A stretch of DNA of 64,000 nt from Catajapyx aquilonaris (lineage: Eukaryota): NCBI GenBank assembly GCA_000934665.2, contig JYFJ02001042.1, forward strand, positions 1-64,000, read 5' to 3'. The first letter of the stretch is position 1, and each line of letters begins with the position of its first letter. Below, in pieces: positions 1 to 64,000 of the stretch. Below the pieces are notes generated by a model. That model was not told the DNA's origin. It saw nothing but the letters and a program-made list of their open reading frames with translations, and did no database searches. The position numbers were made by a program, and so were the translations under genes.

Positions 1-437
1 GAAGGACATGGTTTCCAGGGCAACTGAACAGCATTATTAGAACACAGGGGGCCAACTTCCAAAGTTCTTTTCGCCTCCTGTGGCCAAGGATGACCTCGGC
101 GGTGAATTACAATGTGCCTATGTTATTCCCGGTAAAAAACTACCCCTGGTGATACCCATGGGGCATATGTGGAGGCCTCCGTATCGATCTGTTTAGGTGA
201 CAGACAGAGAGACAGACAGACAGATATAGGTCTGGAAATATGTATTAGATAAGAATATGTTGTATAATTGTAACATTTGTTATAATAGAATTTATATTCT
301 AATGAGGTATATGGAAGAGATGTTGGGGCCACAAGGTGTTATTAAAACATGATCCATTTTCTAATTAATTTTTGTGACATGGACACGCAGGTGAATTTCG
401 TACTAGGTGAACTTCACTGGCGTTGGGGCTGATTATA

Positions 438-693
438 CAAGGTTCCAAATTAGTTGGTCGTTTTTAGATAACTGATAATGCGCGATAGAAATTTTTTGTA
501 CGCTTGTACCCCTAACCAGGTTTCCCATTCTATACCAACTGCTATATTATATTTTGACTGCTATATTTGGGAGTAGAATATAGCAGTTGATATAGAATGT
601 GGGGAATCTGGTTAGGGGCACAACAAGCTACAAAAAATTATTATCGCGCAATAGCAGTTATTTAAAAACTACCCACGAATTTGGAACATCCTG
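438..693. mobile_element. Fold-back MITE, Tc1/mariner-type (TA-flanked, ~120-bp imperfect inverted arms)
   Basis: The left arm TA-CAAGGTTCCAAATTAGTTGGTCGTTTTTAGATAACTG...CAACTGCTATATT matches the reverse complement of the right arm (TA-CAGGATGTTCCAAATTCGTGGGTAGTTTTTAAATAACTG...CAACTGCTATATT). TA occurs at 436-437 and 694-695, and the spacer is short with no ORF. Confidence 0.85.
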
Positions 694-1900
694 TATTGCG
701 AAGAGACAGAATAACCACTCAAGACACTTGAGTGATAAATAAGCAGATTAGTTGCAAGAAAAGTTCCATTGAAGGGAAGACTTGACTGAAAGACTAATGC
801 ACACAGTACATGCATTTTCATCGCGAAATCAATTAAGCCTCGGAGTAAAACATAACCATCAGTGTCACAATGCCTTGGTCCCCATTGTCATTGCTCGTTA
901 ACTTGCGAAGTAACCATTTCCTCACAGGTTTAATGAATGAAGTACAGTATGATTCGCAATGAATACACAAGTTCGTAACACTCACCACCACATTTTGTTA
1001 TAGAAGGCTGCCATTTAACTACATGCAAAATGCTAGGCTACTCATTGTTTCCATCAGTCAGATTTTATCGTTTTCAAGCCATTTTATTTTTACAAATGCC
1101 ATATTTCAGGGGTGGTATACACCAGTGAACTTTGACTACCATTGGGCAAATGTAGTGGGGAGTGGCCTGGAAGGAAGATGTAAATTCTTGCCTGAGATGC
1201 CAAGTGTCATTTCTAAATGTAATTTAAATCCTGCACTGACGCTCCATTCACTTTCATGTGTGTAACAATGTAATTGACGCAGTAAGCTGTGTGCCACAAA
1301 TCTCCATTAGGAAAAGACACATTAATAATATTGTAACCAATCACGGTCCAATATAACTATGAATATTAATTTATTCAAAAATGGAAGTGAAGGGTATTGA
1401 AGCTATTAGATATTTCACTTTCTGATTGGACGAATTGAAATGCTGGATAATGGGCTATGGTAGAATAATGTGGAAGAGAAGTCATGACATGTAGTACAAT
1501 GCACTGTCTAAATCTTCAGTACAACAGTGAAGTTCATATTTACTGTTCGTAACTCGCTTCAGAGAATTGAATGGAATAAGGCGAATCGCATGCACACTTG
1601 TGCTAGTAATTTTAATTTACATGTAATCGCCACTAGCTGTTTGCTCTATCAAGTGTCCAGGCTCATGTACGGTCATTGGCTTGATGGTGCTTTGGGACTT
1701 TTCTAATAGTATTATTGCTTTTATATTGTCATATATGTCGATCAATTGACTGACCACCCCTTATTGCTGCTTCTGTTTTTGATATACTACTATTAGGAAA
1801 TGATTTTTATGGGCGAGGGCAGCAGTAATTTAAGAGATTGTTGTGTATAGTCTAATCAATGTTGAATCAATATGCATTTGTTTATGCATGCTGCATTATC

Positions 1901-2273
1901 CTGAAGTGCCAAAAGTCATGGGATAGGCTCCTATAGCTCGAAGTGCAGCAATTCTACGTGGCATTGATTCGATATGATTGTGGAGGGAAGACCTGGAGAG
2001 ATGTTGAGCCCATGCCATCTGGATAGCCACCCACAGCTCCCTGGATTACTGAAGGTGTACAGGATCTTCAGTGAAAGAGGACTTCTGCGCCACGTCCCAT
2101 ATATTTGCTGGATTGGATTCAGCCTGGCTCCTTGAACCAATTATGGACTGGGGCATTATCCCGCTGGAATTTTCCATCGTCACAAAGCAATGCCATGAGC
2201 TGTGACGACAACATCTGGGCATACGTGACTTGTAAAGTTTCATGTTGCTATGGCATGACTTTTGGCACTTCAG
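1901..2273 (-). mobile_element. Internally deleted Tc1-family DNA transposon with decayed transposase C-terminal fragment
   Basis: There is a perfect 20-bp inverted repeat, CTGAAGTGCCAAAAGTCATG (1901-1920 / 2254-2273). The minus strand translates, with frameshifts, to FQRDNAPVHNWFKE...LNPIQQ/IWDV...ELWVAIQMAW...IESMPRRIAALRAIG, matching Tc1 DDE motifs (FQQDNAPxH, DLNPIExxW, SMPxR). Confidence 0.85.
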
Positions 2274-3578
2274 CATGGGTCTTGCATAATGCTAACTGTT
2301 TCCCATGATTTGATTTTCATTCTTCCATCTCTGTTGCTTTCAGATTTCTTTCTCCCAGAGGAAGAGCAGCAGTGATTTCCAGGACCGTTGTTACCAGAGG
2401 ATGATGCCCATAACGAGATGTTGCTGTAGGTCAGTATCAATAAGATCAAGGTCTCAATGCAGTTGTGTGGATTTGAGTGTTGGCTCCTGTGCAATGTTGA
2501 GAGAATTACCTGACAGCAATAAAATGACTCTTCTGAATGTATCTGCTTTCTATTGGGAAATGAGGGGAAACCTTTTGTGCTGCGCTCCAAGTCTTTGCAG
2601 GCGGAATTGCTCATTGCCCTTACAGCATTTCCACTTGCTACAGATGTCTTCAACTGATCATTATCAGCTGAAAACGGACGAGATCATGTCAATTAAGAGT
2701 TTTTTTGGTGTAGGCCTATGTGGCTGGGAAATATCAATGTCAGGGTGCTAAAATTTGCTTAATTTGTGCGCAGGAAGCAATTTCAATTTTAATGTAATTG
2801 CATTGACCCGTTTATGTTTGTGAATTAAAAACTTAATTTTTTGTTCTCTTTTCAGGTCAAAGTAATTGGTGCCATCCTGGAAGCCAGTCCTGACTGAAAT
2901 GATCAGCATGGATCAGCATCATTTATCTTGTATCCCTGTTTTGCTTTCCTCTTTCCAGTAGTTGCAGTCCAGATGGTTCCAGTCATCAGCATCCTTTTCA
3001 CCCCCTACAAATCTTCCCCTTTTTGTCATCATGTGTTAATACGTCTTGGCACATGATATTGAAGAGAGGATGATTGATCTCCTGCATTTAGGCTTCCCCC
3101 CTTCGACGTCGAAGGGGGGAAAACTTGCAGGCTGAAAAATCGTAGTTTTAGTCGACGAAAAAAGGCCGGGGTCGTCCGGGCGTAATGTCGGGCGGCCCCG
3201 GCCGCCCCTGCATTCGCAAAGTCCGCTGGCGCGGAGCCTAGCTTCAAGCCCCTCCCTTTTTTTTCCTGTAAACTTTTTTCAGTCCCTCGACAGTCTCATT
3301 CGTTCACTCCAGTGCCACGGCCCCTCCCCCCTCCGCCTGCTGTTGGTCGGGGTGAGGAGGCTTCGATGGATGGGACTGCATGTAAGTTACGTTGCCATCT
3401 GCTTCCCTATCCTTCCAGGGCAAGCCCTGGGAGGGTAGGGGAAGGAAAGGGCAACGTAACTTACATGCACCACATCCATCGAAGCCTCCTCTCCCTCGCC
3501 ATCATCAGGCGGAGGGAGAAGAGACAACGACGCACTGTTTCTTTATTTCTTACAGCCAATATACACTGTACAAAAATG

Positions 3579-3752
3579 GCAATAAAGAAGTCCACAATAA
3601 TAGTTGTTTTGACTGCTGCTCTTTTCCAGGATGTTCAAAATAGCAGTTATGGCTTCAAGCTGCTTGATCATTTCCAGGCTGCAATCAAGATGTCCACAAT
3701 AGTTGCTCTTGTGACTGCTGCTCCAACTTTCCAGGATGTACAAAACCGTTAT
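3579..3752 (+). repeat. Short diverged direct duplication (~70-bp unit, two copies)
   Basis: GCAATAAAGAAGTCCACAATAATAGTTGTTTTGACTGCTGCTCTTTTCCAGGATGTTCAAAA (~3579-3640) versus GCAATCAAGATGTCCACAATAGTTGCTCTTGTGACTGCTGCTCCAACTTTCCAGGATGTACAAAA (~3681-3745). Confidence 0.75.
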
Positions 3753-3900
3753 GCTGCCCATCAATCTAAAAAGTAAGGATAAAAATTTTGGAATGCAGAA
3801 GAAAACTTCAATGTTCATTCTCACAATGAATTTTACTGGAAATATGGGAAGGCTACATGTAACTTCACCATAATGCTATGGACCCATTGTCTCAAAAATG

Positions 3901-6900
3901 TTTAATGGCATTAGCCGACTACAAATTCCTTCAAGTTAATTATATTTGCATCCTGAAAACAACCTTCGCATAAATGACTGGAATAATTTCTGCAAGATGC
4001 TGATAGGTCATGTCTGGAACTACTGTACTTGAAATCGTGCAATGTTATTATCATCACTTGACACAATCCATTTCAACATAATAATCACTTCTGCAAATGA
4101 GTCAAAGAACCTTTGACTTAATTGGCGGATTTAATTCAGATGTGAATTAAACCGTCAAAAAGGCATAGGGAATAAAAAGCAATTGATCCAATATGACTTA
4201 TTCTATTGAATTAATTTGCGAATCTCTCTCCCCTACATTTTCGACTTGTTTTGGCCCAAGGAGTGCGCTGACTGCTGTTGGCCATACTAGTAAGAAACAC
4301 CCTGTATATAAATTTGATTTCTTGCAAATTGACATTTTGATGCCAAAATGGCACTAATTATGTGACAGTAGCTCCAGTACTGTCTTATCATCACCAATTC
4401 TTAAAATCTCCCCAGAATAATGTATTCAGCCTGAGAATACAGTAGTAGTACAGGCCTACTGACATCACACTACTAGAAAACAATTAATACAACTGGCAAC
4501 ATCAGTGCAACTATCAATTAATAAGGACAAGCTTTCAAAATTAACTGGTAAAATATTTGTCGCATAATAATTGCTGGAAAATAACATCATTTTGGAAAAA
4601 AGTGTCATAACTTTTAAAGAATGTACTTTACTTCCAAGCCAGAGAGAACAATATAATATTGCATCAGAAAAATTCAGTAGTAAAAAAACGTTTATCCTTG
4701 ATTATATGAAAAATAATACTGAAATTAGGAGTCTCTCCCAAGGTCTCTCCTTAACCTTCGACTGAAAATGTCTCTGAACTGTTTCTAACGGTACTGGGAG
4801 TCGACAATGCTCAACTCTTTTTGTGCAGAAGAGAAATGGTTTACAAGCCTGTACTGTCGACAGTTGTGGGCAGTGATAGACACCATTCATGTCAATATGG
4901 AATTAATTTTCAAATTAACGATGAAGTGTATGGAATGGAAATTAAGGCAATTAGGAAGATTGGGAGGACATATTGACGGAAAACAAATAGGCCTGGAGAA
5001 TATGGTAAGTGAATACAAAATAATTAATCCATTTTAAAATGAGTGATGCCAATCTCTGATTAGGGAATTTCGGAATTACTTTGATCACTACTTCTACTAA
5101 AACTCTAAAAGCTACTGTTCTCACTGACCAAGCACTAGCTTCCAATATCAGCTGGCTTCCAGCTTCATTGCCTAATTGCTCCAGCACTTCCAACACATGA
5201 GGTGTACAAGATAGTGTAATGCTTACCATGTCCATATATGTCTGGTGTGCCAGGATAGTAGATGGTAACAGACGATTTGAGGCATCTGGTGATGACAGCA
5301 GCTCACATCGCTTGATTCCAGAAGTGGATTTGGATGAGGCCAAAGCAGTTGTTGGTGTGGCAGAATCAGGCAGGTGGTGTCCAGAAACCAATAATGCATC
5401 ATCATTCTGCAAGGTGTAATGAGTATAGCGTATAGGTCACATGACTCCCATGAAGTGTGCTCATTGCATGTTTGTGGCACTTACTGTATATGCTTTGCCT
5501 TTTGAACAGTTACATGTACTAGTGGTTATCAAAGAATTAGCTACTAATTATTATAGGTTGCATTGCCTCACAATCCAGTGTTTTGTCGTGGAATTATTTT
5601 TTAATGAGATTAGCAGACTCTAAATTCCACCAAGATATGTTTGATGCCTGCAAATAACCTTCACATAAATGAGACTGGATGAACTTATGCAAGATCAGCA
5701 ATTGTGGTCAGTGAATAGGCCACGTCTTGAACTGCTGTACTTCAAAACCTGCAACGTTATCATCACTTGGCATATTCAAGGTACCAGTTATTGCCACACA
5801 CACACAATTTCAACATAACCAGTTCAGCAGATATGTCAAAGAACCTTTCCTTTGACTTAATTGGTGATTAATAATTAATAACTCTGGTGAACTGAAAAGA
5901 ATGACACAATAAGACAAATAGGAAGTTAATGGTGAATGAAAACCAATGGATCCAGTTACGACTTGTATTGAATTAAATTTCCAATTAGGCCCAATGGGCT
6001 AGCTAAGAGTGCTCAAGAACTGAAAAGACATTGAATGTGTGTCAGCCAAGTATCTTCATTTATATAATTATTACTTTTATTGCCTTCAACACACTGCACA
6101 TTATATTGACACTATTCACATCTGTGAATAATAATACAAATTTCTGCTGTAGTTATGACTTGGCATACATTAACTGGGATCATTCAAGCTCAGTTACACA
6201 AGCACTTTATGTAGTGGCATTGCAGAATAGAAATGTGATAGTTTGCAAAAAAAAAAATCTTTACACATGGGCTCAATGAACTGATAGTTGTATCCATTTT
6301 TTCATTAAATCTCCCCTGTATTCAGCCTTAGAATAGTACTGACATCACACTAGGCAACTATATGACTGGGAACTTTATAATCAGAAGCGTAACTAACAAT
6401 TCAATGATCATGAGGTCAATATGCTCTTCTAAAGACTCAAATCACAAACTTGGAAAATAAACTTGACAAAGTTTGTTGCATAACGATTTCTGAAAAGTAA
6501 CATTTGTTTGGCACAGACTGTCGTAATAACTCTCAAAGAATGTACTTTCCTTCCCAGCCATAATTGGAACAGAAAAAAAATTAGCATATATCATGAGACA
6601 TTTTTCCATGATTGTACTGCCCAACATTGCTAACAAGGTGCAAGTGTAATGCTTACCATGTCCATGTTGTCTGCCAGGATGGCAACAAAGATTTGTGGCA
6701 TCTGATGATTGACATCACCTCACATCCCGCTCACATCACTTGATTCCACAAGTTGATTTGGATGAGGCCAAAGTCGTTGCTGGTTTGGCAGTATCAGGCA
6801 GGTGATGTCCAGAGACCAATCAGCTGCATCATCTTAAAAAATGCAATGACTAATGAGTATAGGTCACCTGAGAGTAATATTTCAAGGGAGCTCATTGAAT

Positions 6901-7000
6901 CTTTGTGGTACTTGTATGCAGTGACTTTTGCATATTTTTAGTGGCTATCAAAAGCATTTGCTACTACAACAGTACTTCAAGGTTGCCTGTACTCATCCTT
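3901..7000. repeat. Old diverged tandem segmental duplication (copy A ~3901-5598, copy B ~5599-7000)
   Basis: Collinear homologous blocks: 3950-4130 with 5645-5870, 4404-4470 with 6308-6350, 5215-5445 with 6644-6870, and 5520-5570 with 6939-6995. Copy A carries roughly 500 extra bp (~4690-5200). Confidence 0.8.
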
Positions 7001-10000
7001 TTAAAAGGCTGTAAATGTGAATTACATCATTCAAGGTTGATGCCAATTTTTGCACTTAGTCATTTTGTAATCAGTAATTAATTGCTTTGAAATTTAGAGC
7101 ATGGATATGTGATTCAATTTGTCCTAATACAGTATTGGCGCAGCTAATACTTTTGATAATAACTAGTAAGAGTTATTCTACAAATGTAACTGGCTAACAA
7201 TAAGCAGATTAGTGCAATACAGTTGCAACAGCAATTGGAAAAATATTTATGTGAAAAAATGAGACTCAGATTTTGAATGGACTATATATGTCCCCTGAGT
7301 GGTAGAAATATGATATTGAAAGAGGAGAATTTATTGCCATTTTTTGCATTTGAAATGACCACAGAATGCTCTAGAAACCTGCTTAAATTTTTTGCTTCAA
7401 CTTTTATGATAACAATAAACGATAACCAAATAATATGAGCAGCACATTGTTCATTAAAACTAATATTTAATCAAAGTCATGCTGGTTGCACATGTGGCAA
7501 TACCGCAAATGATTTTATTACAACAATGGGTAAATCATGCATGTGCACATAATAATATTATTAAAATTATTGTCACCAAACAACATGTGGCAAAAAAAAA
7601 TGGCCACCAGCAACACACCATTGTCATTTACTAGTTGAATTGAAATTATGGACGCCATTTTAAATTGGAAAAATTTGAAAGCTCTCAACTCTGAAACCAT
7701 GATTATCATTACTTTACAGATGAGATAGCCTACATTATTAGGCATATTTAAAAACTTTCCATATTTTTCATTATTTGTAACAATTACATGCGAGTCTTAT
7801 GGGGCTGAATGGTTTTGCGATGCCCAATATGACACCATTGCAACTTAAGAGAATTAAGAACATCATAATTAGGAATACTTACTCGAATTTTAAAATTTCT
7901 GCAATAATCCAATCCTGCTCAACCGACGTCATTTTCTTGCCCAATCACCAAGGTGCAGTTGACACGTCTCTCCAAAAAGACAGGAAAGGTCACATCTCTC
8001 TGAAACTATATGTATCCATTAATCAGTGGCCAAAATAGATAAGTGCAATAATGATACCCTTGTGCTAACAACAGTTTAGCCACACAGCAACAAACCTTCC
8101 TGTTAAGACGCAAGAATCCGCAAGAATTGCACATCCACTCGCTCCAACTGTTGACTGCCTACTGCTGGTCAAGGTCGTGTTGGATAAGTGATTCTAAAGG
8201 GCCAGTTAAAAGGACACATCGGAAGGGCAGGAAAATGTACGTCACACTATCCTGGAAAAATATATATTCCTGCCTGGCCAGGACGGTTACTGCAGTTAGA
8301 TGTCATGCAACGTGGCTGCAACATACTACGTACTGTACATTGGATAAAATTTATGGAAATATGGAAAAACACGAACTAGGCGCGGCCATACCATACTCGA
8401 CATTATTGCATTAAAATTGCAGACATTTGGCCATAGAAATGTGTCCGATTTTCACGCGATTTCTGCGGCCATGTTATTCAAATGGACTTTTCGAAAGCGT
8501 CGTTTTCCACTCACTTCAAGTCGTCCTAAATGTCACTTTTAGGTCGAAAATGGGGGAAAAGAAGAACTAGGGCCCCTGCGCCAGATCATCTACATGTAGC
8601 TACTATTTTTTGATGCAATTAATGTGTCGATTGAACCATTTTTGCGGGCGTACGGCCATAGAAATGGAGAAATGTCGAATCCCCTATGCTGTCCATGCAT
8701 AAACGACTTTGTTGGGGTCGTCGCCAGCAAAGGGCTCCGCATTTATTTTTACCCCCCAAAAATACGTTTGTTATGCCGAGGTCTGTTATAGCCAAATCTC
8801 CACTTTTTCACTGAAATAATTTCAAGTTTTCTGTTTTCCATATGCTGATAAAATGCACACTACTGCATACTGATTAATGGAACTATACACAAAAATGCAA
8901 AATGAGCTCACCTGTAAATTACGCAGGACGAAAAAAAAAATACCGGTAATTTTCTTCTGCCGTCTTGTGTCAAATATTGTATAATATTTGGTCTGCAAGA
9001 AACGTGTTACACAATGTGTGGGAAATATCTGTGAAATTACTACATGGTTATTTTATAAACTTTTGATTTTATTAATTCCTTTGTCAACATTATTAGTAAT
9101 TTACTTCTTTTTAAACAAGGAGTACCATGTAACATCTCGCCAGTCATTTTTATCTATGCCAAACATTGGTATAGGTACAGTGGATGCTGTGCTGGAAAAA
9201 TAAAATTATGTGGTAGGATCCATAGAGTTCATGAGGAGGAGGAGGAGTTGAACAACAATAGAATTGTAATACAAACAGGTCAAATGCAATAAAGAGAGAG
9301 GACTTGGCTCATCCCTGCAACAGAGGAAGTGAATAGTAGCAGCTTAAAACATTCAACTTACAAGGCAAACATTAAGCCCTACTAGCCACTGAAACAGTCA
9401 GCAACAAAGCAATATACCAATAGTATTGGAAACTGTTACTTCTGCTTTGCTTCTCACTTTGGCAAAGTGTTAATAATACGCCACGGCAAGGGGGGAGGCA
9501 CTACAATGAACACCAGTCCGAATGTGTCTTGGAAGAGAGAAGACTCAGAAGAGCACCATGAGACAGCAGAAAAAGTAGAGTTTATATGCTATCATTGTTT
9601 ACAACATTTCCAACAAAGCTTCTCTCTTTGACACAGCTATTTTTGCATAGGATGTGCAGTTTGCTTTCCTTTGCTACTCCCTAAATGAGTGATTAACGAC
9701 ATGAGAGACCACGCAATGTAAGCTAAACATTCCTCGATTAGAAAGCACATTAGTTATTATAAATACACGGAAAAGTCAAACCACAAGTTAAAACAAATCC
9801 AAGCCATGAGGTATTCACCCATTATTGGCACAATACAGATAACTGTTAAAATATCTGCAAATAAAATCAAACAAAATGAAAACAAAATAGGGTTACTTTT
9901 TTTTTACTTGCTCTTAAAAATGCCCTCTCTTATCCGAGTAAAGCTGTGCAGAACACTAACTTGGCTTTTGATCTGAAAAGACCCCCGTCGTCCCGTATAA

Positions 10001-10070
10001 CTACTCTCCCTTATAAGTAATTGAAATCCAGGGTTCTTCCAGGTTCGTCAGAGTCCACTATAAAAATAAT

Positions 10071-13000
10071 TTAATACTGGTACCAGGGTTGCTTCCGGAC
10101 CCAGCGGAGACGGATCCCAGCGTCCGTGCGGATCTTGATGGAAGCTGCTTCGGCTGCACGAACAGTTTCCTTCACCGATTGCATCAGGTTCTGAGCATTG
10201 CCCACCAACATGTCTGTGGCCTCCTGGTCTTCCTCGGTGCCTGCACACGAAGTTGTTACAATAGATTAAACATCACTCCACATGCAGACATTTATGTCAT
10301 AATTTTTTGTGTGGCTTTGAGGCTGTTACAAGTTGGAACAATTGCATCATTTTATAAAAATGATAGCACATTAACATTTATGCAAAGCACATAATGTGTG
10401 GTGATGAATTCAGCATAGTGCTGCCAGCTCGATTTCCAAGCCTCCAAACCATAATATTTAAAAATGTGCTCAAGTGCATTTAACTACTAATATCTACAAG
10501 CTACCAGAATGGTGAGATAATAATCTGGCCACACTTGATGTTCAAAGAGTCTCCTTTAGTTGACGTCGGTAGCTAAAAGACTACCATGCTGGATGACATG
10601 AGACAGGAGTACAGAAGAAGAGCTAGGACAAATAACCACAACGATATAAACTGCAACTCCATCATGCCTGTACCAACGACTACTACTTACGAGTGCAAGA
10701 TCCTAACAATCCACCTACTGTAGGCAAATGGAAAAAGAGACTCTTTAAAAAATGAACACCCAACAACTCCAAAAAAAATAAGAAAATATGTCACGATTCT
10801 TCCAGTTTCACACTCCATTCCATTTTAAAAATACATTTAAAAATTGGGAAGGGGCATGTTGGAGTAAAGTGGTGTTTTAACTGATTCTTCTGTTGCCGAA
10901 TATTATGCAAGTGTCAACAATGAAAATCCTTCAATACTGCATGCTGTGCCACTACCACTTAGACTGTGAGCTAATAATAATTTTTTGATATAGGTGACCA
11001 AAATGGAGTACTGGTTTTATAACTTCAGTTAATGTTCCTAGATTTCTCATTTAAGGTTGGGATGGTTGCAGGGAAAAATTTTCACTCTCGTTTATTTGGA
11101 GAAGTCAAACTGTTCGCTTCTGGGTTATCCTGCCAATAAGTGGAATTTTTCACTTCCATCATGTAACATAAGCTCTGCTGGATTGCCGGGCATTTAATTA
11201 TATTCAAAAGTACATGTGCCCACACTACCTAGTTTAGCAAAATCATTAAACCAGCCAGTTTCTGATGTTAATTTTGACACACTCTTAAATAATTGTTTCC
11301 CAGTTCAAGTTTGATAGTGTCAGCATCAGTATTAAGAATTGTCATTGTGTGGAGGAAAGGGTGTTTTGGGAGCCAAAGAAACCAGTCATGCACAGGCTTC
11401 TCCTGCCATTCATGCCCTTCAACACTTCTTTCGAAACACAACACAGCGACATCGATGCATTCAAAAACTGCCTGCACGACTGCTCTAACTATGATTAAAA
11501 AGGGAAATCTGTAAACGACAAAGGTCATAAATTGGGGGAACAAACTGAAAGAACTTTTTTTTTTTCTGCTGCAACCTGGTTATTAAGACTCAACATGACT
11601 CGTATTTCACTGTAAATTCCAACAAGGGACCAGATTCAAGCATTAAGTCATGCATCATTCAAATCGCCATCCTTCAAATTGTGACAAACTACATTCCCAG
11701 GCTTAAACAAATTCAAAGCTTAGATATAACTTACTTAAAACATTATGGTATTTCCAGTACAATACACCATAACACTATTACAATACCAAAAGTATTACAA
11801 ATTTTTAAATTTTGAAAGTAGCTTGTGATAGCTGTGCTTCATTGTTTTGTGCTGGTGCATACATTTTTAACAACTATATCATTTCTGTATAAAGGTATAA
11901 ATATCTTACATGAGAAGTGGTTCGATTTGAATTTGTCAAGCCTAGGAGCCATCCACAACAAACCAACAACTTTCATGTGATTGGAGAAATGCAAAAACAA
12001 AACATGAACGAAACAACTGTGTTCCAATACACAAGGCCATATATAAAAGGAAAGAATAAAATGCATAAGTATGAGACAGAGCCAAGAGCTTTACCCCCAA
12101 AGATTTCCCCATCAGCTGCGCGAGGGATGATCTCTGTTAAGGAGGAAATAACTGGTTAGAATTTTTTCCCCCAAATATTTGTTGCCTATTATTTTCTGAG
12201 GAATTAAAATTTCACATTTTTGACAAACCCTTCTGAGGCTTAAATTGAAGCCGAACTTACCCTGAGCTCCCAACATCGTTGCTTTGACAGTTGAAAGTAT
12301 TTTGAGCTGCGTGCCAATGGTAGGAATCCTCTCACATACTTGCAGAAGGTTCTGTAAGAAAGTACAGTTACTGGTATTACCAAGGGGCTCATTATACAAT
12401 TTAAGTTTGTTTAAGAAAAGTTGTCCATTATGGCTTCCTCTGCATCATGGTAATATTAAGGCCATCAAGTAGGTTTTTCATTTCTCTCCCTATGCATTAT
12501 TCAATCTCCAGCATCATGTCGTAAAATATTACAACAATTCACTAATTACGTTCCTACATGTATTACAGCAATAGAGGCATACCGTCCTCATTCTCTTGTC
12601 AGTGCACTGCCTGGCGAGCTCCTTCGCCAACCTGGTGACTTCCTCGGAGGCTTCTGCAATGGCTTTGGCACAAGCAATGAGATCCTTCTTGGTGCCCCCT
12701 TCTCCTCTCACCAACTGGGATAACCGTCCCATCAGGATGGCCATCTTCTTTGCGGCTGCAATAATGTCGTTGTCCTTGCTGGACCATTGGCGCACTTCTT
12801 GATGCAGGCCATGGGCAGCCATCTACAACCAGAGTGAACTCCAATTAATTCCGATACTTAAGAGGATGATGTGAAAATTATTTAATGCCGCACCATGATA
12901 GGTTGATTTGGTTGGGGTGCATGCATGAACATGTCATCTTCGTCATCCGTCTCTGGTGGTGGAGGACGAGGTGGAGCCATTTCTCCTGGCAGTGGTGGTC

Positions 13001-16000
13001 TTGGTGGAGCCACATCTAAAAGAGCAGTCATGTTACAAAACCTTACCTACAAGAGATGAATGTGCTGGAAAATAATTTTTTAAAATGGAATCTAGATGCT
13101 TGTAGCTGTCATACAAAATCTGCCATGCTCAATCCCAAACAATGCAAATCTTACTCTAAGAAGAGACAAGCTCTTGTGCACACTCCACATAAATACACTT
13201 TCAGCAATGTCAAACTGATTGTTGCAATAGTCATGCAGTTCTTCATTCCGTACTCACCAAAAAAGTAACAGTAATGAGGAATCATGCCTAGGGGAATTGC
13301 ATGGAAGAATAAAACGGGGAAAACATCATGCACAGGTTAATAATAATGCAAGTCACTCAATTCTCAAAAAACACGGTTGGGGCACAACAACAACAATGAA
13401 AAGATGTGTCGAAGCATGTTCGTTCGCTGCATGGATATTTCTCCCTGCAAGAGAAGTGGTACGACAAAAGTAGAGGTGGAAAATTTCCATGGCATTCGAG
13501 AGAAACTCTGCATTCGTCCTGCCGATGGCAAAGTGCATTAGCCAGACATTTCCCAAAAACAGGAGTGAAACTTTTACAAATCAGCCAAAAGAGTGGACAT
13601 CAGATAATGATACAAAATATACGGACGCAATAATGAAGGGGGAAGAAAATAAAAGGACACACGACACAGTAAAAGCTGATCCAACACTGACCCTTGCTGC
13701 ATCACATCACATGCACATTCACAGTCCAACAGCAAACTGCATTTATAACTGTTGGGAAAGAGAAAGAAAAAAAAAAAACAACCACCAATTCCCACTTAAC
13801 TACTTCTACACCAATTTGATTTTTCAAAAATCTCCATCTACTAGGAAATAAAATTTAGAAATGATTGAAATGAAAGGACTCAAATTTTTGGTGTTTACCT
13901 CCATCCATTGCACTGTGAACGGGAGAATAAAACGGGCCCTCATCATCTGACGTTAATTCCTGGTAAAGCAAGTCTGACGTTTCGCCTTGAATCGGGAGAG
14001 AAGGGACGTGTATTGTGCAGGAGAGGGGGGGCCATTAATCACCCATCAGCAACAAAGACGGCACTCACACATATAACCACCAAAATATAAATTTTGCCTT
14101 TCAAAATTTTCTTTTGTGCATTAAAAAAATGCATGTCGTGCATGTGGGACGGAAAAAAAAATCAGAACAACCCACCGCACACCTCTCAACTCACACACAA
14201 AACCTTCCCAACGACCACAAACAAACAAGGTTAAATACCTCTTCCCCACTTGGGAATAGGACTGATGGCCCCGGCAGTTGTTGGGGAGCGTTTGCTCCCC
14301 AACAATGGAGGGAGAGGCGAATGAGAGGGAGACGGGCCTGGGGAAATTTGCTGCCTCACAGTCGGAGCCACTGCAATTCCAATAGGAAACGGGCAGAAAA
14401 GAAACCAAAAAAGGAAGTATGTATTACGGCTATTGAGATATGCAACAATGTCAATGTGGTTGGGCTTGTGTACCTTTTTCTTGGAAGAACTTGTACTGAG
14501 GTGGCGGCGATGGAGGTGGCAACGGTATAGTTTCTGGAAAACATTGTCGCAATCACAGCGGTTATGTTGACAGTGTAAAAAGTAACTTCACTACATTCAA
14601 AACTTAATATTGTTTGATCGGGGGATGAGGTAACCTTGAAGACTAGTAGGAAAGTGGGGCACAAAAAAATTGAACAAAATATTTCACACAGCACAACAGT
14701 TTGTAAAAAAAAATGAATAAGAGTGAGTGTAGGATTGCATAAGACAAGGTGCTGCAAACTATGTGAAATACCTTCCTTGGGAGGCCTAACTATTACAGGA
14801 ACTCTCCTCGGCCTGTCTTCTATTGCTGAAAGAAAACGTTCTTAGTTGGCTGTTGGCAGCGTAAAAAGAGAGAGAAAGAATAAAGATCAGAAAGCTGTGT
14901 ATCAGTCATGATGTCGAAATCTACGGATGCTGTTAATTTCTGCGAGCATGGTAGTCACATAGTGGAGTACACAAAAGGCACGGCAGTGTTAATTGTCTAT
15001 GAGATTTACTCTAAAACACTTTGAGACTGTACCTCGTCTACTAGTGGTTGGGGGAGTAGGTACGTCAAATATTTCATTGAAGTTTACTTTAAAGAGATCA
15101 TTGAAATCATCTTTCGGAGGTGCAGCTGTTCAAAAAGAAGGAGAGAAAGACAGGTTGAAAAAATAGACCACACTGGAAGAAGATTATTATGTTCTTTTTA
15201 AAAATATGTACAACTTTGTGAATCTTCTACGGTTCAACTCTACCTATTATTCCTGAAAAAATTACATCCATGTTTGCGTAGCACAGTTAAAGCTTTTCCT
15301 TACCATTTAATCTCAAGGCACTCATGTCAGGTGGAGGAGGAATTGCTGGAGGCTCATCTTCCCAGGTAACAGTCACTGCATCTCTGACCTTTCCAACAGC
15401 ACCAATGAGCTGGAAAAAAATCGTGGCTGTTGAGACTCTCCATTACTTCAAAATGGACAGTGCCGATGCTTTACTCACAGCTCTGTTGTAGTCTCGCCAT
15501 CTGGACACTGCATGTTGATCATTCGTGTTCAAAGCTACTGCCTTTGCTGACTGAACCATCATTGGCACGCCTACGAGAAACAGTATTGGGAACTAGAACA
15601 GCGCAGGACACACGTAGCCTAACTAACCACATTAATTGAAACACCGTAGGCTACAAATGCAATATTCAAAAGTCACATTGTAAAGTAATGACATCATTCC
15701 ACTAATAATTGCACAAAGTGGTAAAGCAAAATAAAACCCTTGAAATTAAAATACGCTATGTAACTATACACACAACACTCAGAGTACGAAAGGTGGGTTG
15801 GGTTAATTTTTCGGTTTCACCTGAGATTGAACGGGTGGCATCAACTTACAGGCTTGCAGTTCTTCGGCTGCTTTGTTGATCTGAGCAATGAACTGCGGAT
15901 CCTCTGAATTGTCTGATTCCTGCTTGGCTATCATGAGCACGCGATTGGCCAGGCGTGCAATGCTCGAAGTGTTGTCCACCATCTTCTGTGGCTGCTGGTT

Positions 16001-19000
16001 GCGGATGGCATCCTCACAGAGAATGGTGTGTCTTTTCATCTGTTCCTCTGGGGACGTGCATTGGGCACAAAACATTAGGGGATGGGAAAGTCAAGGAAGG
16101 ATGGGGAGCAGTGCAGTTGGGATGCGGCTCATGCAAACTTAAGAAACCTCAAAATTATAAACGAAAGTAACTGCGCTACCATTTCCATAAATTCAATGCA
16201 AAATTAAACGGAACGCAAATGAAGGTGATCAACTGCAACCTTGCACCCTAGATATAACGCTGCAAATTAAATGACCTTACTTTGAAATTAAATGACTAAG
16301 AGCCCTTGTAATATTCAATGCACTAAGCTGTTGCATAGTTTCAAGGTGTGATGGGGGCGAAAGGATGTGATAAAATATAATTAGCTGACCTGTCTGCCTA
16401 ATGAACTGTGCTGTGTCAGTGGCGTCATCACAGAGATTCCTCATCCTCTGTACGCTGTCTGCATACTGTGTTCGCAAGTTCTCAAAATGCTCCACCGCAG
16501 CCTGGTTGTCGGGATAGGTCATCCTTATGTGACCAGCATTGACCATCTGTGGGGTCAAGCTCTCCACCTGGTTGGCCGAGGACAGCAAGGCCTCTGCCAG
16601 TTTCTTATTCCCTCCACTTCCACCAGCGGCCACCATCCTGGATGTCTTTGCCGCTCTGGTTGAAAACAGCTGCAATCCTTGCGCTTTTGCACCAAAGTTC
16701 TGCTCACGCCCTGGTGTTCCTAAATTGGGTATAAAATGTTGTAAAAATCCGTCTGCCTTGTACACAACACCAACGTACCTTCAGGAACTTCAACCGCTTC
16801 CGTAAACTGCTTGAGCGGAGTAATAATGTCGATGAAATCTTCAACCACCCTGTCTACAAGCGCACCCTGAATCTTGTTCTTCAGTTCATACAGCTTCTGG
16901 GACAGCATCCTGCAAAGCATAAATTTGTTAGAATCATATAGCACTTCATGAAAAAGTAAGCCCCAAAAGTTTATCCTAACTATAGTCAGCAACCTGCAAT
17001 GTTCCCATGTTCACAGTGAAGCATGAGTCGCAGGGGCAGCAGCAAAGAGCGCGGTTTTTTCCTCGCTATAAATAATTATGACATTATTAAAATTACACAT
17101 CTCGAGGGACTAACCCATCCAGCAAAAAAAAATTAACAGCGGCTCTGCCAGCTGAGTGTAAATATTCTCTGCTGTTGCAATAAACATGTCTTCCTGTAAC
17201 TTTGCATGGCCTATTTATAGTATAGGTCGCAAATGTGGCTGGGGTAAACAATCCACGTCTTCTCTCTACGACTTTCCAATATATAGGACTTGGGGCAGAA
17301 CGCCACTCTGTATAATTCAAAAGGCTTCAACTTCACCCGTGTGGCGTGCGGCCCATGAGAATTCGCGTTTTCTCGCCAATTTGCATTCATATTCGACCCT
17401 CAACGGGGGGGATGAAGGAGAATGTATGAATTACGCAACTTCCGGGCTCGCTCTACGCATTTGCTAAATTCCCGAGGTGTCCGCAATAAGTCCCGCGGAA
17501 ACCACATTTTGTGCACAGTATATTTTTGGAGAGATAAATGACTCACTTAACATTTGAAGCTATGCACATGGCTTAACACTTGAGGGTGAGGAAGAATTCA
17601 AGGAATTTCCAGCTGGTACGTACCTGGTGACTGCATGTGCTTGAGGCGAGTTCCCTTGACCTCTCTGGCAGAGGTCACCCAGCTGGTGGGTCAACGAGTG
17701 GACCTCATCGCACAGCCGGACCAACTCGGCCTTTTGGACCCCGGGCAGCCCCTCGGCGACCTTCCGCCCTTCCTCGACCACCAGCTCGATTGCCCTTTGC
17801 CCCAGCCCGCGGTCGTCCTGCCCCGGGTTGGTCAGCCACCTCCTGGCCTGCTCCAGCCTCCCTGAGACAGTGTGGGCCGGCTGCTGCATCCCGCTCTTGT
17901 CCACGTTGGTCACCGCTCGTTGGGTCAGTCGTCCCATCTCGGCCAGCTTGGTCTGGATGGCCCGGGCCAGGCTCTGCCCCTGGGCGCTGGCCCCCTTTCC
18001 ATCCTGCCTCAGCTCGCACAGGGCGTCCGTCATTGACCCCAGGTCACCGCACAGTTTCCTCAATGCCTCCCTGTCCCCGCCCAGGGCGCGGTCAGCTATC
18101 CTGGTACGGGTCATCTCCAGGATTTGCCTGACTGACCTCTCCCCGACACCTCCTCTGACCGCCAATGGGTCTTCCAGCCAATCGTGGGCCGCCTGCATCT
18201 TGCTCTCAACAGCAACCATGGCCTTCTTCATCACCGTCAAATTGTCCGCGTCCCATTCGTCCTCGTCGTACGTGGTCAGCTGGAGGACTCTGATTATCTC
18301 GTTGATTTCATCCGTCATGCGACGTGCCAGGTAATTGCGGTTCTCCGCCGATTCTTCCGCACCTTTGCCACCTGGAGTTCAACACAGGTGCAAACACTGT
18401 TATGCAATAATGTGTCAACCCACAAAACTGTCAAAATTGAGTGAAGCCCAAGAAAATACATCCATTCAGTTTTTAATAAATGCAAGTAAAATAAATTATC
18501 GAAAATGACACTGAATTAATTTTACAAGTGTGGCAAACCCCTTTTTCTCAAAACTGGTCTCGTGTGGGTTGACTCATTATTGCATAACACCGCCAATTTT
18601 ACAAACTTTGTTTCCTGATGGGAAAGGTGAAATTTATACCGGTACGTCCTAGTTTGTTTCGACAGGAATTGATTGCAAACACACAGCTGTTCCTTTATCG
18701 GCAAACTCGGAGTGCAGTACATCGATTATAGCACAACCGCCTATAATTTTGTCCTTCACAAGTTTCGTAGCCACTGACATTTACTCTATCGATCATGAGC
18801 CGCACAAGGTATAGCTTACCTTGTGTGATGATCTGGATAAAGATCTTCATGCTGCAGATCAGGATGGGTGCCAGAGTCTTGACCTGATCCAAACACCTGA
18901 TCAGTATCTCCCTATGCACCTGGTGGGTCAGCTCCTTTTGACGACCATCAACCTCTCTGGAAACCTACAAACGATCCCATTAATGAATTTACTAGATCAA

Positions 19001-22000
19001 ATCCTAAATTTTGGGTAATTACACTTAAAAAAAAGTTTGGTCTTTGGACCATTCAGTGTACAAAGTTTCAGCACTCTCAGTAGTCCGAAAGTGAGTTAAG
19101 TAGCTCGGACATACAAACATACAAACTTTATGATTTATTTATTAGTCACTTATTGAATTGCCTAAAACGGGACGTACTTTACTAAGGCACGGGCTGAGGT
19201 CCTTGACGAATTGCACCAGATCTGCCATGGTCTCGATGACCTCTGCCACCGCCAGGTAGTCCAGCACTTTCTTGCATTCTCGTATGATTTTCCTAACCTC
19301 GGATTCGTCGAAGCAGAGGAGCAAAGCGGACGTTCCTTGCAGGATGCCCCTGGAGCCTTCGATCAGCTTCTTCCTGCGGCGGAGACATCTCATTAATATT
19401 ATACGACCACGACCCGTGACCAGCAATATTGTGGACTGACCTTGCTGGCCCGGAGAAAGGGTCGATCTTGAGCATTCCAGATGCATCTTCCAGTTGTCTA
19501 GAGGCGCCTTCGACACGGTACAAAGCAGCGGGCATGTCCTGCTTCAGGATGGCGTCGTCGCTGCTGTTGATCGTCTCTCTTCCAACCTATAGGGTCATAC
19601 GTGGTGTGTCATATTGCAATAGACAGCAGGTCATGCAAAGAACTCACCTTGACCAGGTTGGCCACTGCTTGACTGACCGCCAGAACCGGCTTCTGCAAAT
19701 CCGGCATTGCGTTGCCATCTTCAGCTTCTTCGTGGAGGATGACCAAACGAGACACCTGCAGACATCATGATTGTGCTCTTATTCATATTCACATGGACAA
19801 GTATATACATAAAATTTACGCTATTTAGGTCTTTTTTCTCATCGAACTGATTTGAGCTTCAGGTCTGCTACCTTACTCCTAGAAATGACTACATATTAAT
19901 TTTGTTAAAAAATTTCGTGGTCCCGGATATGAGGTTCATTTCCCTAGTTCGGTTCTATTTTAGCGGCAAGTCCCGGATTTGTAAAAAAAAATATACGGGG
20001 AGAATTTGTAGATCTGGCACATTGTCAAGTGGGGGAAGAGTAGAAAGCGGGGTTAGCCCATCCCCCCCTACCCACGCCCCCAACTTTTATTCCCTTAGTT
20101 GAGTTCTTCGCCCCCGTCCATATATATACACACACAAAAAAGCCCCCATCTAATCTTACTTTTTGTTACAATAGTCAAGATCGATAACATTCTCCGTCTG
20201 GAGCCTCACCCTCGATTAAACAATGTCTACAATATAGAAACCCCACACATCTCCATCATTGTGCAATATATTTAAAAAAATCATGGCCAATGAGCCACTG
20301 ACAACCCACGGACAACTTATGTCCAATTAGATTTGAAGGTTAAAACGGGATCATTTGCCCTCGTTGGCTGGCTCCAAAGTTTGGCAAAGTTGACTGTAGA
20401 TCTGGCCAAGATGACATGGGGGTAGGAAACCTCTGGTGATGGGGGTGTACTAAGCAAGAATAGGAGGAAAAGGGGGGTGTGCGGGGGAGGGCCAGGAGCC
20501 AAGCAGGCAGGAAGAAGAAGCAGAATGGGGCGAAGATGGGGCGCTTTATTTTTAGGACAACCCACCCCCGTACCCATCAAATGCACTCTGACTCACCCTC
20601 CATTGCTTGGATTTGCCTGTCTGCTGGACATGTTCCTATTTGTACCCTCAAGAGTATAGGAATATTTTCCCCATAGAATAAAATGTGACTCGGTTTGTCC
20701 GGTGCCATCTATATGCAGATATGGTACTACGTCCAACAAAAAACCTTGATGCAAGTCCCTGAAAACCGTACAGTGTAGTTGCTCATATCGATCGCAAAGA
20801 GTCTGCCGATCTTTTTTTTTTTTTCCTTTTCTCTCAGTAAGATCAACCAAACATGACCAGAAAAACATGGGGAGGAATGCGCAGTGCAACCCACGTCTAA
20901 TGCCTTGAAAGGGAATGACCTCTTGTGATAATTTTACAGCCGTCTCGGGGAAACACATCAGTTTGATCCATCGAGTCACGTACTGCGGGTTTTTGAGGGT
21001 ACAAAGTGCTTTTTTTTAAAAAACAGGGTCTCGCCTTGGCTCTGTAGGGTCATGCTATCAGTTACAGTTCGTTGGAAAATGACTATAGCAATCCTGTTGC
21101 TAACACAAAATATACAAAAAAAGTGTGCCAAAAATGGCGGAATATGTATGGTGACAGAAGGACATTATGCGGTCAGCGAACTGATACTAAATCTTAGTAT
21201 TGACTACGGATTGAGGCCGAAGTTGTGAAACTTTCGGGAAGAGAACTTGCGTAATTATGGCCTACATGGAGACAAAATGTCCAATACTTGCGCAGAAATT
21301 CGCTTCGTTACTTTATGTATAATAAGATGAGCCGCAGTGTTGGAAACTGCATAGTTTGCTCAAATTGCATTATTTATATTGAGCGCCCGGGGAAGCAGAT
21401 GTAAGAGGTGGAAATTTAATTGTACGCCAAAAAAACAAAAAAAAACGTGTGGGGATAGGCTTACAGTATCATCCTGTGCTGTGTGCACAAAGAAACTTTT
21501 CATGAAATGCCAGGTGCTTTTATATGCAGCCTGGTTCTGCCTCAAAGTTTGCTCTTCTTGCCCTTAGGCCCACTAATTCATTAGCCTTTGCAGGGGGATA
21601 TACACCACATACGTATAGAAGATAAACAGTACCTTTTCGGCATTATCCTCATAAAGATAACAGGCTTAACATGCAGCTGGTAAAATGTCACTATTTCTAC
21701 AGTTTCTACAAAAGTTGACACCCTATAATTTTAGATCTATATATCCATAAACCGCTTTATGCATCTGCAATACTGTTATAATCCAATTATATCCGGACAA
21801 CACGAGCTCAGCTAAAACCACTGCCTGGAACCCACATTTTAGCCAAAATACCTCCGCCCTGGAACAATACCAGTCAGCTTTTTCCCCCCTTCCCCCTAAA
21901 AGTCGGCGATAAATATTTCCTATGGGCGCATATAATCCCCCCCGAAGAAATATTGGTGTCGGTGCAGCAAAACAACAGAAGCAGAGTCAACAAGAAGTTT

Positions 22001-25000
22001 GGTGGAGACACATTTTCCCATTCCTCTCTGGCCCTTTGCCCGAAAAAGCCCTCCGGAGCTGCCCCACTATTTCCATATAGACCCAACTTCGAAGGCTCCA
22101 TCTTTATTTCCAAGGCAGAAGAAGAAACACAAGTGGTAATTATTTTTAACACTGGGAAGCCTCTAGCTCTTGCTCCATTACCAACATTCACCTTCCAACC
22201 AAAGAGTACATACGAGTGATGGCCAAGTCCTGCCCTACACTGTTTACACTTTCACTTCGCCCACCTGCCCTTGTTTCTTTTCCAGCTCTCAATTATCTAC
22301 CTTGAGGGACGTCCAGGTATTAGATAACCGTGTCCCACTATGTAGAATTGGCTAAGCTCTGTCCGCCGTGACTCATCACCAACGTGCATTACAGTTCTAG
22401 TTTTCCCCGAGAGCTGCAGTAGTGTGCCAGTGCGCCACCTGGTAGTGGAATATCGTACTACGTCCAAATGGAATCTCCCAGCTCATATTCCCTTTGCTGA
22501 CAATATGAACAGGATAACACGTGCTGTAACGATGTTTGATGTATGAGTGTCCCATCCTAACATGCCTGCCAAACCACTCAGGGTAATAGGCCCCCCCCCT
22601 TAAAGCATCGGATGTGGCGCCTTCCTGATCAAGAGAGCTCCCTAATGGATGTGTGCCCTGGGAATGTGTGGACACATGTGTCTGACCCAACCTACAGGGC
22701 TCCCCAATCCTTCAGCTAAAAAAAAAAAAAAAACACACACACACACACAACAGGCGGCTGTTACGTTACTGTACTGTACAAATGTCATTGGAGCTGTTAC
22801 ACGGACGTTGGCCCTGATGGCCTCGTGCATCGTACGACCTTTACAATGCTGATTTTTCTTCTTCATGAAGTCAGCACGCATTCCAAGCTGCGAAAATTTC
22901 ACAACTCCCCACACACATAAAAGAGCGCCAAGCCCTTTAAAGGGCATCCACTTGGTGACGTCAAATGTCACGTCACACTCTGATGCGTAGGAAGTGGGAC
23001 AAGTTCCTAGATTTTTTTTGTGTGTGTGTAAGTAACAAGTCGTTTATCTTCACTCGCACAAGTCTAGAGATAAAGCCGAATTAGGCCGGTTATCTCCCAA
23101 GTGCATTCCATTCCGATTTGTAAAGCTTCTTGGGGAAGAAATGTTGCAAAACCCGGCGCCAAAGTGGCCTGAATGCGGTGGAAATCCCGTTCGGTCAACT
23201 GGTATAATGTGGGAAACCAGGTCCGCCCACATTGTATTTCTTCCAGTCGATCAATCCCAAAGTGCAACGCACTATATTTATTATTCGGTACCAAACCTGA
23301 CTATATTCGCAATTCTGAAGAAATTGAAATATGTATTGACTACAAATCATTCATAGAGTCGTGACATCATTTATGACATACTTATAATTTTTTCGGCATC
23401 TTTTGAACAATTTTCCTATTTGTTAATCTAATCCACAAAAGCTCTCAGAATAAGCCAGTAAATAATGTACACATGGCCCAGACACCCAGCCCAAAGTCGT
23501 GCCAACATAAACGAGACTGTAACTATTTTTTTTCCGTTTCTGAATGACTAGTTGTGTAACGTGTTGCCAACATATCGTATATCACAGTACGATAGAATTT
23601 CCATTCTTTTTTTATTATCCGGCTTTGCAGGCTCTGGCTGTGATTACGCTTTAATAGGGCCTAAGTAGCGTGTGTCCGGGACTCACTCAATAATTCAAAC
23701 TGAATTGTCCTAAAGAGAGAGCGAGAGCTAGAGAGGTCGGGGGTTGACCTTCCCAATGACGTTTTGTGGGACCCCCACCCCCCGAAAACTCTAGCCCCGA
23801 CCCACCCACCCATCCCAGGCATTTTGCAGATCAATATTGGGCAGGTGGAAAAGCTCCACCTCTCTCTCTACACGAGTTATTACACCTTGTCTTTCAAGCT
23901 GTCAATTTGAGTTGGAACGTCAAGATTAGTCAGATCACACCAAAATAATGTTTATCTCCAACGAGTGACATCTCCATTTTTTGTTTCTTTTTTCCTAATG
24001 CAGACACGGTGCACGGTGCAACGAACCCGGATTTAATTATTTACCCATTTAAAGCCATACCTGGCTCGAGTCCAGCAGACTGGTTGCTGGGGACAACAAC
24101 TGCAGCCTGCTGGTTGCTAATACAGCATCCCATTTATTTTATATACAAAAATGGAGGTCATGTTGATCAGTATTCGTCCGCATGCAGCCAGGCAGCAATG
24201 TGACCCCGATCTTAGGAAGATGTATTGCCACTTCCATTAAACTCTGTCATGCATAGCACTCATCAGCAATAGTCGCACGATTCCTAGGCCACACCCCAAA
24301 GATAGCGGCCATGAACTTTCTCTGATTTAATTAAAAGTAACACGTCCCGATCGACGTGATTTGCAATGGATCCGCAATGCAACGCTCGCAATTACGCCAC
24401 GTGCAACAATGCACCGCGACCTTGAAGACATCCGTTGCAGTCATCGAATTTTTACACTCTCTCGAAAAAAAAAAATGGTGTCGGGCTACGCCCTTGGGAG
24501 GAGCCCCCCGTAAAATTCGTGTAGTGTTGGGACCCGCCCCAACTTAAAATCTGGTCTGAACAGTCTCAAGGGACCATTTAAAGCCCCGCCCCCGCTTATA
24601 ACATTAAATCAAAAGACACACACACGTGCGTTATTCCGACGCGTTCCCGCGCGCCTTAAAAATAGGCGCGAAATATAAACAGGATCGGAGGGAAACGGGG
24701 TCAACTTTTTTTCCCCCCCCGCCCCCCGCCCCCTTCCCCCTTTCTCGGTAAGGAAATGTGTGTGTGCACAATCCGTGACGTACACTTTATCACCTGCGGT
24801 TTTCTTCCGTCTGATATCGCACGTGGAATATAACCGCACGTCATTTCCTAACCATCAGTTACGTAACTCCCCATCTTAATATGCAGTTAGCTCACCCCCC
24901 AGTTAAAACCGCCCACCAGCTTTAAAGTTTGTCATCCATTCTTACTTAACAACTAATGTAGCTAATAAGTAACTAATCAACCAATAAATAGCATCTTAAC

Positions 25001-25653
25001 TAACAACTAAATATAAGTAATAATAATAACTAATAAAAATAACTAATAAAATATTATTTAACTAATAACCAATAAAAATTATGTAACTAATAATAACTAA
25101 TTATGTAACTAATAGTATATAATAACTTAATATGTAACTAATAGTATATAATAACTAATTATGTAACTAATAGTAAATAATAACTTAATATGTAACTAGT
25201 AGTAAATAATAACTATTATTTAACTGATAATAAATTAACTAATAAGGGTAATAACCAACTAATAACAAATGTTGCTAAATAACTAATAACTGATCAAATT
25301 AACTTAATGACTGTTACAGGTGCATAATGTCTTCCAGAGGCGCCCATCAGTGAGTGACCCAGCTCACTTTGAAAGAAGACGATGAAGGTCAGGGAAACGG
25401 GTTGTCCTTGGCTCTTTTTTTTTTCTTATTCTTTTCCTTCTTTCATTGTAACCATATCCCCTTTTCTTTCTTTTTTTCCCCCCTCCCTATAATACCTTTT
25501 GGTCCCTTCCAAACCCGCCTCCACCAGCTTCAAGCGACAGGTTCTGACGATACTGGGGGATTTCTATTTATAGTAATACGCAGAGGTGTAACTCACCTGC
25601 TGGGCCACCGGCTCCAGGATGCTCTCGATGGTTCGGGTGTGAAAGACCGGCAT
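10071..25653 (-). CDS. Vinc: Vinculin, core isoform 959 aa. Exons: 25597-25653, 19648-19755, 19441-19586, 19178-19373, 18820-18964, 17624-18371, 16779-16909, 16390-16719, 15850-16047, 15479-15570, 15304-15409, 12894-13015, 12583-12822, 12261-12351, 10071-10240
   Basis: The N-terminus reads [33 protein letters not shown], the hinge reads [23 protein letters not shown], and the tail reads [16 protein letters not shown]...[27 protein letters not shown]...[12 protein letters not shown]. All introns are GT-AG with matching phases, and the spliced length is 2880 nt. Confidence 0.97.
10691..10717 (-). CDS. Vinc: Candidate vinculin tail micro-exon (27 nt, VGGLLGSCT)
   Basis: Acceptor tctctttttccatttgcctacag, donor C|gtaagt, phase 1-1, open frame. 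Confidence 0.4.
12095..12151 (-). CDS. Vinc: Candidate vinculin tail alternative exon (57 nt [19 protein letters not shown], or 39 nt from the acceptor at 12133)
   Basis: Two in-phase acceptors (ctaaccag and tccttaacag) share the donor G|gtaaag. Both versions are phase 1-1 and open. Confidence 0.55.
13258..13287 (-). CDS. Vinc: Candidate vinculin hinge micro-exon F (30 nt, [10 protein letters not shown])
   Basis: Acceptor caattcccctag, consensus donor G|gtgagt, phase 1-1. A UGCAUG lies about 20 nt downstream (13232-13237). Confidence 0.45.
13899..13985 (-). CDS. Vinc: Candidate vinculin hinge cassette exon E (87 nt, [29 protein letters not shown])
   Basis: Acceptor cccttctctcccgattcaag, donor GAG|gtaaac, phase 1-1, open frame. 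Confidence 0.65.
14239..14370 (-). CDS. Vinc: Candidate vinculin hinge cassette exon D (132 nt, [44 protein letters not shown])
   Basis: Acceptor ggaattgcag after a pyrimidine tract, donor GAG|gtattt, phase 1-1, open SP/P-rich frame. Confidence 0.7.
14474..14533 (-). CDS. Vinc: Candidate vinculin hinge cassette exon C (60 nt, [20 protein letters not shown])
   Basis: Acceptor tgttttccag, donor AAG|gtacac, phase 1-1, polyproline peptide. Confidence 0.7.
14772..14825 (-). CDS. Vinc: Candidate vinculin hinge cassette exon B (54 nt, [18 protein letters not shown])
   Basis: Acceptor gttttctttcag, donor AAG|gtattt, phase 1-1, open frame. Confidence 0.65.
15033..15125 (-). CDS. Vinc: Candidate vinculin hinge cassette exon A (93 nt, [31 protein letters not shown])
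   Basis: Acceptor cttctttttgaacag, donor G|gtacag, phase 1-1, open frame. Confidence 0.6.
18396..18594. mobile_element. MITE copy 1 (internally shortened, inverted relative to copy 2) in vinculin intron 5
   Basis: The ends TGTTATGCAATAATGTGTCAACCCAC and GTGGGTTGACTCATTATTGCATAACA are inverted repeats. Both subterminal regions match the element at 27404-27766. Confidence 0.8.
24940..25310. repeat. AT-rich degenerate minisatellite (TAACTAATA-based units) in vinculin intron 1
   Basis: Dozens of TAACTAATA(A/G) and ATGTAACTAATAGTA variants occur in an almost G-free tract. Confidence 0.85.
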
Positions 25654-26298
25654 TGTTGGTTGATGTGGCCGGGAAGTCTTGGGGAGATTATCCAACCAAT
25701 TCACTGATTGTTGTCCTTTTTTTCTCTCTTTTTTGGGTGGTGGGAATAAGGGTTTTTTTTTTTTAGAGGAGACAAGAGTCGCGCGCGGTCTCCGAGGCAG
25801 CTAAGACATGACTGGCCGCCCTAGGGAAAACCAGGCCGATCGGAAGGTGCTGCTCTCTGCTGGGTTGGAAGGGTGGAGAGTGGTTCGATTAGGGGAGGAC
25901 AGGTGGCGGGATTGGGCCGGGTCGAAGGCGACATCTGTTGCGGCTGGAAGGAAGGACTGTGCGGCGCCAAACTTAAACTGACGGTTAACACTTAACGGTC
26001 GGTTAAGTACAGCGCTGGACATTAGTGGTGTAGTGCTGGTGGCGCCACGAGCCAATAGCAATCGGTTCCATTCGCTCTGCCGCCATCGGCTTGCGGCGCC
26101 ACACATTTACAGGGAGTTGGACATGCTCATGAAATAGGCACAATTCTCCATCAATGTATGTATTTCACCTTCGCAAATACTTAATACCGCATCACCTGAC
26201 AAATTACCAAGATTAGTGAAAACACGGGCGAGTTGAAAACAAAATAAGAAATGAGAGTCCTCAACACCAGCAATTTGTGGCGTACAGTGCGGCCAATC

Positions 26299-28198
26299 TT
26301 ACGCTGCAGGCCGGACAAAATGAGCCACATCCCAGTTGGCGTCAAGCTCAATGGAATCACTGATTTCCACACCGGCGTCAGTGCATGTGGCCAGGGTGAA
26401 CTGTAAATGAAGTGAAAGTGAGTTATTTCTGGATGTAACTCTCTACTTTTAAGGCACAAAACTTACCATGGGGAAAGCGCGAGCATCACGGTAGTAGAGC
26501 ATGCGCATGCACTTGACCAGAAGAGCCTGTGCTGCTTCCTTGGTTGGCAGGGGGTTTCCCTTGGTGGCCTCCCTCATCAGTGGCAGAGCAATGTGGGCAC
26601 CAAAACCAGAGGCACACACTGTCTCCTTGAAGGATGTGCCAATCTTGTCTACATAGCCCAAGTACCTGCACAGAAGAAAATGTGACAGTTCAATCATATT
26701 GGCAGGGCCCTCAATTTTACTTTATGCATTCGCAAGTGCAACCTTTGGGAGGAAATGTCTTCAAGCTGCGGGCAAGATTCAAATCAACATTTTTCACGGC
26801 AAGTGAGCATTGCATTTATGGATTAATTTATGAATTGTATCCTTAGCTAGCCCTAGTGGTGCCCCAAAGTCCAGCAAATCCTAATCTTCCTCCTGAGGAT
26901 CTAATGCCTGATTGTACCAACGAAATTACTGCTTCGATAGCTCCAACAGATCATTAGGACACATTAAAAATGCTCCTAACAATCCATTACGAGCTTTCGG
27001 ATCGCTAATTTCGGTTGGTGCAATCAAGCATAAGTATTCTATGATATTGTCATATGTATGGATCTGAGTTGACTTTTTTCCTAGTTGAGTAGTCATACTT
27101 ACGGCTTCCCCTTATCAACTCCTCCAACAACAAAGGTGTTCCACAGTGGGTCAAACTGGGAGCGACGGGAGTACAACACTCGAGTCAGCCAGTCATGCAG
27201 AGCCTTTGGCTTCATCGCAAAGCCATCATCCAGGATCTCATCAGTGATGCTGAAAAAAATTACAAATTCATTACTAATGAATGAAAATTGGAAATGATTT
27301 TTTAAAATGAGGATAAGCATTGTACACACAATCTTAAAGAACAGCTCACCAAAGTTACAAAGTGATGTAATTGTCTCTTACATGTTGCACAAGGTTCTCA
27401 AATGGACGATATTATGCAATAATGAGTCAACCCACATGAGAACAGTTTTGAGTAGTACGGCTTTCATACCTGTGAAATTAATTCAATGTTCTTTTCGGTC
27501 ATTTATGGCATAAGTAACGTACAGAAAACGAGAGAATGATCCGACGCCATCGTTTCGTGCTTTTTGTTGACACTGTTTACTCATATTGTTCCGTGATGGT
27601 ATTTACATGGAAACCTTGATGACGTCAGATCGTTTCCGTACATTGTGCAGATTTCATCAGCATGATTTTTACTGATTGAAGTAGGATCCTTTAGGTGTAT
27701 GTTCCTGGGCTTAACTCAATTTTGACATTTTTTTGTGGGCTGACTCATTATTGCATATAACAGTCCAAATAACATGTCACGACCTTACTACTCACATCTT
27801 CTGGTTGATCATCCGCTGCATATACTGGAAGTCTGCGTAGTCTCCACTTCCGGCCAGGAGGATCTCGTTGTTGACCTTCACCACCCTCGGACATCCCCGG
27901 AAGCGTGCCAACGACCCATAGGAGATGAGGTTATCAGCGGCAAGCATCACGCCACCGTTGAACGCCACTCCAAGCACAGACGTACCCACAGTAACAGGCG
28001 TCCTGAAAACGGGGGCCATTTCGACCACTTCAGTCCATAGTGTGTGCCAACATGGACAAACAAGGCGTCACCTTCCTTCTTTTACATTCCGCATGGAAAA
28101 GTACCGGTTTGTTCTTACCATGGTCTCTGCTGGTCCGTGGCCGGGTAGGAGTCCGGTGCAGCAGCGAAGGGAGGACGGAGCAGGTAGGACGCGGCCAT
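26299..28198 (-). CDS. PSMB4: 20S proteasome subunit beta type-4 (beta7), 244 aa. Exons: 28119-28198, 27796-28002, 27103-27249, 26467-26665, 26299-26400
   Basis: Motifs include [73 protein letters not shown] and NWDVAH. Introns are GT-AG with consistent phases. Exon 1 is the least certain. Confidence 0.95.
27404..27766. mobile_element. MITE copy 2 in PSMB4 intron 2 (~33-bp TIRs, AAAT on both flanks)
   Basis: The left end GGACGATATTATGCAATAATGAGTCAACCCACA matches the reverse complement of the right end, GGACTGTTATATGCAATAATGAGTCAGCCCACA. AAAT lies directly outside both ends. Confidence 0.85.
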
Positions 28199-28491
28199 CT
28201 CTTTCTTTCGACGGGACAAACTTTTTGGAACACTCGGAATGAGTGGACAGAAAAATCACCGGTAGCGGAAATCACTCTCATCATGGCGGACGGGGACGGC
28301 ACTAAGCGCTATATCGCCAGAAGCGATCGCAGTCATTTCAAATAGCCGCTATTTGAAATAACGGCGATCGCAATTTGAAATAACGGCTATTTCAAATGGC
28401 TATATTAATTAGCAGTATATATAAAAAAAACTTAATTGGCATCCCAAACCATCTGATTTAACTACTGAATTTATCTAATTGGGGGGACATA

Positions 28492-28873
28492 CAGTGCTGG
28501 ACAAATTAGCCGTCGCTGAATGTTTTTTTCGGCGGCGACGGCGGCGGCGTTACCTGGCAACTTCATCCGGCGGACCAATTCAAACATCAGCCCATGGAGA
28601 GCGCTTCCATTGTTGCCACTGCTTACAAATCGAGTGAGTGACGCGGACGACCCAGCGACGGGTCTCTTCTGCCTGCAGGGATATACGCAGGAAAAAAATG
28701 ATGTTAGAAGCAATAAGTCATTTTGGGGTCACTCCCTCGATTTGTAAACAGTGGCAACAATGGAAGCGCTCTCCATGGGGTGATGTTGGAATTGGCCCGC
28801 CGGACGAAGTTGCCAGGTAACGCCGCAGCCGCCGGAAAAAAACATTCAGCGACGGCTAATTTGTCCAGCACTG
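28492..28873. mobile_element. Young Tc1-type fold-back MITE (~150-bp inverted arms, TA target duplication)
   Basis: Sequence runs TA-CAGTGCTGGACAAATTAGCCGTCGCTGAATG...CATTCAGCGACGGCTAATTTGTCCAGCACTG-TA, and the arms are near-identical. The CAGTGCTGG terminus is the same as the start of the C. elegans Tc1 TIR. Confidence 0.92.
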
Positions 28874-29280
28874 TACTAAGGTATGAGTGCCATACCAGAA
28901 TCACCACACGTTATTTACAATTCCAGGACAACACGAGCAATGTAATCAGTTCGATTGATGGCGACATGCTCCGAATTATTACGGCCTTTTTGCAAATCAC
29001 TGAAAAAAAATAAACATACACAACTGGTGGTAAGTGCACTGTATTTTTGCTAATACAGACTTTTTTTTTGTCATTATTTATATTAAACCATTATTGACAA
29101 TCTTACAACTAGCACTGCCAAAGTCAAGTGGTGCTTCGGCCAAAAAAAAAAAGAAAAAAAAGTAGACTTTCTGATTCCACAGTGACATGATGCACTAAGG
29201 TACAAAAAGTGCTGACGAGTCAAAAAATGCTTCTTGGAAGAAAGCTATCCACACATAGTCTTTTGTCTGCCACTAATTGT

Positions 29281-30376
29281 TCACTTCTTGGCGAAAGAAA
29301 TCTTCATGGCGTGAGTCGGGGTGATCTTGAAGCCTTGCAGGGCATCCTTTGCAGCTGAGGACTGCATCTCGTTCTCAAACTCCACAAATGCAATGTCGTG
29401 TCGATTTGGAACCAGTCGAACCTCTTTGAAACCAGGGAACCTGAAAAATTAAACATACGCGGTAGTTGGTTGTCCATAAAATATGTTACGTTTGCTTTAA
29501 ATAGGCAGCTACTAACTGGTTGAACAACATGGAGAGCATCATCTCATTAGTTTCTTCAGGCAGATTGGTAAGGAAAAGAATCTGGTTGGGCGGCTGCTCC
29601 GGAACCGCCTGCTGCATGTGGCCAAACGGCTGCCCAAATCCTCCCAGGCCGGGATGGGCATGGGCCGAGGCCTGCTGCCTGGACTGTTCCTTTGCCGCCT
29701 TCTTTTTTGTCTTCTTGGATTCCCCGCCACCATCATCCTTCTGCTTGTGCTTCTTCGGACGCTCCTGGAACGTACCCTTCATCTTGGCTATGACGTCCGA
29801 GTCCACCTTCGCATACTGAATGCGCTGTGGGAATTAAAAAGTTGGTAAGCACATTCGCCAGTTTGTGATGATTAACGTACCATGGGCTTGTCGTAGAACG
29901 GAAATCCCTGCATGGATCTAAGTGCGTTTGTGGCGCTGCTGATCTCCTTGAAAATGACAAACGCCTGTCCCCGCATTTTCAGTGTCTTGAGTGCCACGAT
30001 CTCTAGGATCTGGCCGAACTGTGAGAAGATGGCATACAGGCTCTTCTTCAGTTCTGAAATGCAAGCAGCATTTAAAATCTTTCGCTTCGTTAATGAGTGT
30101 AACGACTGCCGGTATGGACTGGTGTCCTCAGCCTCCCCCGTCCAAGCCACAGGCTGAACTAGGGAGAGGCGCCTGTTTTATCTACACTGGACAATAAGAG
30201 AGCAAGGATGTGTCTCATCATCGAACACCATGATTTTTTCGAACATGCCATGGAACTAGGCCTAGAAAAAAATAAAAAGCCGGGGTTCTCCATTCCAACT
30301 GGTTCTTACCCTCCTTCTTGACCTTCTCGTTCAGGTTGTTGATGTAAATCGTATGGTTGGGCCGGATGTCCATCAT
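29281..30376 (-). CDS. snf: U1A/U2B''-type snRNP protein SNF (two RRMs, ~234 aa). Exons: 30310-30376, 29881-30053, 29517-29824, 29281-29440
   Basis: RRM1 reads [56 protein letters not shown], and the C-terminal part reads [49 protein letters not shown]...MKISFAKK*. The IVALKTLK loop is of the SNF/U2B'' type. Confidence 0.96.
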
Positions 30377-30758
30377 CGAGAACTGGTTCCCTCGACGCTC
30401 GAAGGACGTCGACCGAACAAACAGACAAACAAACTCAAGAATAAAAAGAGACGCCGGCCGGGCCAGGAGTGGAAAACAACGCAGCTGCTGATGCGAAAGT
30501 AGCCGCTAACACAATGTGGCCAACCGGAACAACAGATCAGTAATTATACGAAATTAATTAATAATAATCAGCACGGAATACGTTTAATAGATTGGGAATA
30601 CTATCAACAATATACTAAATGCTTATTAATAATGAACGGATAGTTCGACTGTGATTGTTTGGATGTTGGCGTGACTGTGGAAAGATGGCTGCGGCTTTGT
30701 GGACTTGATTTTTAGTTTTAGCGTCGTTTTTTTAAAAAAATTAATTAATTAATTAAGT
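30377..30758. promoter_or_regulatory. Putative bidirectional promoter between snf and Gemin2
   Basis: The divergent start codons are only about 380 bp apart, and this interval must include both 5' UTRs. Confidence 0.7.
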
Positions 30759-31996
30759 ATGACCGATTCTGATTTTTCGGATCATCCGCGTGGTGAGCCG
30801 GTGTTCAGAGTTACGGTTGGAAATGAGGATTTTAATCCTGGGGATCCGCCAGTGACTGGTGAAGACTACCTCAAGCGTGTCATGTACTGAAATAAATTAT
30901 TATTGCAATTAATTAAAATTTCAGGTGTTGATCTCAGTGGGTTGTTTAATTAATATAATATATATTATAGCTTGGAGGCAAGGAGATGCGATGATGTGGT
31001 TGTGGTTGAGATTGACCACCAGAAGGTCAGGAAGCAGACTGTCAAAGTGGACGAGGTGAGACAAACATCATCATCTTTTTAATTATGTACAGTATTTTTA
31101 TCGCATGTACTAATTATGACTTGTTTCAGTTGACGGGATGCTGTCCACCCCCGGCTGGATATGGACCAACAGCCGAGTGGCAGCGCTGCCAAGTGGCCGA
31201 CTTCTCTTGCTTGAGAGTGTCCCTTGAGAAGGCGAAGAAGAGTCTAATATATTGGCACAGAAAGAATCCGTCAAGTATTACTGTTGTAAGGGAACATGCA
31301 TTTAAAACTAAGTAACCGAATTCTTTAAAAAATAATACTGTCAGTACACAGTTATGCGACATTGTCCTCAATTATTCAGCTTTACAAAAATGATTAAACT
31401 GACATGTTCATTTCTAAAATCCTGTGTTTGTTTCAGCCCAAAATGGAGGATGATATTGGGTGGTGTCGACTGTGCTTAGGAAACCAGGCGCATATCAAAT
31501 GCCGGAGCACCGCTGGTGGCGATAAAATGGATGAGGACAGGAGTGATGGAATGCAGCCGTTGCTAAGTATACTGTTATCAATGAACCAGGTACGTTCTGT
31601 ATGAACTTAACTGCAATGGGACCAATCAAATATGTTTTCTCGTAGCCAACAGTTGAGTGCGTTTTGGAGTATCATGTCCAATGGCTGGGAGATTTAGGAT
31701 TTTCTCAACTACAAGGCCGGTGGTTGTATGCCCTGCTGACATTTCTGGAAAAGCCATTGACACCCGAAGCTTGCAGTTTATTGAGAGGCTTGGCCCGACT
31801 GTGCAGCACTCTCAGAGCAGCACTGGTGGGTCTTGCTATTAATACTAGTACGTACAATTACTGGCAGGTGTAAGCAATCCTGTATTTTCCCCAGCAGGAC
31901 TCACCAAGTCATCCGCACCTGACGGCTCTCAATCTTCTCATCTCCTTGGTTGCACATTATTTTGACCAAGGTGATCTGGCAGACAGAACATTATGA
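30759..31996 (+). CDS. Gemin2: Gemin2 (SMN complex / SIP1), ~265 aa. Exons: 30759-30883, 30971-31055, 31130-31285, 31437-31589, 31646-31825, 31898-31996 (NAGNAG alternative start 31895)
   Basis: Motifs include PPVTGEDYLKRVILEARRCDDVVV, PTAEWQRCQVADFS, GWCRLCLG, QPLLSIL, QGRWLYALLTFLEKPLTPEACSLLRGLARLCSTLR and LNLLISLVAHYFDQGDLAD. Introns are GT-AG and phases agree. Confidence 0.94.
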
Positions 31997-32633
31997 AACG
32001 GAAATAATTAAATGTGACTTTTAATTCTTGCAATGTTTCTTTTTATTGTAGTACTTCATAAACTTTTTTTTTTTTTTTTGCATGTAGAGAAATAGCTCTG
32101 CTGACATATTTCCACCTCACAGGCACATGAAGAAAGAGGTTGAATGACCCCACCAAAATATATGTTATGGTATGTACTTATGTTAAGCTACACGTTATCA
32201 GAAATAACAGCAATTTTTTTTACCACATAGTTGTAGTTAGCTGAGAAGCTTTTTTTTTCTTCTTTACAGTCTTAAAGTAATCTCCTCTTAGTTTAATCCA
32301 CCCCTTATTTTTAAAAGTCTCATCCCAAGTACCACACACTGCTGTACCGCATACTCAATTCCTGTCTAATTGTTGCACGTCTATGACTTAGTGAATTGTT
32401 ACTTGTAATGTTAATTATGTCTAATTTGGACTAATTTTGAAATTTGAATACTTTTGGCCATGCTAATTGTGTGGTGCTCGGTTGTGACATTTTTTTTTGG
32501 TTGCTTTTTTTTTTGGCATGAGCCAGTTTTGAGCCTTGGGAAAATAGTTTTACATCAGTCGAAAAGGAGCAAGAGCAATGCGTGGGAAACTAACAGGGAA
32601 ATTTTTTGTTTGTTTGTTAGGCAGGCGACCTTT

Positions 32634-35600
32634 TCACTTTGTGTCATCCTGAGGGCTCAACTTGACCGGGCTGTATAAACCTAGCTTTATTCCCAAGTCT
32701 TTGGGCTGCCTTGTGGTCTGTCTCTTTGGAAACGGGTTGAACGGTGCTTTACTTGGACTAGGGATGGTGAAGGAAGGTGAAGGGGATTTTCTCGGATGAG
32801 ATCTATGGGAGGTTCCGTCACTACTGGAAGAACTAGATCGCCTTGCTCTTGACACAGGTGTAGTAGGGATGGAGTCAGGCTTGACTTCCTGAGGACTGTC
32901 AGGTGTGACAGTGAACTTCTGGTTAGTTGAACTGTCGTCTGGTGTAGGGGTTAGTGTGAAACGAGGCCGCAGGTCTGGAGAAGGCGCATGGTGCTGATTT
33001 TCATAATTCTGTACTGGTGGCAATATCCGATCCAGGGGCAAAGATAGCGGAGGTTCAGGCTTTGAAGTGAAGTCGGGAGACATGCTGTCAGAATGAAGAG
33101 ATTCGGAATCGTCCGGAGAAGGAGAGGACTTGTGGCGCAACATGAAGTTTCGGATAAAGTCTGGGGTTGAGCTGAGTTTGGCTTCGAATTCTGGGCTCTT
33201 GCCTGGCGATGTCTCTGGACTTTTCGGCTCCGCTGCAGAAAAATCTAGAGACACCACCGTAGGACTGCCGATCCTTATGGGTGAAGATGGCTCGAGGGAT
33301 GCTAATGAATATTTTGAAATTGTCACTGGGGACAATGTGTTTGGTGTGCTTTTGTCTGTAGTTGCAAAACAGTCTAGAGATATCAGGGCAGTGTCTGGAC
33401 ACTTTGTCTGTGGAGATAAATTGGGTGACTTTGGGCTTCTTGACACTGCAGATGTCTCTGGAGAAATATTAGTCTCGGAACTCCTTAGTGGTAAATCTGG
33501 TGACAAAATATTGTAAGCCTCTGTACTTTTTGACACTCCTGTAAAGTCTGGTGAGGCAATATTTGTTTCTTCAGGACTCCTTGACATGAAGACTGGAGAA
33601 ACAATGGCCGTATCAGCTGGACGCCTGATAATTTCAGGTACATCTGGAGATACTAATGCGTTATCTTCTATACTTTCAGTTGCTAGAAGTTGATCCGGAG
33701 ACGCCGTAATCTCCCTGGAAATATGATCTGCACCTAGAGTGTCTTCAGCACTGGGACTAGAAGACGACAGAAACTGTGCCAAATCATATGAGATACCCGA
33801 TGTGACATCGTGGGAATCTGGACTTGTTGATTCTGCAGTATGGTTGATGACGTAGGTGTCAAGTGTATTGGACGTTCCATTATTAATCGTCTTGCTTTTA
33901 CTAGGTGAGCTGTCACTGGATCCTTCTTTCAGAGTGGAGGAACTCGTTGAGCTGTGGAAGATGCTAGCTGATGGTGGTGACGGGGGTGACTTTTCTCTCT
34001 GGTTGAAAATCAATTCTTGCAACTCGTGGTCGGTGTTAGGTTTGTTATTTTGCTGCGGTGTCACTGGTGGTGATGGTGATGATGCCAAAGATGTGGTGGT
34101 GGAAGACCCGGACGACGACTCTCCTGAGCTTTCCGACCAGTAAAAGTGTCTTCTTTCAGCTTTGGCACTATGACTCAGGATTCTCTCCAGAATCTTGGAA
34201 TTCTCCTGTATTATCTGGAGTGCTCGCTCACTGTTACGACGCCCTGACTCCCTGAATGCTTCTCGAGAACTAGCAGTTGACACGAGATCTGAGTCACTTG
34301 TACTGTCTTTCAATTCACTCTTTTGCTCCAGAAGCGTGAACTCACGTCTGCATATGTCATTAGTCAGTCTTTCATAGAACTTGCGCTCTTTCTCATCATC
34401 TGGGTCGGATTGGGACAATCTCTTTGGTGAATTAGCCATGTCAGGAGGATGCTGAGGAGTTGCAGGTGGAGACTGATGATTGTTCATCATCACGGTGCTG
34501 TCAGGTATGTCATCTAATGTGGCAAAGAAGAGGTCACCATCTGACCTGGAACAGCTGAGAATATCCACCATTGATGGTGATGGTGACGTTAGCGTCATTA
34601 GACTTTCAGCCGATTTGCTCATTTCATCGAATATTATGGGCGGTTGAGGAGATACTGATGGAGTTGAGTTTTCAGGAGTCAGCATGATGGTGGGGGTTGC
34701 CATTGATGTGGGAGTCGACAGTGCTGGTGATCTTTGTGGTGACCGAGATGGGGGTGACACTCCGGAAGTGTCTGACACTAATTTGGTCTCGTCATCTGCT
34801 TTGTCTGTTTCGTCTGCTCCAATAACTAGGACAGTTACATCAGGCTCCTCAGGTGACTTATCCTCCTTTTCAGGTGGGGTTATGACTTTACACGATGTCG
34901 GAGACTCTTCCGGTACCCTGTCCAAAGTCGACACAACATCTTTGGAGCTGGTAAATTCACCAACACTAGCATCCTCTGAGTCAAAGTCACTTAAGCGATC
35001 TCCTTCATCATCACAAAGCTCTGTGGACGTGCTGCTGGAGTCATCATCATCATCATCAGAATCTGCTGTTGGAGACAACGACTGTTACTTCACCTCCAAT
35101 GTAAGTTCATGACTACTGTATGTGTCTTAATGTACCTTTCTGACTCTCCACACTCCCAGTCCGTGTACTCTCTCCAGAGCCCGAATCGACCAGACTCAAT
35201 TTTCTCCTCTGCTTTTCATCCTTCCAGTGAAGCGTTTCTCCAGACTCTGGAGGAAGCGGTGGTGGAGAAGGCAAAGGTGGTGGTGTCGTTTGGCTCTGCA
35301 GTGGTTTGGCTGGTATTGTTTTTACCTGTCCACAAATAATTAGTCAGTTACAATAATTTCAAGACCCAATTGCAATGTGCGTACCTGCACCTTGATGCAT
35401 TCAGGCCCTGGAGACATCACAAGTGCTGCCGGCACCGGTGGAGAAGGTGCCACTCTGCCAGTCCTCCTTCCCAAACTTTGCACCATGACCGGTCCTCCAG
35501 CTGCCCCTCTTCCTCTTCCTGCCACGACCATCGCTCGTCCACGTCCTCCAGACACAGGGACAGTCGGTACCGGCGCCGTACCTCGCCTTCCTTTGCTCAG

Positions 35601-38600
35601 AAGCGCCCTTTTGCCCAGCAGCAAGTGGTTCATGGCTATGGGAGTTCCAGACGACGCAGCAGCGACTGGAGACCATGTCGGCTTCTCTCTGGCACCACAC
35701 GCTGACGACAGTATAATGTGTGCTTGTTTCTGTCTCTCCCGAAGCTTCGCGTACTGTTGCTTCAGTGCAGCAATGTCCAGGTTCAGCCGGTCCTTGCTCA
35801 GAGTTTGCACTTGGTTGGTCACTGCGCCTCGAAGAGAATCTGCAATGAAATATGTTACTGTATATGCAGCTTTGATCCTAAAAGTTATGCTGCATGTACG
35901 ACAGGAGTGCGGTTGCATACAATTGAGGATGAAACATAAGTATACAAAATATCATTGTGACATATCTGATCGGTATTGTTTGACTGTGCTGACACTGCAG
36001 GAGTCACATGCAGCCTGCAGCACAACCCCCGCAGAAATTCGAGAATAATTCTTGTAATTGTACACCGCACTGAGTGACGCAAAACGTACTGCGTAATCAT
36101 GGATGCATGTTTCCACTGTCACTGGTCATATGACCCGAAAAAAAAACGTTATCCATCCTGGAATTCACTTTTGCGATGACAAAATCCGTACTTTTTTTTT
36201 TACGACCACATAAAGTCACATGTTGCAGCGAGCTCCACCTGACCGAATATGGCCATATAAAAATTCAGGCAACTTATGTCACATCCTGTTGTCTTACAGA
36301 CCACCGTTACAATAAAGCCCGTCTGATGGGAAAGGGGGCAGCATTATTGCTTAATATTCCATGGCAATATATCAAGCCATTATGATGCTTATTTGCTCAC
36401 GTTAGGAGACATTTACAACCGCGGTTGTTTACTCAAAAAGGTCCATATCAAGCTTTTTCCGGTACCCATTAGCTGAGATTGAAACATTAATCATGGATAT
36501 TACTTCCAGTTAAGGTGCTTACCTCTTCTTCTTGGGGATCTGAAGACTGCTGAAACTCCATAGGCTGTTGCCAGAGCTATTTTTTCATCGTCATCTTGGT
36601 CGTCCTCGTCATCGTCGCTGTAGAAGAGACGCAGACCTTTCTTGGCCGCTATAGACACTGTTTGAGTCCACGGGGTGATGTTGTACGTGTACTTATCTCT
36701 CAGGTCGGCCAGTTCAGGGAAAGGAAACTCCGCGATGTTAACGATCGTCTAAGGAAAGGAGAAAAAAAAAAGGCAACGTTAGCTTAGCACTTCCACGTGC
36801 AATGGGCGGGACCTGAAAATATATTGCTGTCGTACATTTAACCAAAGCCATTCACGCGGAATAAAACATGATGCAAAAGCTCCAACTCTCTTACTAAAAA
36901 ATTGGACTACTGCAATAAGGTCCGGTTTCGCAAATTTTATACATAAGTTACCAACAACATAACAGCTAACCCAAATGAAACGATCTTCGATTATGCAAAT
37001 TACTCATTACTCTTTGAAGTAATACGACTCTATTTGTTCTTTGCGCGATAAGGTCACACAAGGCGCAAGAATAAGGCTATAAAACTGGTTATTAATTAAT
37101 GTGAACTTACCTTCACTAAATTATTTGCATCCATGAGTCCGAATTCGAGCATTTCTCGCGTCAGGACACCCATTATGCTGTAGAACTCGTCGGCACTTTC
37201 AACCGTCATTATACGGCTGAAATGACACCAAGGTACCGTGAAACACTGGGAACAACAGCTGATAAAAAGGGGGGGTTACATATATGCCTTTTCATTAGAG
37301 GTTAAAATAAAATATGTGACCTACAGGAAGGTCATTTTAGTTATTCGGAAAAAAATGCAATTTTCAGTAGCTTGTTAACGTAGATACTTACTCAGCCAGG
37401 ACATCCCAAATGGCAAGGGCAGCTCTCAAAAGAACCTCATTTCCTTCCACGAAAATGAGATCCCATACTCTAAGTACAGCGTCTTGAGGAAGGCAGTTGC
37501 AAAAAAGAGTGAGGAACCACTGCATGGTGAACACGTTGGTTAGAGGAGGCTCATAACTCGTTCCTGTGAGTTTAAAAAAAAAATCATTTGTATAAGGATG
37601 TATGAAAATTTCATGGGTTTAAGTAAGAGTTAGTAAATCAAAGGCGCACTTTCAGCACACTTCATTGTGAACGTACGCCAGAAACATTTTTCGCGATTTT
37701 TCGCAACTGGCTGGACCGATATCTGGATAGAGTCCAGCATATAAAGAGGATGGAGAATGTAGAAAGATCACATCAATTTATCAGGACGAGTGGGCTCACT
37801 TGGGTACAATTGGCACAAAAAAAAATCCCATGGGATTTCCGTTTATTGGCTTTCGGATTTACTATCGACACCACGTTAACCAACAGGTAGAGCACACTCG
37901 ATGAATATTAACACCATATGATTAATTAACAGGAGCACGGAAAACCACGTGAAAAATAACGCCTCTCGTGGTGTAATACTTACCAGAAGATAAATCCCCG
38001 GCTTCATGTTGCAGTTGCTCTAAGTGCCTTGAAAGCTCCGGAAGGCGAAGTCGCAGGAGGTCTCGAAAGACCGCCATGTCTATAGATAGTCCCCGCATAT
38101 TGTTTGCAAAGTAGCTCTCGGGTAACACTCCTTCGATCAGGAATATCATCACCTGAAACGAGCAAAGCCAGAGTATAAGCCAGGGGAGGAAAGTAGGGCA
38201 GAGGTAAACATGGCAAGAGGTATAGAGTATCTAATCCTTAGAAATTTAACCGGAAGTGTGGCATATCCTCTCGTAAAAAAAAGTTTGGCTGTACACAAAC
38301 ATGTAAACAATAATTCCAGCACTTTTCAGCACCAAAATGTCATTCCTCGATAAATTATCGCTCGTTTAAAAGTTCGCGCGAAAAAAGAGGGCGTGGCCTA
38401 AAGGACGCATTCCCACTCCTGTCTGATCACAGTGACGTCATTCCACTATGCTTTATTTGGCCATTTCTGGGATGGAACTGTCCCCATCTGAAGATTGGTT
38501 TCTTAACGACATGTGATTTCCAAAGTTTGGTTTAATTGACCCGGCACGTGTACACGTTTAAAGGACCAGAGTTAATTTTAACCTGAGTCGCTGCGGCGGT

Positions 38601-41600
38601 TAGGAGCAATAGCTACTCAGTAATTGGTAGTTTTAATCCAGTTATTACCAAGCTGCTGCCTGAGTCACAATCATGGTTAGACCTTCGACTACTATAGTAT
38701 AGAACCCAGAAAAAATATCAAAAAAATCTGATAATGCGCCAAAAACTACGATGAAACTTCACCAGTGCGATAACCTCCCAGTTAATCAATCCTGGCTGTT
38801 ATTCCGCACAATTTAATCCGCAATACCAATTCTCCTGGATATGTCCCCCCCACTTTAACCGTATGATGTAGAGTCATCGCACTAAACCAGCCCCACTCTC
38901 CTGGTCGATGACCCATTGCCGATGGATATTACGCTTGACAAAAAGGGACTCTGCGACACTGTTCGACACTTCCTTTGAGTGTCCCGAATGACCATTCTCA
39001 AGTGGGGCTGATGGAGCAGGAAAAAAAAAGCTGCCATTAAAAGCTGCCAGAAAAGGGCGGGGACAGAGGGGGACCTACTTCACAGGGTATAATATGAGGT
39101 TGTAATAATTGCAAGGTGGTATATGGCCCCAGGTGTGGTTCCGGATATTGCGTGCCGATGTTATATGAATAATTCTGAGGCTGTTCTGCAAGCAAGAAAA
39201 CTGACTGGGGTCCTCCATGGCACGTTTTGGAGATTGGGAAAATTTTCTGGTCGGAATAGAAAGTTGGATTGGATACATTTCGGGAGAAGGACGCAAAAAA
39301 AAGCGATTGAGATGCAAAATACATTTTTGTATCACTTAGGTGTAGTAGTTTCTATGCCGGTTGGAGAACCATAATTCATATCGTGACACGCAATATGGAA
39401 AGGAAAAAAAACTGATGTTTTCATGGCTGCGAGAGACTTTTCAAAGGCGTGTGTTTTTTTGCCTCCAGGTCTATAGGCTATTCTGCAGAGACGTTGTGCA
39501 ATGGATGCGCGGATATTAGTAATAGTTAATGAATATTTACAGTACAGTATATGCCGGTGCAGCGAAGCTTGAACAAACATTGAAATCAGGATGGAAAATT
39601 AACCCCATCGGATATTACGTAACTTTTTCCCTGGCGTTTTCCGGGTCACTTAGCAATATTTCGTTGAGATTTTTCATTTAAACTCCTGCAGAATCTGGTT
39701 ATTCGCACAGTTACGTTATGAATTATTATTTTTGTATATTTATACAAGAGTAATGAATATGAATGTGCCGTTGTGTTGTACAACCTTTGCTATACGTTTT
39801 TTTTTTTAATCACACTGTAATTGGTTATTTCAATTGCTGTAATGTTGTATTAAGCTCACAATCAAACTTAAAACCACACAAGCAAATTTTGCATGATGTA
39901 ATTAGCTGATGCTCATTACGTCTCTGTACAACATACTACACTTTCGATTTGAAAAAAATAATATCTCTTGAATTGCCGCCTAGGATTTCACGCCTAGGAT
40001 ACCTGGAAAATGATGTTATTATCTTGCGCCAAATTATTACGTCAACCTCGAAACAATGGAACTTAGACGACAAGACAGCACGTTTCAAGATCAATAAATC
40101 TACCGCTTCATCAGTGCCAATTTACAAGCTCAAACGAGACTTTGGCACGCAATCTCTTTTTTAAAATACCGCCAGGTTGTTTCCACAGGTGCGAACAGTT
40201 CACAATCAGTTCCAGTCCCCATCAAGCCGAGTAAGGAAAGTTCGCCATAGGCCATGGACAAGGCTTCAATGACTCGTGCATGTGTGTGTGTGTGTGGAAC
40301 AAAACTTTTCTACGTGAGTTGGAAATGGACTGCATTGTTCAGATACAAAGGGAGGGATAAAAGGGTTCTTTTGTGTTGCCCCTCGCCTGGCTAATGACAG
40401 TTACATAATTTGTACTATAAAGGGCTGATATTGTCCACTGCAGTTTCTTCAGTTCGGGCGTGAATCACATTAGAAGTGTTTCTGGATTCTGGTACATCAC
40501 ACACTTTGTACACTGTCATTGATGTACAGTGCATTAAAGTATCGATTATATCCGATTTCTGTTGATATTGGAGTTGCACAACATGTAAACTTACAGAATA
40601 GGTTAGCAAAGAGTTACAGAAGCAAACAGCTGATTTATTTCACTTAAAAGTCCGCTCTGTAAATACTGCTCAGTTCTGTAGTGCATGGCATCATTTTCTG
40701 AAGTTCGTTGCAAGTTTTTCACGTATCCACTAAAAAAATTCCTTGATCGCTTTGAGGGACTCTTCCTTCACGCCTGACGAGGCATTACACGCTCGCCATA
40801 ATGCTAAAGCGAGAGATTATCTCTGGAATGATCCTAAGGTTCACACATCATCAGAATCCACATTGCACTTAACACCCTTTCCTGAAATATGTACGGGGAT
40901 GATGCAATGAGATTACTGCATTATAAACCCACCCATATACGTTACGAAAAAGTAATTGTGTGCAACACGCACTGTGAAATGTGTTGTGAAAATGCATAGT
41001 AATTATACAAGTCGTGTTACTGCAGGGGCAATAAAATTTTTTACACCCATATTTTACAGGACGTCTGCCATATAACTCATATTTGCCATAAAGCACATAC
41101 AGCGCAGAGGAAGTACATTAAAATTATAATCTAGAAAGTACTCCATGTTGATCCCTCTGACTTTTTGTTATAGTGGCTTGTTTGTAAAATTCAGGCATTG
41201 CTCATTCACAAAGTATAAACTGAGTCTGATTTTGAGATCTTTCTCCAAACAAGAATAACAACTTAGTATGCACTGCATCTGAGGTCTGTAACTGTGACCA
41301 GAATTAATCCCGTGAGATAGATGAAGGTGGTGTTGTTTCGGACAGCCTTCAACGCTTGCGGAATTCGTCCCAGGTACAGAATAAGGCTGGGCTGCTTAAT
41401 AAGAACCTGCTTCATTCGATTAGGCCAAGTCTGTGGAGGACTACTAACTTCGTAACCCTATTCCGTCGAGACCAAAAGTGCGGTAGACTTAAGAAGTCTT
41501 TGCGGTGTCTTTAAACACATCTCACATTAGAGAGAATTACGTCTGATGCACAACTAAAAAGCATGCTCTGTATAGCATGAGTGGGTGTCTTTATGGGATT

Positions 41601-44600
41601 TATCCATTGAAGCATTTTACCACATGATGCTTTCAGAGCTCATCAAGGCCTCCTCCGCCTCTGCGGTAATTAATAATCATGCACTCCGTCAGCCTTTTGC
41701 GTTCATTTCGTGTATTAACAACCCAACCAGACCCCCTCCAGGCTTCTACACATGCGAAAGGTTTCTAATGAGAGTTAATTCTCGCAAATCGAGTGCCGGA
41801 TACTTTGTAAAGCTTTGCTCGCGTCATTATGAGCAAGTTGTGGTCAGCATTTTGCAACTTGCAAGGTAAATGTTACATCGACTTGAAGTACGGTGGTTAT
41901 AAGTACACACTACATTTAAAAAGTGACCTGAACATGTAAGCAAACTCGGAAAAACGGAATAAAAATAAAAATATTTGACATTAACTCCCAAGTAATTTGC
42001 AATAAAAAAATTCGTGCGAGTACTTGGATGTGAAGGTGCAAACTTTCTCCGCCAGCCTCAAGCACAATTATGCCATTGTAGGATCCTTTTCATCTTCCCC
42101 TTTTTGTAACCCTAATTCCACTTTCTAGAACCAACTTTTATGCTGCGAAATTATAGGCGGGGTCTGAGGCAAGAAAAGTGATGAAGTAGCTTTTTCCACG
42201 AGTCATGTTCAGACAAGCAAGGATTTTAGTGGAGCTCAAGAATCTCTTGAAGCGCAGGTTTATACATCTTGATGATTGAACAAAAAGGAGCGTACCACAA
42301 AGAACTGGGATATAAAATTTTGTAAAAAAAAAAAATAATCAATCTCATGGCGGATTATGAATTTAAAATTCGGAAGACTAATGTGATTCCATCAAATATG
42401 TAGGAGTAGAACTAATAAAAATGTGGATCGAAAGGAGGCCGACAGACGCGGGTTTTTTTTTTTTCTCTGCTAACTTTGGCGCCAGGATATGGCGCCTCTA
42501 ACCCACACAGGCTGTGCCAAAATTTTCAGGCTGACTGCTTTCAAGTCACTGCCATTTAACAGTGTCGCGTTCATATATAGCTGCAGATAATTTCTCAGAA
42601 AATGACAAATCGTGGTATGATTCTTGCAATTTTAAATATTTATGTTCATTTGTATATTTTATGTTTCTTAAAATTTGCACTTTTACATACCCAGTGTGTA
42701 CCCAACCTAGGTCGATGCGAACCACATTATTTTTAAACTTGAGGCGAACTTTTGTAGTCACTGGCAGACCACCGAGTTGCATCGTAAAGAGACAATAAAG
42801 GAAAGTTTTTCCTTGGGACCGCCCACCTGTTCTCTGTTAAATGTCAAATGGCGTTAAGGAAGGTGTGACAGCCCCTCTTTTTTCCTCCTCTCTGGAAAGT
42901 AACGAAGTTACGGCTTCCCGCTTATTTTCGCCAACATTTTGGACCGGCTTTAATTCACTGTAGATAGCGTAATCGGGTTTCCCCGCACTCCAGGTCCTTA
43001 ATTACAGGCCCGTAATATGTATTGCAATTCCTCTACAGTTACAAGTTGTAGCCATCAACGCAGCTGTCTTAATTTAAGCTGGGGGGGGGGGAAAGTGGTA
43101 TTTACCGGAAGACCAATAGTGTTGGGATGAAGGATGATTTATATCTGTGGTATAACCTTAGAGGTTCTTGGATCCATAAAGTAGCCCCAGTGAGCCTGCA
43201 GGAAATATACGGGCTACAGGTTAAGCCATTTTTCTGCCAGGCGACAAAAAGAGGTTTTGCTCATTTTGTCCTACAATGTGAGGAAGGGTAAAGGGTTATG
43301 TTTCCATCATTTCGCAACTAAAGTGCTCTCTTTGAAATCCCAACTCTGTAACCTTTCTCGTTCGCATTTTCTCTTAAGATGACAGCTCAGAGAATTTCGG
43401 ACCTTTTGTCAGCTGCCCGGATATTATCTGAAAAACCATATTGTCACTCTTCTTTCAATGTTGTTATATCTCTGCGACACATCCGTCGCAGTGTGTTATC
43501 GTCAGTGCAGGTTGTGGTTTCATTTCGCATCGTGAAAGTGAATCTTTGCCTGGTTTAGTCAGATGATATTGGCTGACATATTATCATTCCAGAAAAATAA
43601 ATAAAAATAAAAATAAACACTATCATTCCCTCAAACATTGACATAACTCTGCGATGCAACTTTTTTTAAAGCACTTGTTATTCTAATTATAAATCGCGGG
43701 AGATACAGTCGATTGCTGCAAAATTGACTTCTCTCGTGTGAAAAAGCAAATCTGGCTGGTGATAACGGCATGCTTAATCTTCTGTGACATGCCACAGTAA
43801 TTTGGGCAGGAATGTATATCGCCAAGCACGCGAACTGCTGTGTGGCACAAACAATATTTGCATAAATATGCAGCGACTCTCGTAAAACTTTGCTCAAATT
43901 TGCTTTTCTGAATAAGTCGCTTATCTGACAGCACATAGTGTAGTAAAGCAACTGGGAAGAGAGGTCATAAATAAAACCTGGTATCAGTAAACTATGGGCA
44001 CATTTCATGAGTCCAATGCATGAGTCAATATTTCTTAATAATTAATCGAAGTAGCTACATTTCATCAGTGTTAAACTGATTGTTATTAACCGATTGAATC
44101 TGACAGTACCAGCTTCTAACATTAGGCTCAGTGTAGGTGCTGAATTGCAATGAAATGGTGACCTTACAATGACCTGAGGTCAATGGTTGAACGCAATATC
44201 AAGTGTCCACGCGTGTTACACCTAATATTAACGAATAAGCCAAACTTCATATTTCAAGTAACAACTGGACACGCAACAAAACCGCTAACTGAAACAGACG
44301 GCCGCAATTAGAGAACACTGTAAATCTACACGCAAATTACCAGCATTTTTGACGACACGTTTAATTTGCCAGCTCTCTTTAAATGAACATCACAAGTCTC
44401 CCGCTTATTAAAAGCTGGCTGAATTCATGTCACTGCCTTTCAATTCCATGCCTTTATCATTCTCATCTCTGGACAGTTATTGACGCATCCCTCGCACCTA
44501 AAATAGTGCAGTACTTTTTGAAGCTGCCGGAAATTAATAAAGTGGAAACGACCCCCTCCAACTACAGTTCAGACGCTTTTGGCCATTTTTATCCCCCCAT

Positions 44601-47600
44601 GTTTTATCTCGTGCAAATGCAGTCCGCTCCATTCAGCGTATATATAATGAAGTCCTGAGTATTGGTTTCAGCCCGTGCCTTGATCTCTATCTGCATTTGA
44701 ATATGAAAAAAAGCCGAAAGGTCAAGCCTCCAGGCAAGCATATTATGCATTCACTGTACCTTGAGGGCATCGGTTTCGCTTCTCTCCATGACTTGCAGTA
44801 TGAGAGCTGCCAACATGTTGAATCCCTGGCAGTATCCGACCGTCTTGTTCCATCGTGCATAGGCCAAGAGGACACGCTTCAGAAGGGCCTGGTTGGGCTC
44901 AGCATCTTGACCACAAAAAAGGCTGCAACCAGTCCGATGCAGGTCCTGAAAATGGCAAAGAAATGTCTGAATCTGTTTGCTGGTACAGTACATCACGGAT
45001 AGTGTCAACTAATGTCCATCACTGTGTTATTGGCACGAGTGGTTTTTGGCTAAATGTTTAAATATTTGCGGTACAAATTGGTGGTGGTTGTGAAATTTTT
45101 TCATCAGAATAATTAACATACACAAAAGCACTGCCCTGAAATGGTAGGCCCTGTTGCAATCCGGCACAATAAGCCCGGTTATTAAACTTGCAACCCCAGC
45201 TTGCGTGCCCCGCACAGGAAAGAACAGAACCACATTACAAATTCACTTTAACCAGAAGCCCCCTCCAGTCGAATAGTCCAAAATTAAACTGTATACCATT
45301 GCAATTTCTCTCGGATTGCAGCAGCATTGCCGCTATCGTATTCAGTAGCGCATAAATATTAAGCGAACAAAGGCTGAGTTGGAGATGAAATCGAATCATT
45401 GGAAAGCCCCTTGAGGACATACCACTCTTCGTTCTCTCTGAAACCGTCGGACTCAGACTGTGAGGTACTAAATTAGATTTGATAACTTTGATTCGCGTCG
45501 AGAGGACCGTATATATTGAGGTAAAAAAAAAAACAGAAGACCCTTTGAGTGTAAGGATCAAACGGATTCAGGTATAGAGCAAATCCCCTCTTGCTTAAAA
45601 GCTCTCTCTGTACAACCGCAAGCGGTTCCAATAATTTCCTTCTGATGCTGGGTGCATGCTTTTGCCAAGCTCACAATGGATTAGTGCAAAGGGGAAGGTC
45701 CGCCTAATTATATATTACATGAAGGTGGCAGTACGCTTGTTGCAATGTATATTTTATCTGACCTGTTGGGTGAATGGTAAATCTGAGCCGATTTTGCTTT
45801 GAGACGCTTTTAATTACACTTTCGGAACTGTTGGCACTATAAAAGTGAGGAGTACAGCATACTCGAATCATGTAATATTTATGCGTTATGGCTGGTTAAT
45901 CGTGTGCGTATCTGAGAGGTATAAGCATGCTGTACTGGGCATAATTTAAAATAGCGTAAAATTGAGTTAGCATCGTGGTAACTGAATCGTTAATGCGAGT
46001 TTAGGAGGAATGTTTCATGCGAATGAGCTGGAATCATTATAGTATGAAAAATTCGCAATTCATTACTTCCATACGTCCTATTCATGTTAATTTTCCATTC
46101 AAGTTCCTTCTTCAGTGAATGGGATCTGCCTGGGTTCCATTCATTTCATCAGCCAGCACTAATTAAGTAATATGCGACGTAATTCAATTCCGAATTAGAT
46201 GGTACACACATCTGCAATAATATTCTGTACCTTCCGTGTTCGCTGTTTTTTAATTTGCCCTTTACGAAAGTTATAATATGCATGTGCTGCACACAACAAA
46301 AGCCTCGCCTAAAATTACAACGTCGCGCACACAGTGCGTGGTAGTGCGTCAACATTTGCCTTTGAAAAACCTTCTCTGCGTCAGGCTGTAAACTTAGCTA
46401 AAAATGTTGCGCCATCGCAATAATTAGAGTGCCACTTGCAGACTTAAGTAGCATGCACTGCAGTTTTGCGACATACCGAATGTGTTCAGTCAACTGCAAG
46501 GAGGGCAATTTTTTTTACATTACCTGGATATATCGTCACATACCGTAAACTAGGTTGAATCGTAAATTAGCAACTACTGCCTACTCATTAACATGATTCC
46601 ACAAGTTTTTTTCCAGTTCAGTAAGCAGCGGAAAAATCTAGACGTGTAACAGGCCTGCGTTTTTAACGGGGATTTTGCAAGTAATACCCCCACACGCATG
46701 TGTCTCATAATGAGAATTAATGCTCTCGCCTGGTGCACATTACGCGAGATAGTTAATTGGTCGTATACGAGCAAGCATTCGGCCTGCTTCTTTATAAGGC
46801 GACAGATATAATTTAGCATCGCATTCCCTCAAGTCAGCCGTAATTAGTAATTATGACGACAAATGTCCCGCACTTTTTTTTCCCCATGGAGTACGATATA
46901 TTAGAGCATTATCTGAAAGCTACACCTAATTTCATGCGCTGGCAAAATATGTCAAGGTTAACAAGAGAGCGGTCTGGTGACATAAATTCAGCGGAGTCAT
47001 CCGCGGGAAGCAATATGGAGCATTCTTCCACTTTATGACGTCGCAATGGCGATAAAGATACTGCAATACCACCACCAGGTACTAACGCAGTCATGATGTC
47101 TTGTTTCATTATTTTCTCCCTGGGTGTATAGAACAAACCCAGACACCTAAAAATATGCCCGCATGCTATTCATGGAATTTCTAGGCAGAATTAATTTAAT
47201 AAGAGGAATGCTCCTGCGTGACAGCAAATCGAGACGGTGACATTTGACATATTTTGGAAAGAATATTCTGCTCTCAGTCGGCATATAGCCATGGCATATG
47301 ACGCAAGCGATTTTAAAATTCACATCTCAAAATGCACCATTGAGGTTGTTTTTCGTTCTAATAATATTATCGAGCAGTATTACTATAATAATTATGTAAC
47401 TGTAGGACAGTAAAATTATTAATAACTACACATTCGAGATTAAACATAGTCATTTGCTCTTGGACGATTCCATGGCCTATTTAATGGAAAATGAGATATC
47501 GGATGTATATTTACAAGTACAAGGATGTTTTCAGGTGCTGAGAGAGGTTGTTGTATCAATTTTGTGCTTCAGCACCGAAGTAGAGCTCATCACGAAGTGT

Positions 47601-50600
47601 GCGTTTATAGGGACAGTTGGAGCTACTCCCTGATGGGTTGTAGCATGAGACATGCAACCGGCAATTCGTGGACACCCGGCACACAAATCCAAGTTTATGT
47701 TGTTGGATCCCAAGTTATTATAATCTCTTTTCAAGGATATGCTTGAATGGAATAATTACAGTAGTATCGACCTGTACTTGAATAGAACAGGAAGAGATTG
47801 TTGCAAAATTTGAAGATTAACTCAACTAATCAACCTGTAAATACTTTTTTTATGAGAGTCAAATGTAGACGTCCTGTAAAGCTTACAAATATTATTATGA
47901 CATGGGCTTATGATTTATATTAAAGCCAATCCTTAATCAGCTGTTTGTATAGACCTATACCCGAATCATATGTGGCAGAATGGCCGCAATACGACTCTGA
48001 AATTGATGGCTATGTTCATAGTCGGTTACGCAACAAATGTCAACTGCTTCCGCGGACTGTAATCTCTCGCGTGCGTCATAATTATAATCCATATTAATGC
48101 AACTGTCCACTTAATGGGATTGTCCCATTATCATCGTGTGCTATTCGGATTTACGGATTTGTTTTTTTGCCAAACACTCTTTACTGTCCTGTTTCCCACA
48201 ATAACAAGAGCTACTGATGTCCTATATTATTCATAAAAAAATATGAACATAATGTAATAATGGCGTATACTTTGCACTTTCAGCCGGGGACTTCGATGGC
48301 ATCACCCTGTACATGCAGCTCAGCACTCTGATTAACCTAACAGCGTGCCTGCACAGTGTTGCTAGCAATTCCCTGAGCTGCGAGTCTGTGACAATGGCAT
48401 TGTGCGGCAATGCGAGAATGTGACTTGAGGCGGTAAACGTACCCAGCACCCCAACTAGGATTCCCTTCATGAATGATTCAGGTGCCAATCCCGCAAAAGG
48501 CAGTTTGGGCGGAAAATAATCCGGGAAATGAGACAGTTGGCCATGGAGGTCAGGAGGTTCCATCAAGCTCCATCGTGCACAACAACAACAAAGCTCAGCA
48601 TACTCCGAAACACTGTAATACGCCGTCAGCAAGCCTCGCTTTTTTGAGAGAGAGAAAAAAATCAGGGTCATAACTTTTGAACCAAATTGAGGACCATGTG
48701 CTCGAAAAGCTCAAGGCACCAATTAGAGTGAGTCTGGTAGCAATAGTGGACGTGGGCATTTCAGGAATCGAGCCTGGAATGTCCGGAAATTCCTTCTAAC
48801 TGGTCCATCCTATTCAGAGCAGCAAATAAAAAAAAAGGAAGACGAAGAAGAAGGGAATAGTGATGGTGGTGCCGAGAAAGCGAATCGATAGGCAGCTACG
48901 GCTAAGCAGCCAGAGGGGAATGCACTGCTGGAGAAGACGGGGGCGCCTGCACTTCTTCTGCTATACCAAACGTGGGCTTCTCCCTTTTCCACCAAAACTA
49001 CAGGCAAACCCATTAATCCTCCGTAGCTGACCCCCGAGGCCACTGCTCTACCCATAATAGGATTGCAAATGAGGCACCGGTCTCCCTTTCTCGGTCTGGT
49101 CTGCTCCAGACTTGACGTAGTACGTGCCCGGATTTCAGGAGAGGCCACTATGGGCTTCTGGTCACTATATACTGACCACAATATTCAGACCGATCCAAAA
49201 ATAGCACAAACGTACAGGGTTGGCGTCAGGAAATCGCATTATGTCGAGTCCATCCACCAGGGGCAGCACTGTCGCTTCATAGGACGCCGCTTGAGAGCAG
49301 CACTGTCGCAACAGTGCTGCTCTCAAGCGGCGTCCAACGAAGCTTCAAACTATAACTTATCTTGCCATAAGTAGCGATCTCATTAGGAGTGTCAGTGAGT
49401 GAGCCTCGCAAGGATACTGTATGCTCTCTGATTAATAATTATGCCAGTAATGAGAATGCGAAGACCAAATGTCACCTGCGTATAAAATGATCCTCAGCCC
49501 ATGAACTTGTCCTAGATTCATATACACTGCGTATGATGGCCGGATGTTGGAACAGTACGGAAGAGAAAACCGAGGGCTTCTTGCTTAGTGGTGGTGAATC
49601 AATTTCCGGAGAATTAATAATGCCATGGGCTTCAACCGCTGCATCCGAGTCGGATTACTCAGATGTAATAAATTGATTTTGTTGTAAGGGGATATGGACG
49701 TACAGTGCGGTTCCAGCAAACCGGAGGTAAAATCCGGGAGCTTTTGGATCATCTATCCTTTAAATCGACCTTAGTCTTGCAACATCGGTTACGAGCCAAG
49801 ACTGTTCAGAAACCGGTTGTCACGTTTGCATTAATTATAGTCGGCTCAGCTCAGCCTTTTGAGACCTTCCTTTCATTCTGCCTTGTTCCAGGCCTTAGTT
49901 TTATGAAAATGACTAGAATTTTTATATTATAATGCTGATGATTTACGGCAAGTAGTAAAACTACAACGACCTTTCTTCCATACAGGAGAGTGTAATTTAC
50001 TGTCAGCCGGCTAGTTTTATGGACCACACTTCGATCGGTAGTGATGGAAATGATAATAAAGTAGGTTTAGGTTAGGTCTGCCCTTGTGACCTACAGCTGA
50101 CTTGCTAATTGAATAAACTGATTAAAATTATTAATCAACGTGCGACAACTAATTTTAAGCTAATAAGTCTTAGTATACGTAGCATTTACTGTGAGCTCCG
50201 ACAATATGCTGCTGCAGAACAACATTATGGAAACTCCAGTAATGGTGCAGTTAGTTCAGGACATTACTCCTCACTTTGCAAGAAATTGCATGTGGCAAAA
50301 GACCTTTTCCCAGAGTGCTGTGAAAGTAGGTTTAAAAACAGTGGCGGACGTCCCTGCCGGCCACGGCCTTTTATTCCAGACGATGTCCTTTTAGCGGAAA
50401 TCACCGGAAGAGAAGCGGGGCTCAAAATGCAATCCAAAGAGGAGATTAGGTTTGGGGCGTTAAAAGGCAAAACGGGTGGAATCGGAAGTGATGGCTTCCA
50501 GGTGAATACTGCATGAATTTTACTGGACAGGATGGTAGTGTGAAACTCCTGACAAAAATGTAATCTCTTGATAAGTACACACTATCAGCAAATAATTTAT

Positions 50601-53600
50601 TGCAATTTAAGCAAAATAATAGGTGCAAGTACTTACCATGCTCATTATCATGCTTTGAAGCGACATGAAATATATCAGTAATATTTGTCAGCACAGGGCT
50701 ATATATCTGTCCTCTCTCCTCTCCCAACTCATCTCTCAGAAAAATTATAGCCATCATGAGAGCTCATCCATATAGCCTGTCTGCTGCCGTGCGCTTTCAG
50801 CATCGCTTTAATAATTTTTAAGTATATTTTCCTTTTGTACGTGTTATGTCACTCGCGAAATAAGTTGATGGTCTGACACGAATCATGCGGTAGATTCAGA
50901 TTCTTTCCTTTCAAGAAGTTTGGAGCTGATTGCTGGACATCACGAGATCGATCATCGTCTGGTACTATACGATAGTATGTTTTTTTCTAAACTGCAGCAA
51001 ATGATGCCTGGCTTGAGGGGACTTGATTCGATTGTCGAGGCGACGCAGCCTTTCAAAAGTTTCCTGGAAACTGAAGCAAGGCTGTGCAGCAATTCAATTA
51101 GAGCCCACTTCATTTATCGTTTTAACTCATCTCCTGATCTGATAATTTTCTGATAGAACCGGAGCATAAATTGGGCGGGTCATGGGAGCAGACCAAGGCC
51201 CGATGAATGAAGCAGCGAAAATGAGAGTTCAAATAATCAGGATTTTCTGCCGACATAAAATGTCTAATAATAATAATAATAATCAATTAACAAAACTGAG
51301 GGTTCACAGAGGATTTTATGCCAACAAAATGAACACCAGTGGGACTAATAACGCGAGAGTAATGTACATCAGCTGTCGGTGTAAGTTCTTGTGACGTGCC
51401 ACACAGCAAATGTAATTAGTGCACCATAAATGGAGCATCAGTTTCTGCAGCGACACAAACATCATCATGCTGCACAGTTGCCTGCAGTTGTGTCGAAACA
51501 AATAGTTCGTCAACTCAAACAAAAAAATATATATATATAGCCAATTAGCTATGCAAATGGCTCCTATAAACCAAACTACGGCTGCTGCTATAATTGAGTT
51601 GACATTGTCTGGGGCCAGAAATGGGCCAGCTAATCATGTTTTCAATAAACTCGGGTACTACAGGACCACACTGATCATCCAATGAACTGTCAGAGTAAAT
51701 AATAATGGCTCAAACCATATTTTAAACAATATGCGTTTAATAACTAAACGGAACTACTGCAAATATTTGCGATTGGAAGTGGACAATTCATTGCTATTAT
51801 TCCTCGCTTAGAAATTCACTAATTCCAATTAACTAATATCCCGAATAATGAAATAAAACTATACAGCCCGAAGCAGGTACATAATTTTCTGCCTGAAAAT
51901 CCTTGCAGCATATAGTGTGCCTGAAGGATACAGCAGCTTTCCAAGTTTACTTACTGCTAATGAAAGAGCCTAGTACAGTGCAAGCATAATGTTTTGCACT
52001 TTAATCAAACAGTAACTGAGATTAGGTAAACTGATCGCACCTAAATCCTTCGCAAATGGGAAAACCTGGCATAATATTACTGCCTAATGCACTTTTAAAG
52101 GGGAGCCATGTTTGAACCTACCTCCGCATGAAATTAAAGCATAATCCTGCTGTAATTAGACTCCCAAAAAGTATCCATTTCCACAGCGACACCATCGAGT
52201 ACAAAATGCAAAGCGATGTGAATGCTCATTATCGAATCAACCCTAACCTTTAGAGTCCACGAAAAGAGTACTGGTTACGTAACTTTTCACGGTCCATGTC
52301 CCATGCACGCAAACAATTGATTCAATTAACTCTTTTTTTTTATTCGATCAGGATCTCCGCGTTACACTCCGGGGACTGACACTACAACCGGTCTTTAATC
52401 CAGTTTGAGCGTACATGCCATTAAGCGTCCGAGGTTCTATACGGGTAATTATTACGAGGCATATTTACCTTGACAATTTGCACTCCTAACTCGTCGTCAT
52501 CTGGGTTACTCCACTCGTTGAATCCAACTCGTTCCACTTTCGGCCAGTCCACACCTCGAGCCTGCAGATATCTCTCAGCAAGCATCAGCCATAACTGAAA
52601 AGATATTTTTGGCCCTTACTTGAGGATGGCAATAACTTTGTAAAATGCTCAAAACGGCCTTCAGATGTAATCATCAAGTGGCATTAAGTAGAGGGCAATT
52701 AGGGGATAAAAAGAAAGCAATTATGGCAGTATTAAACTAACTTGGGAAGAGTGCTTTTCCAGGTTGGGCGAATCAGATATTACTGTATGCTGAGTGAAGG
52801 CATCAATTTGTATAATCTCCTTTGATTAATTCCGCAATTTTACAAAAAGGTTACCGCAATTACTGTAACGAAGGTGGGAATTACATAAATAATTAGAGTT
52901 TTATCCCACGGTTTTCTCTGTAGGCATATCATATGCATAGGGGCTAATAAGCGCCACAGTTAATTAACACGTACTGAGATTTACTATTGGTTCAATAGCA
53001 ACAATAACTTTTTTTTAAATGTCAACAATCCTGTATAGTTGAAACATACGCCGAAGAAAATAAACTCGTCAACTTCAAAATTCGACCCTTTCACCCGGGC
53101 CGCAAGACAAAGAGAAGCCAGCCAAGTTTGCATTTGAATAGAGAATAAATTAGTCGTACCCAGAAACACCGAGCCTTAATCCCCAATTGTTTGAAAGTCC
53201 AAACAAAAGAACCTGGTCCACAATAGCTCAGCTAACTCCCACTGTCTTTTATTTTTACCACGAATATTATAATCCACCTTCATCCTTCACTGGAATAACA
53301 CTGCCAAAAAAAAAACTGTGACAACACGAACCCGGATCTTCCGGTGGTAATAATGGTAGGTCTCCCATTTATTGGCGGATTCATGAATCAACATCCTACC
53401 CCTTTCGGTTCATTCAGGTCACGTAGCTAATTTACAAAAGCACACCAACCCCCCTATTCCCCTAGTTCACCACTCTGACCAGGTAGGACTAATGTTGTTT
53501 GAGAAAATAAGTGAGGGAAAGAGCTCGGATGTTTGGGCAAGAACCCTTTAAAAAAAGAAGAGCAAAAACTTCTATTTTATCTATTATATAAGGTGAGGTA

Positions 53601-56600
53601 TAGTGGGGGTCATCCAATTAAGTTGGATCAAAGGAAAGGATTTGGAGGAACATGGAACTCCTTCCTGTCAACAGAGTGTGGGAGTCTTCATTTTGGGGTT
53701 AAGGTCGGCGCTTTTATTTTCTTCCTTCGAATTGCGATTTTTTTTCCTTCTCTCTGAGAGAGAGAGAGAGAACCTGGCTTTAATATGATCGCAATTGAAC
53801 TGCGGCTAGGAAAACATGATTGCGAGATTGAACGGATTAATGTAGCGGAAGCTGAACAAATGGACCTGCACAGGTATCATAATATACTTACTCTTTTTCT
53901 GAACTCGGCTGGTATTCCTCCTGGCAGACGGGCCACCATCCTCATTGCATCGTGCCATTGCCCAAACCCGCTGTCTCCTGGGAATGGCTCCACACTGAAT
54001 CGCATCCGCATGTCCTGGCCTGAAGTGAAAGAAATGCAGGGTGTGACATCAATAGACCATCAGCCGATATATACAAAATGCATTTAAAATTATTCACAAT
54101 TACCTGGAAAAGTTATCATCAAAACCGGTTTAAAACCTTAGCTTTGTGAACAGCAATATTTGGTAAAATAATGATTTTTTAAAAACAATATTTTTCGGAC
54201 ATGAGGGGCTACCTCACATGATAGAGCACGTGTAAATAAGTGTTAGCAAGAGTGAATTAATGTGGTGTTGGGTATATTTGTAGTGTAATATAAAATAACC
54301 ACAGGTATGTGCTTGAAATAATGATTTGCGCACATATGCCGTCAGCCACAGGCTTGCAGGATAATGCAATCAAAATGCAGTTATAGATCAACTTTGTAGA
54401 CAATTTGGCAGGAATTTGTGCGCAACAAGTGTGTCAGTGTCAATTAAAATTGCCTGTTCATATAATAAATCTGATTATAAGGTTTGGGAGCACAAAGCAC
54501 GTGCGGGAGCCAAACATAATCGTTGTAAAAATTTAATTACTGTTAGGTCATGCTAGCAAGTCGCATTACATGTAATGTGATTTATTCCCGGGCATTCATA
54601 GAATATCTAGTGACCTGCACTATTGTTATTGACAATTCAACCTGGACTCATTTCTTACTGCTCTCTTGCGTACTTTATACCTAAGTGTAATTATGTGGTC
54701 ATTTACAGGGTCACTCCTATCCAGGCGTATACATATAGAGGCGAAGGCTATTTCGTGAAATGTTTGCAAAATATTCTGTGATCTGCTCTCCCTCTGCTGA
54801 AATTTTGAAAGCACGTTTTGACACCGTCGGTTGGATGAGGAATCCTTTGAGCCTCGTATAAACCCGACTCTCAGGTGTGCTTGCACCCCTCCTGATTTGG
54901 TTTCCAATTTAATTTACATTACGTGGAGCACGAGCTGCGCATTTTGTATTTGGTGGACGGACTTCTGGAATGATGACCCACACACATTACCCAAGGGTAA
55001 CGCGAGTAATGCTCGTGTGACCCATCAAAATAAAATCTTACATTTCTGTATGTTGCATATTGCAGTTTGCTCATCTCAGACGCTGTATTTAATTCAGCAG
55101 AAAATTGCGTTTGCGTACAATGTATGCTTAGAGTGCAAAACAAGCATTCACTATGATTTGATGCGCTGTTTGCACCAATATTTTGAAAGGCAACAAAGTG
55201 CAACTCCGTGTTACCAGTAATTCAGCTACACTCCAGCACCTCTTTTCTTGACGTAGGCGTATAAATTAATCTACCTCTGACAAGTAGTTCATACCTTCAT
55301 GTATACAGTAAAGTAACATATTGTGCACTTAGTTTCCTCCCCTTATTTTAAAGTGTGCAACAAGATCTGCTCAAGAGTACAGGTTGTTTCATAACTTCCA
55401 TGGAATAAACAATGGTGGAGAACCTTTGAATGGAGTGTGCGACCAAGTGTGTAGAGATGACTTTACGACAGAGGAACCCTGTATATAGTACCTCCGTCTT
55501 GAATCAATGAGCCTTCCTATTAGGCCTTCTGCCTGCAATGTCCTCTCGACTTAGTGTCCCATTTGTCTTCGTTACTGGCCGTCGCTGATAGCCTGGAACC
55601 ATTGTCGCCTGGGGATCTTCATGGGGACTCAGAAGTGCGCTTCCTGCTTTACCCCCAAGATCATTGGCTTTTCACGCAATGAATGCACACTCTAGTCAAT
55701 GGGCCAGTAATAAATGCGGCAGCCAAGTTCAATATCTTTAGTCCAGAAACTCGCATTATCTCTTTGAATATATACCGTCATGTCCTACTGATTGCATTCA
55801 TTCCAAGTCTGCTGTTTGAATGTGAAACTTCGGGATCTCCGGTTCAGTATTGTCAATTTGGAAAGTATATAGAATGACAAATTAAATTAGCAAATATCTG
55901 AAAATAAAATGGCAACACTGTTGATCATGATGTGTTGCCTGATATTGAGCGAACTGCGACGTACAAAAATCAGCCGCAAACCAACATTATTCCGACTTTA
56001 GTGCCCTGATAATGTCCCGATAGGCTCACTAACACAATCACGTACTAATTTCAAGGCTGCAGGTTCACACTCGTAACCTTCAATAATTAATTAGACTCCC
56101 TCTGGCTACATTACTGCAGCAGAGCCATCGCTGGTTATAGCACACCATGAGGCGATGTACAATAATTTACCGGATACTATTGCGTAGTACTTGAGCCCTT
56201 GTTTTATGAAATAGCACAGGGTGGAAAAAGGCAGGCCTGGGACTCGGGCTTACTTAGTAATTTATTATAAGTGCGACATCAGACTTGAACTCCTTTCTTC
56301 AACCTCATGCGGCCTTTCTTGATGTGCCAAAGTGCGACAATAAATATTTTAATCTATAGACTTGTAAAGAGAGCAACGAACCAGCAATTTGTAAAAAAAA
56401 ATGCGTAGTATTTCTTATTGGCTTACTTTTCACAGAAGTGTAAATATACACATTTTCCTGCAGCTGTTTGAAGCTGGATTATACAGAAGGCCAAAAGGGC
56501 CCAAAAATAGCAGCATGCAAGAAAAAAAAGGTGCGGAATAAAATGTCAGAATTTCCGTCTTCAGGCTGAGGAATGTAATATTCACGCGAGTCACATGCTG

Positions 56601-57639
56601 CTGTCTGTCGCAACAAGTCGTCAAGAGGTGTCAAGGGTGTCACCGTATGTTTATTGCATGGCATCCCCGCATCTGACAGCGTAAGATAACCGTGCAATGC
56701 AAACTACGCAAGCAAAAATAAATTTGCATTATAAGCTCAAGCAGATTATCTTTGAACAAGTACAGTTCAGTCGTGTGTACAAAGTTACTTTTATAACAAA
56801 GCACTATATATAGCTGTATGTAGCAGCCATGCCCTGTAATAATTAGTAAAGGGTTGTACTCTGCAGCCAAGAGTTTGGCACTTTCTATGAATGTACAGAA
56901 CCCAAGCCCAATATCGTTTCATGCCAGGCCACATTACAGCAGGGACGACATATCATAATAGTCTGAAGTGTAACGTCCCACGGAGGCCTAAGCATCCCCA
57001 TAACAAAAGACGCATTACCTCCGAAAGTGATTTTCCTAAAAGCCGCGTTGGAGTATAGTTGGCTGTTTTCAAGGAGAGAAAACGTTGTTGCAAGAGTGAA
57101 GGATGTCCGACCACGCGTTGGAAATAGTTCAAGGTTCATCACTCACAAAGCTAAGAGTCAAAACATTATTTCGGAATTACTGGATGACAACTCAAAAAGT
57201 CACGCCTGCTATTGTAAATAAAAACTACTTTACAAAATTTATAAAGCGCGTATTAGACGGAACCACTAAGTAGCAAGCTTATGTCCAAAGTTAATGTTCT
57301 AAATAGCTGACCATACGTGCCACTGAACCTGCTCGATGTCATGATCAAGCACTGTTAACAGCATTGCAACGGTAGATCCAATTAATTCTAGTCGGCTGGA
57401 TCGAACATCAGATAATTATCGACACGCCACTAAGCCGCAGGAGAAAACACCAGGTCAGCAAAACAGGCATTACCATTAGGGAGTTATGCCTCGATACAAA
57501 GTGCATACATTATAATTACAATATTTCCAGGTACATCCGCGGGATTGTACAGCATGGGTTCGATATATAAGTACCCATTTTCTTTGAAGACTAGTCCTTC
57601 CCAATATTGCTAGCTAATATTTTGGTAACCTTTAATAGT

Positions 57640-57707
<68 letters not shown>

Positions 57708-60700
57708 GCATAGCCAAAAATCGCTTACTGGACATCCGAAGAGTATGATTAGCCTATATATATGTATAGGCTTGAGTTTCGCAAAAGAGCCTCTATAGAA
57801 GCAATCGATACAATTTTTTTTAAATCCGCTAATTACACCAGGTCACATCACAAGTCCTCCCGAAACCTGCATGAGACGGATCAATCGTCCTAATAGCCAG
57901 ATACTGTCAGTATATCGAGCTCTGAGCCATATTTTTTGATGATATCCGCAGTTAGTTTCAGATCCCTTCCATTTTATTCGACGGCTCAGAGACTAGCTAT
58001 CAAGCAGGCGACTAGTAAACAGATCCTCTTTTCAGCAGCCGGACCATTAAACTATTCCTAAAACCAGGCAGTCAGATACGAGAGGACCCTCCCCCCCCTC
58101 CCTGTAACGTGTTTCGAGTGCACAAGTAAATGGCCATCCCCATCATTTGATTGGCGATCAAGGCGGTCCATTTGCAAACCCCACACCACCGATGAAGCAT
58201 TTCGTCAACAAACGACTGTAAGGCGATACATAAAATATTTTAATATGTTTTGTTCCTCGTACATGACAATGACTTTTTGGGTATTTTTTCGCGAAATGAG
58301 GGAATGGTGTATAGTCATCACAGGCCTGAATCGAGCGGGCATCGTCATGACGACTGGCTGATAGGATATCCTGATCACGCTCAAACTGTTTGAACAAAAA
58401 TGACTTGCATTCGAGAGGGTTCAGCTTCATTCGGGAGTTCAAACGTGCGCTTCAAGCTACGATCTAAACACGTAGTTGTGCTGTGTGCTGACACGCTGAG
58501 TTATCTAAACTATCATGTAATTACGAAGGATAGGCCACAAACGGAACAAACATCTTCAATGGACAGTCATTGTGAAGCTGTGATTACAACAAACATAATT
58601 CGACACAATTGACCCCTTTTTAAAAAATATAGTTTAAACCTTCAATTCAACTATACAGTTAACCACCCTAATTAGCTGACTTTGTTCATTGTTTATTGGC
58701 CGCATGCTGCGTTATGTGTGATTTATTCACGAAGGATAGTGGGTGGCACACAAATTACTGATTAATGCTGACAATAGGTTGCACAACATATTTCACTCAA
58801 TTTGTATCCGAGTGCATTAGGACATTTGCGCAATTGGGCGCGAAGTTGATCTGTTTTCAGTCCTTGGAAATACATCAAATTAGTCCAATTTCCGGTCCAA
58901 GTGGATTTGGTCGTGTGAGCTCGTTACATTATGGTAACGCAACATTGCATCGAGTAGTTATTTTCGTTCAGTTGGAATTGATCACATGACTGTAATAAGA
59001 TCTGGGGCTTTTTTTTTGTGCAAACTGCAACATGAACGTACTAAATGTTTTTAAAAAATTGTTTCGGACAAACTGTACACAAAACTCAACATCTAGGTCG
59101 TCAACAGCAGAAAAAAAGTCCTATTGTAATTTTAATTTCACTTTCCCCAGCAGGTCTGGTATTAAAAATAGCCTCGAGGCTTGGTTGGCGACCTGACACC
59201 GTCCCGTAAATGCACACACCTTCATGCAAATGACACACTGTGCTGTGCGGCTACTGATTGATTTTTCAGGTTATCGGTTTATAGGGAATAATCGTTAAAA
59301 CTGTCAGTCAGCCATTTTTTTTGTGCAACATGTTTACACCAGCACGTTACGCAGTATTCCACAACCAGCAACAATGTAATCAAGTTAATAGCCTACATTT
59401 CACTTAAAGCCCAGCTTTCGACTTTCACATTTGCACAAGTTCGCAAATCATTTATTCACTGGAATGATTCATCAGTTCAGTTGTATGTGCGCGGCAGTAA
59501 ATTTTTGCGGTCAATAAACGAGCCCAGTCCATAATAACGATATCGGAGCTATTGCCGACTTGCCAATTAACATTTTGAAGCTCGACATGCAGTGCGCAAT
59601 TGAACAATTCGTTGCTGCGTGTTGGGGATATAGAAGGCTCCGTGTGATACGGTTTTCATATTGTCGTCGCATATTTAAGGTCAAATGTCGACCCCCGAAG
59701 GTGCGGTTATGCACTCATCTTTTCAGCAAATATGTGTTTTGCACACAATGTAGCGTGTAACATGGCTTGTGAACGAATCCCCAAGAGGAGCCAGTATATG
59801 GATGAAATGTTGTGTTTTTACAAGAGCCTCCATGACAAAAAGCTCCGCGTTGGAATTCAAGAGCCTTTGAACTCCATAAAGTATCTTCCATTACTGAAAT
59901 GAGAGGGCTAAGAGACTGATAACATTGGGTGTCCATTATGTACTTTTCGAACAAGTTTACACAACTGCAATCTGACTCCTAGAAGCCTTTTAGAAAATGG
60001 CTTAACAACTTCTGACGTTATTCACCGGTTTAGTGTCATAAATATTAATTTTACGAATAAATATTTTGTAGCTAATATTGATCTTTGGCATGCAATCAGA
60101 CTAAAGTAAGCCAGCAACAACTTTTTCCCGCCAAACTTGCTAATATTTGACTTTCCAACCAATCTTAAGTCTCCATTTTTTCTCTCTTCATCCTCCTGAG
60201 ATACCTTCAAGCATTTCCGAGTCTCTATCAAGCAAGAGCCTTGGCGTTGAATATTTATGCGGTGCGAAGACGTCTGCGGAAATGAAATCCTTTTTAGTCG
60301 AGAAGGCGAGGTATACACTGTACTGTAAGATCTTTTGATGGTGAGCCTCCATTTCTTATTAGAGCATTATTAAGGGGCTTTCTGAATGAGCCAAACTTCC
60401 AAGAGATATCTACGATCTCTATAATGGGATTGCCTAACCTGTTGTGTGGTTACAGTTCTTGCAACCTACTTTATGAGTAATGTACTATAATACTAATTAT
60501 CACAACTGGAGCTGGTTTTAAGGTAATTAAGTCTCTAGAACCGTTTTGTCGACGAGGCAGAAAGAAAATTTTCGTCAGTAAATCAGAACCAAAGGAGAAT
60601 TTCTTCTTATTAAGAAGAATAATTACGTTGGTCTTCTAAGCTAATCTACTGGGAAATTATCCAAGCGCAAATTGCTGTCGGAAGAAGCACACACAAAAAA

Positions 60701-63700
60701 GAGTTTTTTTTGGTCTTTTAATCAGTTCAGTAGAGAGGGCAAAATGTAGTGTACTTTTTTAGCTTTTAGTTTTCTTGGGTTTTATAGTCGGCGAAAGGTC
60801 GTGAATAAAACATCCGGAAAAGATGTGGGGAAAAGGTGGGGAAGGTCACATCCGTCGTACGCAATTTATCCGCAAATTCTGTCGGAAGAAATGTACAACG
60901 TCCGGCGGAATTTCATTAGAACTAGGAGGGGGAAAAAAAGGTCTCTTAAAGTTCATGTTTCCGGAGCTAAAATGTGTTCGGAGACTGAATACGCAAAAGA
61001 TCTTTGAAACTTCCGGAAGGTACGAAATTCCGTGCTCGTAACGACATTTCGCAATATTCCTTTGCGAAAAACTTTGTCGACTCCGAAGTTCAAGGGTGAT
61101 ATTAATAAAAAAAATCGAAACTTTATTCCCATCAATTCAAAAGTTTGATTAGTCGAGTAAGGTAATTACGTGATGGGGAATTAGCTGTGGATTTAATTGA
61201 TGTAACAGTTTTTGAAATTTTTTGTACTGCTGACGTCATTAGAAATATTTCCCACTTACCATACTTTCCAGCAGCGAAGTTTCTCAAAGACGTGAAGAAA
61301 CCGCTCATTATGGCTCCGTCGGTTAGTGTAGACTTACAGGGAAGGATAATAATCCGAAAGTGTTTTCTTTCCTCTTTTTTTTTGGTTCCCAGCCTTTCTT
61401 TACACTGGGAAATTGTCGGTCGACAGGAGGAAGAAGCCCTTTTTCTGCGACAGGGCTTCTTGTCTCCAACCAATGTCCGAATGACGACAGTTCTTATCGG
61501 TCCCTTCCTCTCTACCACACTTGTATCTTCTTTTTGTCATGGTCTCCTCCCAGCAAAAGAACGAGCGCTTTTTTTCACGGTTGGTCAGTCCCACTAGAGG
61601 CCTTTCATCTCACAAAGTTCCGCGGGGGGGTCTGTGAATAAGCTGGTTCTTATTACCAGTCCACCTGGGTACTGGCAACATGGACAGTGCACCCATTAAA
61701 GCTCGTTATAGTTTCAAGGAGTTATTAACGAAAAAGTGGGGCCTCCATCTTCCTAATGGATCTTTGGCTAATCCGATTTAAAAGGAGTAGGAATAATTAC
61801 AGCTTGTTAACTGCCGCGGAATAAAATTATGAGGCACCCAAAGTTTCTAGGGCACGTGTGATTTTTAGAATGTAATTAGTGAGTACTTTATTTTTTTTTG
61901 TTTGGTGCACGCCCATCTTATGCCACATTACGTTCGAATTACCTGGCGGACAAAGCAAACTCATTATTCCCTGGGACACGTACACGAGTACTGTTAATTG
62001 CTTTGTGCATGCAGTGTAACGAGCACAAATGCGGAAGTGTCGTGTACAGTATAGGATCATGTTCTATCTTCGGTGTAGACGAAACGGAGCCTGATTGGAT
62101 CTCAGCTTTGTTGCTTTTCAATATCGCGGTGCCAAAGGATGATCGAAATGTCAAGAGTGGAATTGCCTTGCGAAATAACCCGACCCCCCCCCCCCCCNCC
62201 CCCACCAGCCCCCTACGCAGAAGTATATAGAAGGCCATATCCTGCTTATTGCATAAACCCCAAACTGAAAGAGGTTATGAGACCTTATCATGGATCAGGA
62301 ATAGCTGGAACATCGTCTAATAATAACCTATACGTGCTTCAATTTGCTTTGCCTTTATATGAACAGTTTGTAAGTTATATACTGCACATGTCATAACCAC
62401 CTGTGTCGATATTATTCAAATGAAATATTCAGCTTGCCTGTGCTGTGCTTTGAATATAACCTATATATGTATATATTCGTGTCATCATGATGGGCTCGTC
62501 AGGAAATATTTAATCTAATTTATGGTACTTTTGTTATGCTGATTTATGGAGTGTTTCTATACAATGTTAGTAGCCTCATTATGGTGATCCGCAGTTATAA
62601 ACAATACTCACCGGATTACTGCAGATGGAACATTTTAATGTACTTAGCACCCTAATGTATTCCATTATTGTTATTGCTATTATTGGTACTTGTCATTTTT
62701 AGTCGTCTTCACTCTGCATATGATTAAAACATTCCCTTCTTGTGAGTGACGTGTCTAGTCTGTCAATCGATCAGAGTGCAGTAAATTTGCCATTAATTTA
62801 AGCCAAATATTTATACGAAAATAGACCATAAAATTGGGCTATACAATATGTAAGTGATTTCACCAAAAGCATTTGGCGCTATTTCATCTGAAAAATAATA
62901 TTAGGTTGCGTTTGTTGACACGTCACTTAGCTCTGACTATGTTCCTACTCTCTTATTCCAATATTGTTTTTCACTATTCCTGTAGGTTCTACAGTGACTA
63001 ACAGTCAGTTAAATTGTCCGACTGACATAAAGGAATGACATTGTAAGCTGCATTACTGCGACTCGACCAGTTAGCGAAAACCGTCCGCCCACTACACTTT
63101 TGTATGACACTTCTCCAATAAAAACTCAAGCCATGTGTGCCAAAACGCCTGCATACCGGTACACTCCATCAGCAATGCGCATACTTTCCGCAAACAAAAA
63201 TGTCCGCATAAATAAATCCAAGTTGTCAAATTAGCTACTGTTTTTAGGATAAGACAAACGACCATGCGTGTGACCAGCCCTAGTGTAGTACACGACAATG
63301 CAACACTGCATAGCTTAGTCGTAGTAACAGGCACGCGTTCCAGGGAATAATCGTGTGGCCTATGTCCGACCAAAATGTACCGGAGAGTACCGGTACCGCA
63401 CCGCACACCACACCCGATCACGTTGAGAGCACCAGAACCGCACCTACTGTCCACAGGCGCCCTGTTGGAACTAAAAGACGCCAGGAGGGTGTGTTGTCCG
63501 GGGACATGGTGTCGATGCGGGACGTCGCTAAGTCCTGGACACAATAGGTTTGGACTGTGGTACATTTTATGGAGGACAGGGCGTCAGGTTTTCATGACGG
63601 ATGAAACGACGCTTGGTGGCGCCGGCGCCGGACACATGCGCAGCGTCGGTCCTATTGATTACAGGGTGTCTTCCCGGCGTCTTCTGGGGGTCGGTGGTAC

Positions 63701-64000
63701 ACGTATATGATACATATGGGGGCTATCAGGAGTAACCTTCACCTTATACTCCAAAACATTGTATAGACACTACCGCACAATATATTGGCTACACGTGACA
63801 ATTTTGCTACATTACACTTAGGTGACATACCGAATGACTTACTTCGCTTTTCGGAAGCGGCTTGGAGAGCGGCGGTAATTACATCGTAATTGCGATCCCT
63901 TCGATGAATGAGACGATCTCTTCGTTTCAGATCTCGGATTAGTACGCTGCCAACTTGCTGTAGATTACCTTGCAAATTCCTCAGGATCTGCTTCACATCT
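32634..64000 (-). CDS. TBC1D30: TBC1 domain family member 30-like RabGAP, 5'-partial (at least ~1448 aa). Exons: 63843->64000, 53892-54019, 52469-52594, 44760-44945, 37984-38152, 37392-37563, 37111-37216, 36523-36748, 35385-35839, 35136-35325, 32634-35065
   Basis: TBC motifs include RMVARLPGGIPAEFRKRLWL, QIVKDLHRTG (R finger), GYCQGFNML (Q finger), YEPPLTNVFTMQWFLTLF and LRDKYTYNITPW. There is also a coiled coil DIAALKQQYAKLRERQKQAH and a C-terminal FNPFP...LGLY motif. All junctions are GT-AG with consistent phases. Confidence 0.92.
49282..49335. repeat. Perfect 25-bp inverted repeat with 4-nt loop
   Basis: GGACGCCGCTTGAGAGCAGCACTGT-CGCA-ACAGTGCTGCTCTCAAGCGGCGTCC. Confidence 0.95.
57643..57707 (+). 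repeat. (AAT)21 microsatellite
   Basis: Uninterrupted AAT run, which explains the poly-N ORF at 57607-57798. Confidence 0.97.

What the first reader, a model, noticed from the sequence alone, without database searches (positions are those of the whole stretch)
13258..15125. Hidden array of six frame-preserving cassette exons in the vinculin proline-rich hinge
Seen: the 2.3-kb phase-1 intron between ...MSALRLN and DVAPPRPP... contains six segments (93, 54, 60, 132, 87 and 30 nt). Each has a pyrimidine-rich AG acceptor, a G|GT donor, a length divisible by 3 and an open phase-1 frame, and most encode P-rich, SP-rich or Tyr/acidic peptides ([31 protein letters not shown]). Established: the vinculin hinge binds VASP, Arp2/3 and vinexin/CAP-family SH3 proteins and links the autoinhibitory head and tail. 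Inference: this is a modular, combinatorial linker of up to +152 aa (up to 64 combinations) that could tune ligand binding, phosphorylation and activation by tissue. From memory and unverified, some insect vinculin isoforms carry a similar KW.RG...DLLYQEL segment, so exons D and E may be ancient while the full array may be lineage-specific.
Basis: partly seen in the sequence, partly recalled or inferred. Interest (0 to 1): 0.8.

Follow-up and report, generated by a model that had tools for sequence, protein, structure and literature searches.

The report
Vinculin hinge alternative-exon array, mostly conserved
An intron in an arthropod vinculin gene holds six possible optional exons; four match optional hinge segments already annotated in many other arthropods, so the finding is real but largely ordinary, while two of the six remain unproven.

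Summary
On the minus strand, the 2288-nt phase-1 intron (15303..13016) of a vinculin gene contains six AG...G|GT segments of 93/54/60/132/87/30 nt, all open in phase 1. With thresholds set by the weakest of the six, the intron has 7 such loci. Other parts of the window and shuffles give about 1.7-2.0.

Four segments (A, C, D, E) are homologous, in the same order and at the same protein site, to optional hinge segments in predicted or transcript-derived vinculin isoforms of insects, decapods, a stomatopod, ticks and a centipede. B and F have no detectable homolog, and about two such loci are expected by chance.

The only run found shows a spliced contig that skips all six. Inclusion in this species is therefore unproven.

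An AlphaFold2 model of a stick-insect isoform carrying A, C, D and E predicts the whole hinge as disordered.

The array is not hidden: database records list up to 8 hinge forms per species. Five literature searches found no paper describing it. Verdict: a new member of a kind known from annotation. Moderate-low interest.

The parts
15304..15409 (-). Constitutive vinculin exon ending ...[12 protein letters not shown] plus G (phase 1)
   Evidence: Spliced contig pieces and joints at 15409/15479 and 15304/13015; translation
13016..15303 (-). 2288-nt phase-1 hinge intron, GT..AG, holding the candidate cassettes
   Evidence: The joint skips 2288 nt with ends CT..AC on the + strand; sequence
15033..15125 (-). 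Cassette A, 93 nt, [31 protein letters not shown]. Conserved acidic/aromatic motif type ('DDIFKVDFxKIF').
   Evidence: Homologs at the same site in Penaeus, Cherax, Eriocheir, Oratosquilla, Bacillus, Periplaneta, Timema and ticks. Smith-Waterman score 59, 0 of 200 shuffles.
14772..14825 (-). Candidate cassette B, 54 nt, [18 protein letters not shown]. Unverified.
   Evidence: Good sites (ttttctttcag; AAG|gtattt) and in-frame tandem acceptors at 14819 and 14816. GC 0.50 against 0.36 in the flanks. No homolog: 147 of 200 shuffles score as well.
14474..14533 (-). Cassette C, 60 nt, [20 protein letters not shown]. Type '..QQYNYF[ST][DE]K'.
   Evidence: Tail QYKFFQEK against QYNYFSEK, 22 of 500 shuffles. 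Whole cassette 19 of 200. Lies directly before D, as in insects and Strigamia. Resembles hemipteran 'EIPPPPPPPAP...YRPNYFVEK'.
14239..14370 (-). Cassette D, 132 nt, [46 protein letters not shown]-rich with a conserved SP[LI]PKW.RG end.
   Evidence: blastp against Strigamia 1.4e-8, Timema 1.3e-7 and Bacillus X2 1.2e-6, in a database of 120 proteins. Smith-Waterman score 95, 0 of 200 shuffles.
13899..13985 (-). Cassette E, 87 nt, [29 protein letters not shown]. Acidic Tyr motif [12 protein letters not shown].
   Evidence: Follows D directly in Timema, Bacillus, Athalia, Thrips, Periplaneta, Zootermopsis, Schistocerca and Strigamia. Smith-Waterman score 70, 0 of 200 shuffles.
13258..13287 (-). 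Candidate cassette F, 30 nt, [10 protein letters not shown]. Unverified.
   Evidence: Sites cccctag and TTG|gtgagt. No sequence homolog: 103 of 200 shuffles. GC below the flanks, 0.33 against 0.40. Only its position, size and Cys/Tyr content recall the last-position short cassettes of Athalia (GLQDYCQYDS) and thrips (VICSQNNLYID).
12894..13015 (-). Constitutive exon (D)[40 protein letters not shown], the core proline-rich hinge
   Evidence: Contig piece 12894..13015 and joints; translation; conserved in all parsed hinges

Best explanation
The window carries an arthropod vinculin gene (minus strand, about 25653..10074). Its hinge intron holds the local copy of an old, arthropod-wide set of optional cassette exons.

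Cassettes A, C, D and E are genuine alternative exons. B and F are candidates that may be lineage-specific exons or chance.

All cassettes are phase 1-1 and all preceding exons end in G. Any subset therefore keeps the frame, and each module encodes the same peptide whatever precedes it (shown from the sequence).

The default mRNA skips all of them (shown). Regulated inclusion would lengthen the disordered linker between the vinculin head and tail by up to about 152 aa. It would also add short conserved motifs:
- an acidic/aromatic F-x-V-x-F-x-x-I-F motif (A)
- a Tyr-rich QY.FF.EK end (C)
- an SP-rich stretch ending SPIPKWGRG (D)
- an acidic [12 protein letters not shown]yr motif (E)

The inferred mechanism is that these modules change linker length and offer extra docking or phosphorylation sites in particular tissues. 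They would not touch the constitutive PPRPP ligand sites. That last step is inference only.
For: Gene identity: the 80-aa exon is 90-96% identical to arthropod vinculins. 1487 proteins had E<=0.001 and the best 120 were listed. tblastn maps the exons.

Site: in the 147 hinges that could be parsed, out of 198 proteins, every hinge insert lies between '...L.LN' and 'D.APPRPPLP'. 93 have an insert of 8 aa or more, 54 have none, and the longest is 154 aa. A few other short optional inserts lie elsewhere in the protein.

Homology: A, D and E each beat all 200 shuffles. The C tail scores 22 of 500. The order A-C-D-E matches Timema P0103, and C-D-E matches Strigamia P0012.

Combinatorial use elsewhere: 8 distinct hinge forms occur among the 11 listed Cherax isoforms. 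E occurs without D in Frankliniella X6 and Linepithema X2.

Transcript-level support for an A-type cassette: a 1007-aa protein on a 4932-nt contig (P0053) and a 1017-aa protein on a 7850-nt contig (P0086).

Enrichment: 7 loci against about 2 expected.

Skipping form and exon borders.

Disorder: in the AlphaFold2 model of P0103, residues 745-890 and 895-921 have pLDDT below 50. These ranges include the A (763-782), D (822-862) and E (864-897) matches.

GC content is higher than the flanks for A to E.
Against: No read or contig shows any of the six cassettes included in this species. The single spliced contig joins 13015 directly to 15304. Contigs drop minor isoforms, so this shows the skipping form and is silent on inclusion.

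B and F have no homolog among 78 distinct inserts, and about 2 chance loci are expected. F is AT-richer than its flanks.

No close relative is available. The best identity is 73% in a 250-aa head exon, so no codon-level conservation test could be run.

Most comparison isoforms are computational predictions. I saw no D- or E-bearing record that is clearly transcript-derived.

The motif functions are untested.
Confidence: 0.8

Rival explanations
1. All six segments, B and F included, are used as independent cassette exons.
For: All six have usable sites and preserve the frame. B has a strong acceptor, tandem in-frame acceptors and an exon-like rise in GC. Polyneopteran insects have a variable 16-19-aa piece between the A core and C, and sawflies and thrips have a 10-11-aa Cys/Tyr cassette in the last position, as F is here.
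Against: B and F score no better than shuffles against 78 known inserts. F has lower GC than its flanks. There is no RNA support.
Confidence: 0.25
2. The cassettes are relics. They were alternative exons in ancestors but are no longer spliced in this species, which makes only the short hinge.
For: The only spliced contig skips all of them. Five apparently full-length vinculin mRNA contigs of unidentified organisms in metagenome data (L001-L004, L012) also lack inserts.
Against: A, C, D and E keep open frames, AG/GT sites and conserved motifs. A 132-nt open frame with retained SPIPKWGRG is unlikely after loss of constraint. One contig set cannot show absence.
Confidence: 0.07
3. The whole pattern is a chance set of splice-like sites and open frames in an intron.
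For: 131 unfiltered AG..GT phase-1 open segments exist in the intron, so such segments are individually common.
Against: 7 filtered loci against a mean of 1.7-2.0, never reached in 50 tiles or 500 shuffles. A, D and E have specific homologs at the same protein site in many taxa.
Confidence: 0.02

Closest known systems
Multi-isoform vinculin records of arthropods in public databases. Examples are Cherax quadricarinatus X4-X21, Eriocheir sinensis X3-X16, Oratosquilla oratoria X3-X15, Thrips palmi X2-X8, Athalia rosae X3-X10, Bacillus rossius X2-X6 and Periplaneta americana X3-X9, as the sources name them.
   Same: The insertion site is the same, between ...L.LN and D.APPRPPLP. The module types A, C, D and E are the same and in the same order. 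The maximum extra length is similar (154 aa against 152 aa). Every module starts with A, D, E, G or V, as expected if a G is carried over from the preceding exon.
   Different: The window's species is not among them: best identity is 96% in the most conserved exon and 73% in a head exon. It lacks the decapod 18-aa (APCFFMDATAPYYYGDLQ) and 20-aa (DHGSSNGH...) modules. It has two candidates, B and F, with no counterpart.
Vertebrate metavinculin, a 68-residue muscle-specific insert in the tail domain (abstracts of PMC3365496 and PMC6726196 seen in the listing).
   Same: Both are alternative cassette splicing of the same gene that adds residues without breaking the frame.
   Different: Metavinculin is one exon in the actin-binding tail and changes actin bundling. 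These cassettes lie in the proline-rich hinge, are several, and are predicted disordered. The window may have its own small tail cassette at 12133..12095.
Tissue-regulated cassette exons in disordered linkers that add short linear motifs. This is a general principle recalled from the literature and was not checked here.
   Same: The exons are short, symmetrical in phase, encode disordered motif-bearing peptides and sit between folded domains.
   Different: No tissue regulation or binding partner has been shown for any of these modules.

Membership tests
Vinculin gene (Pfam PF01044 family) | Exons encode vinculin head, hinge and tail with high identity to known vinculins | tested here: met
   The 80-aa exon is 90-96% identical to proteins that carry PF01044. 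tblastn of three full-length vinculins maps exons from 25653 to 10074.
Arthropod vinculin hinge cassette array | Cassettes lie in the intron between the ...L.LN exon and the D.APPRPPLP exon | tested here: met
   for the window. for the 147 parsed hinges.
Arthropod vinculin hinge cassette array | A-type module with an F-x-V-[DN]-F-x-x-I-F motif | tested here: met
   Window FKVNFNEIF against FKVDFMKIF, FNVDFNSIF and NFNEMFDV. 0 of 200 shuffles.
Arthropod vinculin hinge cassette array | C-type module ending QY.[YF]F.[DE]K, directly before D | tested here: met
   22 of 500 shuffles for the tail, with the position conserved. This is weaker than for A, D and E.
Arthropod vinculin hinge cassette array | D module (S/P-rich, ending SP.PKW.RG) followed by E module (DLLY[QH]ELTSDD) | tested here: met
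Arthropod vinculin hinge cassette array | Cassettes are included in some mRNAs of this species | tested here: inconclusive
   Only one run was found. Its contig shows the form that skips all cassettes, and contigs cannot show absence of minor forms.
Metavinculin-type splicing | The insert lies within the tail (actin-binding) domain | tested here: not met
   The six segments lie upstream of the tail exons, in the hinge. A separate 39-nt candidate in the tail intron is a different feature.

The most novel reading that the evidence does not exclude
Arthropod vinculin carries an ancient combinatorial array of hinge cassettes that the searchable literature does not describe. Type A is shared with ticks, and types C, D and E with a centipede, so the array predates the split of the major arthropod lineages. 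Its conserved motifs (FKVDFx[22 protein letters not shown]) would be docking or phosphorylation sites for unknown partners that tune adhesion mechanics by tissue. In this species the array would also have gained two private modules, B and F.
Probability: 0.5. Interest if true: 0.5.

Novelty: new member of a known kind. Interest (0 to 1): 0.33.

Why it matters
Vinculin's hinge links the autoinhibitory head and tail. It carries the binding sites for VASP, for the vinexin/CAP family and for Arp2/3 (passages of PMC3526775).

Work on vinculin splicing has centred on the vertebrate tail insert, metavinculin. The data here show that arthropods vary the hinge itself with several conserved, disordered modules.

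This gives testable candidates for tissue-specific regulation of adhesion. It also gives conserved motifs with no known partner.

For this window the practical value is annotation. A gene model should carry at least four optional exons in this intron, and probably one in the tail intron.

Tried and rejected
RNA evidence:
- No RNA holder was listed. One run of unknown kind (X1) was laid. It gives the skipping junction and no cover on A-F.
- A 288-nt unspliced contig on 13331..13618 stays unexplained. Rfam gave 0 matches on 12800..15500. Folding gave z-scores of +1.39 and +0.33. The piece is unique in the window.

Genome and earlier findings:
- No whole genome is held for this window.
- Earlier findings of this scan: none.

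Further protein searches:
- The third homolog search, with D (43 aa, longer proteins, E<=10), had 15 candidates and none scored.
- phmmer of D against 1.84 billion representatives gave 0 hits. The query is short and compositionally biased, so this says little.

Metagenome contigs:
- The scan with the 250-aa head exon gave 27 loci, the best at 70% identity over the whole exon. None was a close relative.
- The apparently full-length mRNA contigs L001-L004 and L012 have no hinge insert.
- tblastn of the six peptides against the loci gave only proline-run noise.

Splicing-regulator motif:
- GCATG occurs 5 times against 2.0 expected, 60 of 1000 simulations reach that, and the count is similar on both strands. 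It is not significant.

Literature:
- Five searches (listings and abstract starts only) found no paper on hinge cassettes of arthropod vinculin.
- Papers outside the held library were not searched.

Full report
**What is in the sequence**

The gene reads on the minus strand. The exon that ends ...[12 protein letters not shown] stops at 15304 with one extra G (phase 1). The exon that begins (D)[20 protein letters not shown]... starts at 13015. The intron between them is 15303..13016, 2288 nt.

| Segment | Coordinates | Length | Peptide |
|---|---|---|---|
| A | 15125..15033 | 93 nt | [31 protein letters not shown] |
| B | 14825..14772 | 54 nt | [18 protein letters not shown] |
| C | 14533..14474 | 60 nt | [20 protein letters not shown] |
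| D | 14370..14239 | 132 nt | [44 protein letters not shown] |
| E | 13985..13899 | 87 nt | [29 protein letters not shown] |
| F | 13287..13258 | 30 nt | [10 protein letters not shown] |

Each follows an AG preceded by 8-12 pyrimidines in 14. Each ends in G before GT, with 5-6 of 8 donor consensus positions. Each is a multiple of three and open in phase 1. Every preceding exon ends in G, so each module encodes the same peptide whatever lies upstream.

**Is it more than chance?**

Unfiltered, the intron holds 131 AG..GT, 3n, phase-1 open segments, so single segments mean little.

I then set thresholds at the weakest of the six. Under these, the intron has 13 segments in 7 distinct loci on the minus strand and none on the plus strand. 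Fifty other 2288-nt tiles of the window (both strands, real exons included) give a mean of 1.66 and a maximum of 4. Five hundred shuffles give a mean of 1.96 and a maximum of 6.

The cluster is real, but about two loci of this quality are expected by chance.

**RNA evidence in this organism**

No whole genome is held. No RNA run is listed, only one run of unknown kind.

When laid on 12400..15700, that run gives a 1912-nt contig. It is spliced 12822/12894, 13015/15304 and 15409/15479, with GT..AG ends. This fixes the flanking exon borders. It also shows that the mRNA skipping all six segments exists. Contigs drop minor isoforms, so it says nothing about inclusion.

A second, unspliced 288-nt contig lies on 13331..13618, between E and F. 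I could not explain it: there is no Rfam match, no stable fold and no repeat in the window.

**What the gene is**

The 80-aa exon 12822..12583 retrieved 1487 proteins with E<=0.001. The best 120 listed are all arthropod vinculins at 89-96% identity, and none is identical.

Three full-length vinculins map by tblastn from 25653 to 10074.

A second search with the 250-aa head exon (P0121) gave at most 73% identity: thrips 73%, other insects 67-73%, decapods 68%, myriapods 68-71%. No close relative is in the database, and I did not try to name the species.

**Comparison with other arthropod vinculins**

Many species are listed with long series of isoforms, named X2 to X21 by the sources. I extracted the hinge from 149 of the 198 proteins and parsed the insert in 147.

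In these parsed hinges, every hinge insert lies exactly between '...L.LN' and 'D.APPRPPLP'. That is the site of the window's intron. Of the 147, 93 have an insert of 8 aa or more and 54 have none. There are 78 distinct inserts, and the longest is 154 aa. Some isoforms also differ by short optional inserts elsewhere in the protein (see 'Noticed beside the finding').

The inserts are modular:
- **A type:** AELGNIFNVDFNSIFGL (Bacillus, Periplaneta, Timema); ..DDDIFKVDFMKIFGEPE (Penaeus, Cherax, Eriocheir, Scylla, Portunus, Oratosquilla); ..PNFNEMFDVKIEVPP (ticks).
- **C type:** ends ..QQYNYF[ST][DE]K (thrips, sawflies, termites, cockroach, stick insects, Hemiptera, Strigamia).
- **D type:** VGQ..SPG..SPLPKWARG.
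- **E type:** DNADLLYHELTSDDD.., directly after D.
- Decapods add an 18-aa and a 20-aa module.
- Sawflies and thrips have a 10-11-aa Cys/Tyr module in the last position.

Timema P0103 has A-C-D-E in the window's order. Strigamia P0012 has C-D-E, including an E tail (TSDDELSPRYQSSP) like the window's ([14 protein letters not shown]).

**Statistical test of homology**

I compared the best local alignment of each window peptide to the 78 inserts with shuffles of that peptide:

| Peptide | Best score | Shuffles reaching it |
|---|---|---|
| A | 59 | 0 of 200 |
| D | 95 | 0 of 200 |
| E | 70 | 0 of 200 |
| C (whole) | 45 | 19 of 200 |
| C tail (QYKFFQEK against QYNYFSEK) | 31 | 22 of 500 |
| B | 27 | 147 of 200 |
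| F | 22 | 103 of 200 |

A, D and E are homologous to known modules. C is probably homologous, helped by its position before D and its likeness to hemipteran 'EIPPPPPPPAP...YRPNYFVEK'. B and F have no detectable counterpart.

Side evidence splits B from F. B has an exon-like GC rise (0.50 against 0.36) and tandem in-frame acceptors. F is AT-richer than its flanks (0.33 against 0.40). F shares only position, size and Cys/Tyr content with the last-position modules of sawflies and thrips.

**Combinatorial use**

In other species the modules do combine. The 11 listed Cherax isoforms show 8 hinge forms. E occurs without D in Frankliniella X6 and Linepithema X2. D occurs without E in Oratosquilla X14.

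Most of these are computational models. Some records must be transcripts, because a protein of about 1000 aa sits on a contig of 4.9-7.9 kb. Two of these (P0053, P0086) carry an A-type module. I saw no clearly transcript-derived record with D or E.

**How it probably works**

An AlphaFold2 model of Timema P0103 was built from a 141-sequence alignment. Mean pLDDT is 69.4. The head and tail helices are confident, but residues 745-890 and 895-921 have pLDDT below 50. The only secondary structure there is a 4-residue helix at 772-775, inside the A motif. The A, D and E matches (763-782, 822-862, 864-897) all lie in that zone.

The modules are therefore best read as disordered linker extensions that carry short motifs.

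In vertebrates the hinge binds VASP, vinexin/CAP/nArgBP2 and Arp2/3 (passages of PMC3526775). The corresponding PPRPP core here lies in the constitutive exon, not in the cassettes.

I infer that inclusion changes linker length and adds extra docking or phosphorylation sites: SP sites in D, and a YQEL tyrosine with acidic TSDDE in E. It would not switch the classical ligands. None of this is shown.

**Novelty**

The array is visible in public isoform records for many arthropods, so it is not a new kind of thing. Here it is an unannotated member.

Five literature searches (listings and abstract starts only) returned only work on metavinculin and unrelated genes. No paper describes hinge cassettes in arthropod vinculin. 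Papers outside the held library were not searched.

Further attempts added nothing: D as a query, metagenome contigs, a GCATG motif count and earlier findings of this scan.

**Noticed beside the finding**

The tail intron 12260..10241 is also phase 1. It holds a single filtered candidate, 12133..12095 (39 nt, [13 protein letters not shown]). It matches in length, place and pattern a 13-aa optional tail segment of other arthropods, EILPRRELAELEG or ETLPRSEMAELHG, between TMLGAQ and G[TS]EEDQEAT. Other species' isoforms also carry a 20-aa optional segment before LLSAVG.. and 4-6-aa head micro-inserts.

**Verdict**

- Use in this species is unproven.
- The functional claims are speculative.
- This is a new member of a kind known from annotation, of moderate-low interest.

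Noticed in passing
window 12095-12133 (minus): The phase-1 tail intron (12260..10241) has one candidate 39-nt cassette, [13 protein letters not shown]. Its sites are ttatttcctccttaacag and gtaaag. It has the same length and place as the optional 13-aa tail segment EILPRRELAELEG / ETLPRSEMAELHG of Rhodnius, Macrosteles and thrips, between TMLGAQ and G[TS]EEDQEAT. From memory this is near the metavinculin insertion site.
   Followed up: partly
window 13331-13618: An unspliced 288-nt contig of run X1 (depth 6.8, against 12.8 for the mRNA contig; 0 differences) lies inside the hinge intron between E and F. It has no Rfam match, no stable fold on either strand and no second copy in the window.
   Followed up: partly
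window 13047-13127 and 14183-14248 (minus): Two further segments pass the same splice-site, frame and length filter as the six: 81 nt ([27 protein letters not shown], donor match 7 of 8) and 66 nt (overlapping the end of D). Neither was compared with the known inserts (not run through or 28); about two such loci are expected by chance.
   Followed up: partly
window 14816-14825, 15086-15110, 14337 (minus): In-frame alternative acceptors lie inside the cassettes. B has tandem AGs 6 and 9 nt downstream of its main acceptor. A has two further acceptors, and D has one.
   Followed up: no
window 15410-15478 (minus) and proteins P0151, P0168: Decapod isoforms carry an optional 20-aa segment (VLQPG...) just before LLSAVGEVRR. 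At that exon junction the window has only a 69-nt intron, whose read-through hits a stop. Hemipteran and sawfly isoforms also have 4-6-aa head micro-inserts (DQRK, NQHLAN).
   Followed up: no
loci L001-L004, L012: Metagenome collections hold apparently full-length vinculin mRNA contigs (ORFs of 960-1029 aa) from unidentified organisms (not named here). They are 49-70% identical to the window's head exon, and all have the short hinge.
   Followed up: partly
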